Shown here: piece by piece, positions 1 to 4,655 of the stretch | Layout of the letters: each line of letters opens with the position of its first letter | Position numbering within the stretch: the stretch's first letter is position 1 | Virus record (IMG/VR): IMGVR_UViG_2671180458_000007 | DNA: 4,655 nucleotides | Direction: 5' to 3' (one strand) | Source of the DNA: a virus | Lineage: Duplodnaviria; Heunggongvirae; Uroviricota; Caudoviricetes | The notes under the pieces: model-generated | Seen by the model: only the letters and a program-made list of their open reading frames with translations | The model's database searches: none | What the model was told of the DNA's origin: nothing | Position numbers and translations under genes: made by a program

Positions 1-310
1 ATTTTGCGTTATCGGGAATATCGGGAAGTGACCGCCGCAGCCGTTCCGGCTTCGTCCACTGGTAAGTATTTTTCGCGCTCTCCCTCCGTTGTTGAGAACG
101 GCGGCGGTATGCCAGCAACGCAAGGACGCATGTTCGTATGTTGCACATATCCACGCCGTTAAGCTCAATACCATCACGGCGCATCACCTCAGCAACCACA
201 CGCGCATAATTTTCGGCGGTCACGCTGTCCGGCTGCGTGGCCTGTTCGTCAGCCTGCTGGCTGATTCCGGCGACGCGGCGGATTAATCCCAGTATTTCGG
301 CTTCTGTCAT
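1..310 (-). CDS. Hypothetical protein, partial (N-terminal 103 aa in window; 3' end lies beyond the left edge)
   Basis: ATG is the reverse complement of 308-310 and the frame stays open to position 1 (begins MTEAEILGLIRRVAGISQQADEQ...). A G-rich Shine-Dalgarno-like GGGGG sits 4-9 nt upstream. It follows the terminator and promoter cassette downstream of the capsid gene. No recognisable motif; lying downstream of a capsid gene it could be a head-tail connector or adaptor, but that is speculation. It is not in the supplied ORF track because it has no stop inside the window. Confidence 0.5.
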   Translation of the reverse strand, partial: MTEAEILGLIRRVAGISQQADEQATQPDSVTAENYARVVAEVMRRDGIELNGVDMCNIRTCVLALLAYRRRSQQRRESAKNTYQWTKPERLRRSLPDIPDNAK

Positions 311-463
311 TGTGCCCCCATCGCGCTGGTGAAGAAAACAAGCTCAGATTTTTTGTAAAGAATCTGTCACGCTAAAAGATGTCGAACAAAAATTAACCAC
401 AACCATCATCTTTTTTGCATCAACCACATTAAAAACAACAGGTTACACACATGATGATGATGA

Positions 464-561
464 CGATAAAATCACAAAAATGCGCTTTTTTCCGCGCCGC
501 CCGCCCCGTGTTCATACCCACCCCACCGGGAGGACCCGCAAAAAAGGCGGCTGGTGCCGCC
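464..561. repeat. Copy A of a ~100 bp conserved intergenic cassette (second copy at 3001-3098)
   Basis: By-eye alignment: aaaaatgcgcttttttccgcgccgcccgccccgtgt...cccaccccaccgggaggacccgcaaaaaag (A) against aaaaaatgcgcctttttccgcgccctcccgccccgtgt...cccaccccaccaggaggacccgcaaaaaag (B). Both copies sit immediately 3' of a minus-strand stop codon and end in a terminator hairpin. Confidence 0.7.
538..561 (-). terminator. Rho-independent terminator after the protease-capsid gene
   Basis: On the minus strand: GGCGGC-ACCA-GCCGCC hairpin (6-bp GC stem, 4-nt loop) followed by TTTTTTG, starting 6 nt after the TGA stop at 568-570. Confidence 0.7.
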
Positions 562-567
562 TTGTTG

Positions 568-2457
568 TCAGAGTGAATCTGTCCCGCCTGATTTGACCAT
601 ACCGCGATAATCCAGAGCTGCCACACCTGCATCAATACGGACTTTCCAGGCCACGCCGTCAACGATAAAACCTTCCTGCTGTTCAAGGTAAGGCTCGTCA
701 TTGCCATCAAGATAAGCCACCTCGATTGTGTCCGTTCCCTGTGCGGAAAGCATGTACCATTGTTTTTCGCTGATATCATCAAGGCGGGGATCGACGATGA
801 TATCAAGTAGCTTGTGGTACGGGTTAAAGATCCCGCTGTTTTTATCAGCCCCGAAAGGTGCGGTTGAGTTAATCATCTGCAACGCGCGATCTTCCAGTGC
901 TGCCGGAACTAAAAGGAATTTAGGCGCAATATTCAGCACTTCGCCATTTTTGTCCTTCTGTGTGCGCATCAGGTGACGTGCTGCACTAAGTCCCGGTGTT
1001 GTCAGTCCTGCTTCAATCAGGTTGCTGTGTTTTTTGTCAAACAGCGTTATTCCGTCAGAAAGTTTTACGTTGCCTGTAAGCACCAGATTAACCAGATTTC
1101 CCACCGTTCTTGATGCTGCACGGCCCATAGCCATTGGCACCGTTGATAACTGATCAAGGTCATCATTGATTATCGCCTGGCGGGTAATGCTGAAAATATT
1201 CCCGTAAGTAGCCAGCGCGATGGGTTCACCGCGATCGCTGGTGGTGATGTATTTATATTCTGCCCCTTCCGGAACTTTGTTTAACGTTGAGAAGCCATTC
1301 ATACCAACGCGGCGGGCTTCCCGGAAGTTTGAAAGGGAACCTTTTTTCGTCCACTGGCGGAATGTTTCGCCGCTGTGCTCCCAGCCTGCAAGCACTGATT
1401 TTTCAGCGCCACCAGCAAGGATATCGGTAAAATCGCTGCTGCTGTGGGTGAATGCCGCGTTTACTATCTGCGAGCGTGTGCTGTAGCTGCCCGTGCTTAT
1501 ACCACGATGGGTTAATGATGCCTGTGCCATATCGAAAAGGCTCATCATGGCGTAAGGATTACCGCGTTCGGCCCGTTCGTGACCAAGACGCGCATTAAGC
1601 CCCTGACGCATGGCATCGCCAGTTATATTGCCGTTATCCGTGTACGCGTAGTAAAGATTTGCGGGGGTGGTTTTGTTTGTTGGCGTTGATTCTTTACCCA
1701 TAGCGAGTAAAAGGCGTTCGCGTGCATTCTCAACGCTACATTCTGAATCCGCAAGACAACTTATAGCCAGGTCGTTATATCTTCCGTTGAAGGTGCCAAA
1801 CAATTCACGGATGCCGTTAAGTCGTTCCTGTTCGCCACTGCCAGTTTTCTGGCTGATCATGCTTTTAATTTTTTCCGGCATATTTGAAAAATCTCCGATT
1901 CGTTTTGATTCAATTCGGGCCATTGCTGTAATCGCGGGTATAACCTCATCTGCGAAACCGTTAGCCTTACACTCATTGCCATCCATCCAGGTTTCCGCCT
2001 CCATCATGGAGGTGATTTCCTGTTTGCTCCTGCCCGTTCTTCCGGCATAGGTTTCTGCCATCGTGTCGCCCAGCTTGTCCATCAGATCAGCAAAGCGGCG
2101 AACGTCGCCCGACACTCCGGCAGTAACACCACGGGGGGCATGTATCATCATCATCGCGTTTTCAGGCATAACGATATGATCTCCACACATGGCAATAAAC
2201 GAGGCCATAGAAGCCGCCATGCCTTCAATGTGTACGATTTTTTTTGCCGGATGATTTTTCAGAGCGTTATAGATAGCCAGCCCTTCAAAGATGTCGCCAC
2301 CAGGTGAATGGATGCGAAGATGGATTTCAGACGCATTACCACACGCGTTGATCTCGTCAGTAAGTGCCGATGCTTTTACACCGTACCCGCCGATCTCGTC
2401 ATAAATGCGCACATAGACAACATCTGCCATAGCCTTAATGGAAAACCATGTTTTCAT
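568..2457 (-). CDS. Prohead protease / major capsid fusion protein: N-terminal ClpP-family (S14) serine protease domain, linker or scaffold-like region, C-terminal putative major capsid domain (629 aa)
   Basis: Long intact ORF. The N-terminal ~190 aa carry ClpP signatures visible in the translation: HSPGGDIFEGLAIYNAL (ClpP INSPGG...AG.AIYD motif), GMAASMASFIA (active-site Ser motif G.AASMG), MMIHAPRG (active-site His motif MIHQP). The remaining ~430 aa are too long for a protease alone. Assigning them to a capsid domain rests on known ClpP-type prohead protease-capsid fusions in prophages, not on a motif I can verify by eye. ATG at 2455-2457 is preceded by AGGGG about 7 nt upstream and overlaps the upstream ORF stop (ATGA). 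Confidence 0.85.
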   Translation of the reverse strand: MKTWFSIKAMADVVYVRIYDEIGGYGVKASALTDEINACGNASEIHLRIHSPGGDIFEGLAIYNALKNHPAKKIVHIEGMAASMASFIAMCGDHIVMPENAMMMIHAPRGVTAGVSGDVRRFADLMDKLGDTMAETYAGRTGRSKQEITSMMEAETWMDGNECKANGFADEVIPAITAMARIESKRIGDFSNMPEKIKSMISQKTGSGEQERLNGIRELFGTFNGRYNDLAISCLADSECSVENARERLLLAMGKESTPTNKTTPANLYYAYTDNGNITGDAMRQGLNARLGHERAERGNPYAMMSLFDMAQASLTHRGISTGSYSTRSQIVNAAFTHSSSDFTDILAGGAEKSVLAGWEHSGETFRQWTKKGSLSNFREARRVGMNGFSTLNKVPEGAEYKYITTSDRGEPIALATYGNIFSITRQAIINDDLDQLSTVPMAMGRAASRTVGNLVNLVLTGNVKLSDGITLFDKKHSNLIEAGLTTPGLSAARHLMRTQKDKNGEVLNIAPKFLLVPAALEDRALQMINSTAPFGADKNSGIFNPYHKLLDIIVDPRLDDISEKQWYMLSAQGTDTIEVAYLDGNDEPYLEQQEGFIVDGVAWKVRIDAGVAALDYRGMVKSGGTDSL

Positions 2458-2648
2458 AGCCAGACCCCTAACGTTGCCCTGTACCAGTATTCAACCGCGC
2501 TGCGTGTGATTTGTCCTTTCGTGGGTACTGGCATACCCGGGTGATTATCTTTGATGAACTGCTGATAGCGTTCGATCTTCTCCATAGTTCCGGCGTCTAT
2601 GTGTACCGTGGCACTTTTATCCGGCTTTCTGGTGTTGTTCTCTGGCAT
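2454..2648 (-). CDS. Small hypothetical protein (64 aa), translationally coupled to the protease-capsid gene
   Basis: The ORF track gives 2454..2681 (75 aa, MMPVNQ...), but that start has no Shine-Dalgarno. The internal ATG at 2646-2648 (MPENNTRKPDKSATVHIDAGT...) has GGAGG (reverse complement of 2656-2660) 7 nt upstream, so I prefer it. The TGA stop overlaps the capsid ATG (ATGA at 2454-2457). Function unknown. Confidence 0.6.
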   Translation of the reverse strand: MPENNTRKPDKSATVHIDAGTMEKIERYQQFIKDNHPGMPVPTKGQITRSAVEYWYRATLGVWL

Positions 2649-2722
2649 AAATCCGCCTCCGTTTTGATTAACGGGCATCATTATTGATCGATAAAAGTAA
2701 TAGATAAATCATTTTCTACCTG

Positions 2723-2750
2723 AAAATCAGATTATGATTTTTCTGATTAT
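2723..2750. promoter_or_regulatory. Inverted repeat, candidate operator in the leader of the capsid operon
   Basis: aaaatcaga (2723-2731) and tctgattat (2742-2750) form 8/9 inverted arms around a 10-nt AT-rich spacer, 75-100 bp upstream of the small-ORF start. Confidence 0.35.
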
Positions 2751-2843
2751 TCTCAGAGAGGCAAAGTTATTGACGCATTTTTGCCATTGAAGCAGTATTA
2801 AGACTCGTCATCCTGGCGATAAAAACTCCTTTGTCGTGTAAAA

Positions 2844-2879
2844 GCGCCTCCGGTAACAGCAATCGGGGGCGCTTTTTTT
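2844..2879 (+). terminator. Terminator-like hairpin plus U-tract, oriented on the plus strand, inside the capsid-operon upstream region
   Basis: Plus strand: GCGCCUCCG (2844-2852), 11-nt loop, CGGGGGCGC (2864-2872) gives a 9-bp stem with one G-U pair, followed by TTTTTTT (2873-2879). On the minus strand the same hairpin is followed by only TTTT. No convincing plus-strand gene ends here. Confidence 0.5.
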
Positions 2880-2903
2880 GCGCCTGTTTTTTGTAAATGT
2901 TTT

Positions 2904-2917
2904 CGGGAACGTTCCGG
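2904..2917. promoter_or_regulatory. Palindrome cGGGAACGTTCCgG, candidate dimeric regulator binding site
   Basis: Perfect 10-bp palindrome GGAACGTTCC at 2906-2915 with partly symmetric flanks. It lies in the promoter region between the upstream terminator (3076-3098) and the capsid operon and is absent from the otherwise similar region A. Confidence 0.35.
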
Positions 2918-3000
2918 TGATGAACAAAAAACAACCTGATTCGACACTAAAAATTTTTATTTCTCAACATATCAATAACTTATAGTGGTGGTGATGGTGC

Positions 3001-3098
3001 CATAAAAATCAAAAAATGCGCCTTTTTCCGCGCCCTCCCGCCCCGTGTACAGGCCCACCCCACCAGGAGGACCCGCAAAAAAGCCGGATTGCTCCGGC
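3001..3098. repeat. Copy B of the ~100 bp conserved intergenic cassette (first copy at 464-561)
   Basis: See copy A. It sits immediately 3' of the stop of the 3106-3378 gene and ends in a terminator hairpin. Confidence 0.7.
3076..3098 (-). terminator. Rho-independent terminator after the small regulator-like gene
   Basis: On the minus strand: GCCGGA-GCAA-TCCGGC hairpin followed by TTTTTTG, 8 nt after the TAA stop at 3106-3108. Confidence 0.7.
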
Positions 3099-3105
3099 TG
3101 TGTGA

Positions 3106-3378
3106 TTAGCTGTCCTGGTAATTGCGCCATATTTCATCACCAGCACCATCTATACCCATTTCGGCACAAGTGCGATTAACTGCATTTCTCAGGTCTCCGA
3201 AATTATCAGGCGGCTCCGGTGGCCTCTGTGCCTTCCTGGAACATTCCAGCCGTCGCATCGTGATGTGATGCCGTTCCTTGTCTGTCTCCACCAGCATCAT
3301 GACTTCACCCCATCGCGCCGCCGCCCTCCGGTAAAATCCTTTCGCTTCGAGTTCTTCCGCTATGCGGTCATGTACCAT
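3106..3378 (-). CDS. Small basic protein (~90 aa), possible PerC-like transcriptional regulator
   Basis: The ORF track gives 3106..3498 (130 aa), but that start overlaps the ssb 3' end by ~110 nt. The internal ATG at 3376-3378 (MVHDRIAEELEAKGFYRRAAARWGEVMMLVETDKERHHITMRRLECSRKAQRPPEPPD...) lies 10 nt after the ssb stop and has GAGGGGG 5-6 nt upstream. The PerC-like call rests on recalled resemblance of the N-terminal region and is unverified. Confidence 0.55.
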   Translation of the reverse strand: MVHDRIAEELEAKGFYRRAAARWGEVMMLVETDKERHHITMRRLECSRKAQRPPEPPDNFGDLRNAVNRTCAEMGIDGAGDEIWRNYQDS

Positions 3379-3388
3379 CGTCACCCCC

Positions 3389-3799
3389 TCAGAACGGAAT
3401 ATCATCACCGTAAGGGTCATCGCCTCCCGCTGGTGGCTGATTACCCTGTGTGCCTGTGGTTTTGCGTCTGTTCCCGCCTGGTCGCACCGTTTTCGCACTG
3501 ATTACGCTGTCGGCAATGACCTGATAACCCTGACGCGTCTCCCCGTTCTGTCCGGTCCACTGGCTTATCTGCATCACGCCGGATACGCTGATTACGTTGC
3601 CTTTCTCATGTCCTGCCAGTTGGTCGGCCTGTTTGCCAAATGCGATGACCGATAACCATAACGTCGCCTGTCCGTCCTGTGCCTGACTGCATGGCAGTGA
3701 TACCGCCATACGCGCCAGCGTCATCGGTGTGCCCTTGCTGGTCTGTTTTACCTGCGGGTCGTCCACCAGCCGCCCGTAAGCGGCTATCTGTGCTGTCAT
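3389..3799 (-). CDS. ssb: Single-stranded DNA-binding protein (SSB), compact 136-aa form
   Basis: The translation ends in DPYGDDIPF; the acidic DDIPF terminus is the conserved SSB protein-interaction tail (E. coli SSB ends DFDDDIPF). It is preceded by a Gly/Pro/Gln-rich linker and an OB-fold-like core (LWLSVIAFGKQADQLAGHEKGNVISVSG...QWTGQNGETRQ, compare E. coli [30 protein letters not shown]...KWTDQSGQDR). Good Shine-Dalgarno GGAGAGGTG upstream of the ATG at 3797-3799. Confidence 0.88.
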   Translation of the reverse strand: MTAQIAAYGRLVDDPQVKQTSKGTPMTLARMAVSLPCSQAQDGQATLWLSVIAFGKQADQLAGHEKGNVISVSGVMQISQWTGQNGETRQGYQVIADSVISAKTVRPGGNRRKTTGTQGNQPPAGGDDPYGDDIPF

Positions 3800-4041
3800 G
3801 ATTTCACCTCTCCGGTTTTAACGTTGATGGTTGTTACCTGTTCCGCTTCGGCAATCTCCCGCTCTGTCAGCGTGGCAAAGTTTGCAGCTGCCGTTGTCAT
3901 GAATGCGCTAATCAGTTCGGGATGTGCTTTCGCATATCCTTCCCCGGCGTTGCGGTCGATGATTTTTATCGACACCCTTAACCAGTGTTCCGTCAAATCA
4001 AGGGCGTGCGATTGTGATTTTTTTGTGTGCTTCGCTGTCAT
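3796..4041 (-). CDS. Hypothetical protein (81 aa), translationally coupled to ssb
   Basis: ORF MTAKHTKKSQSHALDLTEHWLRVSIKIIDRNAGEGYAKAHPELISAF... with ATG at 4039-4041. Its TGA stop overlaps the ssb ATG (ATGA at 3796-3799). The Shine-Dalgarno is weak. It is the first gene downstream of the iteron array. Function unknown. Confidence 0.6.
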   Translation of the reverse strand: MTAKHTKKSQSHALDLTEHWLRVSIKIIDRNAGEGYAKAHPELISAFMTTAAANFATLTEREIAEAEQVTTINVKTGEVKS

Positions 4042-4085
4042 AGGCTTTATCTCACAGCAGTAAATTAAAATTTTTGCGTTTTAAC

Positions 4086-4314
4086 CCTTCACCTGTTCAC
4101 CTTTTGATATTTTATCTTTTAATTCATAATGTTAAGGGGTGAACAGTTTCACAAAAACTATTCACCAACTATTCACCACTGTTCACCCTTGAAGCTCAAT
4201 AAACAATCAAAAAGGTGAACAGTGAATAGTTTGGTGAACAGTTCATAAATAACTGTTCACCCTATAATATACTGATATAAAAGATATTTATGACAGAGTG
4301 AACAGTGGTGAACA
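4086..4314. repeat. Iteron array: ~11 copies of TGTTCACC/GGTGAACA (P4 type I iteron sequence) with AT-rich flanks; candidate crr- or ori-like cis replication site
   Basis: Exact or one-mismatch octamers at 4086, 4094, 4159, 4170, 4180, 4254 (TGTTCACC orientation) and 4138, 4214, 4222, 4233, 4297, 4307 (GGTGAACA orientation). Several are spaced 10-11 bp apart. Two ~50 bp imperfect direct repeats (4138-4188 and 4214-4262) each run from GGTGAACAGT to CTGTTCACCC. AT-rich stretches at 4101-4136 and 4262-4296. The array ends 15 bp from the stop of the flanking gene. Confidence 0.8.
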
Positions 4315-4328
4315 GTTATTCCATAAGT

Positions 4329-4655
4329 TTAATTTTTGCTATCGTCATTAGTGACCGATACACATGACGGCATCCAGTCTTCTGATTCCTCCGTCAGTTT
4401 CACGTTTGAACGCAAACCGTGCTTCGTTTTCCGTTTCATATACTCCCTGCCATATTCCGCCATTGCCCCCGGCATATCTTTACCGAAGCGCGTCAGTGTT
4501 ACAGGTTTACCAAACCCATGTGCCTTCATATAAGCCAGATAGGCATGATAGAGATACCTGCGCGGGCTGAATGGCACAATTTCAGCATTACCCACTAACA
4601 GGCCATCACACATTACCGACGACATGAGATAGCCGCAGAAGTCCACCAGCGAATC
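4329..4655 (-). CDS. C-terminal part of a replication protein, probably a P4 alpha-like primase/helicase (partial; 5' end beyond the right edge)
   Basis: The minus-strand frame is open from the window edge (…DSLVDFCGYLMSSVMCDGLLVG...) to TAA at 4329-4331. The first start codon in the window is a GTG, so the real start is presumably upstream of the window. The identity is inferred from context: in P4 the alpha gene is immediately followed by the crr iteron region that its C-terminal domain binds. No primase motif is visible in this fragment. Confidence 0.6.
   Translation of the reverse strand, partial: DSLVDFCGYLMSSVMCDGLLVGNAEIVPFSPRRYLYHAYLAYMKAHGFGKPVTLTRFGKDMPGAMAEYGREYMKRKTKHGLRSNVKLTEESEDWMPSCVSVTNDDSKN

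Follow-up and report, generated by a model that had tools for sequence, protein, structure and literature searches.

Probable lambda-type cos packaging sites in a duplicated intergenic repeat of an Escherichia coli phage satellite, with cosB arms resembling those of two phage classes

The two diverged copies of an intergenic repeat found in a viral DNA stretch of 4,655 nucleotides (IMG/VR record IMGVR_UViG_2671180458_000007, analysed at its full length and referred to below as the window) are, with an estimated probability of about 0.85, lambda-type cos packaging sites of a phage satellite. Each copy would represent a complete lambda-type cohesive-end site, in which cosQ, cosN and cosB succeed one another along the minus strand, in the sense in which the genes are transcribed.

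The original prediction, made from the letters of the window, described a cassette of about 100 bp including a terminator, duplicated at 464-561 (copy A) and 3001-3098 (copy B), and both copies are present there. They are located, as claimed, directly 3' of minus-strand genes, copy A following the protease-capsid fusion gene (end at 568) and copy B following the PerC gene (end at 3106). A repeat search in the window reported a sole pair, a direct repeat of 111 nt at 452-562 and 2989-3099 with the copies 2537 bp apart. The duplication itself stands, but the size was underestimated, since the full unit comprises ~200 bp (~349-563 and ~2887-3099, both copies in the orientation of the minus-strand genes), and the conserved part does not include the terminator stem. 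MAFFT alignment of the two intergenic regions indicated near-identity from the T-run to ~100 nt past it and a mean column identity of 78% across the whole aligned region; beyond the core, a weaker similarity of copies A and B continues for ~100 nt more. The distal matches, ttttttgtaaa (349-359 and 2887-2897) and gaacaaaaa (382-390 and 2922-2930), confirm the weaker similarity that had been noticed at 349-390 and 2887-2930, toward the next promoter region. The observation of the repeat was correct, and the element, judged by its sequence, appears to belong to a known kind, phage-derived cos sites in a PICI satellite.

The window corresponds to the late half of a ~10-kb PICI-type island, the closest genome being NZ_AP045170.1 (99.1% identity). 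In this genome the annotated island extends over ~10 kb, from the integrase gene by tRNA-Pro to the phrog_1561 gene, and is located next to tRNA-Pro, between yejM and yejO, outside any prophage. The island genes are read in one direction and encode an integrase, an HTH regulator, an Icd-like protein, a DUF4222 protein, a primase, SSB, PerC, the capsid fusion and the phrog_1561 protein, which is the organisation of a Gram-negative PICI. All genes of the window are on the minus strand, and their order is the primase C-terminus, iterons, an 81-aa ORF, SSB, PerC, a 64-aa ORF, the capsid fusion and the phrog_1561 ORF. The gene of the ClpP-like prohead protease/major capsid fusion (568-2457, minus strand; Pfam Phage_capsid_4 1e-54, CLP_protease 4e-33) separates the two cos sites. 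Copy A is directly followed downstream by the phrog_1561 gene (1-310, minus strand; PHROGs E-value 2e-53), which occupies the slot held by terS in phages and shares 76% identity with the final gene of the island EcCICFT073; its product had no PDB or Rpp match. This ORF stays open for 103 codons up to the window edge, and its relatives are annotated as 93 aa; the window bases 1-26 are unmatched in the closest genome, suggesting an island boundary or a variant end. Dense GGTGAACAG iterons in both orientations (4090-4320) are located just downstream of the primase gene; by position, this field is the satellite replication origin. The same iterons gave spurious Rfam miRNA matches. No homologues of TerS or Rpp were found in the island, either by phmmer searches against the PDB or by tblastn with RppA and two TerS proteins, and as a positive control the EcCICFT073 RppA found PDB entry 6HLK at 5e-31. 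The island does not correspond to a capsid-forming PICI (cf-PICI), which has terminase, portal, protease, capsid and connector genes of its own, as the protease-capsid fusion alone is present and no terminase or portal was found in the island.

In copy A, which is read on the minus strand in all its parts, the stem-loop GGCGGC-ACCA-GCCGCC (546-561; fold -18.6 kcal/mol, z -5.0), a predicted intrinsic terminator ending the protease-capsid gene, is followed by a T6 run (540-545) that abuts cosQ GGGTCCT (531-537); in lambda, the very same heptamer is found 23 nt upstream of the right end of the genome. In cosN, the 12 nt predicted to form the cohesive end, GGGCGGGCGGCG (495-506), have ACG on one side and CGG on the other; they align with lambda GGGCGGCGACCT, which lies between ACG and CGCGGG when the ends of NC_001416 are joined, and are identical in the phages Stx2_112808, 1720a-02 and CP-1639. 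The minus-strand order is TTTTTT-GC-GGGTCCT-(24 nt)-ACG-GGGCGGGCGGCG-CGGAAAAAAGCGCATTTTTGTGATTTTATC-GTCATCATCATCATG onward. The cosB arm (349-494) shows 83-87% identity to the cosB of VT1-Sakai and Stx2_112808 and contains the putative R-like motifs GTCATCATCATCATG (450-464), AAAAAGATGATGG (403-415) and TTGTTCGACATC (378-389). When 11 distinct A copies from islands were compared, no change was seen in cosQ, in cosN or in the R-like motifs, whereas the spacers between the motifs vary, the pattern expected of protein-binding sites.

Copy B, also on the minus strand, has the same general plan. The intrinsic terminator stem-loop AGCCGGA-GCAA-TCCGGCT (3082-3099), found by the terminator scan (-12.6 kcal/mol, z -2.6), ends PerC, and the T-run after it abuts the canonical cosQ heptamer GGGTCCT (3068-3074). 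The predicted cosN, GGGCGGGAGGGCG (3031-3043), is flanked by ACG and CGG and is one base longer than that of copy A. The cosB arm occupies 2887-3030, with phage homology stopping near 2914, and includes the putative R sites GGCACCATCACCACCAC (R3-like, 2985-3001), TTTTTAGTGTCGAA (2940-2953) and TTGTTCATCACC (2916-2927). A second minus-strand hairpin, GCGCCCCCG..CGGAGGCGC (2844-2872), is situated just past copy B, so that the inserted cos is enclosed by this hairpin on one side and the PerC terminator on the other. The hairpin region 2844-2885 is flanked by A- and T-runs and reads as a terminator on both strands; it also gave a weak match to ctRNA_p42d (E-value 0.13).

The likeness to lambda comprises the cosQ heptamer, the near-equal spacing, the ACG-GGGCGG with which the cohesive end starts and the CGCG beyond this end. 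The lambda genome ends with ...ACGGGTCCTTTCCGGTGATCCGACAGGTTACG and begins with GGGCGGCGACCTCGCGGGTTTTCGC, giving cosQ GGGTCCT, 23 nt and a 12-nt cohesive end, and in both copies GGGTCCT is followed by a 24-nt spacer, compared with 23 nt in lambda. Both copies contain a G-rich cohesive-end segment starting from GGGCGG, with ACG and CG(C)G flanks; the nick positions at cosN would correspond to those of lambda by analogy. Unlike these motifs, the cosN centre and the entire cosB sequence differ from those of lambda, which has cosQ, cosN and a cosB with R3-I1-R2-R1. Two occurrences of the signature GGGTCCT-N20-26-ACGGGGCGG were counted in the window, against none in 200 shuffles. When 13 cos sites were aligned, among them lambda and the experimentally validated EcCICFT073 cos sites, no variation was seen in GGGTCC, in the AC..GG..G of cosN or in the CGCG that follows. 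The cosB arms, which share 83-88% identity with real phage cosB, contain repeated motifs invariant among islands, and these repeats suggest the R sites of copies A and B. In BLAST searches of phage genomes, the homologues of the segment had the lysis genes on one side and the small terminase gene on the other, the position of cos, in mEp213, VT1-Sakai, 1720a-02, Stx2_112808, CP-1639, phi458 and PhiR40_1. A location of cosN elsewhere was considered, as the mEp213 record JQ182733 ends 57 nt past the match, and was rejected, since this record merely begins ahead of terS, and both lambda and another mEp213 record locate cosN within the G-rich core.

The predicted intrinsic terminators were confirmed in both copies as a GC hairpin with a T6 run on the transcribed strand, directly after the stop codon. 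The hairpin stems are unlike (GGCGGC..GCCGCC in copy A and GCCGGA..TCCGGC in copy B) and both pair. The similarity is not limited to the terminator stem, the conserved part starting after it. Where the satellite copies have the GC hairpin stem, the phage cos regions have TGATAAyCATTATCA. The GC hairpin with the T-run appears to be a satellite-specific intrinsic terminator of the PerC and capsid transcription units, lying outside cos. The palindrome TGATAAyCATTATCA was seen ~5 nt upstream of cosQ in lambda (48450-48470), VT1-Sakai, 1720a-02, CP-1639 and mEp213.

The conserved G-rich segment had been proposed to be a structured RNA, a G-quadruplex or a regulator site insulating and restarting transcription between modules. 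The reverse complement of 500-524 does read GGGG-T-GGG-N9-GGGG-C-GGG, the terminators are real, the transcribed strand carries the G-tracts and the minus-strand fold has z-scores of -1.8 and -2.4, all of which would suit an RNA element; however, these core folds are barely better than those of shuffled sequences (plus strand z -0.4 and -1.0). An Rfam search with a permissive E-value gave chance matches only, none overlapping either copy, and RNAalifold applied to 13 homologous sites, the suggested covariation check, found only three stems of 2-4 bp (-7.3 kcal/mol), with no conserved consensus structure and no meaningful covariation. The four G-tracts are missing from lambda, CFT073 phage 4 and EcCICFT073 cos1 and cos2, where the cosQ and cosN motifs are kept, which indicates that a G-quadruplex is not the conserved feature; moreover, one loop of the would-be quadruplex is 9 nt long. 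The segment lies 3' of a terminator and would be poorly transcribed, and the homologous phage sequence is a packaging site. A role of any of these three kinds is extremely improbable. A function beyond termination was rightly expected from the conserved sequence, yet a cos packaging site fits it instead of an RNA element or a G-quadruplex; a regulator binding site holds in the broad sense of protein binding, as at cos, and fails as a site of transcription regulation; and the unit is reusable in that it occurs elsewhere, but as packaging DNA derived from lambdoid phages and not as a module that insulates and restarts transcription. Two further candidates were rejected. Short ORFs run across the copies on both strands and overlap upstream genes or stop early, and the frame common to both copies results from DNA identity; the CAT/CAC codon runs, which might resemble a leader-peptide attenuator, are the conserved R3-like cosB motif of phages.

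Each full intergenic region was found in 144 of 5426 complete E. coli genomes (threshold, at least 80% coverage of the intergenic region), largely O157, O111, O121 and further STEC of human and bovine origin. All sampled islands have both copies at the same positions. Close relatives of the island are integrated inside terL of lambdoid prophages, splitting this gene (L016 9533-22840, L214 and L215). Scanning genome contigs with the capsid protein retrieved mostly distant phage capsids, and five loci were informative. In the PICI-like loci of Kluyvera, Yersinia, Buttiauxella and Moellerella (capsids 57-62% identical), cos is located directly after the capsid gene and none was found upstream of it; since these distant loci have the post-capsid cos alone, the post-capsid position looks older. 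In the Kluyvera and Buttiauxella loci (L017 4630-4845, L018 and L020 4685-5089), a TerS-like gene with 36-40% identity to Stx-phage TerS comes after the post-capsid cos, and from sequence these relatives appear to carry their own small terminase or Rpp-like protein.

Comparison of the phage homologues indicates that the two copies resemble cos sites of different classes. The part of copy A from 343/349 to 544 matches the whole cos of nine phages of the Stx/VT1-Sakai type at 86-89% identity, and copy B (2914-3081) shows 93.5% identity over 167 nt to 1720a-02 and CP-1639, between Rz and terS, with its core 97% identical to 1720a-02. The cosB of copy A has 83-87% identity to the VT1-Sakai/Stx2 class versus 70% to the 1720a-02 class, and that of copy B has 86-88% identity to the 1720a-02/CP-1639 class versus 64-67% to the VT1-Sakai class. 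Comparison of one phage group with the other gives 99.7% identity for TerL, 94-95% for the C-terminal two thirds of TerS and 100% for the cosQ-cosN core; the N-terminal DNA-binding part of TerS has 52-54% identity, and cosB ~70%, a background level of similarity. Inside each phage group, identity is 92-100% throughout. Phages lambda and 21 have a specificity cassette in which cosB and the N-terminus of TerS are matched. Both phage classes described here resemble this pair, as TerL is common to them and the N-terminus of TerS differs along with cosB. Two of the three embedding prophages have a class-A cos and TerS, and the third (L214, decayed) has another cosB class. We infer from this correspondence that the satellite offers a separate cos to helper terminases of two specificities.

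The following course of events would then be envisaged. The induced island would replicate to concatemers, helper TerS would bind the R-like repeats of cosB and TerL would nick cosN, leaving 12-nt 5' ends; packaging would proceed from cosN through cosB onward until a downstream cosQ-cosN ended the run. Because it has no Rpp or TerS, the island must present a phage-type cosB. Copy A would mimic the cosB class of VT1-Sakai/Stx2 and copy B that of 1720a-02/CP-1639, and the presence of both would permit packaging by helpers of either specificity; the helpers of this island are assigned by analogy. That both copies are in use, by two different helper classes, is plausible at somewhat less than even odds. 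Against joint use, the cosN of copy B differs from that of copy A in sequence and by one base, so that products packaged from B to A would have mismatched ends.

The island EcCICFT073, whose two cos sites proved functional in deletion and plasmid-transfer experiments (Fillol-Salom et al. 2018, PMC6092414; 2019, PMC6739421), provides the closest comparison: cos1 is needed for transfer, deletion of cos2 raises transfer and deletion of both abolishes it (PMC6092414). Cleavage by terminase to cohesive ends, with sufficiency for plasmid packaging, has been established by experiment for lambda and for these two sites (PMC6092414). EcCICFT073 cos1 acts via an Rpp-TerS heterodimer because its cosB is unlike that of the phage (PMC6739421; Murialdo and Feiss 2022, PMC9026076). 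Like the window, EcCICFT073 is a Gram-negative PICI with a related gene order (PerC, small ORF, capsid, ..., phrog_1561), two lambda-type cos sites with phage-like cosQ and cosN, and a GC hairpin with a T-run directly upstream of cosQ. Located in the CFT073 genome, cos1 is direct, is preceded by a hairpin and a T-run and lies immediately upstream of rppA; cos2 (L011 3265-3340) is inverted relative to cos1 and the island genes and lies upstream of phrog_1561, in the copy A slot. However, the sites of EcCICFT073 are inverted and flank rppA, whereas those of the window are direct repeats flanking the capsid module with no Rpp, and the EcCICFT073 cosB is unlike that of phages, whereas the arms of the window have 83-88% identity to two different classes of real phage cosB. 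Copies A and B accordingly do not correspond to the cos of an Rpp-dependent PICI, with no Rpp homologue found in the island and phage-like cosB arms. Two cos sites in a PICI have already been published, and the novelty is limited to the arrangement, with direct, phage-type sites of different classes and no Rpp.

Copy B shows a variability that bears on its origin. Across ~20 near-identical islands, GGGTCCT at the cosQ of the upstream copy is almost always replaced by AGGTACT, and the centre of its cosN is hypervariable, with at least six alleles among islands having 97-100% identical capsids, while the cosB arm is almost invariant; the islands with AGGTACT or variant cosN comprise L008, L009, L010, L016, L214, L215 and ~17 IMG/VR loci (e.g., L111 6150 and L116 4163). 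Copy B departs from this in the window and in its closest genome, where it has the canonical GGGTCCT. The pattern AGGTACT-N16-26-CACGGGGCGG was found in at least 120 viral contigs (IMG/VR, L094-L213), with a TerS gene just downstream in 80 of the 120 listed; this alternative signature is widespread, and AGGTACT is a genuine phage cosQ allele. Contigs with the AGGTACT signature contain several R3-like motifs, CATCATCATCATG, GCTGTCAGCAGCAGG and CATCATCAGCAGG; AGGTACT together with a class-B cosB was not seen in any phage among the matches listed. The variability of cosQ and cosN in copy B could result from recombination at cos, or from cutting and imperfect rejoining.

This allele variability, seen in copy B among near-identical islands and absent from the invariant copy A, keeps alive another explanation, in which only the post-capsid copy A works and copy B, having entered between two terminators, was left behind by recombination with a 1720a-02-like phage and is neutral or mildly harmful, like EcCICFT073 cos2. 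The post-capsid cos alone of the distant PICI-like loci agrees with it, as does the EcCICFT073 PerC hairpin, which is identical to that of copy B and is directly followed by the second hairpin, the same terminator pair with no cos between. The increased transfer after deletion of EcCICFT073 cos2 (PMC6092414) likewise indicates that a second cos need not help. On the other hand, copy B is full-length in all 144 of the 144 genomes holding the region, its cosB arm is almost invariant, its AGGTACT allele has the phage context given above and no look of decay, and in the window it has the canonical cosQ and a core 97% identical to that of 1720a-02. A non-functional leftover is, on this balance, rather unlikely. 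Arrival of copy B with a phage capsid module was also considered and rejected: the 64-aa ORF is not the helper gpW-like protein, and the satellite capsid fusion has only 51% identity to that of the embedding helper prophage, which encodes its own ClpP/capsid fusion.

The use of both sites can be extended to the suggestion that a satellite with neither terminase nor Rpp widens its helper range by carrying two tandem-oriented phage cos sites with different helper cosB classes, the hypervariable centre of the upstream cosN being a footprint of cutting and imperfect rejoining of heterologous ends; in most relatives the two sites would differ in the cosQ allele as well. All parts being taken together, this suggestion is a tentative one, more probably wrong than right. 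An extra phage-type cos might alternatively serve as an interference decoy, titrating or misdirecting the helper terminase or provoking unproductive cuts and so replacing Rpp. The island is without Rpp, yet PICIs typically interfere with their helpers (PMC6739421), and replication would give many phage-type cosB copies per cell; but this idea is purely speculative, and since any functional cos would titrate, the two classes would be left unexplained. Such a decoy is very improbable.

Other satellites offer partial parallels to this island. Cos-type SaPIs are represented by SaPIbov5 and by SaPIbov4, which has two putative cos sites (PMC5052747; PMC6092414). Like the window, they carry the cos of the helper itself instead of a terminase subunit, and a capsid homologue too; they differ in the Gram-positive host, the HNH-dependent terminase and an unrelated type of cos, with no sequence relationship. 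Helper-embedded PICIs (PMC10111431) are integrated inside terL of a lambdoid prophage, as are the close relatives of the window, and a 258-bp segment common to satellite and helper was reported at the cos position (PMC10111431). Two cos classes are not described in that paper, and the closest copy of the window is located at tRNA-Pro.

The helper phages able to mobilise a satellite are determined by its cos sites, and the islands described here are common in Shiga-toxin-producing E. coli (O157, O111, O121), with Stx-type and related lambdoid phages as the apparent helpers. For annotation, repeats of the "terminator plus G-tract" kind in such islands should be labelled as cos and not as regulatory RNA. 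If the two sites do serve two terminase specificities, they would represent a simple, protein-free alternative to Rpp for hijacking packaging, and satellite-helper pairings would be predictable from sequence alone.

Follow-up and report, generated by a model that had tools for sequence, protein, structure and literature searches.

Gram-negative PICIs and related satellites

The Gram-negative cos-type phage-inducible chromosomal islands (PICIs), EcCICFT073 and its relatives, were described by Fillol-Salom et al. in 2018 (PMC6092414) and 2019 (PMC6739421). A primase of the P4 alpha family together with a capsid gene is normal in the classical Gram-negative PICIs (PMC6092414, PMC10085698, PMC10111431). 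A capsid-morphogenesis gene is a core component of Proteobacterial PICIs (PMC10085698), and 21 of 29 reference Gram-negative PICIs carry a capsid gene (PMC10111431). Integration sites in terminase genes, as well as PICIs with a CLP_protease late gene, were reported for helper-embedded PICIs (HE-PICIs; Tommasini, Mageeney and Williams 2023, PMC10111431). Genes for portal, head-tail adaptor/connector, HNH, terS and terL separate the capsid-forming cf-PICIs from PICIs (PMC10085698; bioRxiv 10.1101/2022.09.08.507074). The precedent for a capsid homologue carried by a satellite (PMC8569155) is Ccm of SaPIbov5 (Carpena et al. 2016, PMC5052747; Hawkins et al. 2021, PMC8569155).

Genomic context and gene order

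The window, the whole 4,655-nt stretch analysed here (IMG/VR record IMGVR_UViG_2671180458_000007), very probably represents the right-hand half, from replication to late genes, of an integrative satellite of ~10.5 kb belonging to the Gram-negative cos-packaged PICI family, with EcCICFT073 as the model. An element of this type has already been described: it is a Gram-negative phage-inducible chromosomal island of Escherichia coli, and largely an ordinary one. Positions below are those of the window; all genes and both cos copies are on the minus strand, and no strand is assigned to the predicted origin.

We have found the ~10.5 kb island around the window sequence in complete E. coli genomes, where the order of genes is integrase, AlpA-like regulator, Icd-like gene, DUF4222, primase, origin, SSB, PerC, capsid gene and a 93-aa gene. 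Islands of the same order and size occupy the tRNA-Pro/yejM site, the cspD-clpS site, a third chromosomal site and the inside of a prophage terminase gene. The copy nearest to the window (99.1% identical) resides at the chromosomal tRNA-Pro site and not in a prophage. We regard the element as a phage satellite rather than as part of the head region of some ordinary phage; its flanks are chromosomal in several genomes (tRNA-Pro beside yejM; cspD-clpS). In the O157 strain FDAARGOS_293, a copy of the window with 95.7% identity is flanked by an Stx1a lambdoid prophage; the element there is inserted as a separate unit of ~10.3 kb, which interrupts the prophage's large terminase gene and is co-oriented with it. 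This prophage carries a fusion gene besides the satellite copy. This location within the large terminase gene is shared with HE-PICIs, from which the element differs in that its closest copy sits at tRNA-Pro, outside any prophage, and in that integrases vary from copy to copy.

Extension of the flanks had been proposed in search of portal, terminase, integrase and att sites. The integrase was located just beyond the window, but the island, in the genome copies examined, has no genes for portal, head-tail adaptor/connector, HNH, terS, terL, tail or lysis. Rpp is missing from the element, and comparison with P4 revealed no homologues of sid, psu, delta or epsilon in the island. An att pair was sought in the 99% identical copy (L001) and none could be defined. 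The AlpA call for that copy is weak: identity to the regulators of EcCICFT073 and P4 is 28%, and Pfam gives no match at E<0.001.

EcCICFT073 possesses the same full gene order, including one small ORF between the iteron origin and SSB and another between PerC and the capsid gene, as well as two lambda-type cos copies; both elements are 10-12 kb long, and tail and lysis genes are absent from both. Identities to its products are 92% for SSB, 91% for the Icd-like protein, 87% for the 81-aa protein, 86% for the 93-aa protein, 82% for PerC and 48% for the primase. The idea of a hybrid between P4 and a capsid-forming island does not survive this comparison, since a classical Gram-negative PICI has this gene order and most of these proteins. 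The differences concern the late zone, where EcCICFT073 encodes a lambda-E-type capsid protein, a decoration protein and RppA, whereas here a ClpP-protease/capsid fusion is found and no Rpp, and also the origin and the cos copies (below).

Replication module

The ORF at the right edge (4329..4655) codes for the C-terminal 108 aa of a 605-aa replication protein and continues past the edge. As the original prediction had it, this is an alpha-type C-terminus: it matches Pox_D5 (Pfam, E 1.2e-13) and the solved origin-binding domain of P4 alpha, 1KA8 (E 7.8e-24). The full protein, taken from the 99.1% identical genome copy, contains D5_N, DUF5906 and Pox_D5 and aligns with P4 alpha residues 320-771 at 50% identity (E 1e-162), whilst its N-terminal 144 aa gave no alignment with the primase domain of alpha. 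By homology, the protein is a P4-alpha-like helicase with a winged-helix origin-binding domain.

The predicted replication origin (4094..4314) lies directly 3' of the primase gene and consists of TGTTCACC iterons in two sets of mixed orientation, with inverted symmetry, round an AT-rich spacer, a layout that agrees with published origins of Gram-negative PICIs (PMC6092414). The expected P4-type array is thus present, with seven exact and three one-mismatch copies; no exact copy occurs elsewhere in the window. Allowing up to one mismatch, the whole window contains 14 copies against 4.4 expected, a count reached in 0 of 200 shuffles. The octamer is identical to the 'ori type 1' repeats annotated in the P4 record. 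Octamer and C-terminal domain of the replication protein vary together: TGTTCACC accompanies domains that are 77-97% identical, and the EcCICFT073 domain, 33% identical, goes with different iterons resembling CTGTCTACC. In the cf-PICI-like vB_KppS-Ant, the primase is 74% identical and the iterons do not differ from these.

Protease-capsid fusion gene

The 629-aa ORF (568..2457) encodes a protease-capsid fusion, as proposed, more fully a protease-scaffold-major capsid protein fusion, and family, profile and fold evidence agree on it. It comprises a ClpP-like protease (residues ~1-190), a linker or scaffold-like part (~190-330) and an HK97-fold capsid domain (~330-629). In Pfam, CLP_protease covers residues 41-173 (E 3.9e-33) and Phage_capsid_4 residues 330-623 (E 1.2e-54), and the protein matches NF045540, 'ClpP-like prohead protease/major capsid protein fusion protein', in NCBIfam with 889.8 bits (cut-off 475 bits). 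A profile built from 13 sequences of the C-terminal 329 aa matches 8rkc/8rkx (Mu GpT family) and 9jod, all capsid proteins of solved structure, with E ~4e-13. Structure prediction, suggested as a check of the HK97 fold, was favourable: the AlphaFold model of the capsid domain (pLDDT 81.8, pTM 0.79) has HK97-fold capsid proteins and encapsulins as its top Foldseek matches in PDB (probability 1.00), among them HK97 itself, SaPI1 capsids and one cf-PICI capsid.

The gene is full length in every copy compared, and satellite and phage copies alike keep GxAASMAS (Ser83) and MMMIHxP (His106), the motifs of the protease, without change. Satellite copies of one clade give dN/dS values of 0.07-0.25; comparison of the two satellite clades, which are 62% identical, gives 0.19. 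Judged from these ratios, the gene is under purifying selection. The satellite protein is 50-55% identical to fusions of helper-type phages (about 51% to those of Stx-converting lambdoid phages), and no phage fusion with at least 60% identity was present in the collection searched. Sequence comparison thus makes the satellite head gene a diverged copy of the lambdoid-phage polypeptide that supplies protease, scaffold and shell; as there is no close phage copy, its capture would be old and the gene maintained within satellites.

The fusion gene is always preceded by a coupled, satellite-specific small ORF of 75 aa (2454..2681; annotated as 64 aa; phrog_4934, E 9e-51), the stop of which overlaps the start of the fusion. 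The second satellite clade has a 69-aa counterpart with 38% identity in the same position. No counterpart was detected by tblastn in mEp460, the lambda left end or the Stx1a prophage locus (L002, searched with the embedded satellite copy left out).

Two cos copies

A lambda-type cos site (343..562) follows the fusion gene and is likely the packaging initiation site, given its homology to Stx phages and lambda. It includes a cosQ motif (GGGTCCT, 531-537) and a cosN-like core (CGGGGCGG, 501-508), and downstream of these it extends by ~110 nt that occupy the cosB position (343-451). The site can be aligned with cosQ and cosN of lambda and is 86-89% identical over ~200 nt to Stx2a, Stx2d and VT1-Sakai phages, in which the matching cos is situated ~4.3 kb upstream of their fusion gene. 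In the Stx1a prophage (L002), the stretch that precedes the DUF1441-type small terminase gene shares 86% identity with positions 343-543. No P2/P4 cos, nor the P4 cohesive end, is found in the element.

The second copy (2989..3099; cosQ 3068-3074, cosN-like core 3038-3045) is in direct orientation and 75% identical to 452-562. Over 2989-3080 it shares 90% identity with cosQ and cosN of the Stx1a prophage, and the helper-like extension in the cosB position is absent. The two copies bracket the capsid module like a cassette, and their direct orientation could permit loss of this module at packaging. Two cos sites are also reported for EcCICFT073, and 11capE shares 258 bp (90%) with the cos of its helper (PMC6739421, PMC10111431). 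In EcCICFT073, one cos copy is inverted and the satellite has its own cosB, read by Rpp-TerS (PMC6739421), whereas here both are direct and the helper's cosB-position sequence is kept.

Proposed life cycle

The helper would be a lambdoid phage with a fusion-type head module, which is induced first. The AlpA-like regulator and integrase may then excise the island, and the alpha-like protein would bind the iterons and start replication, leading to concatemers. The DUF1441-type small terminase and the large terminase of the helper are predicted to recognise the helper-like cos and package satellite DNA; because the helper's cosB-position sequence is kept, Rpp and an own small terminase would not be needed. 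Without either, no feature of the element accounts for packaging of its DNA in preference to that of the helper. Tails and packaging functions were all that the helper had been expected to provide. This is too little, as the element has no genes for portal, adaptor/connector or terminase: at least portal, head-completion proteins and terminase would be required from outside, and in our scheme the helper would supply these three together with tails and lysis.

The role of the fusion protein is the least certain step. Most likely it is a capsid-morphogenesis factor of the satellite, which would assemble on the helper portal, alone or mixed with the helper fusion protein, and may change capsid size or divert head assembly to the benefit of the satellite, much as Ccm of SaPIbov5 redirects phi12 capsids. 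SaPIbov5 likewise is a cos-packaged satellite with a diverged homologue of the helper capsid protein and uses the helper terminase via a helper-like cos; Ccm differs in having been shown in pentamers of T=4 capsids, whereas the present homologue includes the protease. In EcCICFT073, the closest tested relative, the capsid gene is dispensable and DNA is packaged at phage size (PMC6092414). This result may not carry over, since the capsid protein there is of the lambda-E type and not a fusion; by analogy, it nevertheless lowers the prior for redirection of capsid size here.

Alternative interpretations

The fusion could instead be a captured helper late gene without a role in satellite particles, retained as a backup, for interference with helper head assembly or for a function unrelated to transfer. 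We consider this somewhat unlikely, although late zones of Gram-negative PICIs are dynamic regions that take up helper late genes and a PICI capsid knockout is tolerated (PMC10111431), deletion of c1499 in EcCICFT073 had no phenotype with lambda (PMC6092414), and the module with a cos copy on each side resembles a cassette. Two clades at 62% identity nevertheless keep the full-length gene, its catalytic residues and a dN/dS of ~0.1-0.2, which argues for a selected function, possibly interference; both also keep the coupled small ORF, and no phage copy comes nearer than about 52% identity.

Compared with a capsid-morphogenesis factor within a classical PICI, the remaining readings are far less probable. 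A satellite forming its own complete small capsid, in which P4 replication is combined with cf-PICI morphogenesis, is very improbable. The element shares an own HK97-fold capsid protein and a maturation protease with the cf-PICI EcCIEDL933 (bioRxiv 10.1101/2022.09.08.507074), has protease, scaffold-like linker and HK97-fold shell within one polypeptide, and resembles vB_KppS-Ant in primase type and iterons, but gene content refutes membership: portal, head-tail adaptor, connector, HNH, terS and terL are missing. Its capsid and protease form one fused protein with relatives in lambdoid helper phages, and the gene order is that of EcCICFT073-type PICIs. In the comparison with reference satellites, the element has origin recognition of the P4 alpha type and its own protease-capsid gene, and lacks the P4 hijacking genes and the other genes defining cf-PICIs. 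It is slightly less probable still that we deal with a P4-like variant bearing a capsid gene in place of sid, psu and delta. The related helicase and origin-binding domains, the identical octamer, an integrase 35% identical to that of P4 and a small HTH protein 28% identical to P4 Vis are in its favour; however, int, alpA and primase are common to typical P4 and PICIs anyway (PMC10085698). Against it, the N-terminal domain of the replication protein is a different one, cos is of the lambda and not the P2 type, homologues of sid, delta, psu, epsilon, the cI-region ORF, cII, gop and beta are lacking, the C4/isrK immunity (CI) RNA was sought and not found, and most other proteins are 82-92% identical to EcCICFT073. 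Equally improbable is a decayed head region of a lambdoid prophage, which the Stx1a flanks in FDAARGOS_293 and the lambdoid type of fusion gene and cos might suggest; this reading is contradicted by the discrete insertion into a prophage that retains its own fusion gene, by the recurrence of a compact architecture with integrase, primase and origin at several chromosomal sites, and by purifying selection on the fusion.

Other genes of the window

The terminal gene (2..310) is a conserved PICI gene of 93 aa in relatives (phrog_1561, E 2.8e-57; 86% identical to the last gene of EcCICFT073), and its frame is open up to the left edge of the window, with no stop. Its product has no match in Pfam, NCBIfam, PADLOC or PDB. 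It was considered as Rpp and rejected, RppA being the 144-aa protein at 15660-16094 of locus L004.

Between the fusion and replication genes, where sid, psu, delta and int had been said to be absent, we indeed find other genes: the 75-aa ORF, an accessory gene for a PerC-family transcriptional regulator (3106..3378; 90 aa as annotated; Pfam PerC, E 1.6e-41), a single-stranded DNA-binding protein (3389..3799; Pfam SSB, E 6.2e-16) and a conserved 81-aa protein (3796..4041; phrog_1231, E 1e-49), the latter two in the replication zone. The perC gene is missing from the O157 copy examined (L002), and probably also from other copies covering 92-94% of the window. In the window, the second cos copy starts with the perC terminator-like hairpin (3099-3082).

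Genomic context and gene organisation

An ORF scan placed all substantial ORFs of the window on the minus strand. In transcription order, they begin with an ORF for the last 108 aa of a replication protein (4329-4655), followed by an iteron array downstream of this ORF (4094-4314), an 81-aa ORF (3796-4041), and genes for SSB (3389-3799) and a PerC-family regulator (3106-3378). A 75-aa ORF (2454-2681) comes next, its stop overlapping the start of the 629-aa fusion ORF (568-2457), and the series ends with an ORF of ~93 aa, entered with its start only, from position 310 to the left window edge. No defence-system match was found among the window proteins in PADLOC, and Rfam, searched at E up to 1 with the window and at the gathering threshold with the whole element, returned chance-level matches and the flanking tRNA only.

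At least 80% of the window length is matched in 50 complete E. coli genomes. In strain JNEC-KY174, which carries a 99.1% identical copy (L001), the island is bounded by a yejO pseudogene and by tRNA-Pro/yejM. Its genes are ordered as integrase, hypothetical protein, HTH regulator, Icd-like fragment (a pseudogene overlapping YlcI/YnfO), YlcI/YnfO, Icd-like, hypothetical protein, DUF4222, primase and the window genes. Thirteen of the 15 annotated features share a strand; YlcI/YnfO and the overlapping Icd-like pseudogene fragment, located between the regulator and the replication genes, do not. The possibility that the fusion gene simply sits in the head module of an ordinary temperate phage, raised with the original prediction, finds no support in this copy: its flanks are chromosomal, and no portal, terminase, tail or lysis gene is present. 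Tail, holin, portal and connector genes were likewise absent from the copies examined, which measure 10.3-10.7 kb.

The earlier observation that no int lies between the alpha C-terminus and the fusion gene holds; a 413-aa integrase (Arm-DNA-bind_3, Phage_int_M, Phage_integrase) lies just outside the window and adjoins tRNA-Pro in L001. Integrase occupies one end of the element, whose insertion sites are not those of ordinary prophages. In the copy inserted between cspD and clpS (94.5% identical), a 17-bp direct repeat with a spacing of 10.67 kb delimits the island; no att sites of the tRNA-Pro copy were found by exact or short-word matching. A third configuration occurs in the O157 strain FDAARGOS_293 (NZ_CP022050.2, L002 13663-23999), where a 95.7% identical window copy is inserted in the large terminase gene of a Stx1a lambdoid prophage. 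The element is co-oriented with the interrupted gene, now annotated as two fragments, and the prophage carries a frameshifted fusion gene of its own. This arrangement corresponds to the ‘helper-embedded PICI’ of PMC10111431.

The position of AlpA is occupied by a 68-aa HTH protein, a weak AlpA candidate that shares 28% identity with the regulators of EcCICFT073 and P4 (Vis) and has no Pfam match at E < 0.001. In the relatives L009, L010 and L012-L014, proteins of 68-69 aa in the same position belong to PF05930 (Phage_AlpA).

The protease/capsid fusion protein

The assignment of the 629-aa protein as a fusion of a ClpP protease and a capsid protein was borne out by profile searches. Pfam CLP_protease matches residues 41-173 (E = 3.9e-33) and Phage_capsid_4 residues 330-623 (E = 1.2e-54), PHROG head protease and major head families are matched as well, and the protein scores 889.8 bits, against a cut-off of 475, with NCBIfam NF045540 (‘ClpP-like prohead protease/major capsid protein fusion protein’). 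The ClpP-type Ser83 (GxAASMAS) and His106 (MMMIHxP) are invariant among the copies compared.

The capsid half was tested in two independent ways, by profile search and by structure modelling. A single-sequence search of the PDB with the fusion retrieved ClpP chains only; solved capsids (8rkc/8rkx and 9jod, E about 4e-13) were reached with a profile of the C-terminal 329 aa, to which 12 diverse homologues were added. From the same alignment, AlphaFold produced a model of the capsid domain with pLDDT 81.8 and pTM 0.79, for which the top Foldseek matches are HK97-fold capsid proteins and encapsulins, including the capsids of HK97 and SaPI1 and a cf-PICI capsid. The model supports an HK97 fold for the C-terminal domain; structure prediction of residues ~300-629 had been suggested earlier as a check for this fold. 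The full-length fusion, modelled from an eight-sequence alignment, gave pLDDT 39 and no usable fold.

A second group of islands, about 10 kb in size and of the same architecture, encodes fusions of 637 or 638 aa that are 62% identical to the one described here. Values of dN/dS, calculated by the Nei-Gojobori method, are 0.07-0.25 for the fusion gene within the window clade, 0.15 within the second clade and 0.19 between the two. The gene is full length in every satellite copy; together with the invariant Ser/His pair and the low dN/dS, this shows that it is maintained by selection inside the satellites. Compared with phage mEp460, the Pro/Ala-rich linker behind the protease domain is missing 28-34 residues in both clades, at about residues 205-215 of the window protein. 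The deletion may not be specific to satellites, as fusions of the wider family range from about 618 to 850 aa.

A small ORF (phrog_4934) is always translationally coupled upstream of the fusion, with 75 aa in the window (2454-2681) and 69 aa in L009 (9795-10004). It has no family annotation, is 38% identical between the two satellite clades, and has no tblastn counterpart in the mEp460, Stx1a-prophage or lambda loci searched. Its product may be a partner of the capsid protein. We also considered the 75-aa and 93-aa ORFs as remnants of a helper portal or terminase and rejected this, as tblastn gave no match.

Replication protein and iterons

The reading of the right window edge as an alpha-type C-terminus next to iterons was confirmed. 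The partial ORF there matches Pox_D5, and the C-terminus of the protein matches the solved origin-binding domain of P4 alpha (1KA8, E = 7.8e-24). The full gene, as found in the L001 copy, encodes 605 aa and is 50% identical to residues 320-771 of P4 alpha. Residues 1-144 do not align with the primase part of P4 alpha and belong to no Pfam family. The gene (L001 18303-20120) is annotated as ‘DNA primase family protein’, and its residues 1-144 match only the unannotated phrog_2850; we note that this annotated ‘primase’ has no recognisable primase catalytic domain.

The octamer TGTTCACC occurs in seven exact copies and three with one mismatch within 4094-4314, with no exact copy elsewhere in the window, and its observed count was reached in none of the shuffled controls. 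The same octamer is annotated as the type 1 origin repeat in the P4 record. The origin consists of two iteron sets around an AT-rich spacer, directly 3′ of the primase-replicase gene, as published for Gram-negative PICIs. TGTTCACC is shared by this PICI, by PICIs of the second clade (L009, L013 and L014, downstream of the primase gene) and by the cf-PICI-like element vB_KppS-Ant (L008 11689-12290); the comparison also took in L012 8495-8697. EcCICFT073 carries a different repeat (L004 11996-12285), and no TGTTCACC was found in a relative whose primase is replaced by an AAA_25 replicase. Iteron type tracks the C-terminal domain of the replication protein, and cross-talk or incompatibility with co-resident P4-like satellites is conceivable.

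Classification of the element

The original prediction was of a capsid-encoding satellite that replicates from an alpha-like origin, interpreted as a hybrid of P4 and cf-PICI. The former stands; the hybrid gave way to a classical Gram-negative PICI. In favour of a P4 affiliation are the alpha primase-helicase (its N-terminal primase domain being unmatched) and the type 1 iterons. P4-like satellites are described by seven conserved components (PMC10085698); when all P4 proteins were compared by tblastn with the whole L001 element, only int and ORF88 were matched, with neither a psu-delta-sid operon nor epsilon (Ash). The P4 cohesive end is absent from the window, where cos is of the lambda type, and no Rfam match to C4 or isrK, and no P4-type CI/seqA RNA, was found in the window or in the whole element. 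As regards cf-PICIs, capsid and protease are the only components present: portal, head-tail adaptor, connector, HNH, terS and terL genes are absent from three complete copies and six relatives. The proposal that the element takes only tails and packaging functions from a helper fails for this reason, as no head would be possible without helper portal, head-completion proteins and terminase.

Gram-negative PICIs are characterised by int, alpA, pri, PerC alleles and, 3′ of pri, an origin made of two iteron sets, together with two lambda-like cos sites and, commonly, a capsid gene (PMC6739421, PMC6092414). A capsid gene is present in 21 of the 29 reference Gram-negative PICIs and CLP_protease late genes have been recorded in PICIs (PMC10111431), and SatelliteFinder counts ‘capsid morphogenesis’ among its five core components of PICIs (PMC10085698). 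The element has the integrase, pri-ori, capsid gene and helper-like cos of this family, fits its size of about 10-20 kb and its mostly unidirectional genes, and has none of the forbidden phage genes; SatelliteFinder would class this copy as a four-component ‘Type B’ PICI. Its gene order is that of EcCICFT073, the model Gram-negative PICI, and the proteins are closely related, with identities of 86% for the 93-aa protein, 82% for PerC, 92% for SSB, 87% for the 81-aa protein, 91% for the Icd-like protein and 48% for the primase. EcCICFT073 differs in its iterons, which are not of the TGTTCACC type, and in encoding a lambda-E-type capsid, a decoration protein and RppA, none of which is found here, where the fusion gene is present instead. 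Shared gene order and related proteins, together with the published description of the family, indicate that the element is, as judged from its sequence, a Gram-negative PICI of a known kind and not a new hybrid.

cos sites and candidate helpers

A 111-nt sequence is present twice in direct orientation (452-562 and 2989-3099, 75% identity). On the minus strand, both copies contain the lambda cosQ GGGTCCT and a cosN-like ACGGGGCGG core with lambda-like spacing. A further ~110 nt in the position of cosB extend only the copy adjoining the 93-aa gene. Over 203 nt, this extended cos shares 86% identity with the sequence upstream of the gene for the DUF1441-type small terminase in the Stx1a prophage; identity to the corresponding stretch of Stx2a, Stx2d and VT1-Sakai phages is 86-89%. 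The phages with matching cos also carry the closest phage homologues of the fusion, at about 51% identity. With a packaging site so near to that of the helper and the closest phage fusion at only about 51%, the capsid gene is old and diverged while cos was kept helper-like. Stx-converting lambdoid phages are the likely helpers on these sequence grounds.

In both satellite clades, the small ORF and the fusion gene lie between two cosQ-cosN copies in direct orientation (in L009 at 9412 and 11946), which suggests a cos-flanked, exchangeable cassette. A further copy in L012 and L014, at 12304, is inverted; in EcCICFT073 the cos sites were placed by motif search at L004 15529 and 16304. Termination at the inner cos would package an 8.1-kb genome without the capsid module. 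If the nicks are lambda-like, the putative 12-nt overhangs of the two cos copies differ at a few positions. The exact cosN nicks are not readable from the mEp460 record, which begins at the ATG of the small terminase gene rather than at the cohesive end.

Rpp and DUF1441 genes are both missing from the element. By retaining the helper's own sequence in the cosB position, it may need neither Rpp nor a small terminase. In some second-clade relatives (L009 12171-12656; also L010, L011 and L013), cos and the 93-aa gene are separated by a gene for a DUF1441 protein, which is 65% identical to the small terminase of mEp460 and 47% identical to that of the Stx1a prophage. The 93-aa gene was itself considered as Rpp and rejected: RppA is a protein of 144 aa without a homologue in the element. 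In EcCICFT073, RppA (L004 15660-16094) matches the solved RppC structure 6hlk.

Helper-dependent induction, packaging and high-frequency transfer are candidate properties of the element, to which the helper-like cos and the helper-embedded copy point indirectly. Given the apparent Stx-converting lambdoid helpers and the PerC-family regulator, such mobilisation would bear on gene flow in Shiga-toxin-producing E. coli.

Possible role of the capsid gene

In classical PICIs the helper supplies the shell protein; cf-PICIs build the entire head on their own. One reading of the fusion gene places the element between the two: the fusion, perhaps with the 75-aa protein, would assemble satellite-sized shells of satellite protein alone on a stolen helper portal, and the sub-family would be a PICI/cf-PICI intermediate. 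We regard this as unlikely. If it were true, the linker, shortened by 28-34 residues relative to mEp460, could be what determines size, and the pair of direct cos copies would point to the capsid module as an exchangeable cassette.

For the function of the fusion gene in general, Ccm of SaPIbov5 offers the best positive precedent: this capsid homologue makes up the pentamers of small capsids (PMC8569155). The nearest experiment is negative: a knockout of the EcCICFT073 capsid gene, which belongs to another capsid family, had no phenotype with lambda (PMC6092414). Comparing the satellite (10.3-10.7 kb) with helper genomes (44.5-46 kb) does not separate the possibilities, as four satellite copies would fill a full-size head, two a T=4-scaled head and one a T=3-scaled head.

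The element as such has little discovery value, since capsid-bearing Gram-negative PICIs have been described since 2018 and catalogued in thousands, and copies of this exact one are annotated in dozens of complete E. coli genomes. Its interest rests on the likely Stx-phage helpers and on the role of PICI capsid genes, of which a single knockout is reported, without phenotype. As protease, scaffold and shell are combined in one gene, it offers a straightforward test case of whether a satellite can build or resize a head with only a stolen portal.

Variation among copies

The perC region (window 3099-3388) is an insertion/deletion difference: it is present in the window, in L001 and in the cspD-clpS copy (L017), and absent from L002, whose alignment to the window skips from 3098 to 3389. 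Coverage is similarly reduced, to 92-94% in two pieces, in O111, O121 and bovine copies. At the other end of the window, codon 94 of the 93-aa gene frame (29-31) encodes Ser, where L001 has a stop, and the frame continues to the window edge. Over its first 26 bases, the window aligns with O157-type copies and not with L001.

What the first reader, a model, noticed from the sequence alone, without database searches (positions are those of the whole stretch)
568..2457. Single polypeptide combining a ClpP-type protease with a putative scaffold and capsid domain
The ClpP motifs (SPGG, G.AASM, MIHAP) are all within the first ~110 residues, yet the protein continues for another ~500 residues. Protease, linker and capsid in one chain implies self-processing during prohead maturation and fixed stoichiometry. 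Mapping the cleavage sites and the assembled capsid size would be informative, particularly if this belongs to a satellite that makes small capsids.
Basis: partly seen in the sequence, partly recalled or inferred. Interest (0 to 1): 0.55.

Follow-up and report, generated by a model that had tools for sequence, protein, structure and literature searches.

The report
Satellite-borne protease–scaffold–capsid fusion gene
This is a real single gene encoding a protease, a scaffold-like segment and a phage head protein in one chain; the design is already known from phage Gifsy-2, but here it sits in a small E. coli phage satellite, where its role has not been tested.

Summary
Window 568..2457 (minus strand) is one intact 629-aa ORF. 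It has an N-terminal ClpP-like protease (aa ~1-175; Ser83/His106/Glu155), a helical middle segment (~176-329) and a C-terminal Mu-gpT-type (HK97-fold family) major capsid domain (~330-629).

It is not new. The identical protein is named in RefSeq as [quoted passage not shown] (NCBIfam NF045540, 890 bits against a cutoff of 475). [quoted passage not shown] Homologues occur in VT1-Sakai, mEp460, cdtI, Pseudomonas F10 and 38% of complete E. coli genomes.

The added value is context. The window is the late zone of a ~11-kb Gram-negative PICI satellite with no portal, terminase, decoration or tail genes. Satellite copies form one old clade, sit under purifying selection in all three domains and lack ~30 linker residues. 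The operon lies between two cos-like repeats, one 93.5% identical to the cos region of an Stx2a phage with the homologous head gene.

My best reading is a one-gene shell kit for the satellite. Its capsid size and necessity are untested.

The parts
568..2457 (-). Tripartite capsid gene (629 aa plus stop): ClpP-like prohead protease, scaffold-like segment and major capsid protein
   Evidence: ORF. NF045540 scores 889.8 bits against a cutoff of 475. PHROG 133 E 6e-280. 49.7% identical over 99% of its length to the Gifsy-2 gene (H89).
1933..2457 (-). Protease domain, aa 1-175. Catalytic codons: Ser83 at 2209-2211, His106 at 2140-2142, Glu155 at 1993-1995
   Evidence: Pfam CLP_protease E 3.9e-33. 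NF045542 head maturation protease, 201.5 bits against a cutoff of 120. The triad aligns with E. coli ClpP S111/H136/D185 and is invariant in A2. AlphaFold pLDDT mostly 80-94, with dips at aa 1-10, 21-30, 51-60 and 111-120. Coordinates verified.
1471..1932 (-). Middle segment, aa 176-329: mostly helical and presumed to act as scaffold or delta domain. It contains the satellite-specific short linker (aa 201-211, nt 1825-1857) and a conserved segment modelled with low confidence, GKESTPxNK...GNGN (aa 254-277)
   Evidence: AlphaFold predicts helices 195-337 with pLDDT mostly 50-80, dropping to 32-47 over aa 251-280. No Pfam domain matches. Linker length is 11 aa here against 39-56 aa in prophage copies.
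571..1470 (-). Major capsid protein domain, aa 330-629 (Mu gpT-like, HK97-fold family)
   Evidence: Pfam Phage_capsid_4 E 1.2e-54 and Mu-like_gpT E 7e-9. The profile hits solved capsid proteins 8rkx/8rkc at E 7e-8 and 9jod at 1.2e-6. The top Foldseek hits of a low-confidence model are the same capsids.
1879..1896 (-). Possible nested start: invariant Met193 codon (1879-1881) with an SD-like GGAG (1893-1896) 11 nt upstream
   Evidence: GGAG or GAGGA is kept at this spacing in satellite clade 1, satellite clade 2 and the Stx phage, although the encoded residues differ (GD versus EE). The evidence is weak.
2454..2648 (-). Small ORF (64 aa from the SD-preceded ATG; 75 aa from 2681) translationally coupled to the fusion gene by an ATGA overlap. 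It is satellite-specific and of unknown function
   Evidence: PHROG 4934 E 9e-51, function unknown. 38% identical to the 69-aa ORF at the same place in sister islands, with no match in the phage. Sequence and overlap shown.
452..562 (-). cos-like repeat 1, directly downstream of the fusion gene: GC hairpin plus T-run (546-561) and a cosN-like GGGCGGCGCGGA (491-502)
   Evidence: Direct repeat D1. 93.5% identical over 123 nt to the region upstream of TerS in Stx2a phage Stx2_95. The mEp213/LLS cosN is GGGCGGCGCGCT (PMC12315714).
2989..3099 (-). cos-like repeat 2, upstream of the operon and just after PerC: terminator-like hairpin (3082-3099) and a degenerate cosN-like core (3027-3043)
   Evidence: 75-81% identical to repeat 1. 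85% identical over 110 nt to the Stx2_95 cos region. The terminator scan flags the hairpin.

Best explanation
Identity (about 0.95 sure): this is a Gifsy-2-type 'tripartite capsid gene', that is, one polypeptide with a ClpP-like serine protease (Ser83-His106-Glu155), a helical scaffold-like segment and a Mu-gpT/HK97-fold major capsid domain. It is carried in the late zone of a ~11-kb Gram-negative phage-inducible chromosomal island (PICI). Protein-level mechanism (inferred from homology with Gifsy-2, HK97 and lambda): the C-terminal domains build the procapsid shell, with the protease and scaffold parts pointing inward. Once enclosed, the proteases cut away everything N-terminal of the capsid domain, probably within aa ~254-335, which empties the shell for DNA. 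Satellite-level role (inferred, about 0.45 sure): the gene is a one-gene shell kit. A helper lambdoid phage of the Stx/VT1-Sakai/mEp460/Gifsy-2 head type would supply portal, terminase, decoration, head-completion and tail proteins. Its terminase would cut the satellite's near-exact copy of the helper cos site and fill satellite-made shells. The roughly 30-residue shorter internal linker in all satellite copies may set a smaller shell suited to an 11-kb genome.
For: Domains and family. Triad alignment and invariance. Full-length homology to Gifsy-2 (49.7%), VT1-Sakai, mEp460, cdtI and F10. The literature says Gifsy-2's protease and coat genes are fused, that its capsid is T=7, and that it carries a trimeric decoration protein (PMC12315714; PMC8814770; PMC8538268). 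Capsid domain against solved Mu-type capsids. Satellite context (int, regulator, primase, SSB, PerC, small ORF, fusion, 93-aa ORF; no portal, TerL or tail genes). Maintenance in satellites: every copy examined is intact, with dN/dS of 0.14 within the clade and 0.19 between satellite clades, in all three domains. Satellite copies are monophyletic in 200 of 200 bootstraps. At least 80% of the gene is present in 143 of 144 carrier genomes. A retained catalytic triad argues that the protein must process itself without helper protease, which fits homomeric shells. The cos-like repeat is 93.5% identical to the Stx2_95 cos region. The shortened linker is specific to satellites. The island is ~11 kb, which matches the predicted T=3 capacity of 11.8 kb and lies below the T=4 range of 13-24 kb (PMC7762592).
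Against: No experiment exists on this satellite type. [quoted passage not shown] The satellite has no portal or decoration gene, so its shell protein (only 52-56% identical to helper copies) would have to work with helper partners. The AlphaFold model of the capsid domain is poor. The link between linker length and capsid size is speculation. The processing site was not determined.
Confidence: 0.6

Rival explanations
1. Interference or size redirection by co-assembly. The satellite protein mixes with the helper's homologous capsid protein (or competes for its portal) and spoils or shrinks helper procapsids. This would lower phage yield and favour the satellite, as the capsid homologue Ccm of SaPIbov5 does.
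For: The satellite and helper proteins share a family and are 52-56% identical. PMC6092414 states that the SaPIbov5 capsid homologue Ccm blocks the phage by making small capsids, and that PmCI172 makes small capsids and encodes a capsid homologue. The satellite-specific linker deletion could alter curvature in mixed shells.
Against: A pure poison would not need an active protease, yet the triad is invariant and the protease domain has the lowest within-clade dN/dS, 0.06. There is no PADLOC defence hit. In EcCICFT073 the capsid gene was not the interference factor; RppA was (PMC6739421).
Confidence: 0.2
2. A captured late gene with little or no present role in transfer. It might serve as a spare part, a backup copy or a recombination substrate picked up from a helper and carried along.
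For: Tommasini et al. 2023 describe the PICI 'late zone' as a dynamic region that captures helper late genes. They report capsid genes in 21 of 29 reference Gram-negative PICIs and state that they are not required for transfer (PMC10111431). The EcCICFT073 deletions had no phenotype.
Against: This is not a recent capture. Satellite copies form one deep clade sister to all enterobacterial phage copies, with dS saturated between the satellite clades and dN/dS of 0.14-0.19. At least 80% of the gene is present in 143 of 144 carrier genomes. The module is kept on different backbones and at different integration sites. A useless 1.9-kb gene in an 11-kb element should decay.
Confidence: 0.15
3. The gene does not function only as one chain. 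A nested internal start at Met193 also yields a scaffold-capsid product without the protease, as with lambda C/Nu3 (this comparison rests on my own knowledge), so the protease-to-capsid ratio is not 1:1.
For: Met179, Met193 and Met200 are invariant in 24 homologues. A GGAG or GAGGA lies 10-11 nt upstream of the Met193 codon in both satellite clades and in the Stx phage, even though the encoded residues differ.
Against: The spacing of 10-11 nt is longer than optimal. Only three DNA lineages were examined. The conserved SKRxxxFxxMPxxIxxM motif may simply be a protein-level feature. I found no report of such a product.
Confidence: 0.25

Closest known systems
[quoted passage not shown] 2010, Virology 402:355) and its homologues in VT1-Sakai, CP-1639, mEp460, mEp213, cdtI, LLS and Pseudomonas F10
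   Same: Colinear over 99% of the length at 48-52% identity. It has the same three parts: ClpP-like protease, central segment and capsid domain.
   Different: The phage genes sit between the portal gene and a decoration gene inside a full head-tail operon. This one sits in an 11-kb satellite with neither. The satellite copies lack about 30 residues of the P/A/T/Q-rich linker and form their own clade.
NCBIfam NF045540 (scaf_prot_MCP1), 'ClpP-like prohead protease/major capsid protein fusion protein'; also PHROG 133
   Same: It scores 889.8 bits against a cutoff of 475, and RefSeq names the identical protein with this label.
   Different: Nothing differs at the family level. The family name says nothing about residence in a satellite.
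Capsid genes of Gram-negative PICIs, e.g. EcCICFT073 c1499/c1500 (Fillol-Salom 2018)
   Same: It occupies the same slot in the same kind of island: PerC, small ORF, capsid gene..., a conserved 93-aa ORF (74-87% identical). The module lies near two cos sites.
   Different: EcCICFT073 carries a lambda gpE-type capsid protein plus a gpD-type decoration protein, with no detectable similarity to this protein. It also carries RppA, which this island lacks.
Ccm of SaPIbov5 (a capsid-protein homologue that makes small capsids)
   Same: It is a satellite-encoded homologue of the helper's major capsid protein in a cos-packaged island (PMC6092414).
   Different: Ccm belongs to a Gram-positive system and is not reported there as fused to a protease or scaffold. 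No sequence comparison was made here.
Capsid-forming PICIs (cf-PICI, e.g. EcCIEDL933)
   Same: The satellite encodes its own capsid protein and protease.
   Different: cf-PICIs also encode TerL, TerS, portal and head-tail connectors (PMC10085698). None of these is present in this island.
HK97 (scaffold-like delta domain fused to the capsid protein, separate protease) and lambda (protease C with nested scaffold Nu3, separate capsid protein E)
   Same: The logic is the same: an internal scaffold and a protease are removed after shell assembly (established knowledge; the title of Effantin 2010 links Gifsy-2 to both).
   Different: Here all three functions are in one reading frame. The protease is of the ClpP (S14) type.

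Membership tests
NF045540 ClpP-like prohead protease/major capsid protein fusion (scaf_prot_MCP1) | Whole-protein score above the curated cutoff of 475 bits | tested here: met
   889.8 bits, E 1.3e-267.
NF045540 ClpP-like prohead protease/major capsid protein fusion (scaf_prot_MCP1) | N-terminal ClpP-related head maturation protease domain with catalytic Ser and His | tested here: met
   NF045542 scores 201.5 bits against a cutoff of 120. S83, H106 and E155 align with ClpP S111, H136 and D185 and are invariant.
NF045540 ClpP-like prohead protease/major capsid protein fusion (scaf_prot_MCP1) | C-terminal major capsid protein domain in the same chain | tested here: met
   PF25209 matches aa 330-623 at E 1.2e-54. 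The profile hits solved Mu-type capsid proteins at E 7e-8.
Gifsy-2-type tripartite capsid gene | Colinear full-length homology with the Gifsy-2 protein | tested here: met
   49.7% identity over 99% of the query (H89). Per-domain identity is 53%, 44% and 58%.
Gifsy-2-type tripartite capsid gene | Located in a phage head operon between the portal gene and the decoration gene | tested here: not met
   The island has no portal and no decoration gene. Phages do have both.
Gifsy-2-type tripartite capsid gene | Self-processing to a mature capsid protein and assembly of a T=7 shell | not testable with these tools
   This needs expression, mass spectrometry and electron microscopy.
HK97-fold major capsid proteins | Three-dimensional fold (N-arm, E-loop, spine helix, P and A domains) | tested here: inconclusive
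   The AlphaFold C-terminal model has pLDDT 56 and pTM 0.49. The top Foldseek hits are capsids of JBD30 and Mu, but with TM-scores of only 0.26-0.28. Sequence-profile homology to those capsids is significant.
Bona fide ClpP (ATP-dependent Clp protease proteolytic subunit, TIGR00493) | Score above the equivalog cutoff of 308.6 bits | tested here: not met
   63.3 bits. It is related to ClpP but is not a cellular ClpP.
Gram-negative PICI (Fillol-Salom 2018; SatelliteFinder 2023) | Integrase at one end, next to an att site | tested here: met
   In L001 the integrase lies next to tRNA-Pro. Other copies lie at cspD/clpS. The exact att core was not found.
Gram-negative PICI (Fillol-Salom 2018; SatelliteFinder 2023) | AlpA-type regulator | tested here: inconclusive
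   L001 has a 68-aa 'helix-turn-helix transcriptional regulator' after the integrase. Sister islands carry PF05930 Phage_AlpA at that place. I did not scan the L001 protein.
Gram-negative PICI (Fillol-Salom 2018; SatelliteFinder 2023) | Own primase/replication module with an ori downstream | tested here: met
   A D5-type primase is present. GGTGAACAGT iterons at window 4090-4330 lie just downstream of it.
Gram-negative PICI (Fillol-Salom 2018; SatelliteFinder 2023) | Small size (10-20 kb) and no lysis or tail genes | tested here: met
   About 11 kb lie between yejO and tRNA-Pro, and no such genes are annotated.
Gram-negative PICI (Fillol-Salom 2018; SatelliteFinder 2023) | A packaging device: helper-type cos site, TerS or Rpp | tested here: met
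   The cos-like repeat is 93.5% identical to a phage cos region. This island has no TerS and no Rpp, whereas sister islands carry a DUF1441 protein 48% identical to the phage TerS.
Gram-negative PICI (Fillol-Salom 2018; SatelliteFinder 2023) | Induction and high-frequency transfer by a helper phage | not testable with these tools
   This needs an experiment.
Capsid-forming PICI (cf-PICI) | Own TerL, portal and head-tail adaptor/connector genes | tested here: not met
   None is present in L001, L003-L006, L009 or L011. The criteria come from PMC10085698.

The most novel reading that the evidence does not exclude
The satellite lineage of this tripartite gene, with its shortened internal linker, may be a complete one-gene capsid kit. 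It would build small (T=3 or T=4) satellite-only shells on the helper's portal. That would make these ~11-kb islands a minimal 'capsid-forming' satellite class, intermediate between classical PICIs (which steal whole heads) and cf-PICIs (which steal only tails). It would also give a natural example in which the length of an internal scaffold linker sets capsid size.
Probability: 0.3. Interest if true: 0.65.

Novelty: already known. Interest (0 to 1): 0.3.

Why it matters
The fusion itself is textbook-adjacent. It was described for Gifsy-2 in 2010, it is curated by NCBI, and it is present in over a third of complete E. coli genomes. What remains open is why most Gram-negative PICIs carry a capsid gene at all, since the only deletion tested (an unrelated capsid type in EcCICFT073) had no phenotype. 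This variant makes the question easier to test, because one gene carries protease, scaffold and shell. Expressing it alone, with or without S83A, would show at once whether it forms shells, what size they are and whether it cuts itself. The matched cos site also points to which helper phages to use. The carriers include EHEC lineages (O157, O111, O121), and the candidate helpers include Stx-converting phages, so the satellite could affect the spread of Shiga-toxin phages.

Tried and rejected
1. AlphaFold on the full-length protein with a 24-sequence alignment modelled the protease domain well, but the capsid domain failed at pLDDT ~25. A second run on the C-terminal 367 aa with 38 sequences gave only pLDDT 56, so the fold match is supportive only.
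2. I looked for an exact att core between the tRNA-Pro end and the yejO end of the island. No repeat of 14 nt or more exists, only a 25-nt imperfect repeat that is probably arm-type sites. The island size is therefore approximate.
3. I tested whether the EcCICFT073 capsid protein c1499 is a homologue. It is not, so its negative deletion results cannot be transferred directly.
4. A pattern search for the mEp213 cosN alone is no better than chance. The cos assignment rests on the 123-nt match at 93.5% to the phage cos region.
5. The ~20-aa N-terminal extension of the phage proteins is probably a start-codon calling difference, since some entries start at MKNKSWF. I do not count it as a satellite-specific deletion.
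6. PADLOC gave no defence hit for the fusion or its neighbours. A lenient Pfam search gave nothing for the small ORFs.
7. The original Gifsy-2 paper is not held. Details beyond what the citing papers state are from my memory and are marked as such.
8. The E. coli 042 island tested in 2018 ('1749::cat') is described there as EcCICFT073-related and corresponding to O-island 51, so it appears not to be the fusion-carrying island at cspD/clpS. I did not compare coordinates directly.
Full report
**The observation**

The window holds one long ORF at exactly the reported coordinates: 568..2457 on the minus strand, 629 aa, ATG start. The quoted motifs are present: SPGG at aa 51-54, GMAASMAS at aa 79-86 and MIHAP at aa 104-108.

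Domain scans are unambiguous.
- Pfam CLP_protease matches aa 41-173 (E 3.9e-33) and Phage_capsid_4 matches aa 330-623 (E 1.2e-54), with a weaker Mu-like_gpT hit.
- PHROG 133 scores E 6e-280, and PHROG 4523 'major head and protease protein' scores E 4e-110.
- NCBIfam NF045540, 'ClpP-like prohead protease/major capsid protein fusion protein', scores 889.8 bits against a curated cutoff of 475.

**The protease**

Pairwise alignment with E. coli ClpP places Ser83, His106 and Glu155 on the catalytic Ser111, His136 and Asp185. All three are invariant in a 24-sequence alignment spanning 52-100% identity. The protein scores far below the cutoffs for cellular ClpP (63 bits against 308.6), so it is a ClpP-related head maturation protease and not a ClpP.

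**The middle and C-terminal parts**

AlphaFold with a shallow alignment modelled aa 1-175 confidently (pLDDT mostly 80-94) and aa ~195-337 as a run of helices (pLDDT mostly 50-80). A conserved segment, GKESTPxNK...GNGN at aa 254-277, came out with low confidence. The capsid domain was not modelled well.

Homology settles its nature instead. A profile of the C-terminal 360 positions hits the solved capsid proteins of phage JBD30 (8rkx, 8rkc; E 7e-8) and phage Mu (9jod; E 1.2e-6). The same two structures are the top Foldseek hits of the weak model.

**It is already known**

The identical protein is in RefSeq under the NF045540 name. tblastn finds full-length homologues (at least 80% coverage) in 80 phage records. 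These include Stx2a phages (51.6%), VT1-Sakai, CP-1639, mEp460, mEp213, mEp043, cdtI, LLS, Pseudomonas F10 and LESphi3, and Gifsy-2 (49.7% over 99%).

[quoted passage not shown]' (Effantin et al. 2010). That paper is not held, but citing papers state three things about it:
- its capsid is T=7 for a 45.8-kb genome (PMC8814770);
- it carries a trimeric decoration protein at the three-fold axes (PMC8538268).

The phage-type gene occurs in 2,070 of 5,426 complete E. coli genomes.

**The context**

The window is 99.1% identical to a chromosomal island in E. coli JNEC-KY174. In transcription order that island reads: tRNA-Pro, integrase, HTH regulator, Icd-like, DUF4222, D5-type primase, 81-aa ORF, SSB, PerC, small ORF, fusion, 93-aa ORF, then host yejO. 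It spans about 11 kb and has no portal, terminase, decoration, lysis or tail gene.

This is the organisation of Gram-negative PICIs. The model island EcCICFT073 has the same slot (PerC, small ORF, capsid gene..., 93-aa ORF at 74-87% identity). There the slot is filled by an unrelated lambda gpE-type capsid protein plus a gpD-type decoration protein, followed by RppA.

The literature already notes that capsid genes are the commonest late gene in Gram-negative PICIs (21 of 29 references) and that some PICIs carry a CLP_protease gene (PMC10111431). [quoted passage not shown]

**What is specific to the satellite copies**

1. A second clade (62% identical, 637-638 aa) also sits in PICIs, at two or more chromosomal sites. 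There it is followed by a DUF1441 protein that is 48% identical to the Stx-phage TerS.
2. The two satellite clades are monophyletic in 200 of 200 NJ bootstraps and sister to all enterobacterial phage copies. This points to one old capture rather than repeated recent ones.
3. All three domains are under purifying selection. dN/dS is 0.14 within clade 1 (25 synonymous against 12 non-synonymous differences) and 0.19 between clades. The clade-1 gene is present in 144 of 5,426 genomes, and 143 of them hold at least 80% of it.
4. The same late module rides on different backbones and sites: tRNA-Pro/yejM, and cspD/clpS with either a D5 primase or a RepA helicase.
5. The linker between the conserved M200 and R212 motifs is 11 aa in clade 1 (n=73) and 16-17 aa in clade 2 (n=45). 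It is 39-56 aa (median 43) in 116 enterobacterial prophage copies.
6. Phages place a decoration gene directly after the fusion gene. The satellites do not.

**Packaging signals**

A 111-nt direct repeat (452-562 and 2989-3099) brackets the operon made of the small ORF and the fusion gene. Each copy begins with a GC hairpin plus a T-run, placed right after the fusion stop codon and right after PerC.

Repeat 1 is 93.5% identical over 123 nt to the region upstream of TerS in Stx2a phage Stx2_95. It contains GGGCGGCGCGGA, against the inferred mEp213/LLS cosN GGGCGGCGCGCT and the lambda cosN GGGCGGCGACCT. Repeat 2 is 85% identical to the same phage region and is degenerate in the core.

EcCICFT073 likewise has two cos sites, but of lambda type, matching its lambda-type helpers and capsid gene. 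So both the cos type and the capsid-gene type of a PICI track its helper's head type. This island's likely helpers are lambdoid phages with the tripartite head gene. A near-exact helper cos would also explain why the island lacks both TerS and Rpp.

**How it most likely works**

Shown here: domain identity, triad conservation, residence in a satellite, purifying selection and the match to a helper cos region.

Inferred from the homologous systems: the capsid domains form a procapsid with the protease and scaffold parts inside, and the proteases then remove everything N-terminal of the capsid domain.

Inferred, at about 0.45 probability: in the satellite this single gene supplies a private shell, which assembles on the helper's portal and is filled by the helper's terminase at the satellite's cos site. 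Retention of an active-looking protease argues for shells that contain no helper protease.

An 11-kb genome matches the predicted T=3 capacity (11.8 kb; 95% interval 8.1-17.1 kb) and would underfill T=4. About four copies would be needed to fill a T=7 head (PMC7762592). Whether the shortened linker changes shell size is speculation.

**Rivals**

- Co-assembly with the helper capsid protein, causing interference or size redirection as Ccm does (0.2).
- A largely dispensable captured late gene (0.15). The deep clade and the selection argue against this.
- Independently of the role question, a nested start at the invariant Met193, with GGAG 11 nt upstream and conserved in three DNA lineages, would break the 1:1 stoichiometry (0.25).

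**Verdict**

The feature is already known both as a protein architecture and as a class of PICI cargo. Residual interest lies in the untested function of the satellite-specific subfamily.

Noticed in passing
window 452-562 and 2989-3099: A 111-nt direct repeat brackets the capsid operon. Each copy has a terminator-like hairpin followed by a cosN-like core. Copy 1 is 93.5% identical over 123 nt to the cos region of Stx2a phage Stx2_95 (L007 4458-4580), and copy 2 is degenerate. This mirrors the cos1/cos2 pair of EcCICFT073.
   Followed up: yes
window 4090-4330: At least eight copies of GGTGAACAGT, in both orientations, lie immediately downstream of the primase gene. They look like the iterons of a PICI replication origin.
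   Followed up: no
window 2454-2681 (-): A small ORF (64-75 aa, PHROG 4934, no known function) is translationally coupled to the fusion gene by an ATGA overlap. It is conserved at 38% identity at the same place in the sister satellite clade and is absent from the phages. By eye its sequence (TVHIDAGTMEKIERYQQFIK...TKGQITRSAVEYWY) resembles a ribbon-helix-helix DNA-binding protein. No Pfam hit was found.
   Followed up: partly
window 2-310 (-), runs off the left end: A 93-aa ORF is conserved in all three PICI types examined, including EcCICFT073 (74-87% identity), so it belongs to the PICI backbone and is not phage-derived. In this window the stop codon seen in L001 is missing, and the frame stays open to the window edge.
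   Followed up: partly
window 3106-3378 (-) and 3389-3799 (-): A PerC-family regulator (Pfam E 1.6e-41) and an SSB sit upstream of the capsid operon. PerC alleles in PICIs have been linked to regulation of the LEE pathogenicity island, either activating or repressing it (PMC6092414; PMC11773190). The long 130-aa ORF call overlaps SSB, whereas RefSeq uses the 90-aa version.
   Followed up: no
L003-L006, 12171-12656 (L005: 12161-12646): The sister satellite clade carries a DUF1441 protein 48% identical to the TerS of the Stx phage, between the fusion gene and the 93-aa ORF. The window's island lacks it and lacks Rpp, so it seems to rely on its helper-like cos site alone.
   Followed up: partly
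L012 4001-7480 (prophage in E. coli GCA_012637905.1); proteins P0193-P0202 and P0211: In one prophage lineage a 1-nt difference near the 3' end of the portal gene joins the portal and the tripartite gene into a single 1,159-aa ORF (portal, protease, scaffold, capsid). This is seen in nine or more protein clusters from different sources, so it is probably not a sequencing error. Whether a portal-capsid polyprotein is actually made is unknown.
   Followed up: partly
NZ_AP045176.1 2438758-2439791 (E. coli JNEC-KY179): This is the only one of 144 carrier genomes where the satellite gene is not full length. It shows 55% coverage and is annotated as separate 'phage major capsid protein' and 'Clp protease' pieces, so it is a disrupted copy.
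   Followed up: no
window 2140-2142 region (His106 motif): Tommasini et al. report helper-embedded PICIs that integrate at codon ~110 of the CLP_protease profile, both in prophage copies and in PICI copies of this kind of gene. By the Pfam coordinates (aa 41 = profile position 45), that site falls at about aa 106, the catalytic-His motif MMIHAP (PMC10111431).
   Followed up: no

What the first reader, a model, noticed from the sequence alone, without database searches (positions are those of the whole stretch)
2844..2879. Strong terminator-like hairpin oriented against the surrounding genes: candidate small RNA 3' end or attenuator
A 9-bp GC-rich stem followed by seven T residues reads as an intrinsic terminator on the plus strand, but no plus-strand protein gene ends here. 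It lies in the 5' leader of the minus-strand capsid operon. It may terminate a short plus-strand RNA from the 2700-2840 region, antisense to the capsid-operon leader, or act as a weaker minus-strand attenuator (only four T residues on that side). A possible -35 TTGACG at 2770-2775 exists but with poor spacing to any -10, so the promoter is not established.
Basis: seen in the sequence. Interest (0 to 1): 0.5.

Follow-up and report, generated by a model that had tools for sequence, protein, structure and literature searches.

The report
Terminator of a small satellite RNA
The hairpin is a real transcription stop signal on the strand opposite all the genes of an E. coli phage satellite (a PICI), and it most likely ends an unannotated RNA of about 75 bases whose core matches, in antisense, the ribosome-binding site of the helper phage's head-protein gene.

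Summary
A 9-bp GC-rich stem (2844-2852/2864-2872) plus T7 (2873-2879) folds far better than shuffles on the + strand and scores as an intrinsic terminator there, but not on the gene (-) strand.

The window is a Gram-negative PICI related to EcCICFT073. The hairpin lies between a lambda-type cos site (about 2885-3081) and the likely capsid-operon promoter, so it is not in the operon leader.

Related PICI families carry different hairpins at the same boundary, with the long T-run again on the antisense strand. In EcCICFT073 this hairpin sits back to back with the early-operon terminator.

In four diverged family-A variants the antisense T-run, a TTGAC -35 core, the 17-bp spacing and a CAnnAT -10 persist. 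The sense-strand T-run decays.

Best reading: it terminates a ~75-nt divergent small RNA (about 2805-2879).

A 12-nt core of that RNA (2826-2837) is perfectly complementary to the Shine-Dalgarno region of the helper phage's prohead protease/capsid gene. Families B and B2 carry a relic of the helper decoration-gene start in the same place. An anti-helper antisense function is therefore possible but unproven. I found no expression data.

The parts
2844..2872 (+). Terminator stem-loop: GCGCCTCCG / CGGGGGCGC with one G.U pair and a 7-11 nt loop.
   Evidence: The stem is unchanged in most of 23 distinct family-A sequences. The loop varies. One G-to-A polymorphism breaks a pair in 4 loci.
2873..2879 (+). 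T7 tract, the U-tail of the + strand RNA.
   Evidence: It is T6-T8 in all family-A variants. The equivalent sense-strand run is only T4 and decays to TTTG.
2867..2892 (+). Overlapping second hairpin (GGCGC-T7-GCGCC) followed by T6. It could act as a back-up + strand terminator at the edge of the cos module.
   Evidence: In L222 GCGCC becomes GTGCC, which keeps pairing as G.U only in + strand RNA. Weak evidence.
2770..2798 (+). Candidate sigma-70 promoter of the small RNA: -35 TTGACG (2770-2775), 17-bp spacer, -10 CAGTAT (2793-2798).
   Evidence: Best + strand PWM hit in the intergenic region, in the top 0.06% of window positions (the PWM was approximated from memory). TTGAC, the spacing and CAnnAT are kept in 4 diverged variants. 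The stricter consensus scan did not call it.
2805..2879 (+). Predicted small RNA of about 73-78 nt. The start is inferred from the -10 position.
   Evidence: Conservation pattern: conserved +1 block TAAGACTC, variable middle, invariant TTTGTCG, conserved terminator. No Rfam family matches.
2826..2837 (+). CTCCTTTGTCGT, a core perfectly complementary to ACGACAAAGGAG. That sequence is the Shine-Dalgarno region of the helper phage prohead protease/capsid fusion gene.
   Evidence: It is the best of 28 translation-start regions for all four RNA variants (12, 12, 10 and 8 nt). Shuffles give P(>=12 nt) = 0.0024.
2680..2764 (-). Region holding the candidate capsid-operon promoters (TTGCCT-16-AAAAAT at 2764-2737; TTTATC-17-AATAAT at 2708-2680) and inverted repeats.
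   Evidence: The TTTATC...AATAAT block is shared with family C. None is verified.
2885..3081 (-). Lambda-type cos site (cosQ/cosN/cosB), copy 2, immediately next to the hairpin.
   Evidence: It aligns to the junction of the lambda genome ends. The same module lies between the lysis genes and Nu1-like terS in lambdoid prophages.
3076..3099 (-). T1, the sense-strand intrinsic terminator ending the replication/PerC operon (AGCCGGAGCAATCCGGCT + T6).
345..561 (-). cos copy 1 (about 345-545) with its own upstream sense terminator (546-561 plus T6 at 540-545), after the capsid gene.
568..2648 (-). Capsid operon: a 64-aa ORF (2454-2648, or 75 aa from 2681) and the ClpP-like prohead protease/major capsid fusion gene (568-2457).

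Best explanation
The hairpin is the Rho-independent terminator of a short transcription unit on the + strand. That unit runs divergently from the capsid operon of a Gram-negative phage-inducible chromosomal island (PICI).

RNA polymerase would start about 2805 from the promoter TTGACG-17-CAGTAT (2770-2798) and stop at the U7 tail (2873-2879). The product is an RNA of about 75 nt. Its 3' end faces the satellite's cos site and, beyond that, the terminator of the replication/PerC operon.

Shown:
- the hairpin and its strand asymmetry;
- its position;
- a functionally equivalent hairpin at the same module boundary in other PICI families;
- the conservation pattern of the promoter, the core and the terminator.

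Inferred:
- that the promoter fires and the RNA accumulates;
- as a further and less certain step (about 0.3), that the RNA pairs through CUCCUUUGUCGU (2826-2837) with the Shine-Dalgarno region of the helper phage's prohead protease/capsid mRNA. That would lower translation of the helper protein, while the satellite's own copy, with a different start region, escapes.
For: Structure and strand:
- Fold z is -4.5 on the + strand against -1.8 on the - strand.
- The terminator score is +33 against -18.

Context:
- All genes are on the - strand.
- The element is an EcCICFT073-like PICI (PMC6092414, PMC10111431).

Other families:
- Family B (L004, ATCC 25922), family B2 (L143) and EcCICFT073 (L219) have unrelated hairpin sequences at the same place. 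Each has A6-A7 on the gene strand, which is T6-T7 on the antisense strand, and only T4-T5 in the sense direction. Antisense scores are positive and sense scores negative.
- In EcCICFT073 the early-operon terminator and this hairpin are 6 nt apart and convergent, with no cos between them. That is the layout expected for two facing transcription units.

Diverged family-A variants (L220, L138, L222):
- They keep T7-T8, TTGAC, the 17-bp spacing, CAnnAT, the TAAGNCTC start block and TTTGTCG.
- They change 13 of 18 positions in the middle and 8 of 17 in the spacer, and lose the sense T-run.

Geometry: the best antisense promoter candidates in families A and B predict RNAs of 77-80 nt.

Target:
- The 12-nt perfect complement to the helper gpC-like start region is the top hit among 28 start regions for all four variants. 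Shuffles give P = 0.0024.
- Duplex energies are -27.5, -24.9 and -29.5 against null bests of about -17 to -20.
- Phages carrying this start region occur in both lambdoid cos clusters, including the cluster that resembles the satellite's cos copy 2.

Parallel in family B2: the segment next to the terminator matches a phage decoration-gene (D) start at 21 of 25 positions. The local score is 30 against shuffles of 17.4 +/- 2.0.
Against: - No transcript, 5' end or 3' end data were found for any of these elements.
- The -10 is weak (3-4 of 6 matches), and the stricter consensus scan did not call the promoter. My position weight matrix was approximated from memory.
- In EcCICFT073 the family-B -10 candidate reads AATGTT, and in B2 the -35 is poor.
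- Within families the hairpin is nearly invariant, so there is no compensatory covariation. One polymorphism (G to A in the 3' arm, 4 loci) breaks a pair in the + strand RNA.
- A 5' stem-loop seen in three variants is not kept in the fourth.
- Family C satellites have the same type of capsid gene but no such unit. They carry a sense-oriented terminator instead, so the RNA is dispensable.
- As an unrestricted local alignment, the 12-mer match to the phage is within chance (score 24 against 19.9 +/- 2.2).
- Family-B RNAs pair with the D start no better than shuffles.
- Some family-B satellites carry cos sites of phages that appear to have a fused protease/capsid head module. These were not checked for a separate D gene.
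- The similarity to helper gene starts could be a decayed relic with no function.
Confidence: 0.55

Rival explanations
1. Insulator only. The hairpin stops stray + strand (antisense) transcription coming from the capsid regulatory region or from further downstream. This keeps polymerases out of the cos site and the replication/PerC operon. Any short RNA made is a by-product with no function.
For: The same structural evidence applies. The hairpin sits back to back with the early-operon terminator in EcCICFT073. In the window family the cos site is flanked by terminators that point at it from both sides. Host genes next to the late end of these islands are convergent with the island genes. Family C does without the unit.
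Against: It does not explain why a promoter-like TTGAC-17-CAnnAT and the TTTGTCG block are kept in diverged variants while their surroundings change. It does not explain why the RNA body resembles helper gene starts in two families.
Confidence: 0.25
2. Non-functional relic. The hairpin and the adjacent helper-like start sequences are leftovers of the recombination events that brought phage head genes and cos into the satellite.
For: The hairpin sits exactly at a module junction. The family-B segment looks like a decayed D gene start plus an internal D fragment. Family C carries a terS 5' remnant at the same junction.
Against: Three unrelated hairpin sequences all keep a long antisense T-run at the same boundary. 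The hairpin and T-run are among the best-conserved parts of a region where only 62% of alignment columns are invariant.
Confidence: 0.12
3. Sense-strand element. It is a second, weak terminator or attenuator for - strand transcripts that read through the terminator after PerC, or a leader structure of the capsid mRNA.
For: An A-tract lies upstream and T4 downstream on the - strand, so some bidirectional activity is possible. Family C has a sense-oriented terminator at the equivalent junction.
Against: The sense score is negative in families A, B and B2. There is a C.A mismatch in the sense RNA. The sense T-run decays to TTTG in L220, L138 and L222. No strong - strand promoter candidate lies upstream within the phage-derived cos module: the consensus scan calls none, and the PWM gives only candidates lacking a consensus -10.
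Confidence: 0.08

Closest known systems
Canonical Rho-independent (intrinsic) terminators of E. coli, including terminators of Hfq-type small RNAs
   Same: A GC-rich 9-bp stem, a short loop and 7 U directly after the stem. A long U-tail is typical of Hfq-binding small RNAs (established knowledge).
   Different: It points against every annotated gene of the element. No 3' end has been mapped.
Short antisense RNAs of temperate phages and satellites: lambda OOP (77 nt), P22 Sar, P4 CI / P1 C4
   Same: An RNA of about 70-80 nt from its own promoter, ending at an intrinsic terminator, encoded in a mobile element, and acting by base pairing near a ribosome-binding site (from my own knowledge of these systems).
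   Different: Those RNAs act on transcripts of their own element: they either overlap the target gene or are processed from a leader. Here the proposed target is in another genome, the helper phage, and pairing would rest on a 12-nt core. There is no sequence or Rfam similarity.
EcCICFT073 and related Gram-negative PICIs (PMC6092414, PMC6739421, PMC10111431)
   Same: The gene order is int, alpA-like HTH, icd-like, primase, ssb, PerC, then capsid genes. There are two cos sites. The element can insert in tRNA genes or inside helper late genes.
   Different: The papers I could read describe no RNA gene or terminator at this boundary. Known interference is protein-based (Rpp binding TerS).
Prophage-encoded small RNAs of pathogenic E. 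coli (Esr41, AgvB, AsxR, Pas RNAs)
   Same: Small RNAs with intrinsic terminators, encoded in intergenic regions of mobile elements (PMC5286369; bioRxiv 10.64898/2026.05.13.724894).
   Different: Esr41 is in SpLE1 and the Pas RNAs are in lambdoid prophage regions. None of these Rfam families matches the window. This element is present in only 144-152 of 5426 genomes.
Rfam ctRNA_p42d (RF00489)
   Same: A hairpin plus U-run gives a 23-bit alignment.
   Different: That is far below the gathering score of 50. It resembles a generic terminator only.

Membership tests
Intrinsic (Rho-independent) terminator, + strand | GC-rich stem of 5-14 bp with a short loop | tested here: met
   A 9-bp stem with 8 G-C pairs and 1 G.U pair, and a 7-11 nt loop. 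The hairpin alone folds at -19.2 kcal/mol.
Intrinsic (Rho-independent) terminator, + strand | U-rich tract directly after the stem | tested here: met
   T7 at 2873-2879, and T6-T8 in all variants.
Intrinsic (Rho-independent) terminator, + strand | A transcript arrives on that strand and ends there | not testable with these tools
   There is only a predicted promoter. No RNA data were found.
Bidirectional terminator / - strand attenuator | A competent U-tract and stem in the - strand direction | tested here: not met
   The sense score is -18. There is a C.A mismatch. T4 decays to TTTG in three diverged variants.
Leader attenuator of the capsid operon | Located between the operon's promoter and its first gene | tested here: inconclusive
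   The best-scoring - strand promoter candidates lie downstream of the hairpin (2764-2680). Upstream is phage-derived cos DNA, where the PWM gives only candidates lacking a consensus -10. No start site has been mapped.
Independent small-RNA gene | Own promoter with conserved -35, -10 and spacing | tested here: inconclusive
   TTGAC(G/C/T)-17-CA(G/A/C)(T/A)AT is kept in 4 diverged variants. The -10 is weak and the consensus scan does not call the promoter.
Independent small-RNA gene | Conserved functional blocks separated by variable linkers | tested here: met
   Invariant positions: +1 block 11 of 13, middle 5 of 18, TTTGTCG 7 of 7, T-tract 7 of 7.
Independent small-RNA gene | Structure supported by compensatory changes | tested here: inconclusive
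   There are only 3-4 distinct variants. The terminator stem hardly varies, and the 5' stem-loop is not kept in L222.
Trans-acting antisense RNA against a helper gene | Seed complementarity to a translation-start region beyond chance | tested here: inconclusive
   A 12-nt perfect match is best of 28 start regions, with shuffle P = 0.0024. As a free local alignment it is not significant.
Trans-acting antisense RNA against a helper gene | Regulation of the target; chaperone binding | not testable with these tools
   This needs reporter assays and Hfq or ProQ co-purification.
Lambda-type cos site (for the adjacent repeat) | cosN-like sequence with a conserved upstream block and the same position as in lambdoid phages | tested here: met
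   It aligns to the junction of the lambda genome ends (CGGGTCCT..CCGGTG..ACG|GGGCGG). In prophages the module lies between the lysis genes and Nu1-like terS. Function was shown for the two cos sites of EcCICFT073 (PMC6092414), not for this element.
Rfam ctRNA_p42d (RF00489) | Score at or above the gathering threshold (50 bits) | tested here: not met
   23 bits, E = 0.13.

The most novel reading that the evidence does not exclude
Phage satellites of the EcCICFT073 group carry, at the upstream edge of their capsid module, a diverged copy of the 5' end of a helper-phage head gene. In family A this is the prohead protease/capsid gene. In families B and B2 it is the decoration gene D. The copy is placed between an outward-facing promoter and a terminator, so that it is transcribed in antisense. 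The resulting ~75-80-nt RNA pairs with the Shine-Dalgarno and start region of the helper's head-gene mRNA and lowers its translation. The satellite's own head gene has a different start region and is spared. This would be an RNA-based way for a satellite to interfere with its helper, or to substitute its own capsid protein.
Probability: 0.3. Interest if true: 0.8.

Novelty: new member of a known kind. Interest (0 to 1): 0.5.

Why it matters
As a terminator the hairpin is ordinary. It does, however, point to an unannotated transcription unit in a widespread class of E. coli phage satellites whose late-gene regulation is largely unknown.

If the RNA exists, it would be, to my knowledge, the first small RNA assigned to a Gram-negative PICI. 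If it also silences the helper's head-protein gene, it would add an RNA mechanism to satellite-helper interference, which so far is described as protein-based (Rpp, capsid-size redirection, CapR). It might also help explain why many of these satellites carry a capsid gene that is not needed for transfer (PMC6092414).

The proposal is directly testable with a Northern blot and a two-plasmid reporter.

Tried and rejected
- **Rfam, permissive threshold, on the window and on the EcCICFT073 late region.** Nothing credible was found.
- **Known EHEC/EPEC small RNAs.** Esr41 is in SpLE1. The Pas RNAs lie in lambdoid prophage contexts with a different distribution. The family-A element occurs in only 144-152 genomes, and neither Sakai nor EDL933 was among the 60 records listed, so published EHEC sRNA lists could not be matched to this locus.
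- **Species-representative genome collection.** One DNA-pattern scan and one protein scan both found nothing.
- **Reaching distant relatives through the small ORF.** The alignment was too divergent to use, and the protein search gave only 6 close E. coli proteins.
- **Small + strand protein gene.** There is only an 18-codon ORF without a Shine-Dalgarno sequence, and no ORF of 20 aa or more ends at the hairpin. The short sense-strand ORFs after the hairpin are not conserved in length or sequence.
- **Dispersed REP-like repeat.** Rejected.
- **Part of cos.** Rejected, because EcCICFT073 has the hairpin without an adjacent cos, and phages have cos without the hairpin.
- **Conserved 5' stem-loop in the RNA.** Present in three variants and lost in L222, so not claimed.
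- **First duplex scan with long windows.** It did not discriminate between targets. It was replaced by contiguous-match and short-window scans.
- **Back-to-back geometry of the sense and antisense -35 boxes.** A 5-bp gap is seen in families A, B and B2. I treat this as weak, because the family-A sense -10 is not kept in L138.
- **Search for further family-A variants in viral contigs.** It returned the same four classes plus spurious GC-rich hits.
- **Literature searches for transcript data on EcCICFT073.** Nothing was found.

Full report
**1. The observation**

The sequence shows a 9-bp stem (2844-2852 with 2864-2872; eight G-C pairs and one T.G wobble). It can be extended by two weak pairs, has a 7-nt loop, and is followed by seven T (2873-2879).

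- As + strand RNA the segment folds at -27.1 kcal/mol, against -15.2 +/- 2.6 for shuffles (z -4.5; none of 200 as good).
- The opposite strand folds at -18.1 kcal/mol (z -1.8), because the wobble becomes a C.A mismatch.
- A classical terminator score (formula recalled from memory) is +33 for the + strand and -18 for the - strand. The two undisputed sense-strand terminators of the element score +15 and +31 in their own direction.
- No + strand ORF ends here, and there is no tRNA.
- The sequence is confined to this element, in 144 of 5426 E. coli genomes.

**2. What the window is**

The window is 99% identical to a chromosomal island of E. coli JNEC-KY174, inserted next to tRNA-Pro/yejM. Its genes are integrase, an HTH regulator, an Icd-like protein, primase, SSB, PerC, a 64-aa ORF, a ClpP-like prohead protease/major capsid fusion, and a 93-aa ORF. 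The core genes are on one strand, the - strand of the window; only a small YlcI/YnfO-family ORF in the regulatory region lies on the other.

In O157 strains the same island sits inside the large-terminase gene of a lambdoid prophage. That is the helper-embedded PICI arrangement described in PMC10111431. The gene order is that of the Gram-negative PICIs typified by EcCICFT073 (PMC6092414).

**3. The neighbourhood: two cos sites**

A repeat of about 110-260 nt (452-562 and 2989-3099) follows the stop codons of the capsid gene and of perC. The same module lies between the lysis genes and the Nu1-like small-terminase gene in lambdoid prophages. It aligns with the junction of the lambda genome ends: CGGGTCCT..CCGGTG..ACG|GGGCGG.

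These are therefore two lambda-type cos sites. EcCICFT073 is already known to have two functional cos sites (PMC6092414). Each copy is preceded on the gene strand by a proper sense terminator.

The hairpin in question starts a few bases after the distal end of cos copy 2. In phages the terS gene begins at that point, and there is no hairpin.

**4. The hairpin belongs to the capsid-module boundary, not to cos**

| PICI family | Example | Hairpin on the gene strand |
|---|---|---|
| B | ATCC 25922, L004 | AAAAAAGCCCGATAAGG...CTTATCGGGCTTTT |
| B2 | L143 | AAAAAAGCCCGATAAGT...ACTTAGCGGGCTTTTT |
| B | EcCICFT073, L219 | same as family B, with A7 |

These sequences are unrelated to the window's hairpin. 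All have the long run on the antisense side, with positive antisense scores and negative sense scores.

In EcCICFT073 the early-operon terminator and this hairpin are only 6 nt apart and face each other, with no cos between them. That is the usual picture of two convergent transcription units.

Family C (L121) differs. There the cos module includes a 5' remnant of a phage terS gene, and it is followed by a purely sense-oriented terminator.

**5. Which strand matters**

The more diverged family-A variants are L220/L221, L138 and L222. In them the gene-strand T-run shrinks from TTTT to TTTG, while the antisense run stays at T7-T8. This argues against the attenuator idea and against a second terminator for the early operon.

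All candidate capsid promoters lie downstream of the hairpin in the gene direction. The hairpin is therefore probably not in the operon leader.

**6. What ends at the hairpin**

It has a -10, CAGTAT, exactly 17 bp away (the weight matrix was approximated from memory, and the stricter scan does not call the promoter).

Across the four diverged variants the -35 reads TTGAC(G/C/T), the spacer stays at 17 bp although 8 of its 17 positions vary, and the -10 reads CAGTAT, CAATAT or CACAAT.

Conservation downstream of the promoter, as invariant positions:

| Block | Invariant positions |
|---|---|
| Start block TAAGACTCGTCAT | 11 of 13 |
| Middle | 5 of 18 |
| TTTGTCG | 7 of 7 |
| T-tract | 7 of 7 |

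The terminator stem is also kept. This is the pattern of a small-RNA gene of about 75 nt (2805-2879).

In families B and B2 the best antisense candidates predict RNAs of 77-80 nt, but their hexamers are less well kept.

Structural covariation could not be shown. There are too few variants, and a 5' stem-loop is not universal. One polymorphism weakens the stem in 4 loci. No Rfam family matches, and I found no expression data.

**7. A possible function**

The invariant block and its neighbours, CTCCTTTGTCGT (2826-2837), are perfectly complementary to ACGACAAAGGAG. That 12-mer lies in the Shine-Dalgarno region upstream of a GTG start of the prohead protease/capsid fusion gene of O157-type lambdoid phages. 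One such phage is the prophage in which the O157 copy of the island is embedded.

- Among 28 translation-start regions of that composite, it is the longest match for all four RNA variants: 12, 12, 10 and 8 nt, with next-best matches of 6-8 nt.
- Shuffled RNAs reach 12 nt in 0.24% of trials.
- Short-window duplex energies are -27.5, -24.9 and -29.5 kcal/mol, against null bests of -17 to -20. The fourth variant is not significant.
- The island's own protease/capsid gene has a different start region.
- Phages with other versions of this start region (GTGATAAAGGAGG and others) are not matched.

In family B2 the segment next to the terminator matches the start of a phage decoration gene (D) at 21 of 25 positions. 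The local alignment score is 30, against 17.4 +/- 2.0 for shuffles. The family-B version resembles the D start of the CFT073 helper, plus an internal D fragment.

In two families, then, the body of the predicted RNA looks like a diverged, inverted copy of a helper head-gene 5' end.

Caveats:
- As a free alignment the 12-mer is within chance.
- Family-B pairing energies are not better than shuffles.
- Some islands combine this module with cos sites of phages whose head module appears to be the fused protease/capsid type.
- A decayed relic would give the same similarity.

I put the antisense function at about 0.3.

**8. Verdict**

The hairpin is real and is a + strand intrinsic terminator.

| Reading | Confidence |
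|---|---|
| Terminator of a short divergent RNA gene at the capsid-module boundary of a PICI | 0.55 |
| Plain insulator against antisense transcription | 0.25 |
| Relic without function | 0.12 |
| Sense-strand attenuator | 0.08 |

It is a new member of a known kind. The more novel reading, an RNA directed against the helper's head gene, is open and easy to test.

Noticed in passing
window 345-561 and 2885-3099: Two lambda-type cos sites lie in direct orientation, about 2.5 kb apart, flanking the capsid operon. Each is preceded by a sense-strand terminator. Two functional cos sites are already published for EcCICFT073, where one copy is inverted (L219 about 2510-2600 and 3290-3340).
   Followed up: yes
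window 4090-4330: A dense array of direct and inverted GGTGAACAG(T) repeats lies downstream of the primase gene. It is probably the island's replication origin (iterons). The weak miRNA-family hits in Rfam there are artefacts of these repeats.
   Followed up: partly
window 3106-3378: A PerC-family regulator gene lies between ssb and the terminator/cos. It is absent from the O157 copy of the island (L002), where ssb is followed directly by the terminator and cos.
   Followed up: partly
L002 9663-21003: In O157 strain FDAARGOS_293 the island is inserted in, and co-oriented with, the large-terminase gene of a lambdoid prophage. This is a helper-embedded PICI as described in PMC10111431.
   Followed up: partly
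window 29-310; L121 1576-1857; L219 3374-3655: A conserved 93-aa ORF (phrog_1561, unknown function) ends every island examined. In the window it directly follows cos copy 1, at the position of terS. In family C it follows a DUF1441 Nu1-like terS. In EcCICFT073 it follows the inverted cos.
   Followed up: no
window 2454-2648; L121 4513-4722; L219 463-669: A small ORF of 64-69 aa precedes the capsid gene in families A, B and C. The three versions are 22-33% identical with the same pattern of conserved residues. Its function is unknown (phrog_4934 and phrog_3255).
   Followed up: partly
L219 401-427: In family B (EcCICFT073) a strong candidate capsid promoter (TTGCTC-16-TATAAT; TTGCAC in L004) is followed at once by the palindrome CTGGATGAACATCCAG. 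This fits CTG-N10-CAG, the outline of a LexA box, and would parallel LexA control of SaPI operon I.
   Followed up: no
L002 6832-6894; L005 1673-1735; L003 1683: The phage protease/capsid fusion gene is annotated from an ATG in L002 and L005. An in-frame GTG 45 nt upstream has a much better Shine-Dalgarno sequence (AAGGAGG plus 6 nt), and the equivalent GTG is used as the start in L003. The upstream start is probably the real one.
   Followed up: partly
L121 4820-4900: Family C islands keep the first codons of a phage terS gene after cos. A sense-oriented terminator (GCCGGATTCTCTCCGGC + T6) follows, placed just before the capsid regulatory region. A strong promoter-like site (TTGCAA-18-TAAATT), shared with the phage, lies about 80 nt upstream of it.
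   Followed up: partly
L133, about 4070-4500: A viral contig has two cos cores in inverted orientation about 300 nt apart. Only the second has a GC hairpin next to it on its cosQ side. This is unexplained: it could be a junction of two elements or an assembly artefact.
   Followed up: no
window 2720-2760: AT-rich repeats (TCAGATTATGATTTT / TCTGATTATTCTCAGA, and an inverted repeat AAAATCA...TGATTTT) overlap the candidate capsid promoter. They may be an operator for an unknown regulator. The motif ATAATCAGA is shared with family B.
   Followed up: no

Follow-up and report, generated by a model that had tools for sequence, protein, structure and literature searches.

The segment at positions 2914–3099, on the minus strand, of the 4,655-nt stretch of DNA analysed here (the window, with positions counted from its first letter) very probably consists of two adjacent and separable modules, an intrinsic terminator and a complete lambda-type cos site originating from a lambdoid phage. 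This reading is based on the homology of the second module to the cos sites of lambda and other phages, the position of its counterparts in phage genomes, the synteny of the surrounding genes with a phage-inducible chromosomal island (PICI), the separability of the two modules, and the co-variation of cosB with the small terminase subunit TerS. The conserved G-rich repeat of the window would accordingly be a DNA-packaging signal and not a transcription control element, which corrects the earlier reading of this sequence.

Host island and the two copies of the element

The long ORFs of the window are all encoded by the minus strand. An approximately 10-kb island located at tRNA-Pro in E. coli JNEC-KY174 shares 99% identity with the window. 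The genes of the island are, in order, int, an HTH gene, an Icd-like gene, DUF4222, primase, ori, an 81-aa gene, ssb, a PerC-family gene, copy B of the repeated element, a 64-aa gene, a protease-capsid fusion gene, copy A of the element and a 93-aa gene. The order in EcCICFT073 (int, primase, ori, ssb, PerC, a small gene, capsid and a final 93-aa gene) matches that of the island, in which the layout of EcCICFT073-type PICIs is also recognizable, i.e. int, an alpA-like HTH gene, primase, ori, a late/packaging zone and a specific att site. As judged from gene order, the window is part of an approximately 10-kb island syntenic with the PICI EcCICFT073. A phmmer search of all island ORFs with RppA, lambda Nu1 and VT1-Sakai TerS revealed no Rpp, Nu1 or TerS homologue (best E = 0.37), and both cosB regions of the island are of the phage type and not of the Rpp-specific non-phage type. 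The island is therefore best described as an rpp-less relative and not as an Rpp-type PICI.

The capsid gene of the window (568–2457, minus strand) encodes a 629-aa fusion of a ClpP-like prohead protease with an HK97-fold major capsid protein, and it occupies the place of the separate homologues of lambda E and D found in EcCICFT073. Full-length homologues of the fusion, with 41–62% identity, are present in Kluyvera, Yersinia, Rahnella, Pasteurellaceae, Shewanella and Pseudomonas. Dense direct and inverted GGTGAACAG iterons cover positions 4090–4320 between the primase gene and the 81-aa gene, which is the expected position of a PICI replication origin; the array also gave rise to spurious microRNA-like Rfam hits.

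The window has exactly two occurrences of the motif GGGTCCT-N(15-30)-CGGGGCGG (501–537 and 3038–3074), each on the minus strand, and 200 dinucleotide-preserving shuffles gave none. The features of the two copies and of the neighbouring genes, all on the minus strand, are as follows.

3106–3378, minus: PerC-family regulator gene (Pfam PF06069, E = 5e-42; RefSeq annotation of the 99% identical island)
3083–3098, minus: hairpin GCCGGA-GCAA-TCCGGC, putative intrinsic-terminator stem-loop of the ssb/PerC unit (terminator scan, fold, conservation)
3077–3082, minus: T6 tract, which would form the terminator U-tail and is at the same time the T-run ahead of cosQ in phage cos
3068–3074, minus: cosQ of copy B, GGGTCCT, invariant in the alignment with lambda, phages and EcCICFT073
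about 3028–3047, minus: cosN region of copy B, ACACG-GGGCGGGAGGG-CGCGG, aligned to TTACG-GGGCGGCGACCT-CGCGG of lambda
about 3033–3043, minus: putative cohesive-end segment of copy B, with predicted nick positions taken from the lambda alignment
2914–3027, minus: cosB of copy B, 'type B', ...TGATTTTTATGGCACCATCACCACCAC...GTTCATCACCGG (93.5% identity to 1720a-02 over the 168-nt cos)
568–2648, minus: 64-aa gene and ClpP-protease/major-capsid fusion gene, between both cos copies
546–561, minus: hairpin of copy A, GGCGGC-ACCA-GCCGCC, downstream of the capsid gene (fold, alignment of the copies)
540–545, minus: T6 after the copy A hairpin
531–537, minus: cosQ of copy A, GGGTCCT (motif search, alignment)
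492–510, minus: cosN region of copy A, CACG-GGGCGGGCGG-CGCGG, with a core one base shorter than in copy B
345–491, minus: cosB of copy A, 'type A', ...GTGATTTTATCGTCATCATCATCATG...AAGATGATGG...TTTACAAAAAA, of the VT1-Sakai/Stx2-phage type

A repeat search paired 452–562 with 2989–3099 at 75% identity. The first-pass annotation had regarded copy B as the same element as copy A, and a second copy is indeed present at about 345–563; over the 70 aligned bases of cosQ, cosN and the start of cosB, i.e. the G-rich part, the two are 90% identical, whereas their hairpins are unrelated (GCCGGAGCAATCCGGC versus GGCGGCACCAGCCGCC). The repeated unit is the G-rich part together with the sequence after it, not the terminator, and it extends some 90 nt beyond the segment first annotated, to about 2914. 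The copies are thus alike because both are cos sites and not through a common terminator. The cosN cores of copies B and A (3033–3043 and 497–506) differ by one base in length, so that the cohesive ends of the two copies would not match. Among near-identical copies elsewhere, the G-rich core between CG and CGCGG measures 10, 11 or 12 nt (11 in copy B), and in the 140 copies described below it varies in both length and sequence, in phages and satellites alike, which is odd for a fixed 12-nt stagger. None of the phage records of this cos subtype in the collections has its physical ends in the predicted cosN, these records being cut elsewhere.

Lambda and lambdoid phage cos sites

The ends of lambda were fetched, joined at the junction and aligned with both window copies. 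The lambda junction reads TTTACGGGTCCT-N21-CG/GGGCGGCGACCT/CGCGGG and that of copy B TTTGCGGGTCCT-N22-CG/GGGCGGGAGGG/CGCGGA, the spacing from cosQ to CGGGGCGG being 21 and 22 nt, respectively, and both ACGGGGCGG and CGCGG are conserved between lambda and the window. In an alignment of ten sequences, comprising lambda, two CFT073 prophages, both EcCICFT073 cos sites, VT1-Sakai, 1720a-02, mEp460 and both window copies, no variation is seen in the cosQ heptamer, in the left half of cosN or in the CGCGG flank. The proposal that the G-tracts form a control point of late expression is not supported, since the G-rich part aligns base for base with the cosQ–cosN junction of lambda.

A BLAST search with 2985–3105 retrieved the element in 31 phage records with E-values down to 2e-36, including 1720a-02 and CP-1639 at 97% identity as well as VT1-Sakai, Stx2 phages, mEp460 and others. 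In phages the element is positioned between the last lysis gene (Rz) and a gene for a 158-aa protein, identified as the small terminase subunit (DUF1441/phrog_141), which is followed by genes for a lambda-A-like large terminase and a lambda-B-like portal; this location of cos between the lysis and small-terminase genes is found in VT1-Sakai, 1720a-02, mEp460 and the two CFT073 prophages. In lambda this position is occupied by cos. Given the alignment with lambda cos and the position in phages, a late promoter or activator site in the G-rich region was dropped as an explanation.

Copy B is 93.5% identical to the sequence of 1720a-02 over 168 nt, from TTTTTGCGGGTCC to GTTCATCAC(C/T)GG, and the homology ends about 25 nt ahead of the ribosome-binding site of the phage terS. 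Upstream of cos, 1720a-02 carries an AT-rich palindrome and not a GC hairpin. Copy A shares 87% identity with VT1-Sakai over 198 nt and 94% with Stx2 phages over about 103 nt.

When viral contigs were scanned for the exact pattern, 120 loci were obtained; together with other loci, 140 cos copies had enough flanking sequence for analysis. Phage context was recognized for 62 of these (36 with cosB type A and 26 with type B), all with the palindrome TGATAAyCATTATCA followed by T4-5 and with an intact cosQ. Another 64 copies are in satellite context, with a GC hairpin and T6, and a TerS gene follows in 0 of the 56 satellite copies that have enough downstream sequence. The AT-rich palindrome with its short T-run just upstream of cosQ is also seen in lambda (48452–48466), as it is in 62/62 phage copies, and the GC hairpin with T6 of the satellites occupies exactly its place.

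It is clear that the type of cosB and the type of TerS go together in phages. Type A was accompanied by the N-terminal DNA-binding domain of VT1-Sakai-type TerS in all 38 copies concerned and type B by that of 1720a-02-type TerS in all 28, i.e. the pairing holds in 66/66 phage copies. The two reference TerS proteins are 77% identical, their first 60 residues being divergent and the rest nearly identical. The window copies carry these phage type A and type B cosB sequences; the cosB of copy B is presumed to be the TerS-binding region of 1720a-02/CP-1639-type phages. Runs of CAT/CAC, which resemble His codons, were rejected as a coding signal; they lie in cosB and differ with its type and are therefore candidate TerS sites.

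The G-tracts may also be viewed as a G-quadruplex or another structured nucleic acid acting on transcription or replication independently of packaging, since the minus-strand sequence GGGG-T-GGG-N9-GGGG-C-GGG-A-GGG fits a relaxed quadruplex pattern. Such a role is extremely improbable, however, as the homologous lambda cos lacks a pattern of this kind, the conservation is even across non-G positions (cosQ, CGCGG and cosB) and tracks the TerS type, and folding supported no structure.

A contig scan with the capsid fusion protein as a query yielded 77 loci, among which the strict cos motif was found only in Kluyvera loci, directly after the capsid gene, and in a Serratia MAG, elsewhere in its locus. 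In the Kluyvera ascorbata locus (6914–7320), the homologous capsid fusion gene is succeeded by a hairpin, by a cos whose cosQ and cosN are the same, and by an ORF with a TerS- or Rpp-like HTH, an arrangement that is intermediate between the window island and Rpp-type PICIs.

Probable terminator module and capsid-operon leader

From 3099 to 3001 the minus strand reads AGCCGGAGCAATCCGGCT-TTTTT-GCGGGTCCTCCTGGTGGGGTGGGCCTGTACACGGGGCGGGAGGGCGCGGAAAAAGGCGCATTTTTTGATTTTTATG. The hairpin GCCGGA-GCAA-TCCGGC with its T6 tract, followed by G-tracts, is present as the first-pass annotation described it (3083–3098 and 3077–3082). Hairpin and T6 lie 7 nt past the stop codon of the PerC-family gene on the coding strand, and a terminator scan detected the hairpin and T-run at 3099–3082 on the minus strand, with 7 pairs, 5 of them G-C, and a loop of 4. 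The computed folds amount to -13.7 kcal/mol (z = -2.48) for the hairpin of copy B and -18.9 kcal/mol (z = -3.58) for that of copy A. The copy B element thus has the GC-rich stem-loop, followed by a U-tract on the transcribed strand, of an intrinsic terminator.

The sequence downstream of PerC in EcCICFT073 is exactly ACACAGCCGGAGCAATCCGGCTTTTTTGCG and continues into unrelated sequence with no cos. Since an identical hairpin is found there with no cos behind it, the terminator and cos are separate modules. The hairpin in EcCICFT073 ends in TTTTTTGCG, which is shared by the cos of phage 1720a-02, and the junction between island-specific and phage-derived sequence therefore falls inside TTTTTTGCG. 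All 64 satellite cos copies have a GC hairpin and T-run at the same place, represented by two unrelated stems, GCCGGAG.AATCCGGC and GGCGGCA.CAGCCGCC, and several variants, i.e. the structure was kept while the sequence changed. From its form, its position and this conservation with sequence turnover, hairpin and T6 most likely end the ssb/PerC transcript, although the stem through which termination would act is short (6–7 bp). The earlier claim that the ssb/regulator transcript is terminated before the capsid operon hence appears plausible, given the form of the hairpin, its location 7 nt after the PerC stop codon and its retention in EcCICFT073.

The promoter-like sites in the leader of the capsid operon are all weak (8 of 12), and a palindrome is also present; the capsid genes may therefore reasonably be supposed to have a regulated promoter of their own. 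The first-pass annotation had the capsid operon dependent on its own promoter or on an antitermination step; the promoter is a reasonable proposal in view of these sites, while nothing points to antitermination. The argument for a promoter of the capsid genes is independent of the G-tracts. The palindrome AATCAGA-N10-TCTGATT (2725–2748), located ahead of the 64-aa/capsid operon, overlaps with weak hexamers of the -10 type and is a candidate operator of the capsid-operon promoter; a longer palindrome is present at the equivalent place in EcCICFT073.

The leader also includes a second GC hairpin, GCGCCTCCGG...CGGGGGCGC, at 2846–2876 (2836–2885 with its tails), which is the best terminator-like fold of the window (-27.4 kcal/mol, z = -4.0). 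Its T7 tail is on the plus strand, opposite to all genes, and a T4 is on the gene strand; an analogous A7-hairpin-T4 is found at the same relative place in EcCICFT073. This hairpin may terminate transcription in both directions, or a small antisense transcript of the capsid-operon leader may end at it. The plus strand yielded no promoter with a score of at least 8 of 12.

A rival reading is that the whole repeated element is a 'terminator cassette', in which hairpin and G-tracts together control late, helper-dependent capsid expression by way of a promoter or antitermination. In favour of it, the hairpin and its T6 do exist just past the PerC-family gene, both copies are at the ends of transcription units, and the leader with its weak promoter-like sites and palindrome is as expected of a regulated promoter. 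Against it, the hairpins of the two copies are unrelated while the G-rich part is common to phages at the position of cos, and EcCICFT073 has the same hairpin without the G-rich part. Furthermore, no Rfam family matches the element, the fold of the 128-nt element reaches only z = -1.9 (minus strand) and -0.8 (plus strand) against shuffles, and no antiterminator gene or nut, put or qut site was noticed in passing. A cassette of this type is accordingly considered very unlikely, and the reading as a terminator and a cos site is preferred.

Several other RNA and coding candidates were rejected. A whole-window Rfam scan (E ≤ 10) returned nothing credible on the element, with no hit overlapping 2985–3100 and the chance-level snoRNA/sRNA rows falling outside, and the z-scores given above are not significant for a structured RNA on either strand. 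An sRNA on the plus strand that would extend from a -10-like TAAAAT into the hairpin was dismissed: the promoter-like site is listed for copy A only, the tail past the hairpin is TGTGTG, and cos accounts for the conservation. Small ORFs, e.g. that of 52 aa at 2972–3130, cross the terminator, and their frame and stops are not conserved between the copies; rejected together with them were the 'hypothetical proteins' that the annotations of 1720a-02 and mEp460 place over the element.

Proposed packaging by helper phages and comparison with known systems

By homology and by analogy with the experiments on EcCICFT073, copy B of the island would be cut and used in packaging. Induction of a helper would lead to excision of the island and its replication as concatemers, helper TerS would bind cosB, TerL would nick cosN, and the DNA would be pumped into the prohead toward the capsid gene until a later cosQ–cosN terminated the packaged molecule. 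Copy B would be the packaging start on concatemers for a 1720a-02-type helper terminase, and its cosQ and cosN could also finish a molecule; copy A, as a second cos with a different cosB, would have the same role for VT1-Sakai/Stx2-type helpers. An island with neither rpp nor TerS presumably depends on direct mimicry of the helper cosB. Tentatively, the rpp-less satellite may thus be viewed as a dual-specificity parasite that either of two helper packaging groups could mobilise, with copy B mimicking the cosB for 1720a-02-type TerS and copy A that for VT1-Sakai/Stx2-type TerS, although this extension is put forward with less conviction than the identification of the cos site itself. In the searchable literature no explanation was found as to why some PICIs have two cos sites.

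The satellite loci with two cos sites have type B upstream and type A downstream in 13/13 cases, 2535–2539 bp apart. The upstream cosQ is AGGTACT in 8/13 of these relatives and in the O157 island, while the downstream one always keeps GGGTCCT. Because the upstream copy so often carries AGGTACT in relatives, copy B may be dispensable or specialised. The main rival to the dual-helper reading goes further and takes copy B as a true cos homologue that is a relic or serves initiation only, gained when the island recombined with a 1720a-02-like phage through microhomology at TTTTTTGCG, with copy A doing the work. Besides the altered cosQ of the relatives, the absence of a cos at the copy B position in EcCICFT073 is in line with this, as is the finding that of the two EcCICFT073 sites only cos1 is essential (PMC6092414, PMC6739421) and that deletion of cos2 even raises transfer (PMC6092414). 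Against it, the cosQ and cosN of copy B are intact, its cosB is full-length, its identity to the phage cos is 93.5%, and the order of the two types is constant in all 13 loci; moreover, the altered cosQ is one recurrent allele accompanied by intact cosN and cosB, not random decay. We regard this rival as unlikely. From the dual-specificity standpoint, AGGTACT in the upstream cosQ of relatives would make an initiation-only copy that avoids premature termination.

The AGGTACT allele was found in 21/64 satellite copies, 20 of them of type B, and in 0/62 phage copies, behind several different upstream genes, which points to spread or selection and not to random decay. Relatives of the island in O157, O111 and O121 adjoin a terminase-large gene that is truncated, at a distance of about 8.6 kb downstream from a prophage's own type-A cos, and represent the helper-embedded type of PICI reported in PMC10111431; the examined O157 island has no PerC gene. 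The 'doubled motif' of helper-embedded PICIs (PMC10111431) was considered as a possible counterpart of the repeat and rejected, as it is an attP arm motif, TGTATTGC, unrelated to the cos repeat.

Models of late regulation of the island should keep the terminator and cos as distinct parts. The island would offer a clear-cut case in nature of a satellite copying the full cos, including the cosB of two helper types, with no Rpp adaptor, and the pairing of cosB with TerS (66/66) provides a testable rule for predicting which Stx-type or other lambdoid prophages can mobilise such islands in pathogenic E. coli.

Compared with intrinsic terminators, the first module has the usual GC stem, 4-nt loop and T6 tail on the coding strand just past a stop codon, and it differs in that the T-tract of copy B also serves as the left flank of the cos site. 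The second module shares with lambda cos the cosQ heptamer, a closely similar spacing (22 versus 21 nt) and the flanks ACG/GGGCGG.../CGCGG, and in phages with a cos of this kind terS follows at about 190 nt. It differs from lambda in the interior of cosN, with 10–11 nt instead of 12 between the CG flanks, and in a cosB unrelated in sequence, and no IHF or R sites were identified in the window. The closest relatives are the phages 1720a-02 and CP-1639 for copy B (type B; 93.5% over 168 nt) and VT1-Sakai and the Stx2 phages for copy A (type A; 87–94%); both phage groups differ from the island in that the GC hairpin is replaced by the palindrome TGATAAyCATTATCA and that terS follows cosB directly.

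The best studied counterpart is EcCICFT073 (Fillol-Salom 2018 ISME J, PMC6092414, and 2019 Mol Cell, PMC6739421; Murialdo & Feiss 2022, PMC9026076). Its cos1 and cos2 were demonstrated to be functional by deletion and plasmid transfer (PMC6092414; PMC6739421; review PMC9026076), and its packaging needs helper TerS, the non-phage cosB of cos1 being read by a complex of RppA with TerS (PMC6092414, PMC6739421, PMC9026076). The motif search used here found both EcCICFT073 sites, one about 100 nt upstream of rpp and the other, inverted, before the last gene. EcCICFT073 and the window island have in common the island architecture, two cos sites with lambda-like cosQ and cosN, a GC hairpin and T-run just before cosQ (cos1 being GGCCGGAGAAATCCGGC-T7-ATGGGTCCT), and packaging by a helper terminase, which is proven for EcCICFT073 and probable by homology for the window island. 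They differ in that cos1 of EcCICFT073 has a non-phage cosB and lies directly upstream of rppA, and its cos2 is inverted, whereas the cos sites of the window island are co-oriented, flank the capsid gene and carry phage-type cosB of two types. The cos of the window island is of the VT1-Sakai/1720a-02 and not of the lambda/phi80 subtype, an Rpp or TerS homologue is absent, and a protease-capsid fusion replaces the homologues of lambda E and D. A PICI cos site is a known kind of element and a known route by which E. coli satellites are packaged into phage particles; specific to the present island are the VT1-Sakai/1720a-02 cos subtype, the co-oriented pair flanking the protease-capsid fusion, and the phage-type cosB of two specificities without Rpp.

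What the first reader, a model, noticed from the sequence alone, without database searches (positions are those of the whole stretch)
3106..3378. Small basic regulator-like protein between ssb and the capsid-operon control region
A ~90-aa Arg-rich protein (RRAAARW, KERHHITMRRLECSRKAQRPP) encoded as the last gene before the terminator and the capsid promoter region. Its size, charge and position resemble small phage or island transcriptional activators; a PerC-like identity is my unverified recollection. It is the most obvious candidate activator of the downstream capsid operon.
Basis: inference. Interest (0 to 1): 0.4.

Follow-up and report, generated by a model that had tools for sequence, protein, structure and literature searches.

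The report
PchE-type PerC regulator in a PICI
The small gene is a real, already described PerC-family regulator (an allele of E. coli O157 PchE) carried by a phage satellite, and the evidence speaks against it being the dedicated switch for the neighbouring capsid genes.

Summary
The ORF at 3106-3378 (minus strand, 90 aa, ATG) is real. It matches Pfam PerC (PF06069) end to end (E 5e-42). It is 89% identical over its full length to PchE (ECs1588) of E. coli O157:H7 Sakai, and RefSeq already annotates the identical protein.

The window is part of an EcCICFT073-type Gram-negative phage-inducible chromosomal island (PICI). Its order is primase, iteron ori, small ORF, ssb, perC, terminator, AT-rich spacer, then a capsid operon.

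The proposed role as activator of the capsid operon is not supported:
- The same capsid control region (about 98% identical) occurs without perC in 41 of the 60 best-matching E. coli genome records, including islands at ordinary chromosomal sites.
- Alleles 76-100% identical to this protein sit upstream of three unrelated late-module control regions. These share only the stop codon and terminator.
- In other genera PerC follows the primase/ssb module, but no capsid genes follow it.

Published work shows PchE is expressed basally from an ssb-containing operon. Its expression falls on SOS induction, and overexpression alters host genes (csgD, flhDC).

The protein is not basic overall (pI 5.9). 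The predicted fold is a helical, TPR-like hairpin with no classical DNA-binding fold.

Verdict: already known, low interest.

The parts
3106..3378 (-). perC/pchE-like CDS, 90 aa (PerC family, PchE group)
   Evidence: Pfam PF06069 E 5.4e-42, full length. 89% identical to Sakai PchE ECs1588. Identical to RefSeq WP_033882726.1, 'PerC family transcriptional regulator'. dN/dS 0.22.
3379..3388 (-). 10-nt intercistronic spacer holding the Shine-Dalgarno sequence (GAGGGGG) between the ssb stop and the perC start
   Evidence: Read directly from the sequence. It implies co-transcription and close translational linkage with ssb.
3389..3799 (-). ssb, single-stranded DNA-binding protein, 136 aa
   Evidence: Pfam SSB E 6e-16, TIGR00621. 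It lies directly upstream of perC in 72 of the 80 IMG/VR loci. Of the other 8, five have perC directly after the small ORF instead, and three are cut off by the contig end.
3796..4041 (-). Small ORF (81 aa, phrog_1231), first cistron of the presumed small-ORF/ssb/perC unit. It occupies the same position as ECs1586 in Sakai.
   Evidence: phrog_1231 E 1e-49 and synteny. In O157 strain PA20 the pchE mRNA starts 10 nt upstream of ECs1586 (PMC7369912).
3076..3099 (-). Intrinsic terminator (hairpin AGCCGGAGCAATCCGGCT plus U-run) that closes the ssb-perC unit
   Evidence: Terminator scan. It is the only sequence shared by the three types of downstream control region, and it also follows ssb in perC-less islands and follows ECs1589.
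2649..3075 (-). Spacer and control region of the capsid operon. The promoter-proximal half is AT-rich (36-41% GC).
   Evidence: Composition profile. No sigma-70-like promoter was found on the minus strand. About 98% identical in islands that lack perC.
2989..3087 (.). About 100-nt element, G-rich on the transcribed strand, repeated at 452-550
   Evidence: 86-87% identity between the two copies. Found unannotated in 1997 of 5426 E. coli genomes. No Rfam match.
2454..2648 (-). Small first ORF of the capsid operon (64 aa as annotated in RefSeq; the open frame extends to 2681). phrog_4934, function unknown.
   Evidence: Its stop overlaps the start of the capsid fusion gene.
568..2457 (-). ClpP-like prohead protease / major capsid protein fusion, 629 aa
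   Evidence: NF045540 E 1e-267. Pfam Phage_capsid_4 and CLP_protease.
4080..4320 (.). AT-rich iteron region (GTGAACAG-type repeats), the presumed PICI replication origin and likely site of the promoter for the small-ORF/ssb/perC unit
   Evidence: Sequence and 30-36% GC. It sits 3' of the primase gene, as described for PICI origins (PMC6092414). The Sakai TSS maps to the equivalent spacer (PMC7369912), but the sequences there are not alignable.
4329..4655 (-). 3' end of the PICI primase/replicase gene, cut off by the window edge
   Evidence: Pfam Pox_D5 E 2e-12. RefSeq 'DNA primase family protein'.

Best explanation
The gene is an allele of pchE, the 'group 3' PerC homologue. It is carried as the last cistron of the replication-module operon (small ORF, ssb, perC, terminator) of an EcCICFT073-type Gram-negative PICI.

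Shown here:
- Family and orthology.
- Operon position and terminator.
- Purifying selection.
- Dispensability for, and independence from, the adjacent capsid module.

Shown for the 89%-identical O157 orthologue in the literature:
- It is transcribed at a low basal level in the uninduced island, as a polycistronic mRNA starting in the ori spacer.
- Its level falls on SOS induction.
- Overexpression changes host regulons (csgD and curli down; flhDC, fliC and motility up), with modest effects on ler, eae and stpA.

Inferred:
- The protein acts in trans as an accessory regulator of AT-rich, H-NS-controlled host or horizontally acquired loci.
- It probably does so by modulating nucleoprotein complexes or partner proteins, as shown for PchA anti-silencing of H-NS and for ANR proteins, rather than as a classical sequence-specific activator.
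- It is not the dedicated activator of the neighbouring capsid operon.
For: Family and orthology:
- PF06069 full length, E 5e-42.
- 89% identical to Sakai PchE and 83% to the EcCICFT073 PerC homologue.
- The identical protein is annotated in RefSeq.

Position and operon:
- The layout '(small ORF-)ssb-perC-terminator' holds in 80 of 80 IMG/VR loci.
- In 21 of 55 loci from other Enterobacterales species, perC sits next to a PICI-type primase, with or without ssb.
- A 10-nt spacer with an SD follows ssb, and a conserved terminator follows perC.

Selection: dN/dS 0.22.

Independence from the capsid module:
- A precise indel with an unchanged control region.
- 41 of the 60 best genome rows lack perC.
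- perC-less islands occur at chromosomal att sites.
- Three unrelated control regions lie behind near-identical alleles, with no shared motif.
- The downstream genes in other genera are not capsid genes.

Fold:
- AlphaFold model at pLDDT 85, all helical.
- A sub-threshold ANR match covers residues 7-52.

Literature:
- PchE located in OI-51/Sp7 (PMC3378721).
- PICI-encoded PerC variants (PMC6092414).
- PchE operon, TSS, expression and targets (PMC6265319, PMC7369912).
- PchA relieves H-NS/StpA/Hha silencing (PMC4764244).
- A PICI PerC-like protein represses LEE1 (PMC11773190).
Against: - All functional data come from orthologues (89% identical or less) and mostly from plasmid overexpression. 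Nothing was measured for this allele or in this strain background.
- The H-NS-modulation mechanism is shown for PchA (group 1), not for PchE.
- The TPR-like match is short and generic. Foldseek found nothing with E below 1, so the fold argument is weak.
- The strict positional conservation at the boundary between the replication and late modules is not explained by a pure 'cargo' role.
- Strains with perC-less islands are often STEC that carry other pch genes, which could complement in trans.
- The ori-region promoter could not be transferred from Sakai to this island, because the ori spacers are not alignable.
Confidence: 0.72

Rival explanations
1. PerC is made as the last early gene and then binds the 2649-3075 region to switch on the capsid operon, acting as a dedicated early-to-late activator of the island.
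For: - The gene is always the last one before the terminator and the late module.
- No sigma-70-like promoter is detectable upstream of the capsid operon on the coding strand, which would fit an activator-dependent promoter.
- PerC and PchA-C are activators of LEE1 (PMC4764244, PMC11773190).
Against: - The same control region occurs without perC in 41 of 60 genome rows, and in autonomous islands.
- Alleles 76-100% identical to the window protein pair with three unrelated control regions that share only the terminator and no motif.
- In other genera no capsid gene follows perC.
- The orthologue is expressed basally and goes down, not up, on SOS or prophage induction (PMC6265319).
- No DNA-binding fold is predicted.
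Confidence: 0.08
2. An ANR-type anti-activator. The N-terminal helical hairpin binds an AraC/XylS-family regulator and/or H-NS directly, so the protein works mainly as a repressor of host or pathogenicity-island regulons, as proposed for EcCIMP1_025.
For: - Residues 7-52 match the ANR model NF033650 over positions 9-54 of 54.
- The fold is a helical hairpin.
- EcCIMP1_025, a PICI PerC-like protein, represses LEE1 (PMC11773190).
- PchE represses csgD, eae and lpfA1 (PMC6265319, PMC7369912).
- ANR proteins act by protein-protein contacts with AraC-type regulators and H-NS (titles and abstracts of PMC5570504 and PMC10148876).
Against: - The ANR score is 19.9 bits, below the curated cut-off of 32.
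- The protein has a conserved 38-residue C-terminal block (FGD...MG(I/L)) that the 54-position ANR profile does not cover.
- PchE also activates (flhDC, fliC, ler).
- No partner protein has been identified.
Confidence: 0.3
3. A satellite life-cycle function. PerC is kept at the junction between the replication and late modules because it counter-silences H-NS on the island's own, or the helper's, AT-rich DNA. Alternatively it reprograms the host (motility, adhesion) in a way that favours satellite spread. Either way it would be non-essential but beneficial.
For: - The position is invariant despite module shuffling.
- The linkage to primase/ssb extends across genera.
- The gene is under purifying selection.
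- The late control region and the ori are AT-rich (30-41% GC), which is typical of H-NS targets.
- PchA binds low-GC, H-NS-covered DNA (PMC4764244).
Against: - There is no experimental support.
- Frequent loss of perC, with the rest of the island intact in the sampled loci, argues for at most a small benefit.
- Expression falls on SOS induction (PMC6265319).
Confidence: 0.15
4. A decaying or functionless hitch-hiker ORF.
For: - The gene is often absent.
- 7 of 83 extracted copies contain an in-frame stop.
- The PICI PerC homologues of EDL933 and CFT073 were reported to have no effect on LEE1 fusions (Porter 2005, as cited in PMC11773190 and PMC6265319).
Against: - dN/dS is 0.22, with 37 distinct protein alleles that keep the family's near-invariant residues.
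- The orthologue shows clear phenotypes on deletion and on overexpression (PMC6265319, PMC7369912).
Confidence: 0.03

Closest known systems
[not shown]
   Same: - 90 aa, 89% identical over the full length.
- The same small-ORF/ssb/pchE order followed by the same terminator hairpin.
- The same kind of element, a Gram-negative PICI.
   Different: - Ten residues differ.
- The downstream module in Sakai is a small ORF (ECs1589) plus an HK97-type capsid/protease/portal/terminase set. Here it is a protease-capsid fusion operon behind an unrelated control region.
- The ori and iteron sequences differ.
PerC-family gene of EcCICFT073 (WP_000233305.1), the model Gram-negative PICI
   Same: The same position after ssb and before the late module. 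83% identical over the aligned part.
   Different: The CFT073 protein is 82 aa with a different C-terminal tail. Its late module is lambda E/D-like.
PerC of EPEC (pEAF per operon) and PchA/B/C of EHEC (group 1)
   Same: The same Pfam family (PF06069) and the same conserved LE..G(L/F)(Y/W)RRAA.RW core. PchA is a small regulator with no homology to known DNA-binding proteins (PMC4764244).
   Different: - Group 1 proteins activate LEE1 by relieving H-NS silencing (PMC4764244).
- PchE-type proteins had little or no effect on LEE1 and act on csgD and flhDC (PMC6265319, PMC7369912).
- Group 1 genes lie in lambdoid prophages or on a plasmid, not in PICIs.
- Sequence identity to this protein was not measured here, because no PerC or PchA sequence was retrieved.
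ANR family (Aar, Rnr; NCBIfam NF033650)
   Same: A small helical protein. The N-terminal 46 residues align to the whole ANR profile. The regulatory effects are pleiotropic and linked to H-NS.
   Different: The score is below the family cut-off (19.9 against 32 bits). This protein also carries an extra conserved C-terminal block. No AraC-type partner gene lies nearby.
EcCIMP1_025, the PerC-like protein of PICI EcCIMP1
   Same: PICI-encoded, PerC family, treated as an accessory regulator (PMC11773190).
   Different: It is only about 40% identical to the EDL933 and CFT073 PICI homologues according to that paper. It is a shown repressor of LEE1 in Citrobacter rodentium. It was not compared directly here.

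Membership tests
PerC family (Pfam PF06069) | Whole-protein HMM score above the gathering threshold with end-to-end coverage | tested here: met
   142.4 bits against a cut-off of 22.6, E 5.4e-42, residues 1-89 on profile positions 1-89 of 90.
PerC family (Pfam PF06069) | Conserved core residues (L10, E11, G14, R17, R18, A19, A20, R22, W23, C46, M74, G75 in this protein) | tested here: met
   Invariant or at least 90% conserved in a 61-sequence alignment that reaches down to 28% identity. All are present in the window protein.
PerC family (Pfam PF06069) | Transcriptional regulatory activity (for example on LEE1) | not testable with these tools
   Only literature on orthologues is available: PMC6265319, PMC7369912, PMC11773190.
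PchE / group 3 PerC homologues of PICIs | High full-length identity to ECs1588 | tested here: met
   89% over 90 aa without internal gaps. A database hit named PchE (P0042) is 87% identical over the overlapping part.
PchE / group 3 PerC homologues of PICIs | Synteny: small ORF, ssb, pchE, terminator, downstream of the primase and ori of a PICI | tested here: met
   Window layout, the Sakai Sp7 layout, and 80 of 80 related loci.
PchE / group 3 PerC homologues of PICIs | Polycistronic transcription from the ori spacer, with basal expression reduced by SOS induction | not testable with these tools
   Reported for strain PA20 (PMC7369912, PMC6265319). The ori spacers of the two islands do not align, so the promoter cannot be transferred by homology.
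ANR family (NCBIfam NF033650) | Score above the curated cut-off | tested here: not met
   19.9 bits against a cut-off of 32.
Gram-negative PICI (EcCICFT073 type), for the element that carries the gene | The gene set int, alpA-like HTH, primase, iteron ori and few or no phage lysis or tail genes, in about 10-15 kb at a specific att site | tested here: met
   The closest genome, 99.1% identical to the window over bases 27-4655, has integrase next to tRNA-Pro, an HTH regulator, Icd-like protein, DUF4222, primase, ssb, PerC, the capsid fusion and a last ORF, about 9.8 kb in all. The gene order matches EcCICFT073.
Gram-negative PICI (EcCICFT073 type), for the element that carries the gene | Induction, replication and packaging that depend on a helper phage | not testable with these tools
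   Known for EcCICFT073 and EcCIEDL933 only (PMC6092414; bioRxiv 10.1101/2022.09.08.507074).

The most novel reading that the evidence does not exclude
PchE-type PerC proteins may be more than virulence 'cargo'. They could be a conserved, non-essential part of the replication module of Gram-negative PICIs. Their native job would be to modulate H-NS-type silencing of the satellite's own or its helper's AT-rich DNA, or to reprogram host motility and adhesion, to the satellite's benefit. That would explain why the gene keeps the same slot after ssb across three late-module types and across genera.
Probability: 0.15. Interest if true: 0.5.

Novelty: already known. Interest (0 to 1): 0.12.

Why it matters
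PerC/Pch regulators link mobile elements to virulence, biofilm and motility programmes in pathogenic E. coli. Knowing that a given island carries a PchE allele is therefore useful for annotation.

The added value here is modest and comparative:
- The gene belongs to the primase/ssb replication module of the satellite.
- It is freely combined with unrelated late modules.
- It is often missing.

Together these points steer experiments away from a 'capsid activator' model and towards trans-acting effects on the host or on the nucleoid. What PICI-borne PerC proteins do for the satellite itself remains an open, testable question.

Tried and rejected
1. Rfam scan of the whole window at a permissive E-value: only sub-threshold chance hits, and nothing in or next to the gene.
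3. PADLOC defence models for PerC, ssb and the two small ORFs: no hits.
4. A search for a motif shared by the three late-module control regions, as a possible common PerC site. The best three-way 12- to 20-mers were no better than dinucleotide shuffles. A 12-mer shared by two of the types (AATCATGATTAT) had a BLAST E of about 0.06 and was not taken further.
5. The idea that perC is lost only in helper-embedded islands, which receive read-through from the helper. It was rejected: 3 of 4 sampled perC-less islands lie at chromosomal sites.
6. Transfer of the published pchE transcription start to this window by alignment. It failed because the ori spacers are unrelated.
7. The Porter et al. 2005 paper (PMC543544) is not held. 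Its results are cited only second-hand.
8. tblastn against the phage collection found only one weak hit, so this PchE subgroup is essentially absent from deposited phage genomes.
9. The comparison was done with DNA alignment instead.

Full report
**Observation**

The window has a minus-strand ORF ending at 3106. The mechanical ORF list runs it back to a GTG at 3498, but that part overlaps ssb in another frame. The ATG at 3378 lies 10 nt after the ssb stop and is preceded by GAGGGGG. All homologues begin with the same MVHD/MIHD.

The stop codon is followed at once by a strong intrinsic terminator at 3099-3076. Across related loci the median pairwise dN/dS among 32 equal-length distinct alleles is 0.22, against 0.155 for the neighbouring ssb, so this is a gene under purifying selection. 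The protein has 12 arginines, but its net charge is about -2 and its pI is 5.9. Only the N-terminal 52 residues are basic.

**What it is**

Pfam PerC (PF06069) matches end to end: 142 bits against a cut-off of 22.6, E 5e-42. PHROGs places it in phrog_994. NCBIfam gives only a sub-threshold ANR match over residues 7-52, at 19.9 bits against a cut-off of 32.

The best-matching genome is E. coli JNEC-KY174, 99.1% identical over window bases 27-4655. There the identical protein is annotated as a PerC family transcriptional regulator, WP_033882726.1. It sits in a roughly 10-kb island next to tRNA-Pro. The island order is integrase, HTH regulator, Icd-like protein, DUF4222, primase, small ORF, ssb, PerC, small ORF, protease-capsid fusion, last ORF.

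This is the gene order of EcCICFT073, the model Gram-negative PICI (PMC6092414). It is also the order of Sp7 / O-island 51 of O157:H7 Sakai, where the gene after ssb is named pchE (ECs1588) (PMC3378721). The window protein is 89% identical to Sakai PchE over all 90 residues and 83% identical to the CFT073 homologue. More precisely, the gene is a PchE-type (group 3) PerC homologue.

That PICIs of E. coli carry PerC variants is published (PMC6092414, PMC11773190).

**Context and conservation**

Eighty IMG/VR contigs encode a relative that is 76-100% identical. In every one, perC sits at the 3' end of the replication module: directly after ssb in 72 loci, and directly after the small ORF in five loci that lack ssb. 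In the other three the contig ends too close upstream to tell. Wherever the contig extends far enough downstream, perC is followed by one of three late modules:
- a lambda E/D-like capsid pair;
- an HK97-like capsid/protease/portal set (the cf-PICI type);
- the protease-capsid fusion seen in this window.

The sequences between perC and these three modules share only the perC stop codon and the terminator hairpin, about 31 nt. The rest is unrelated at blastn word size 7. A search for a common 12- to 20-mer did no better than dinucleotide shuffles. The same terminator also closes the optional ECs1589 cassette. In perC-less islands it directly follows ssb. It therefore marks the module boundary.

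Among one-genome-per-species representatives of Enterobacterales, 21 of 55 PerC-family loci lie within about 3 kb of a PICI-type primase, usually with ssb. The large downstream genes sampled there are tape-measure-like proteins, an SLT-domain protein, an integrase and a Panacea-domain protein. None is a capsid gene. The conserved partner of perC is thus the primase/ssb module, not a capsid operon. More distant PerC-family genes also occur on 386 plasmids.

**Test of the capsid-activator idea**

A close relative of this island in O157 strain FDAARGOS_293 lacks perC through a precise indel of about 285 bp between the ssb stop and the terminator. The roughly 420-bp control region and the capsid operon remain about 98% identical. 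Among the 60 best E. coli genome records for window 2300-3800, 19 carry a PerC gene in front of this control region and 41 do not.

I asked whether perC loss is confined to islands embedded in a helper prophage late gene, where helper read-through could replace an activator (PMC10111431). It is not. Of four sampled perC-less islands, one is embedded in a terminase gene and three sit at ordinary chromosomal sites: clpS/cspD, roxA/phoQ and pgrR/mppA.

These results, together with the three unrelated control regions paired with near-identical PerC alleles, argue against a dedicated, sequence-specific activator of the adjacent operon. The literature agrees. In O157 strain PA20, pchE is part of a polycistronic mRNA that starts 10 nt upstream of ECs1586, in the ori spacer. 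It is expressed at a steady low level and falls six- to seven-fold on SOS/prophage induction (PMC7369912, PMC6265319). That is the opposite of what an early-to-late switch should do.

Two caveats remain. No sigma-70-like promoter is visible upstream of the capsid operon, so some activator or read-through is needed. Also, perC-less islands are often in STEC strains that carry other pch genes, which could act in trans. Nobody appears to have tested a capsid-promoter reporter.

**How it most likely works**

For the orthologue, overexpression represses csgD and curli independently of Ler. It activates flhDC, fliC and motility, and it modestly changes ler, eae, lpfA1 and stpA. Deleting it slightly raises curli (PMC6265319, PMC7369912).

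[quoted passage not shown] PchA binds low-GC DNA inside H-NS-covered regions and reduces H-NS binding in vivo and in vitro (PMC4764244). Another PICI PerC-like protein represses LEE1 and has been proposed to act like an ANR protein (PMC11773190). ANR proteins work through protein-protein contacts with AraC-type regulators and H-NS (PMC5570504, PMC10148876; titles and abstracts).

My best reading is this. The gene is an accessory, trans-acting regulator, made at a low level from the integrated island as the last cistron of the ssb operon. It alters the expression of AT-rich, H-NS-controlled loci by modulating nucleoprotein complexes or partner proteins.

The family, orthology, operon position, selection and independence from the capsid module are shown here. 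The expression pattern and the targets are shown for the orthologue. The molecular mechanism is inferred.

**Novelty**

The protein, its family, its place in PICIs and several phenotypes of its orthologue are all published, and the identical sequence is already annotated. I rate it 'already known', with low interest.

One open point is worth a note. The strict positional conservation of perC at the replication/late junction, across module shuffling and across genera, is not explained by a simple cargo role. A satellite-centred function, such as counter-silencing of its own or its helper's AT-rich DNA, is not excluded. I put that at about 15%.

Noticed in passing
window 452-550 and 2989-3087: An element of about 100 nt occurs twice at 86-87% identity. 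Each copy lies just 3' of a minus-strand gene's terminator: one after the capsid fusion gene and one after perC. On the transcribed strand it is G-rich (GCGGGUCCUCC.GGUGGGGUGGG...CACGGGGCGGG.GG) and ends in a second hairpin plus U-run. There is no Rfam match. blastn finds it unannotated in 1997 of 5426 complete E. coli genomes, 1-8 copies each. Folding z-scores are weak (-0.8 and -2.0).
   Followed up: partly
window 2840-2885 (+ strand): A terminator-like hairpin, GCGCCTCCGG...CGGGGGCGC plus T7, sits on the strand opposite the capsid operon, inside the control region. It also gave a weak ctRNA-like Rfam hit at 23 bits. It could end a short antisense transcript starting near 2800. A TTGACG hexamer lies near 2770, but no good -10 element was found.
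   Followed up: no
L002 (E. coli O157 FDAARGOS_293) 10533-23003; L085 5734-19041: Close relatives of this island are inserted inside the large terminase gene of a lambdoid prophage, splitting it into two annotated fragments. That prophage carries its own protease-capsid fusion gene, about 50% identical to the island's. This is the 'helper-embedded PICI' configuration described in PMC10111431.
   Followed up: partly
L004 8046-8430 and the equivalent stretch in 39 loci: The optional small ORF ECs1589 between perC and the late module is bracketed by two copies of the same terminator hairpin (ACAGCCGGAGnAATCCGGC). The hairpin therefore behaves as a reusable cassette boundary between modules.
   Followed up: partly
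L003 8725-8800 (EcCICFT073, minus strand) and L035: The lambda-E/D-type late control region has a near-consensus promoter (TTGCTC, 16 nt, TATAAT). It is followed at once by a perfect 12-bp inverted repeat, CATAACTGGATG..CATCCAGTTATG, which looks like an operator. The window-type region has a weaker repeat, AATCAGA..TCTGATT, about 60 nt upstream of the small ORF.
   Followed up: no
window 1-310 (- strand): The last ORF of the island starts at 310 and runs off the left edge of the window. Its C-terminal third differs from the 93-aa protein of the otherwise 99%-identical JNEC-KY174 island and from the CFT073 homologue. It is not the 144-aa RppA packaging-redirection protein, and no rpp homologue lies between the capsid gene and this ORF.
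   Followed up: partly
L093, L104, L105 (Enterobacter, Pantoea, Leclercia), about 1.3 kb downstream of perC: In several non-Escherichia elements with a PICI-type primase, ssb and perC, the next large gene is a tape-measure-like protein of 900-1050 aa (Pfam TMP_3 or TMP_2). This suggests a different kind of small element carrying tail genes.
   Followed up: no
window 2454-2681: The open frame of the first capsid-operon gene allows a 75-aa product. RefSeq annotates 64 aa starting at the ATG at 2648, which has a GGAGG Shine-Dalgarno. That start looks more likely.
   Followed up: no

Follow-up and report, generated by a model that had tools for sequence, protein, structure and literature searches.

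Helper induction, replication, and high-frequency transfer have been shown for relatives of the element studied here, the Gram-negative PICIs EcCICFT073 (PMC6092414) and EcCIEDL933 (bioRxiv 10.1101/2022.09.08.507074). PICIs replicate independently of the helper through their own rep-ori, and the cloned rep and ori of EcCICFT073 were described as sufficient for plasmid replication in DH5alpha (PMC6092414). Mageeney et al. 2023 grouped SSB, Primase, and DUF5906 as 'Replication' families of PICIs, colocalized with mapped origins (PMC10111431). When the literature was searched for experiments on the SSBs of PICIs or other satellites, or on their close relatives, this family listing was all that was returned. 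SSB is not mentioned in the foundational PICI papers or in the SatelliteFinder paper, and a paper on a PolA-SSB primase of Gram-positive elements (PMC10061031) is unrelated.

The whole stretch of DNA analyzed here, referred to as the window, is 4,655 nucleotides long and carries an ssb gene on the minus strand at 3389..3799. We examined the gene and its neighbors, the predicted structure of its product, and the distribution of its relatives, and compared them with the described islands and SSBs.

The ssb gene and the island that carries it

The ssb coding sequence was taken from the ORF list and consists of 136 codons followed by a TGA stop at 3389-3391. Its translation starts with MTAQIAAYGRL and ends with GGDDPYGDDIPF*; the full 136-aa protein sequence is MTAQIAAYGRLVDDPQVKQTSKGTPMTLARMAVSLPCSQAQDGQATLWLSVIAFGKQADQLAGHEKGNVISVSGVMQISQWTGQNGETRQGYQVIADSVISAKTVRPGGNRRKTTGTQGNQPPAGGDDPYGDDIPF. 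This is the RefSeq protein WP_033882727.1, annotated as 'single-stranded DNA-binding protein', and the identical protein is found with the same coordinates and sequence in NZ_AP045170.1. The E. coli JNEC-KY174 genome matches the window at 99.1% overall, with 100% nucleotide identity across the ssb gene. Profile searches placed the product above the cut-offs of both Pfam PF00436 (SSB; E 6e-16, 58.8 bits, cut-off 26) and NCBIfam TIGR00621 (57.8 bits, cut-off 53.95), and PHROG 44 (single strand DNA binding protein) matched it at E 1.5e-37. Pairwise dN/dS, calculated by the Nei-Gojobori method with five orthologues, ranged from 0.13 to 0.33 and was similar in the OB core and the tail; ssb is under purifying selection.

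The translation signals of the gene were also examined. A Shine-Dalgarno sequence, GGAGAGGTG, lies on the minus strand at 3805..3813, in the 3' end of the upstream ORF (...CCGGAGAGGTGAAATCATG). It is found 5-7 nt ahead of the ssb ATG, and the coding strand reads CCGGAGAGGTGAAATC-ATG. The start codon of ssb overlaps the stop codon of the upstream gene, orf81, as ATGA. Two plus-strand ORFs that run over ssb, at 3362-3655 and 3265-3501, were set aside as spurious, being without family support. The analysis confirmed ssb as a real gene, far beyond a chance ORF.

The gene is part of one tightly packed, co-oriented string made up of a primase-helicase gene, an iteron origin, orf81, ssb, perC, and a terminator. 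The primase-helicase gene is represented by its 3' end (4329..4655, minus strand) and continues beyond the window. It was recognized by Pfam Pox_D5 (E 2e-12) and PHROG 864 (DNA primase), and a full-length orthologue of 605 aa contains D5_N, DUF5906, and Pox_D5. A putative AT-rich replication origin, to which no strand was assigned, lies at 4093..4315. It contains ten GGTGAACAG iterons in both orientations, along with inverted and direct repeat families. When up to one mismatch was allowed, this iteron gave 11 matches compared to 0.91 expected, and ten of them fall within 4093-4315. PICI origins have been mapped downstream of the primase gene, the same position as that of the iterons in the window (PMC6092414).

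Between the origin and ssb is orf81 (3796..4041, minus strand), an ORF of 81 aa from the ORF list that matches PHROG 1231 ('unknown function', E 1e-49). It has 163 homologues, those listed being almost all from E. coli and Shigella, and a search of these homologues for a Pfam domain found none. ATCC 25922 has a 73% identical copy of orf81 ahead of ssb. The AlphaFold2 model of the orf81 product is a helical hairpin with a pLDDT of 67, too weak for a fold search.

On the other side of ssb is perC, which encodes a PerC-family regulator (3106..3378, minus strand; Pfam PerC E 1.6e-41; RefSeq CDS coordinates). It begins 10 nt past the ssb stop and has its own Shine-Dalgarno sequence, GGGGGTG. A GTG-extended version of this ORF, 130 aa long (3106-3498), was rejected since the RefSeq start is the ATG at 3378. 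A terminator scan and RNA folding identified an intrinsic terminator, a hairpin with a T-run, at 3082..3099 on the minus strand, which ends the primase-ssb-perC unit. In the other copy of the repeat, the stem differs in sequence, with the pairing preserved. Also on the minus strand are a small ORF from the ORF list (2454-2681) and, according to profile matches, a ClpP-like prohead protease/major capsid fusion (568-2457). When the full window was scanned against Rfam with a permissive threshold, only sub-threshold chance matches appeared. These were to miRNA models, over the iterons, and to a ctRNA-like terminator, and none was meaningful in or next to ssb.

Annotated relatives with 94-99% identity reveal the whole element, which is ~10 kb long. 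It contains int, an HTH regulator in the AlpA position, Icd-like proteins, DUF4222, primase, ssb, perC, and capsid genes. The relatives occupy different insertion sites: one strain has the element at a tRNA-Pro gene beside yejM, and another has it in the clpS/cspD interval near tRNA-Ser. In an O157 strain, the element is inserted within a lambdoid prophage, in its large-terminase gene, which is the 'helper-embedded PICI' configuration of Mageeney et al. 2023 (PMC10111431). At the sequence level, the element has the features by which Gram-negative PICIs are recognized, namely a size of about 10-15 kb, int, a regulator in the AlpA position, pri-rep, iterons downstream of pri, and the absence of lysis and tail genes.

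Two copies of a ~110-nt cos-like sequence are present in the element. The repeat is 90-92% identical to the lysis/terS intergenic region, the cos position, of the O157 prophage that surrounds the element, and likewise to the corresponding region of phage VT1-Sakai. By this resemblance, it can be classed as a putative helper-type packaging signal (cos). The element was also considered as a capsid-forming PICI (cf-PICI), a class defined by capsid, protease, portal, head-tail connectors, HNH, TerS, and TerL. This was rejected, as the element has only the protease/capsid fusion and small ORFs and the complete head/packaging module is missing. A complete head and terminase module is present in two other loci, L005 and L006, which are cf-PICIs with the same SSB lineage. 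The ssb gene of the window is one of the replication-module genes of a Gram-negative PICI and an ordinary part of a known kind of element.

Predicted structure and acidic tail of the satellite SSB

The structure of the SSB was modeled by AlphaFold2 with an alignment of 16 homologues. Residues 1-103 were modeled confidently, with a block pLDDT of 82-93, and residues 104-136 were predicted to be disordered, with a pLDDT <50. The first part, encoded at 3491..3799 on the minus strand, is the predicted OB-fold DNA-binding core, an assignment that draws on the AlphaFold2 model, Foldseek, and the kept aromatic residues. Strands were predicted at residues 2-11, 16-19, 25-36, and 44-54, followed by a helix at 55-62 and strands at 69-82 and 88-101. 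The resulting topology, beta1-3, helix, beta4-5, describes an OB-fold-like five-stranded barrel with the helix between strands 3 and 4. When the model was compared to the PDB with Foldseek, bacterial SSBs made up the whole of the top 50 matches, with a probability of 1.0 and target TM-scores reaching 0.80, including S. aureus SsbA/SsbB and the SSBs of B. subtilis, Coxiella, and E. coli (1EYG). A structure search of BFVD with the same model returned many phage SSBs of 120-160 aa.

Three of the four aromatic residues that stack on ssDNA in E. coli SSB (EcoSSB) are kept. W54, F60, and W88 of EcoSSB correspond to W48, F54, and W81, which are invariant or nearly so among the homologues, and W40 aligns with an invariant Cys37. 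At the tetramer interface, His55 of EcoSSB is replaced by Leu49. Due to these two changes, W40 to Cys and His55 to Leu, the DNA-binding mode and the oligomeric state may differ from the E. coli paradigm. We infer ssDNA binding, an oligomeric state, and partner binding for the satellite SSB.

The core is followed by a basic linker, residues 104-126 (TVRPGGNRRKTTGTQGNQPPAGG; 3422..3490, minus strand), predicted to be disordered by the fall in pLDDT to <50 from residue 104. It is 23 residues long, has a pI of 12, and contains four K+R with D/E absent. The SARTVRP motif that opens the linker is conserved across the compact clade. Linker length differs between homologues through indels, and the acidic tip is kept. 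In the satellite SSB, this tip is DDPYGDDIPF, residues 127-136 (3392..3421, minus strand). Among 120 close homologues, 76 end in DDIPF and 26 in DNIPF, for a total of 102 with D[DN]IPF, and the tip consensus of the wider compact clade is PFDDDIPF. A conserved core, a linker that varies through indels, and a kept D[DN]IPF end together form the signature of a functional SSB tail.

In profile score, modeled fold, and the linker with its acidic Pro-Phe tip, the product has the computable characteristics of the bacterial SSB family. The original prediction had described an element-encoded, compact SSB with a canonical acidic tail, and each part of this description stood. The element-encoded SSB was supported by the Pfam and NCBIfam scores, which provided the HMM check, by the OB-fold model, by the satellite context, and by conservation. 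The protein is compact in that it has 136 aa compared to the 178 aa of E. coli SSB, mainly through a shorter linker. The tail is canonical in that it ends, as E. coli SSB does, in the five residues DDIPF, an ending shared by the majority of the close homologues counted above. The prediction had also raised, as possibilities, contacts with host SSB partners, replication independent of the helper, competition with host or helper SSB, and an interplay with defense.

Distribution of the lineage and its probable role

To see how widespread this SSB is, several collections were searched. Of 5426 complete E. coli genomes, 1132, about a fifth, carry the lineage, at up to 6 matching places per genome, and all but one of the 1397 matching places in E. 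coli were chromosomal (1396/1397). It is rare on plasmids (35 of 72,556 records). A protein search of 50,697 phage records found no close relative; the best identity was 31%, and Escherichia phages were absent from the matches. Therefore, a recent phage origin could not be shown. When 1.84 billion cluster representatives were searched exhaustively, without a profile, the result was 294 clusters at E <1e-10, mostly of 125-150 aa. These clusters have in common the motifs YGRL..DP, LWL.V.AFG, and SARTVRP and a PFDDDIPF-type end. Truncated SSB copies occur among the database entries.

Gene neighborhoods were compared in a scan of one genome per species, based on an alignment of 8 closer sequences. 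The scan gave 37 loci from about two dozen Enterobacterales genera and a few alphaproteobacterial and other MAGs, a set biased toward Enterobacterales by the single N-terminal pattern that was used. In 35 of the 37 loci, a co-oriented ORF of 351-1110 aa is located upstream of ssb; it ends 15-2347 bp away, and <800 bp away in 30. Pfam domains detected in these large ORFs were Toprim_3 (27), Zn_Ribbon_Prim (26), DUF927 (22), and D5_N/DUF5906/Pox_D5 (8), and most of the ORFs are predicted to be mobile-element primase-helicases. Integrase, AlpA-like, and Icd-like genes are found further upstream in many of the loci. A PerC homologue is located downstream of ssb in 13 of the 37, directly adjoining it in most.

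Two related loci, L003 and L005, were informative about the relationship between the SSB and the replicase. Their SSBs are ~19 substitutions apart, with a dS of 0.10, and their replicases share an N-terminal 125-residue domain only. Since the SSBs are close and the replicases divergent, the SSB is a module that has been exchanged independently of the helicase core. Nearly identical SSBs are found behind helicase cores of the SF3 D5 type and of the AAA_25 RepA type. The idea that the SSB and the replicase co-evolved as a specific pair was rejected on this ground. The same observation argues against a specific SSB-replicase partnership and is still compatible with a generic role.

We think it likely that the satellite SSB is a bacterial-type SSB of the PICI replication module that acts as an accessory replisome protein. 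Induction of the island by a helper phage would lead to transcription through the replication genes, after which the island helicase-primase would open the iteron origin and the island SSB would coat the unwound and lagging-strand DNA. The gene could provide an extra supply of SSB when SOS induction and the replication of both helper and satellite raise demand. The host-type DDIPF tip may recruit the host proteins that read it, such as the chi subunit of Pol III, PriA, RecQ, and Exo I. As an accessory outside the minimal replicon, the SSB would raise copy number or replication speed. The rep and ori of EcCICFT073 apparently replicate without ssb; if this is correct, the SSB is not required but accessory, and host SSB can serve.

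The apparent function of the minimal rep-ori replicon without SSB is also consistent with another explanation, which we regard as unlikely: the SSB may act mainly in conflict, as a decoy or shield, as an abort trigger, or by titrating the host proteins that bind SSB, at the expense of the helper phage. Lambdoid helpers rely on host SSB, so competition would target host SSB and not a helper SSB. A role in conflict could also account for an SSB that is exchanged between elements with different replicases, and for a lineage that is essentially confined to integrated satellite-type elements, with no close relative in the phage records searched. Phage SSBs are documented activators of the defense systems Retron-Eco8 (PMC13402713) and DARNA (bioRxiv 10.64898/2026.02.22.705581), in agreement with the earlier suggestion that foreign SSBs trigger some anti-phage systems. 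However, no adjacent defense gene was found, and a PADLOC-DB scan of the SSB, orf81, PerC, orf75, and the left-end ORF gave no match to its defense models at E up to 0.01. The position of ssb beside the primase-helicase and origin is fixed in most of the 37 loci, as expected of a replication gene and not of variable defense cargo. In addition, the cf-PICI EcCIEDL933, whose SSB is inferred from the like-sited L005 and L006 elements, left helper titers unreduced (bioRxiv 10.1101/2022.09.08.507074).

Less probable again is that the compact SSB lineage represents a satellite-specific adaptation that goes beyond ssDNA coating. Such an SSB might bias the host network of SSB partners (chi, PriA, RecQ, Exo I) in favor of the island and against the helper, which depends on host SSB, or might deceive or set off immune systems that sense SSB, such as Retron-Eco8 or DARNA. 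The features behind this reading are the conserved Pro-Cys that replaces the W40 loop, the SARTVRP junction, the short basic linker, and the host-type tip.

Lower still in our estimation is a role in the recombination or repair of satellite DNA, such as end protection after injection or cos cleavage, circularization, or recombination-dependent concatemer formation ahead of packaging. Many phage SSBs are placed in recombination modules, the ssb gene ends immediately before the cos-like sequence, and in E. coli SSB biology a tip of the host type recruits RecQ, RecJ, RecO, and Exo I, all of which would fit this role. Yet neither the window nor the annotated relatives encode a recombinase of the Erf, RecT, Sak, or Red-beta type near ssb, and the constant neighbor of ssb is the primase-helicase. 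Finally, the apparent replication of the rep-ori construct without ssb and the truncation of some database copies might point to a gene that has lost its function and is decaying, or to an ORF called in error. This is highly improbable given the dN/dS of 0.13-0.33 in core and tail, the tip kept in 102 of 120 close homologues, the strong Shine-Dalgarno sequence, and the start/stop overlap with orf81. The gene also occurs in many genera besides E. coli, where 1132 of 5426 complete genomes have it, and its synteny is conserved.

Comparison with known SSBs and islands

The satellite SSB is common, conserved, and of an already known kind, and its presence is not surprising. Very little about it is new, as RefSeq already annotates the protein as an SSB and published work on Gram-negative PICIs already counts SSB among their replication-zone families. 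The value of the present analysis is modest and lies in showing a lineage that is common in E. coli, accompanies the primase-helicases of satellites throughout Enterobacterales, and lacks a close relative among sequenced phages.

Like E. coli SSB (P0AGE0; PDB 1EYG, 1EQQ), the satellite SSB has a predicted OB fold with a helix between strands 3 and 4, three of the aromatics, a disordered tail, and DDIPF at its end. It differs in being only 26% identical and 42 residues shorter, with shorter L23 and L45 loops. The difference in size is mainly in the linker, which is basic and has 23 residues in the satellite SSB compared to 56 residues rich in Gly/Gln/Pro in E. coli SSB. Membership in the enterobacterial SSB subfamily was rejected (NF006533, 26.8 bits compared to a cut-off of 260), as was membership in PriB (TIGR04418, PriB_gamma, 18.3 bits compared to a cut-off of 72).

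The SSBs of conjugative plasmids, such as F plasmid Ssb (NF010292/PRK13732), are likewise mobile-element SSBs with a host-type acidic tip, and F Ssb is able to replace a defective chromosomal ssb. These proteins are ~175-180 aa long and are encoded in leading regions, whereas the satellite SSB adjoins a primase-helicase and an origin. The satellite SSB does not belong to the plasmid subfamily, scoring 24.1 bits with NF010292 compared to a cut-off of 265. Short phage SSBs (PHROG 44; many BFVD entries of 120-150 aa) have the same fold and a similar compact size, but the best identity to any deposited phage is 31%, and the satellite lineage travels with satellite primase-helicases.

Among the islands, EcCICFT073 offers the closest comparison. 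Its SSB (WP_000126698.1, NC_004431.1 1384538-1384948) is 92% identical, also has 136 aa, and has the same DDPYGDDIPF tip. With this SSB and an established genetic and helper system, EcCICFT073 is suited to asking whether satellites need their own SSB. ATCC 25922 carries an EcCICFT073-like island with the same SSB lineage, and in the cf-PICIs that carry the lineage the replicase is an AAA_25 RepA-type helicase. The gene order of EcCICFT073 is that of the window: D5-type primase, origin, small ORF (85 aa there), ssb, perC, and capsid genes. The two elements differ in integration site, EcCICFT073 being located between roxA and phoQ in CFT073, and in the late module. EcCICFT073 has a lambda E-type capsid and a decoration protein, which match the genes named c1499 and c1500 in PMC6092414, whereas the element in the window has the ClpP-protease/capsid fusion.

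Residues and gene neighbours of the satellite SSB

Two conserved features were found in the SSB lineage encoded by the satellite. The first, a 'Pro-Cys' pair (SSB residues 36-37, window about 3689-3694), occupies the position of W40 in the E. coli chromosomal SSB and is invariant among close homologues. The second is the 'SARTVRP' junction (SSB residues 101-107, window about 3479-3499), which follows the last strand and is kept across the wider compact clade. Chromosomal SSBs differ from this lineage at both features.

The ssb start is overlapped by the stop of an 81-aa ORF, orf81 (window 3796-4041, minus strand), which belongs to PHROG 1231 (unknown function) and is predicted with low confidence to fold as a helical hairpin. 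Among the matches listed, orf81 homologues come nearly all from E. coli and Shigella. In the D5-primase islands orf81 is found 5' of ssb, and in the capsid-forming PICIs unrelated small ORFs are present instead. Directly after ssb is a gene for a PerC-family regulator (window 3106-3378, minus strand). The element's copies in O157, O121, and O111 align to the window as two pieces and lack this gene, and a PerC gene is downstream of ssb in 13 of the 37 ssb loci from other genomes. PICI PerC homologues have been reported to leave LEE expression unaffected or to repress it (PMC11773190).

The replicases upstream of ssb were compared between two relative loci that carry the same SSB lineage. The SF3 primase-helicase of L003 (L003:14305-16122; D5_N/DUF5906/Pox_D5) and the AAA_25 RepA-type helicase of L005 (L005:10186-11583), a capsid-forming PICI, have in common an N-terminal domain of ~125 residues that is 74% identical, and they share nothing else. 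A Pfam search returned no match for this common domain. It could be the part of these island replicases that binds the origin or a partner.

Insertion sites and mosaic modules

The same satellite is present in E. coli O157 FDAARGOS_293 (L002, NZ_CP022050.2) at about 11700-21900, with the window-equivalent portion at 12001-16377. There it splits the gene for the large terminase in a lambdoid prophage, leaving terminase fragments at 10533-11663 and 21999-23003. This configuration is a helper-embedded PICI in the sense of Mageeney et al. 2023 (PMC10111431), who described the type. In other strains, the element is located at a tRNA-Pro gene or in the clpS-cspD interval, close to a tRNA-Ser gene.

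The sole recognisable head gene in this satellite type is a 629-aa fusion of a ClpP-like prohead protease and the major capsid protein (window 568-2457, minus strand). Its identity with the L002 satellite's own copy is 99.4%, compared to 50-55% for the frameshifted protease/capsid fusion of the L002 helper prophage. The ssb genes of the window and the L002 satellite, however, are only about 86% identical at the nucleotide level, so the modules are mosaic.

At the window's left end, an ORF annotated in relatives as a 93-aa hypothetical protein (window 2-310, minus strand) has no stop codon inside the window. Its C-terminal third is unlike the copy in the best-matching genome, and the alignment of that genome ends at window position 27. 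The element from which the window derives thus has a different left end or junction.

A repeated, cos-like non-coding element

A non-coding direct repeat of ~110 nt occurs at window 452-562 and 2989-3099 (wider alignment, 340-600 with 2880-3140), the two copies being 75-80% identical. On the coding strand, each copy begins directly 3' of a stop codon, that of the capsid fusion or that of PerC, and opens with a terminator hairpin whose stem sequence is unlike between copies while its pairing is kept. The hairpin is followed on its 3' side by the conserved stretch GCGGGTCCTCCYGGTGGGGTGGG...ACACGGGGCGGG.GGCGCGGAAAAARGCGCATTTTT.

The repeat element is matched at 88-92% identity by the intergenic region between the lysis and small-terminase genes in lambdoid phages, Stx phages among them; VT1-Sakai and the O157 prophage around the same satellite (L002:23600-23714) are examples. 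The lambdoid cos lies within this intergenic region. Since the match falls at the cos position, two cos-like regions of the helper type seem to be present in the satellite, at a distance of 2.5 kb. A single cos-like region, directly 3' of ssb, is found in related islands, for example that of ATCC 25922.

Follow-up and report, generated by a model that had tools for sequence, protein, structure and literature searches.

A twelve-iteron array directly downstream of rep is the probable replication origin of a PICI-type satellite in Escherichia coli

In bacteriophage P4, the alpha-proximal site crr is an accessory site required in cis and not the site of initiation, and P4 replicon II combines the alpha gene with crr and with an internal, iteron-free origin, ori2, located inside alpha. 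In the P4 record (NC_001609), ori and crr alike carry 'ori type 1 repeat' annotations on the octamer TGTTCACC and on its variants TGTTCACA, TATTCACC and TCTTCACC. P4 ori1 (about 9310-9413) is a single module of six such type I iterons with intervals of 10, 11, 22, 43 and 10 and an AT-rich stretch at 9361-9395; it is located upstream of alpha, at a distance of about 2.3 kb from the start and about 4.7 kb from the stop of this gene. It acts in concert with a separate crr (4291-4590), which directly follows alpha and consists of two direct 120-bp repeats, 60 bp apart and with five annotated type I sites each, and a terminator is located between alpha and crr.

Among Gram-negative phage-inducible chromosomal islands (PICIs), the reference element is EcCICFT073, for which the region 3' of pri-rep was reported as ori; a pri-ori plasmid replicates, and plasmids with a deletion of ori or of pri do not (PMC6092414). 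The ori of Gram-negative PICIs was defined by two sets of iterons flanking AT-rich DNA (PMC6092414). In the Staphylococcus aureus SaPIs, Rep is a helicase of the SF3 or SF6 type that carries a winged helix at its C-terminus; these Reps bind 6-12 iterons directly past rep around an AT-rich region and are thought to self-load two hexamers (PMC9371898).

The window studied here, i.e. the whole 4655-bp stretch of DNA that was analysed, carries all of its genes on the minus strand. From right to left, it contains the 3' end of a rep gene, a non-coding gap of 287 bp between the rep stop and an 81-aa ORF, and then genes for this ORF, a single-stranded-DNA-binding protein (SSB), a PerC-family protein, a 64-aa ORF and a capsid fusion protein. 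The iteron array described below is contained in the gap.

4329-4655, minus strand: 3' end of rep (the gene runs past the window), P4-alpha-like initiator/helicase with a C-terminal winged-helix origin-binding domain (ORF; match to PDB 1KA8)
4086-4314: entire iteron array, 12 sites forming a pair of inverted six-site modules, proposed replication origin
3796-4041, minus strand: 81-aa gene (phrog_1231), first gene downstream of the array
3389-3799, minus strand: SSB gene, probably belonging to the replication module (Pfam SSB, 6e-16)
3106-3378, minus strand: gene for a PerC-family transcriptional activator, accessory cargo (Pfam PerC, 5e-42)
568-2457, minus strand: ClpP-protease/major-capsid fusion gene (Pfam)

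The window has a counterpart with 99.1% identity in E. coli JNEC-KY174, where it is located within an island of ~10 kb that adjoins tRNA-Pro. The gene order there (JNEC-KY174/L002) is tRNA-Pro, integrase, a small HTH regulator, an Icd-like gene, DUF4222, a 605-aa 'DNA primase family protein', the gap, the 81-aa ORF, SSB, PerC and the capsid fusion, and in L002 one strand carries all ORFs except one small ORF. The HTH protein scored 17.8 bits against Phage_AlpA (cut-off 21), compared with 65.8 bits for AlpA of EcCICFT073. A related gene arrangement was found in vB_KppS-Ant, an induced element of 16.5 kb, and of 5426 complete E. coli genomes, 685 contain a similar array, frequently in more than one copy. 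The element is very probably a PICI-type phage satellite that is very common in E. coli. Judged from its sequence, the array in the gap is very probably the replication origin of this ~10-kb satellite, integrated at an E. coli tRNA-Pro gene.

The octamer TGTTCACC occurs in seven exact copies in the window, all of them inside 4094-4314, as against 0.20 copies (sd 0.45, maximum 2) expected from 200 dinucleotide shuffles of the window; the initial annotation had named enrichment over a shuffled background as a check, and the octamer is indeed enriched. At one mismatch or fewer, 14 matches were obtained, ten of which lie in the array, compared with 4.4 expected across the whole window. When two mismatches were allowed, the region 4086-4314 contained 12 iterons (seven exact and five degenerate), six in each orientation, in good agreement with the 'about eleven' octamers of both orientations counted initially.

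4086-4093, plus strand: iteron CCTTCACC, 2 mismatches; exact TGTTCACC at the equivalent position in vB_KppS-Ant
4094-4101, plus strand: iteron TGTTCACC, exact match
4138-4145, minus strand: iteron TGTTCACC, exact match
4159-4166, plus strand: iteron TATTCACC, from the search with at most 1 mismatch
4170-4177, plus strand: iteron TATTCACC, from the search with at most 1 mismatch
4180-4187, plus strand: iteron TGTTCACC, exact match
4214-4221, minus strand: iteron TGTTCACC, exact match
4221-4228, minus strand: degenerate iteron TATTCACT, 2 mismatches, 1-nt overlap with the 4214 iteron; position filled in relatives
4233-4240, minus strand: iteron TGTTCACC, exact match
4254-4261, plus strand: iteron TGTTCACC, exact match
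4297-4304, minus strand: iteron TGTTCACT; exact TGTTCACC in the 99%-identical L002
4307-4314, minus strand: iteron TGTTCACC, exact match, first after the rep stop

The first iteron (4314-4307) is located 14 nt past the rep stop codon (4329-4331, minus strand), so that the array does follow the replication gene as directly as had been stated. The start-to-start spacing of the iterons is 8, 44, 21, 11, 10, 34, 7, 12, 21, 43 and 10. The Rayleigh concentration of the iteron centres was 0.81 at a period of 10.5 bp and 0.857 at the best period between 10 and 11, compared with 0.52 ± 0.09 for randomly spaced sites (P = 0.0006), which bears out the helical phasing of ~10.5 bp noticed previously. Chance or low complexity as the source of the array was ruled out by the dinucleotide shuffles together with this phasing test. 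The GC content is 0.25-0.35 over 4040-4340, compared with about 0.45-0.6 in the flanking genes. AT-rich segments had been noted on both sides; the main AT-rich tracts are two spacers inside the array, 4102-4137 and 4262-4296, in addition to the flank 4042-4085. An IHF site and a DnaA box were looked for in the spacers by eye, and only poor matches to the consensus were seen.

The dominant organisation of the region is an imperfect palindrome of ~230 bp with its centre near 4199; its 56-nt arms show 75% complementarity. The most suitable description of the array is a mirrored pair of modules, each of ~100 bp and with six iterons.

4214-4314: Rep-proximal module, three minus-strand iterons (4214, 4221, 4233) and one plus-strand iteron (4254), separated by a 35-bp AT-rich spacer from two minus-strand iterons (4297, 4307)
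4262-4296: proximal 35-bp AT-rich spacer, 80% AT, candidate melting site
4188-4213: central 26-bp spacer, dyad axis near 4199
4086-4187: Rep-distal module, mirror of the proximal one, two plus-strand iterons (4086, 4094), a 36-bp AT-rich spacer, one minus-strand iteron (4138) and three plus-strand iterons (4159, 4170, 4180)
4102-4137: distal 36-bp AT-rich spacer, 83% AT, carrying TTAAC-N4-TGAAT, a motif kept across the iteron classes described below

This organisation differs from the two direct repeats of ~50 bp proposed in the initial annotation. The segment 4138-4187 is an inverted copy of 4214-4261, and the sole direct repeat found comprises 29 nt with 79% identity (4138-4166 and 4233-4261). 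The ~50-bp units look direct because each of them is bounded by inverted iterons.

With such a palindrome, a long hairpin or cruciform might itself be the functional unit, either as RNA in a read-through transcript or as extruded DNA, and the octamers would then be by-products of the palindrome. One strand of 4080-4320 (241 nt) is predicted to fold into a single hairpin of -102 kcal/mol, compared with -47.5 ± 5 kcal/mol for shuffled sequences (z = -10.9), and an Rfam search of the array returned sub-threshold matches resembling microRNA precursors, which is consistent with a generic hairpin. No Rfam family reached its gathering score in this search, and a known RNA family was rejected as an explanation, the sub-threshold matches reflecting the palindrome. 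The tandem copies (4086/4094, 4159/4170/4180 and 4297/4307) share the octamer yet do not pair with one another. Furthermore, the distal spacer of EcCICFT073 and of a second relative (L085) is GC-rich and not complementary to the proximal spacer; therefore, pairing outside the iterons is not conserved. We consider a functional hairpin extremely improbable, and the comparison of iteron classes given below argues against it as well.

The protein encoded next to the array points to P4. The last 105 aa of the window Rep matched PDB 1KA8, the origin-binding domain of P4 alpha, with E = 1.1e-24 over query residues 2-93. The full-length Rep, taken from the 99%-identical L002, has 605 aa with the Pfam domains D5_N, DUF5906 (SF3 helicase) and Pox_D5, the last of these at residues 496-591, and is 44% identical to P4 alpha over the common region. 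Pfam detected Zn_Ribbon_Prim and Toprim in P4 alpha but neither of them in this 605-aa Rep, and in the alignment of the two proteins the zinc-ribbon and Toprim segments are deleted from Rep. These comparisons identify Rep as a homologue of P4 alpha that has kept D5_N, the SF3 helicase and the C-terminal winged helix and has lost the primase domains, which alpha itself possesses.

The octamer had been taken initially as the type I iteron of P4, and this was correct, as TGTTCACC is one of the annotated type 1 repeats, the variants annotated in P4 are found here as well, and the C-terminus of the adjacent Rep matches 1KA8. A full-text literature search for the octamer returned primer sequences only. 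Alignment with the ori and crr sequences of P4, which had been named as a further check, gave matches of the array halves to both sites. With ori1 the match is in register: both halves align with P4 9296-9424, a segment with six iterons and the AT-rich spacer. The intervals in the proximal (7, 12, 21, 43, 10) and distal module (10, 11, 21, 44, 8) resemble those of ori1, whose AT-rich stretch has the length and position of the 35-bp proximal spacer. The octamer is identical, the C-terminal origin-binding domains of P4 alpha and the window Rep are homologous, and a TTAAC...TG.AT motif beside the single inverted iteron is common to ori1 and the 35-36 bp window spacers. The array is homologous to the type I iteron sites of P4 and probably works like them. 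In contrast to the single, remote module of ori1, the window carries two modules fused head to head directly past the rep stop, in a single cluster.

Similarity to crr was found as well. The 120-bp crr repeats can each be aligned with one array half over two tandem iterons, the 35-bp AT-rich spacer and an inverted iteron, and a short T-rich motif, TCTTTTAAT, is common to the crr spacer and the window spacer. However, the window modules are inverted and abutting, contain six sites each, start 14 nt past the stop and are not preceded by a terminator. A separate ori and crr, direct 120-bp repeats and a primase domain in the initiator are features of the P4 replicon which are all absent here; therefore, the array is not to be filed as P4 crr or ori.

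Nevertheless, the array might be an accessory element of the crr kind, bound by Rep and needed in cis, with synthesis starting elsewhere, e.g. at an iteron-free site inside rep. The array occupies exactly the crr position, directly 3' of an alpha-type gene, and its distal half aligns with a 120-bp crr repeat. As crr is accessory in spite of being alpha-proximal, position alone is no proof of initiation here. Against an accessory role, both halves match ori1, which lies inside the annotated origin of P4, better than they match crr. Moreover, a second iteron cluster, as in the P4 ori/crr pair, was found neither in L002 nor in vB_KppS-Ant; L002 has a single iteron cluster, with no further 0-mismatch site in 22.6 kb.

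Comparison with EcCICFT073 bears on the same question. The order of genes in this element, DUF4222, rep, a gap of ~290 bp, a small ORF, ssb, perC and capsid, is that of the window element, except that EcCICFT073 has separate capsid and decoration genes in place of the ClpP-protease/capsid fusion. Its gap agrees with that of the window in length (about 290 bp) and in the positions and orientations of the sites. Where the window has TGTTCACC, EcCICFT073 carries TGTCTACC or TATCTACC as its iteron, and the wing loops of the two Reps differ accordingly; in addition, the distal spacer of EcCICFT073 is GC-rich and that of the window is 83% AT. The window array shows the features of a Gram-negative PICI ori, namely a location directly 3' of pri-rep and two iteron sets with AT-rich DNA, and by position, synteny and architecture it can be assigned to this group of origins. 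The architecture of a cis-acting replication site, recognised from the outset, is supported by the two ori1-like halves, which match the P4 module in register, and by the synteny with the EcCICFT073 ori region.

The origins of SaPIs follow a shared logic: the helicase-initiator loads itself, the melting region is AT-rich and flanked by opposed iterons, and Rep and ori form pairs of matched specificity (PMC9371898). They differ from the window array in that their iterons have 5-6 nt and an unrelated sequence and surround one central AT-rich region, whereas the window has two 35-bp spacers inside mirrored modules. In the literature on PICIs and SaPIs, the array past rep is regarded as the origin and its AT-rich region as the site of melting (PMC6092414, PMC9371898), which again argues against an accessory role. 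The replication test of EcCICFT073 was done with rep and ori on one plasmid (PMC6092414) and cannot separate the two models; since rep was kept in cis, an initiation site inside rep is compatible with this test. In view of this evidence, we consider it unlikely that the array is an accessory element with initiation elsewhere, and even then it would still be a Rep-bound cis replication site.

The reading of the array as a Rep-bound origin was examined further among relatives. Species-representative genomes were scanned with an alignment of four Reps, which yielded 350 related loci; the best 80 of these 350 were taken, k-mers were counted in the 400 bp past the rep stop, and sites were mapped in 35 classified loci, the class being the dominant k-mer in the array. 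Five iteron classes were distinguished in the 35 loci, which come from many enterobacterial genera. Each class showed one or two characteristic motifs in the wing loop of Rep and none was common to two classes (35 loci; the classes may partly be clades), an association whose apparent strength may owe something to common descent within classes. Outside the wing loop, the C-terminal domain of Rep is well conserved across the classes.

Class TGTTCACC: wing loop K[RK]x-[TS]KxG[ILM][RQ][ST]N; P4 itself and the long Xenorhabdus alpha proteins belong here
Class TGTCTACC: wing loop KRxxCT[KR]GPDKGR..[ST]N, or TRK-VKGVTQTN in EcCICFT073
Class TCTCCACC: wing loop IRKKSTKGN[MI]RSN
Class CTGTCCG: wing loop KKAESKKKATRGRIQSN
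Class CTGTCCAC: wing loop KKERATRGPSKGNYQSN

The positions of the sites, counted from the rep stop, are almost invariant: about +15 and +25 (forward), +68 (reverse), +89, +100 and +108 (forward), followed by a group of reverse sites at +130-160, a forward site at +183 and two reverse sites at +227 and +235. This pattern extends over Escherichia, Klebsiella, Raoultella, Pluralibacter, Pectobacterium, Pantoea, Yersinia, Rahnella, Serratia and others, and the first iteron lies 14-15 nt past the stop in most PICI-type relatives. Among 13 arrays of the TGTTCACC class, conservation was 0.89 in iteron columns and 0.70 in other columns. Between classes, all sites switch the octamer together with the Rep wing loop. 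Joint change of octamer and wing loop is the pattern predicted for a site bound by the winged-helix domain of Rep, and it is not predicted for a hairpin as the functional unit.

For the window element, Rep binding, melting and the start site are inferred from sequence comparison, and the following mechanism is proposed. The winged-helix domain of Rep would bind the twelve TGTTCACC-type iterons, most likely via its wing loop. The iterons would share one helical face and form a pair of inverted six-site modules, each with the ori1 layout of three sites, one inverted site, a 35-bp AT-rich spacer and two sites. Each module may nucleate one Rep hexamer, with six sites for six subunits, and this would give two oppositely oriented helicases, by analogy with the proposal made for SaPI Reps (PMC9371898). 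The helicases would then melt one or both of the 35-36 bp AT-rich spacers and unwind outward, and the SSB of the element, encoded two genes downstream, would coat the strands. Priming would be due to host DnaG or to an unrecognised activity, because Rep is without a recognisable primase domain.

The initial annotation had also taken the array region as the only plausible promoter region for the 81-aa, ssb and regulator genes, by which replication could be coupled to their expression. A strict sigma-70 scan and a terminator scan of 3700-4655 detected no promoter and no intrinsic terminator. Shuffled sequences gave 1.7 promoters in the strict scan; therefore, the region is, if anything, depleted of promoters. 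A loose scan returned weak minus-strand candidates only, e.g. TTAACA-15-TAAAAT at 4135-4109, of a type expected in AT-rich DNA and with poor spacing or poor -10 hexamers. The proposed coupling is not supported by these scans. As no terminator was found past rep, read-through from upstream suffices and a separate promoter is unnecessary. Transcription of Gram-negative PICIs runs in one direction (PMC6092414), and read-through of the 81-aa, ssb and perC genes fits this organisation.

One sequence in this region deserves mention in connection with transcription.

4042-4085, minus strand: AT-rich segment from the last iteron to the start of the 81-aa gene, candidate weak promoter or edge of the ori

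The 25-30 bp past the last iterons (CTTAAACGCATATTTTTTAATTTTAT) are conserved across genera and iteron classes and lie directly before the variable downstream genes. The window copy (about 4056-4085) is slightly degraded. The conserved segment, which lacks a good -10 hexamer, could be a weak promoter with a -35 element overlapping the last iteron, or it could be the edge of the origin module. Its conservation, the possible weak -35 (TGAACA) provided by the last iteron and the absence of other non-coding DNA ahead of the 81-aa gene would fit an array that mainly serves transcriptional control, as an operator and promoter through which Rep controls the 81-aa, ssb and perC genes or its own read-through transcript. 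Such a role is very unlikely to be the main one: the scans described above speak against it, the conserved segment is degraded in the window, and twelve phased sites with two AT-rich spacers far exceed the needs of an operator.

Features of this kind are already well described, and the array, a probable PICI origin, is an ordinary one by which the current understanding is not overturned. Small additions may be that both halves match ori1 in register, that the scaffold is kept at the level of base pairs across five specificities and that the co-varying residues lie in the wing loop. The window element and P4 have the octamer, the spacing of the six sites and the origin-binding domain in common, and these tie the PICI replicon to P4 ori1/crr more closely than the 'distant homology' of the PICI literature. 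A fixed scaffold with exchangeable pairs of octamer and wing loop also leads to predictions on initiator specificity and on the incompatibility of co-resident satellites.

As a tentative generalisation, which we regard as possible but rather doubtful in its entirety, the enterobacterial PICI origin might be an inverted duplication of P4 ori1, forming a twelve-site pad for two opposed hexamers of a primase-less alpha homologue. Site positions would be fixed to the base pair across genera, and specificity would be re-set solely by exchange of octamer and wing loop, giving at least five matched, orthogonal pairs. Because this lineage keeps the P4 specificity and many E. coli genomes carry two or more arrays, P4-like satellites and PICIs could cross-activate each other or compete. 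The conserved terminal segment could, in addition, tie Rep occupancy to the expression of cargo such as PerC. Some E. coli PICIs carry PerC variants, and activation of the LEE pathogenicity island has been reported for some of the PerC homologues that PICIs encode (PMC6092414); for this reason, the copy number reached after induction by an island with a PerC-family regulator, as found here, could affect virulence gene expression.

The 3' end of the window's replication gene and several of its other genes were annotated as follows.

Annotated genes (window coordinates unless stated otherwise)
L002 13303-15120, 3' end at window 4329-4655: 'DNA primase family protein' (Rep)
3796-4041, minus strand: small ORF, phrog_1231, a phage family without known function
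2454-2648, minus strand: small ORF, phrog_4934, a phage family without known function
568-2457, minus strand: ClpP-like prohead protease and HK97-type major capsid protein, fused in one gene
29-310, minus strand: small ORF, phrog_1561, a phage family without known function

A Pfam search of Rep from L002, the complete element almost identical to the window, recovered only D5_N, the SF3 helicase core and the winged-helix C-terminus, whereas the zinc-ribbon and Toprim primase domains present in P4 alpha were both absent. The N-terminal ~160 amino acids gave no Pfam match; the same region matched phrog_864 (DNA primase, 1064-position profile) at 8e-22, and phrog_2850 was matched as well.

Within the iteron array following this gene, the AT-rich spacers of the two modules (4102-4137 and 4262-4296) carry the motif CCC-N1-2-TAAC-N3-4-(A/C)TGA(A/T)T, which adjoins the single inverted iteron and is kept whatever the iteron class. 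It was found at equal positions in the related loci L001, L005, L014, L022 and L026, among others, and it is likewise carried by P4 ori1, the phage origin module. The motif may represent a host-factor site or the place where melting or priming starts. A further AT-rich segment of 25-30 bp, CTTAAACGCATATTTTTTAATTTTAT, lies at 4056-4085 and is conserved from genus to genus and from one iteron class to the next. It is located just past the last iteron pair in L001, L006, L008, L010, L011, L013-L017 and L019-L027, and immediately precedes the variable downstream genes.

The Xenorhabdus loci L045, L065 and L073 possess long alpha-type genes encoding 800-846 amino acids (also given as 804-836 aa), which resemble P4 alpha in length. 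Here too, the array behind the gene consists of two inverted modules; its offset is about +41 rather than +14, and the palindrome CCCTATTTCTTTAATAGGG comes after it. As P4 crr, in contrast, consists of direct 120-bp repeats, the occurrence of inverted modules behind long alpha-type genes suggests that the unusual layout may be that of P4 crr itself.

Array-like sequences were detected in 685 of the 5426 complete genomes of the E. coli collection, with a median of 2 and a maximum of 12 places per genome. Given these numbers, one cell may harbour several elements sharing the same iteron, so that cross-talk or incompatibility between co-resident elements, P4-like prophages included, is possible.

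The protease/capsid fusion is the sole recognisable morphogenesis gene of the ~10-kb island; in EcCICFT073, the reference Gram-negative PICI, separate capsid and decoration genes occupy the same place. None of the three small ORFs contains a Pfam domain. A direct repeat of ~111 nt (452-562 and 2989-3099) showed 75% ungapped identity, and a mean column identity of 86% when slightly longer stretches were aligned with MAFFT. The copies lie just 3' of minus-strand genes, the capsid fusion and PerC, respectively, and each comprises a hairpin that resembles a terminator and has a T run, then a G-rich GGGGCGGG.CGGCGCGG stretch. Copy 452-562 is 92-94% identical to a stretch of Stx-converting lambdoid phages such as VT1-Sakai. 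In these phages the stretch is a gap that bears no annotation; on one side of it is Rz, on the other a gene annotated as hypothetical, presumably the small-terminase gene, which immediately precedes that of the terminase large subunit. The cos of lambdoid phages sits in this gap, between Rz and the terminase genes. Judged by this sequence match, the two repeat copies, at a distance of 2.5 kb from each other, appear to be helper-type cos-like sites carried by the island.
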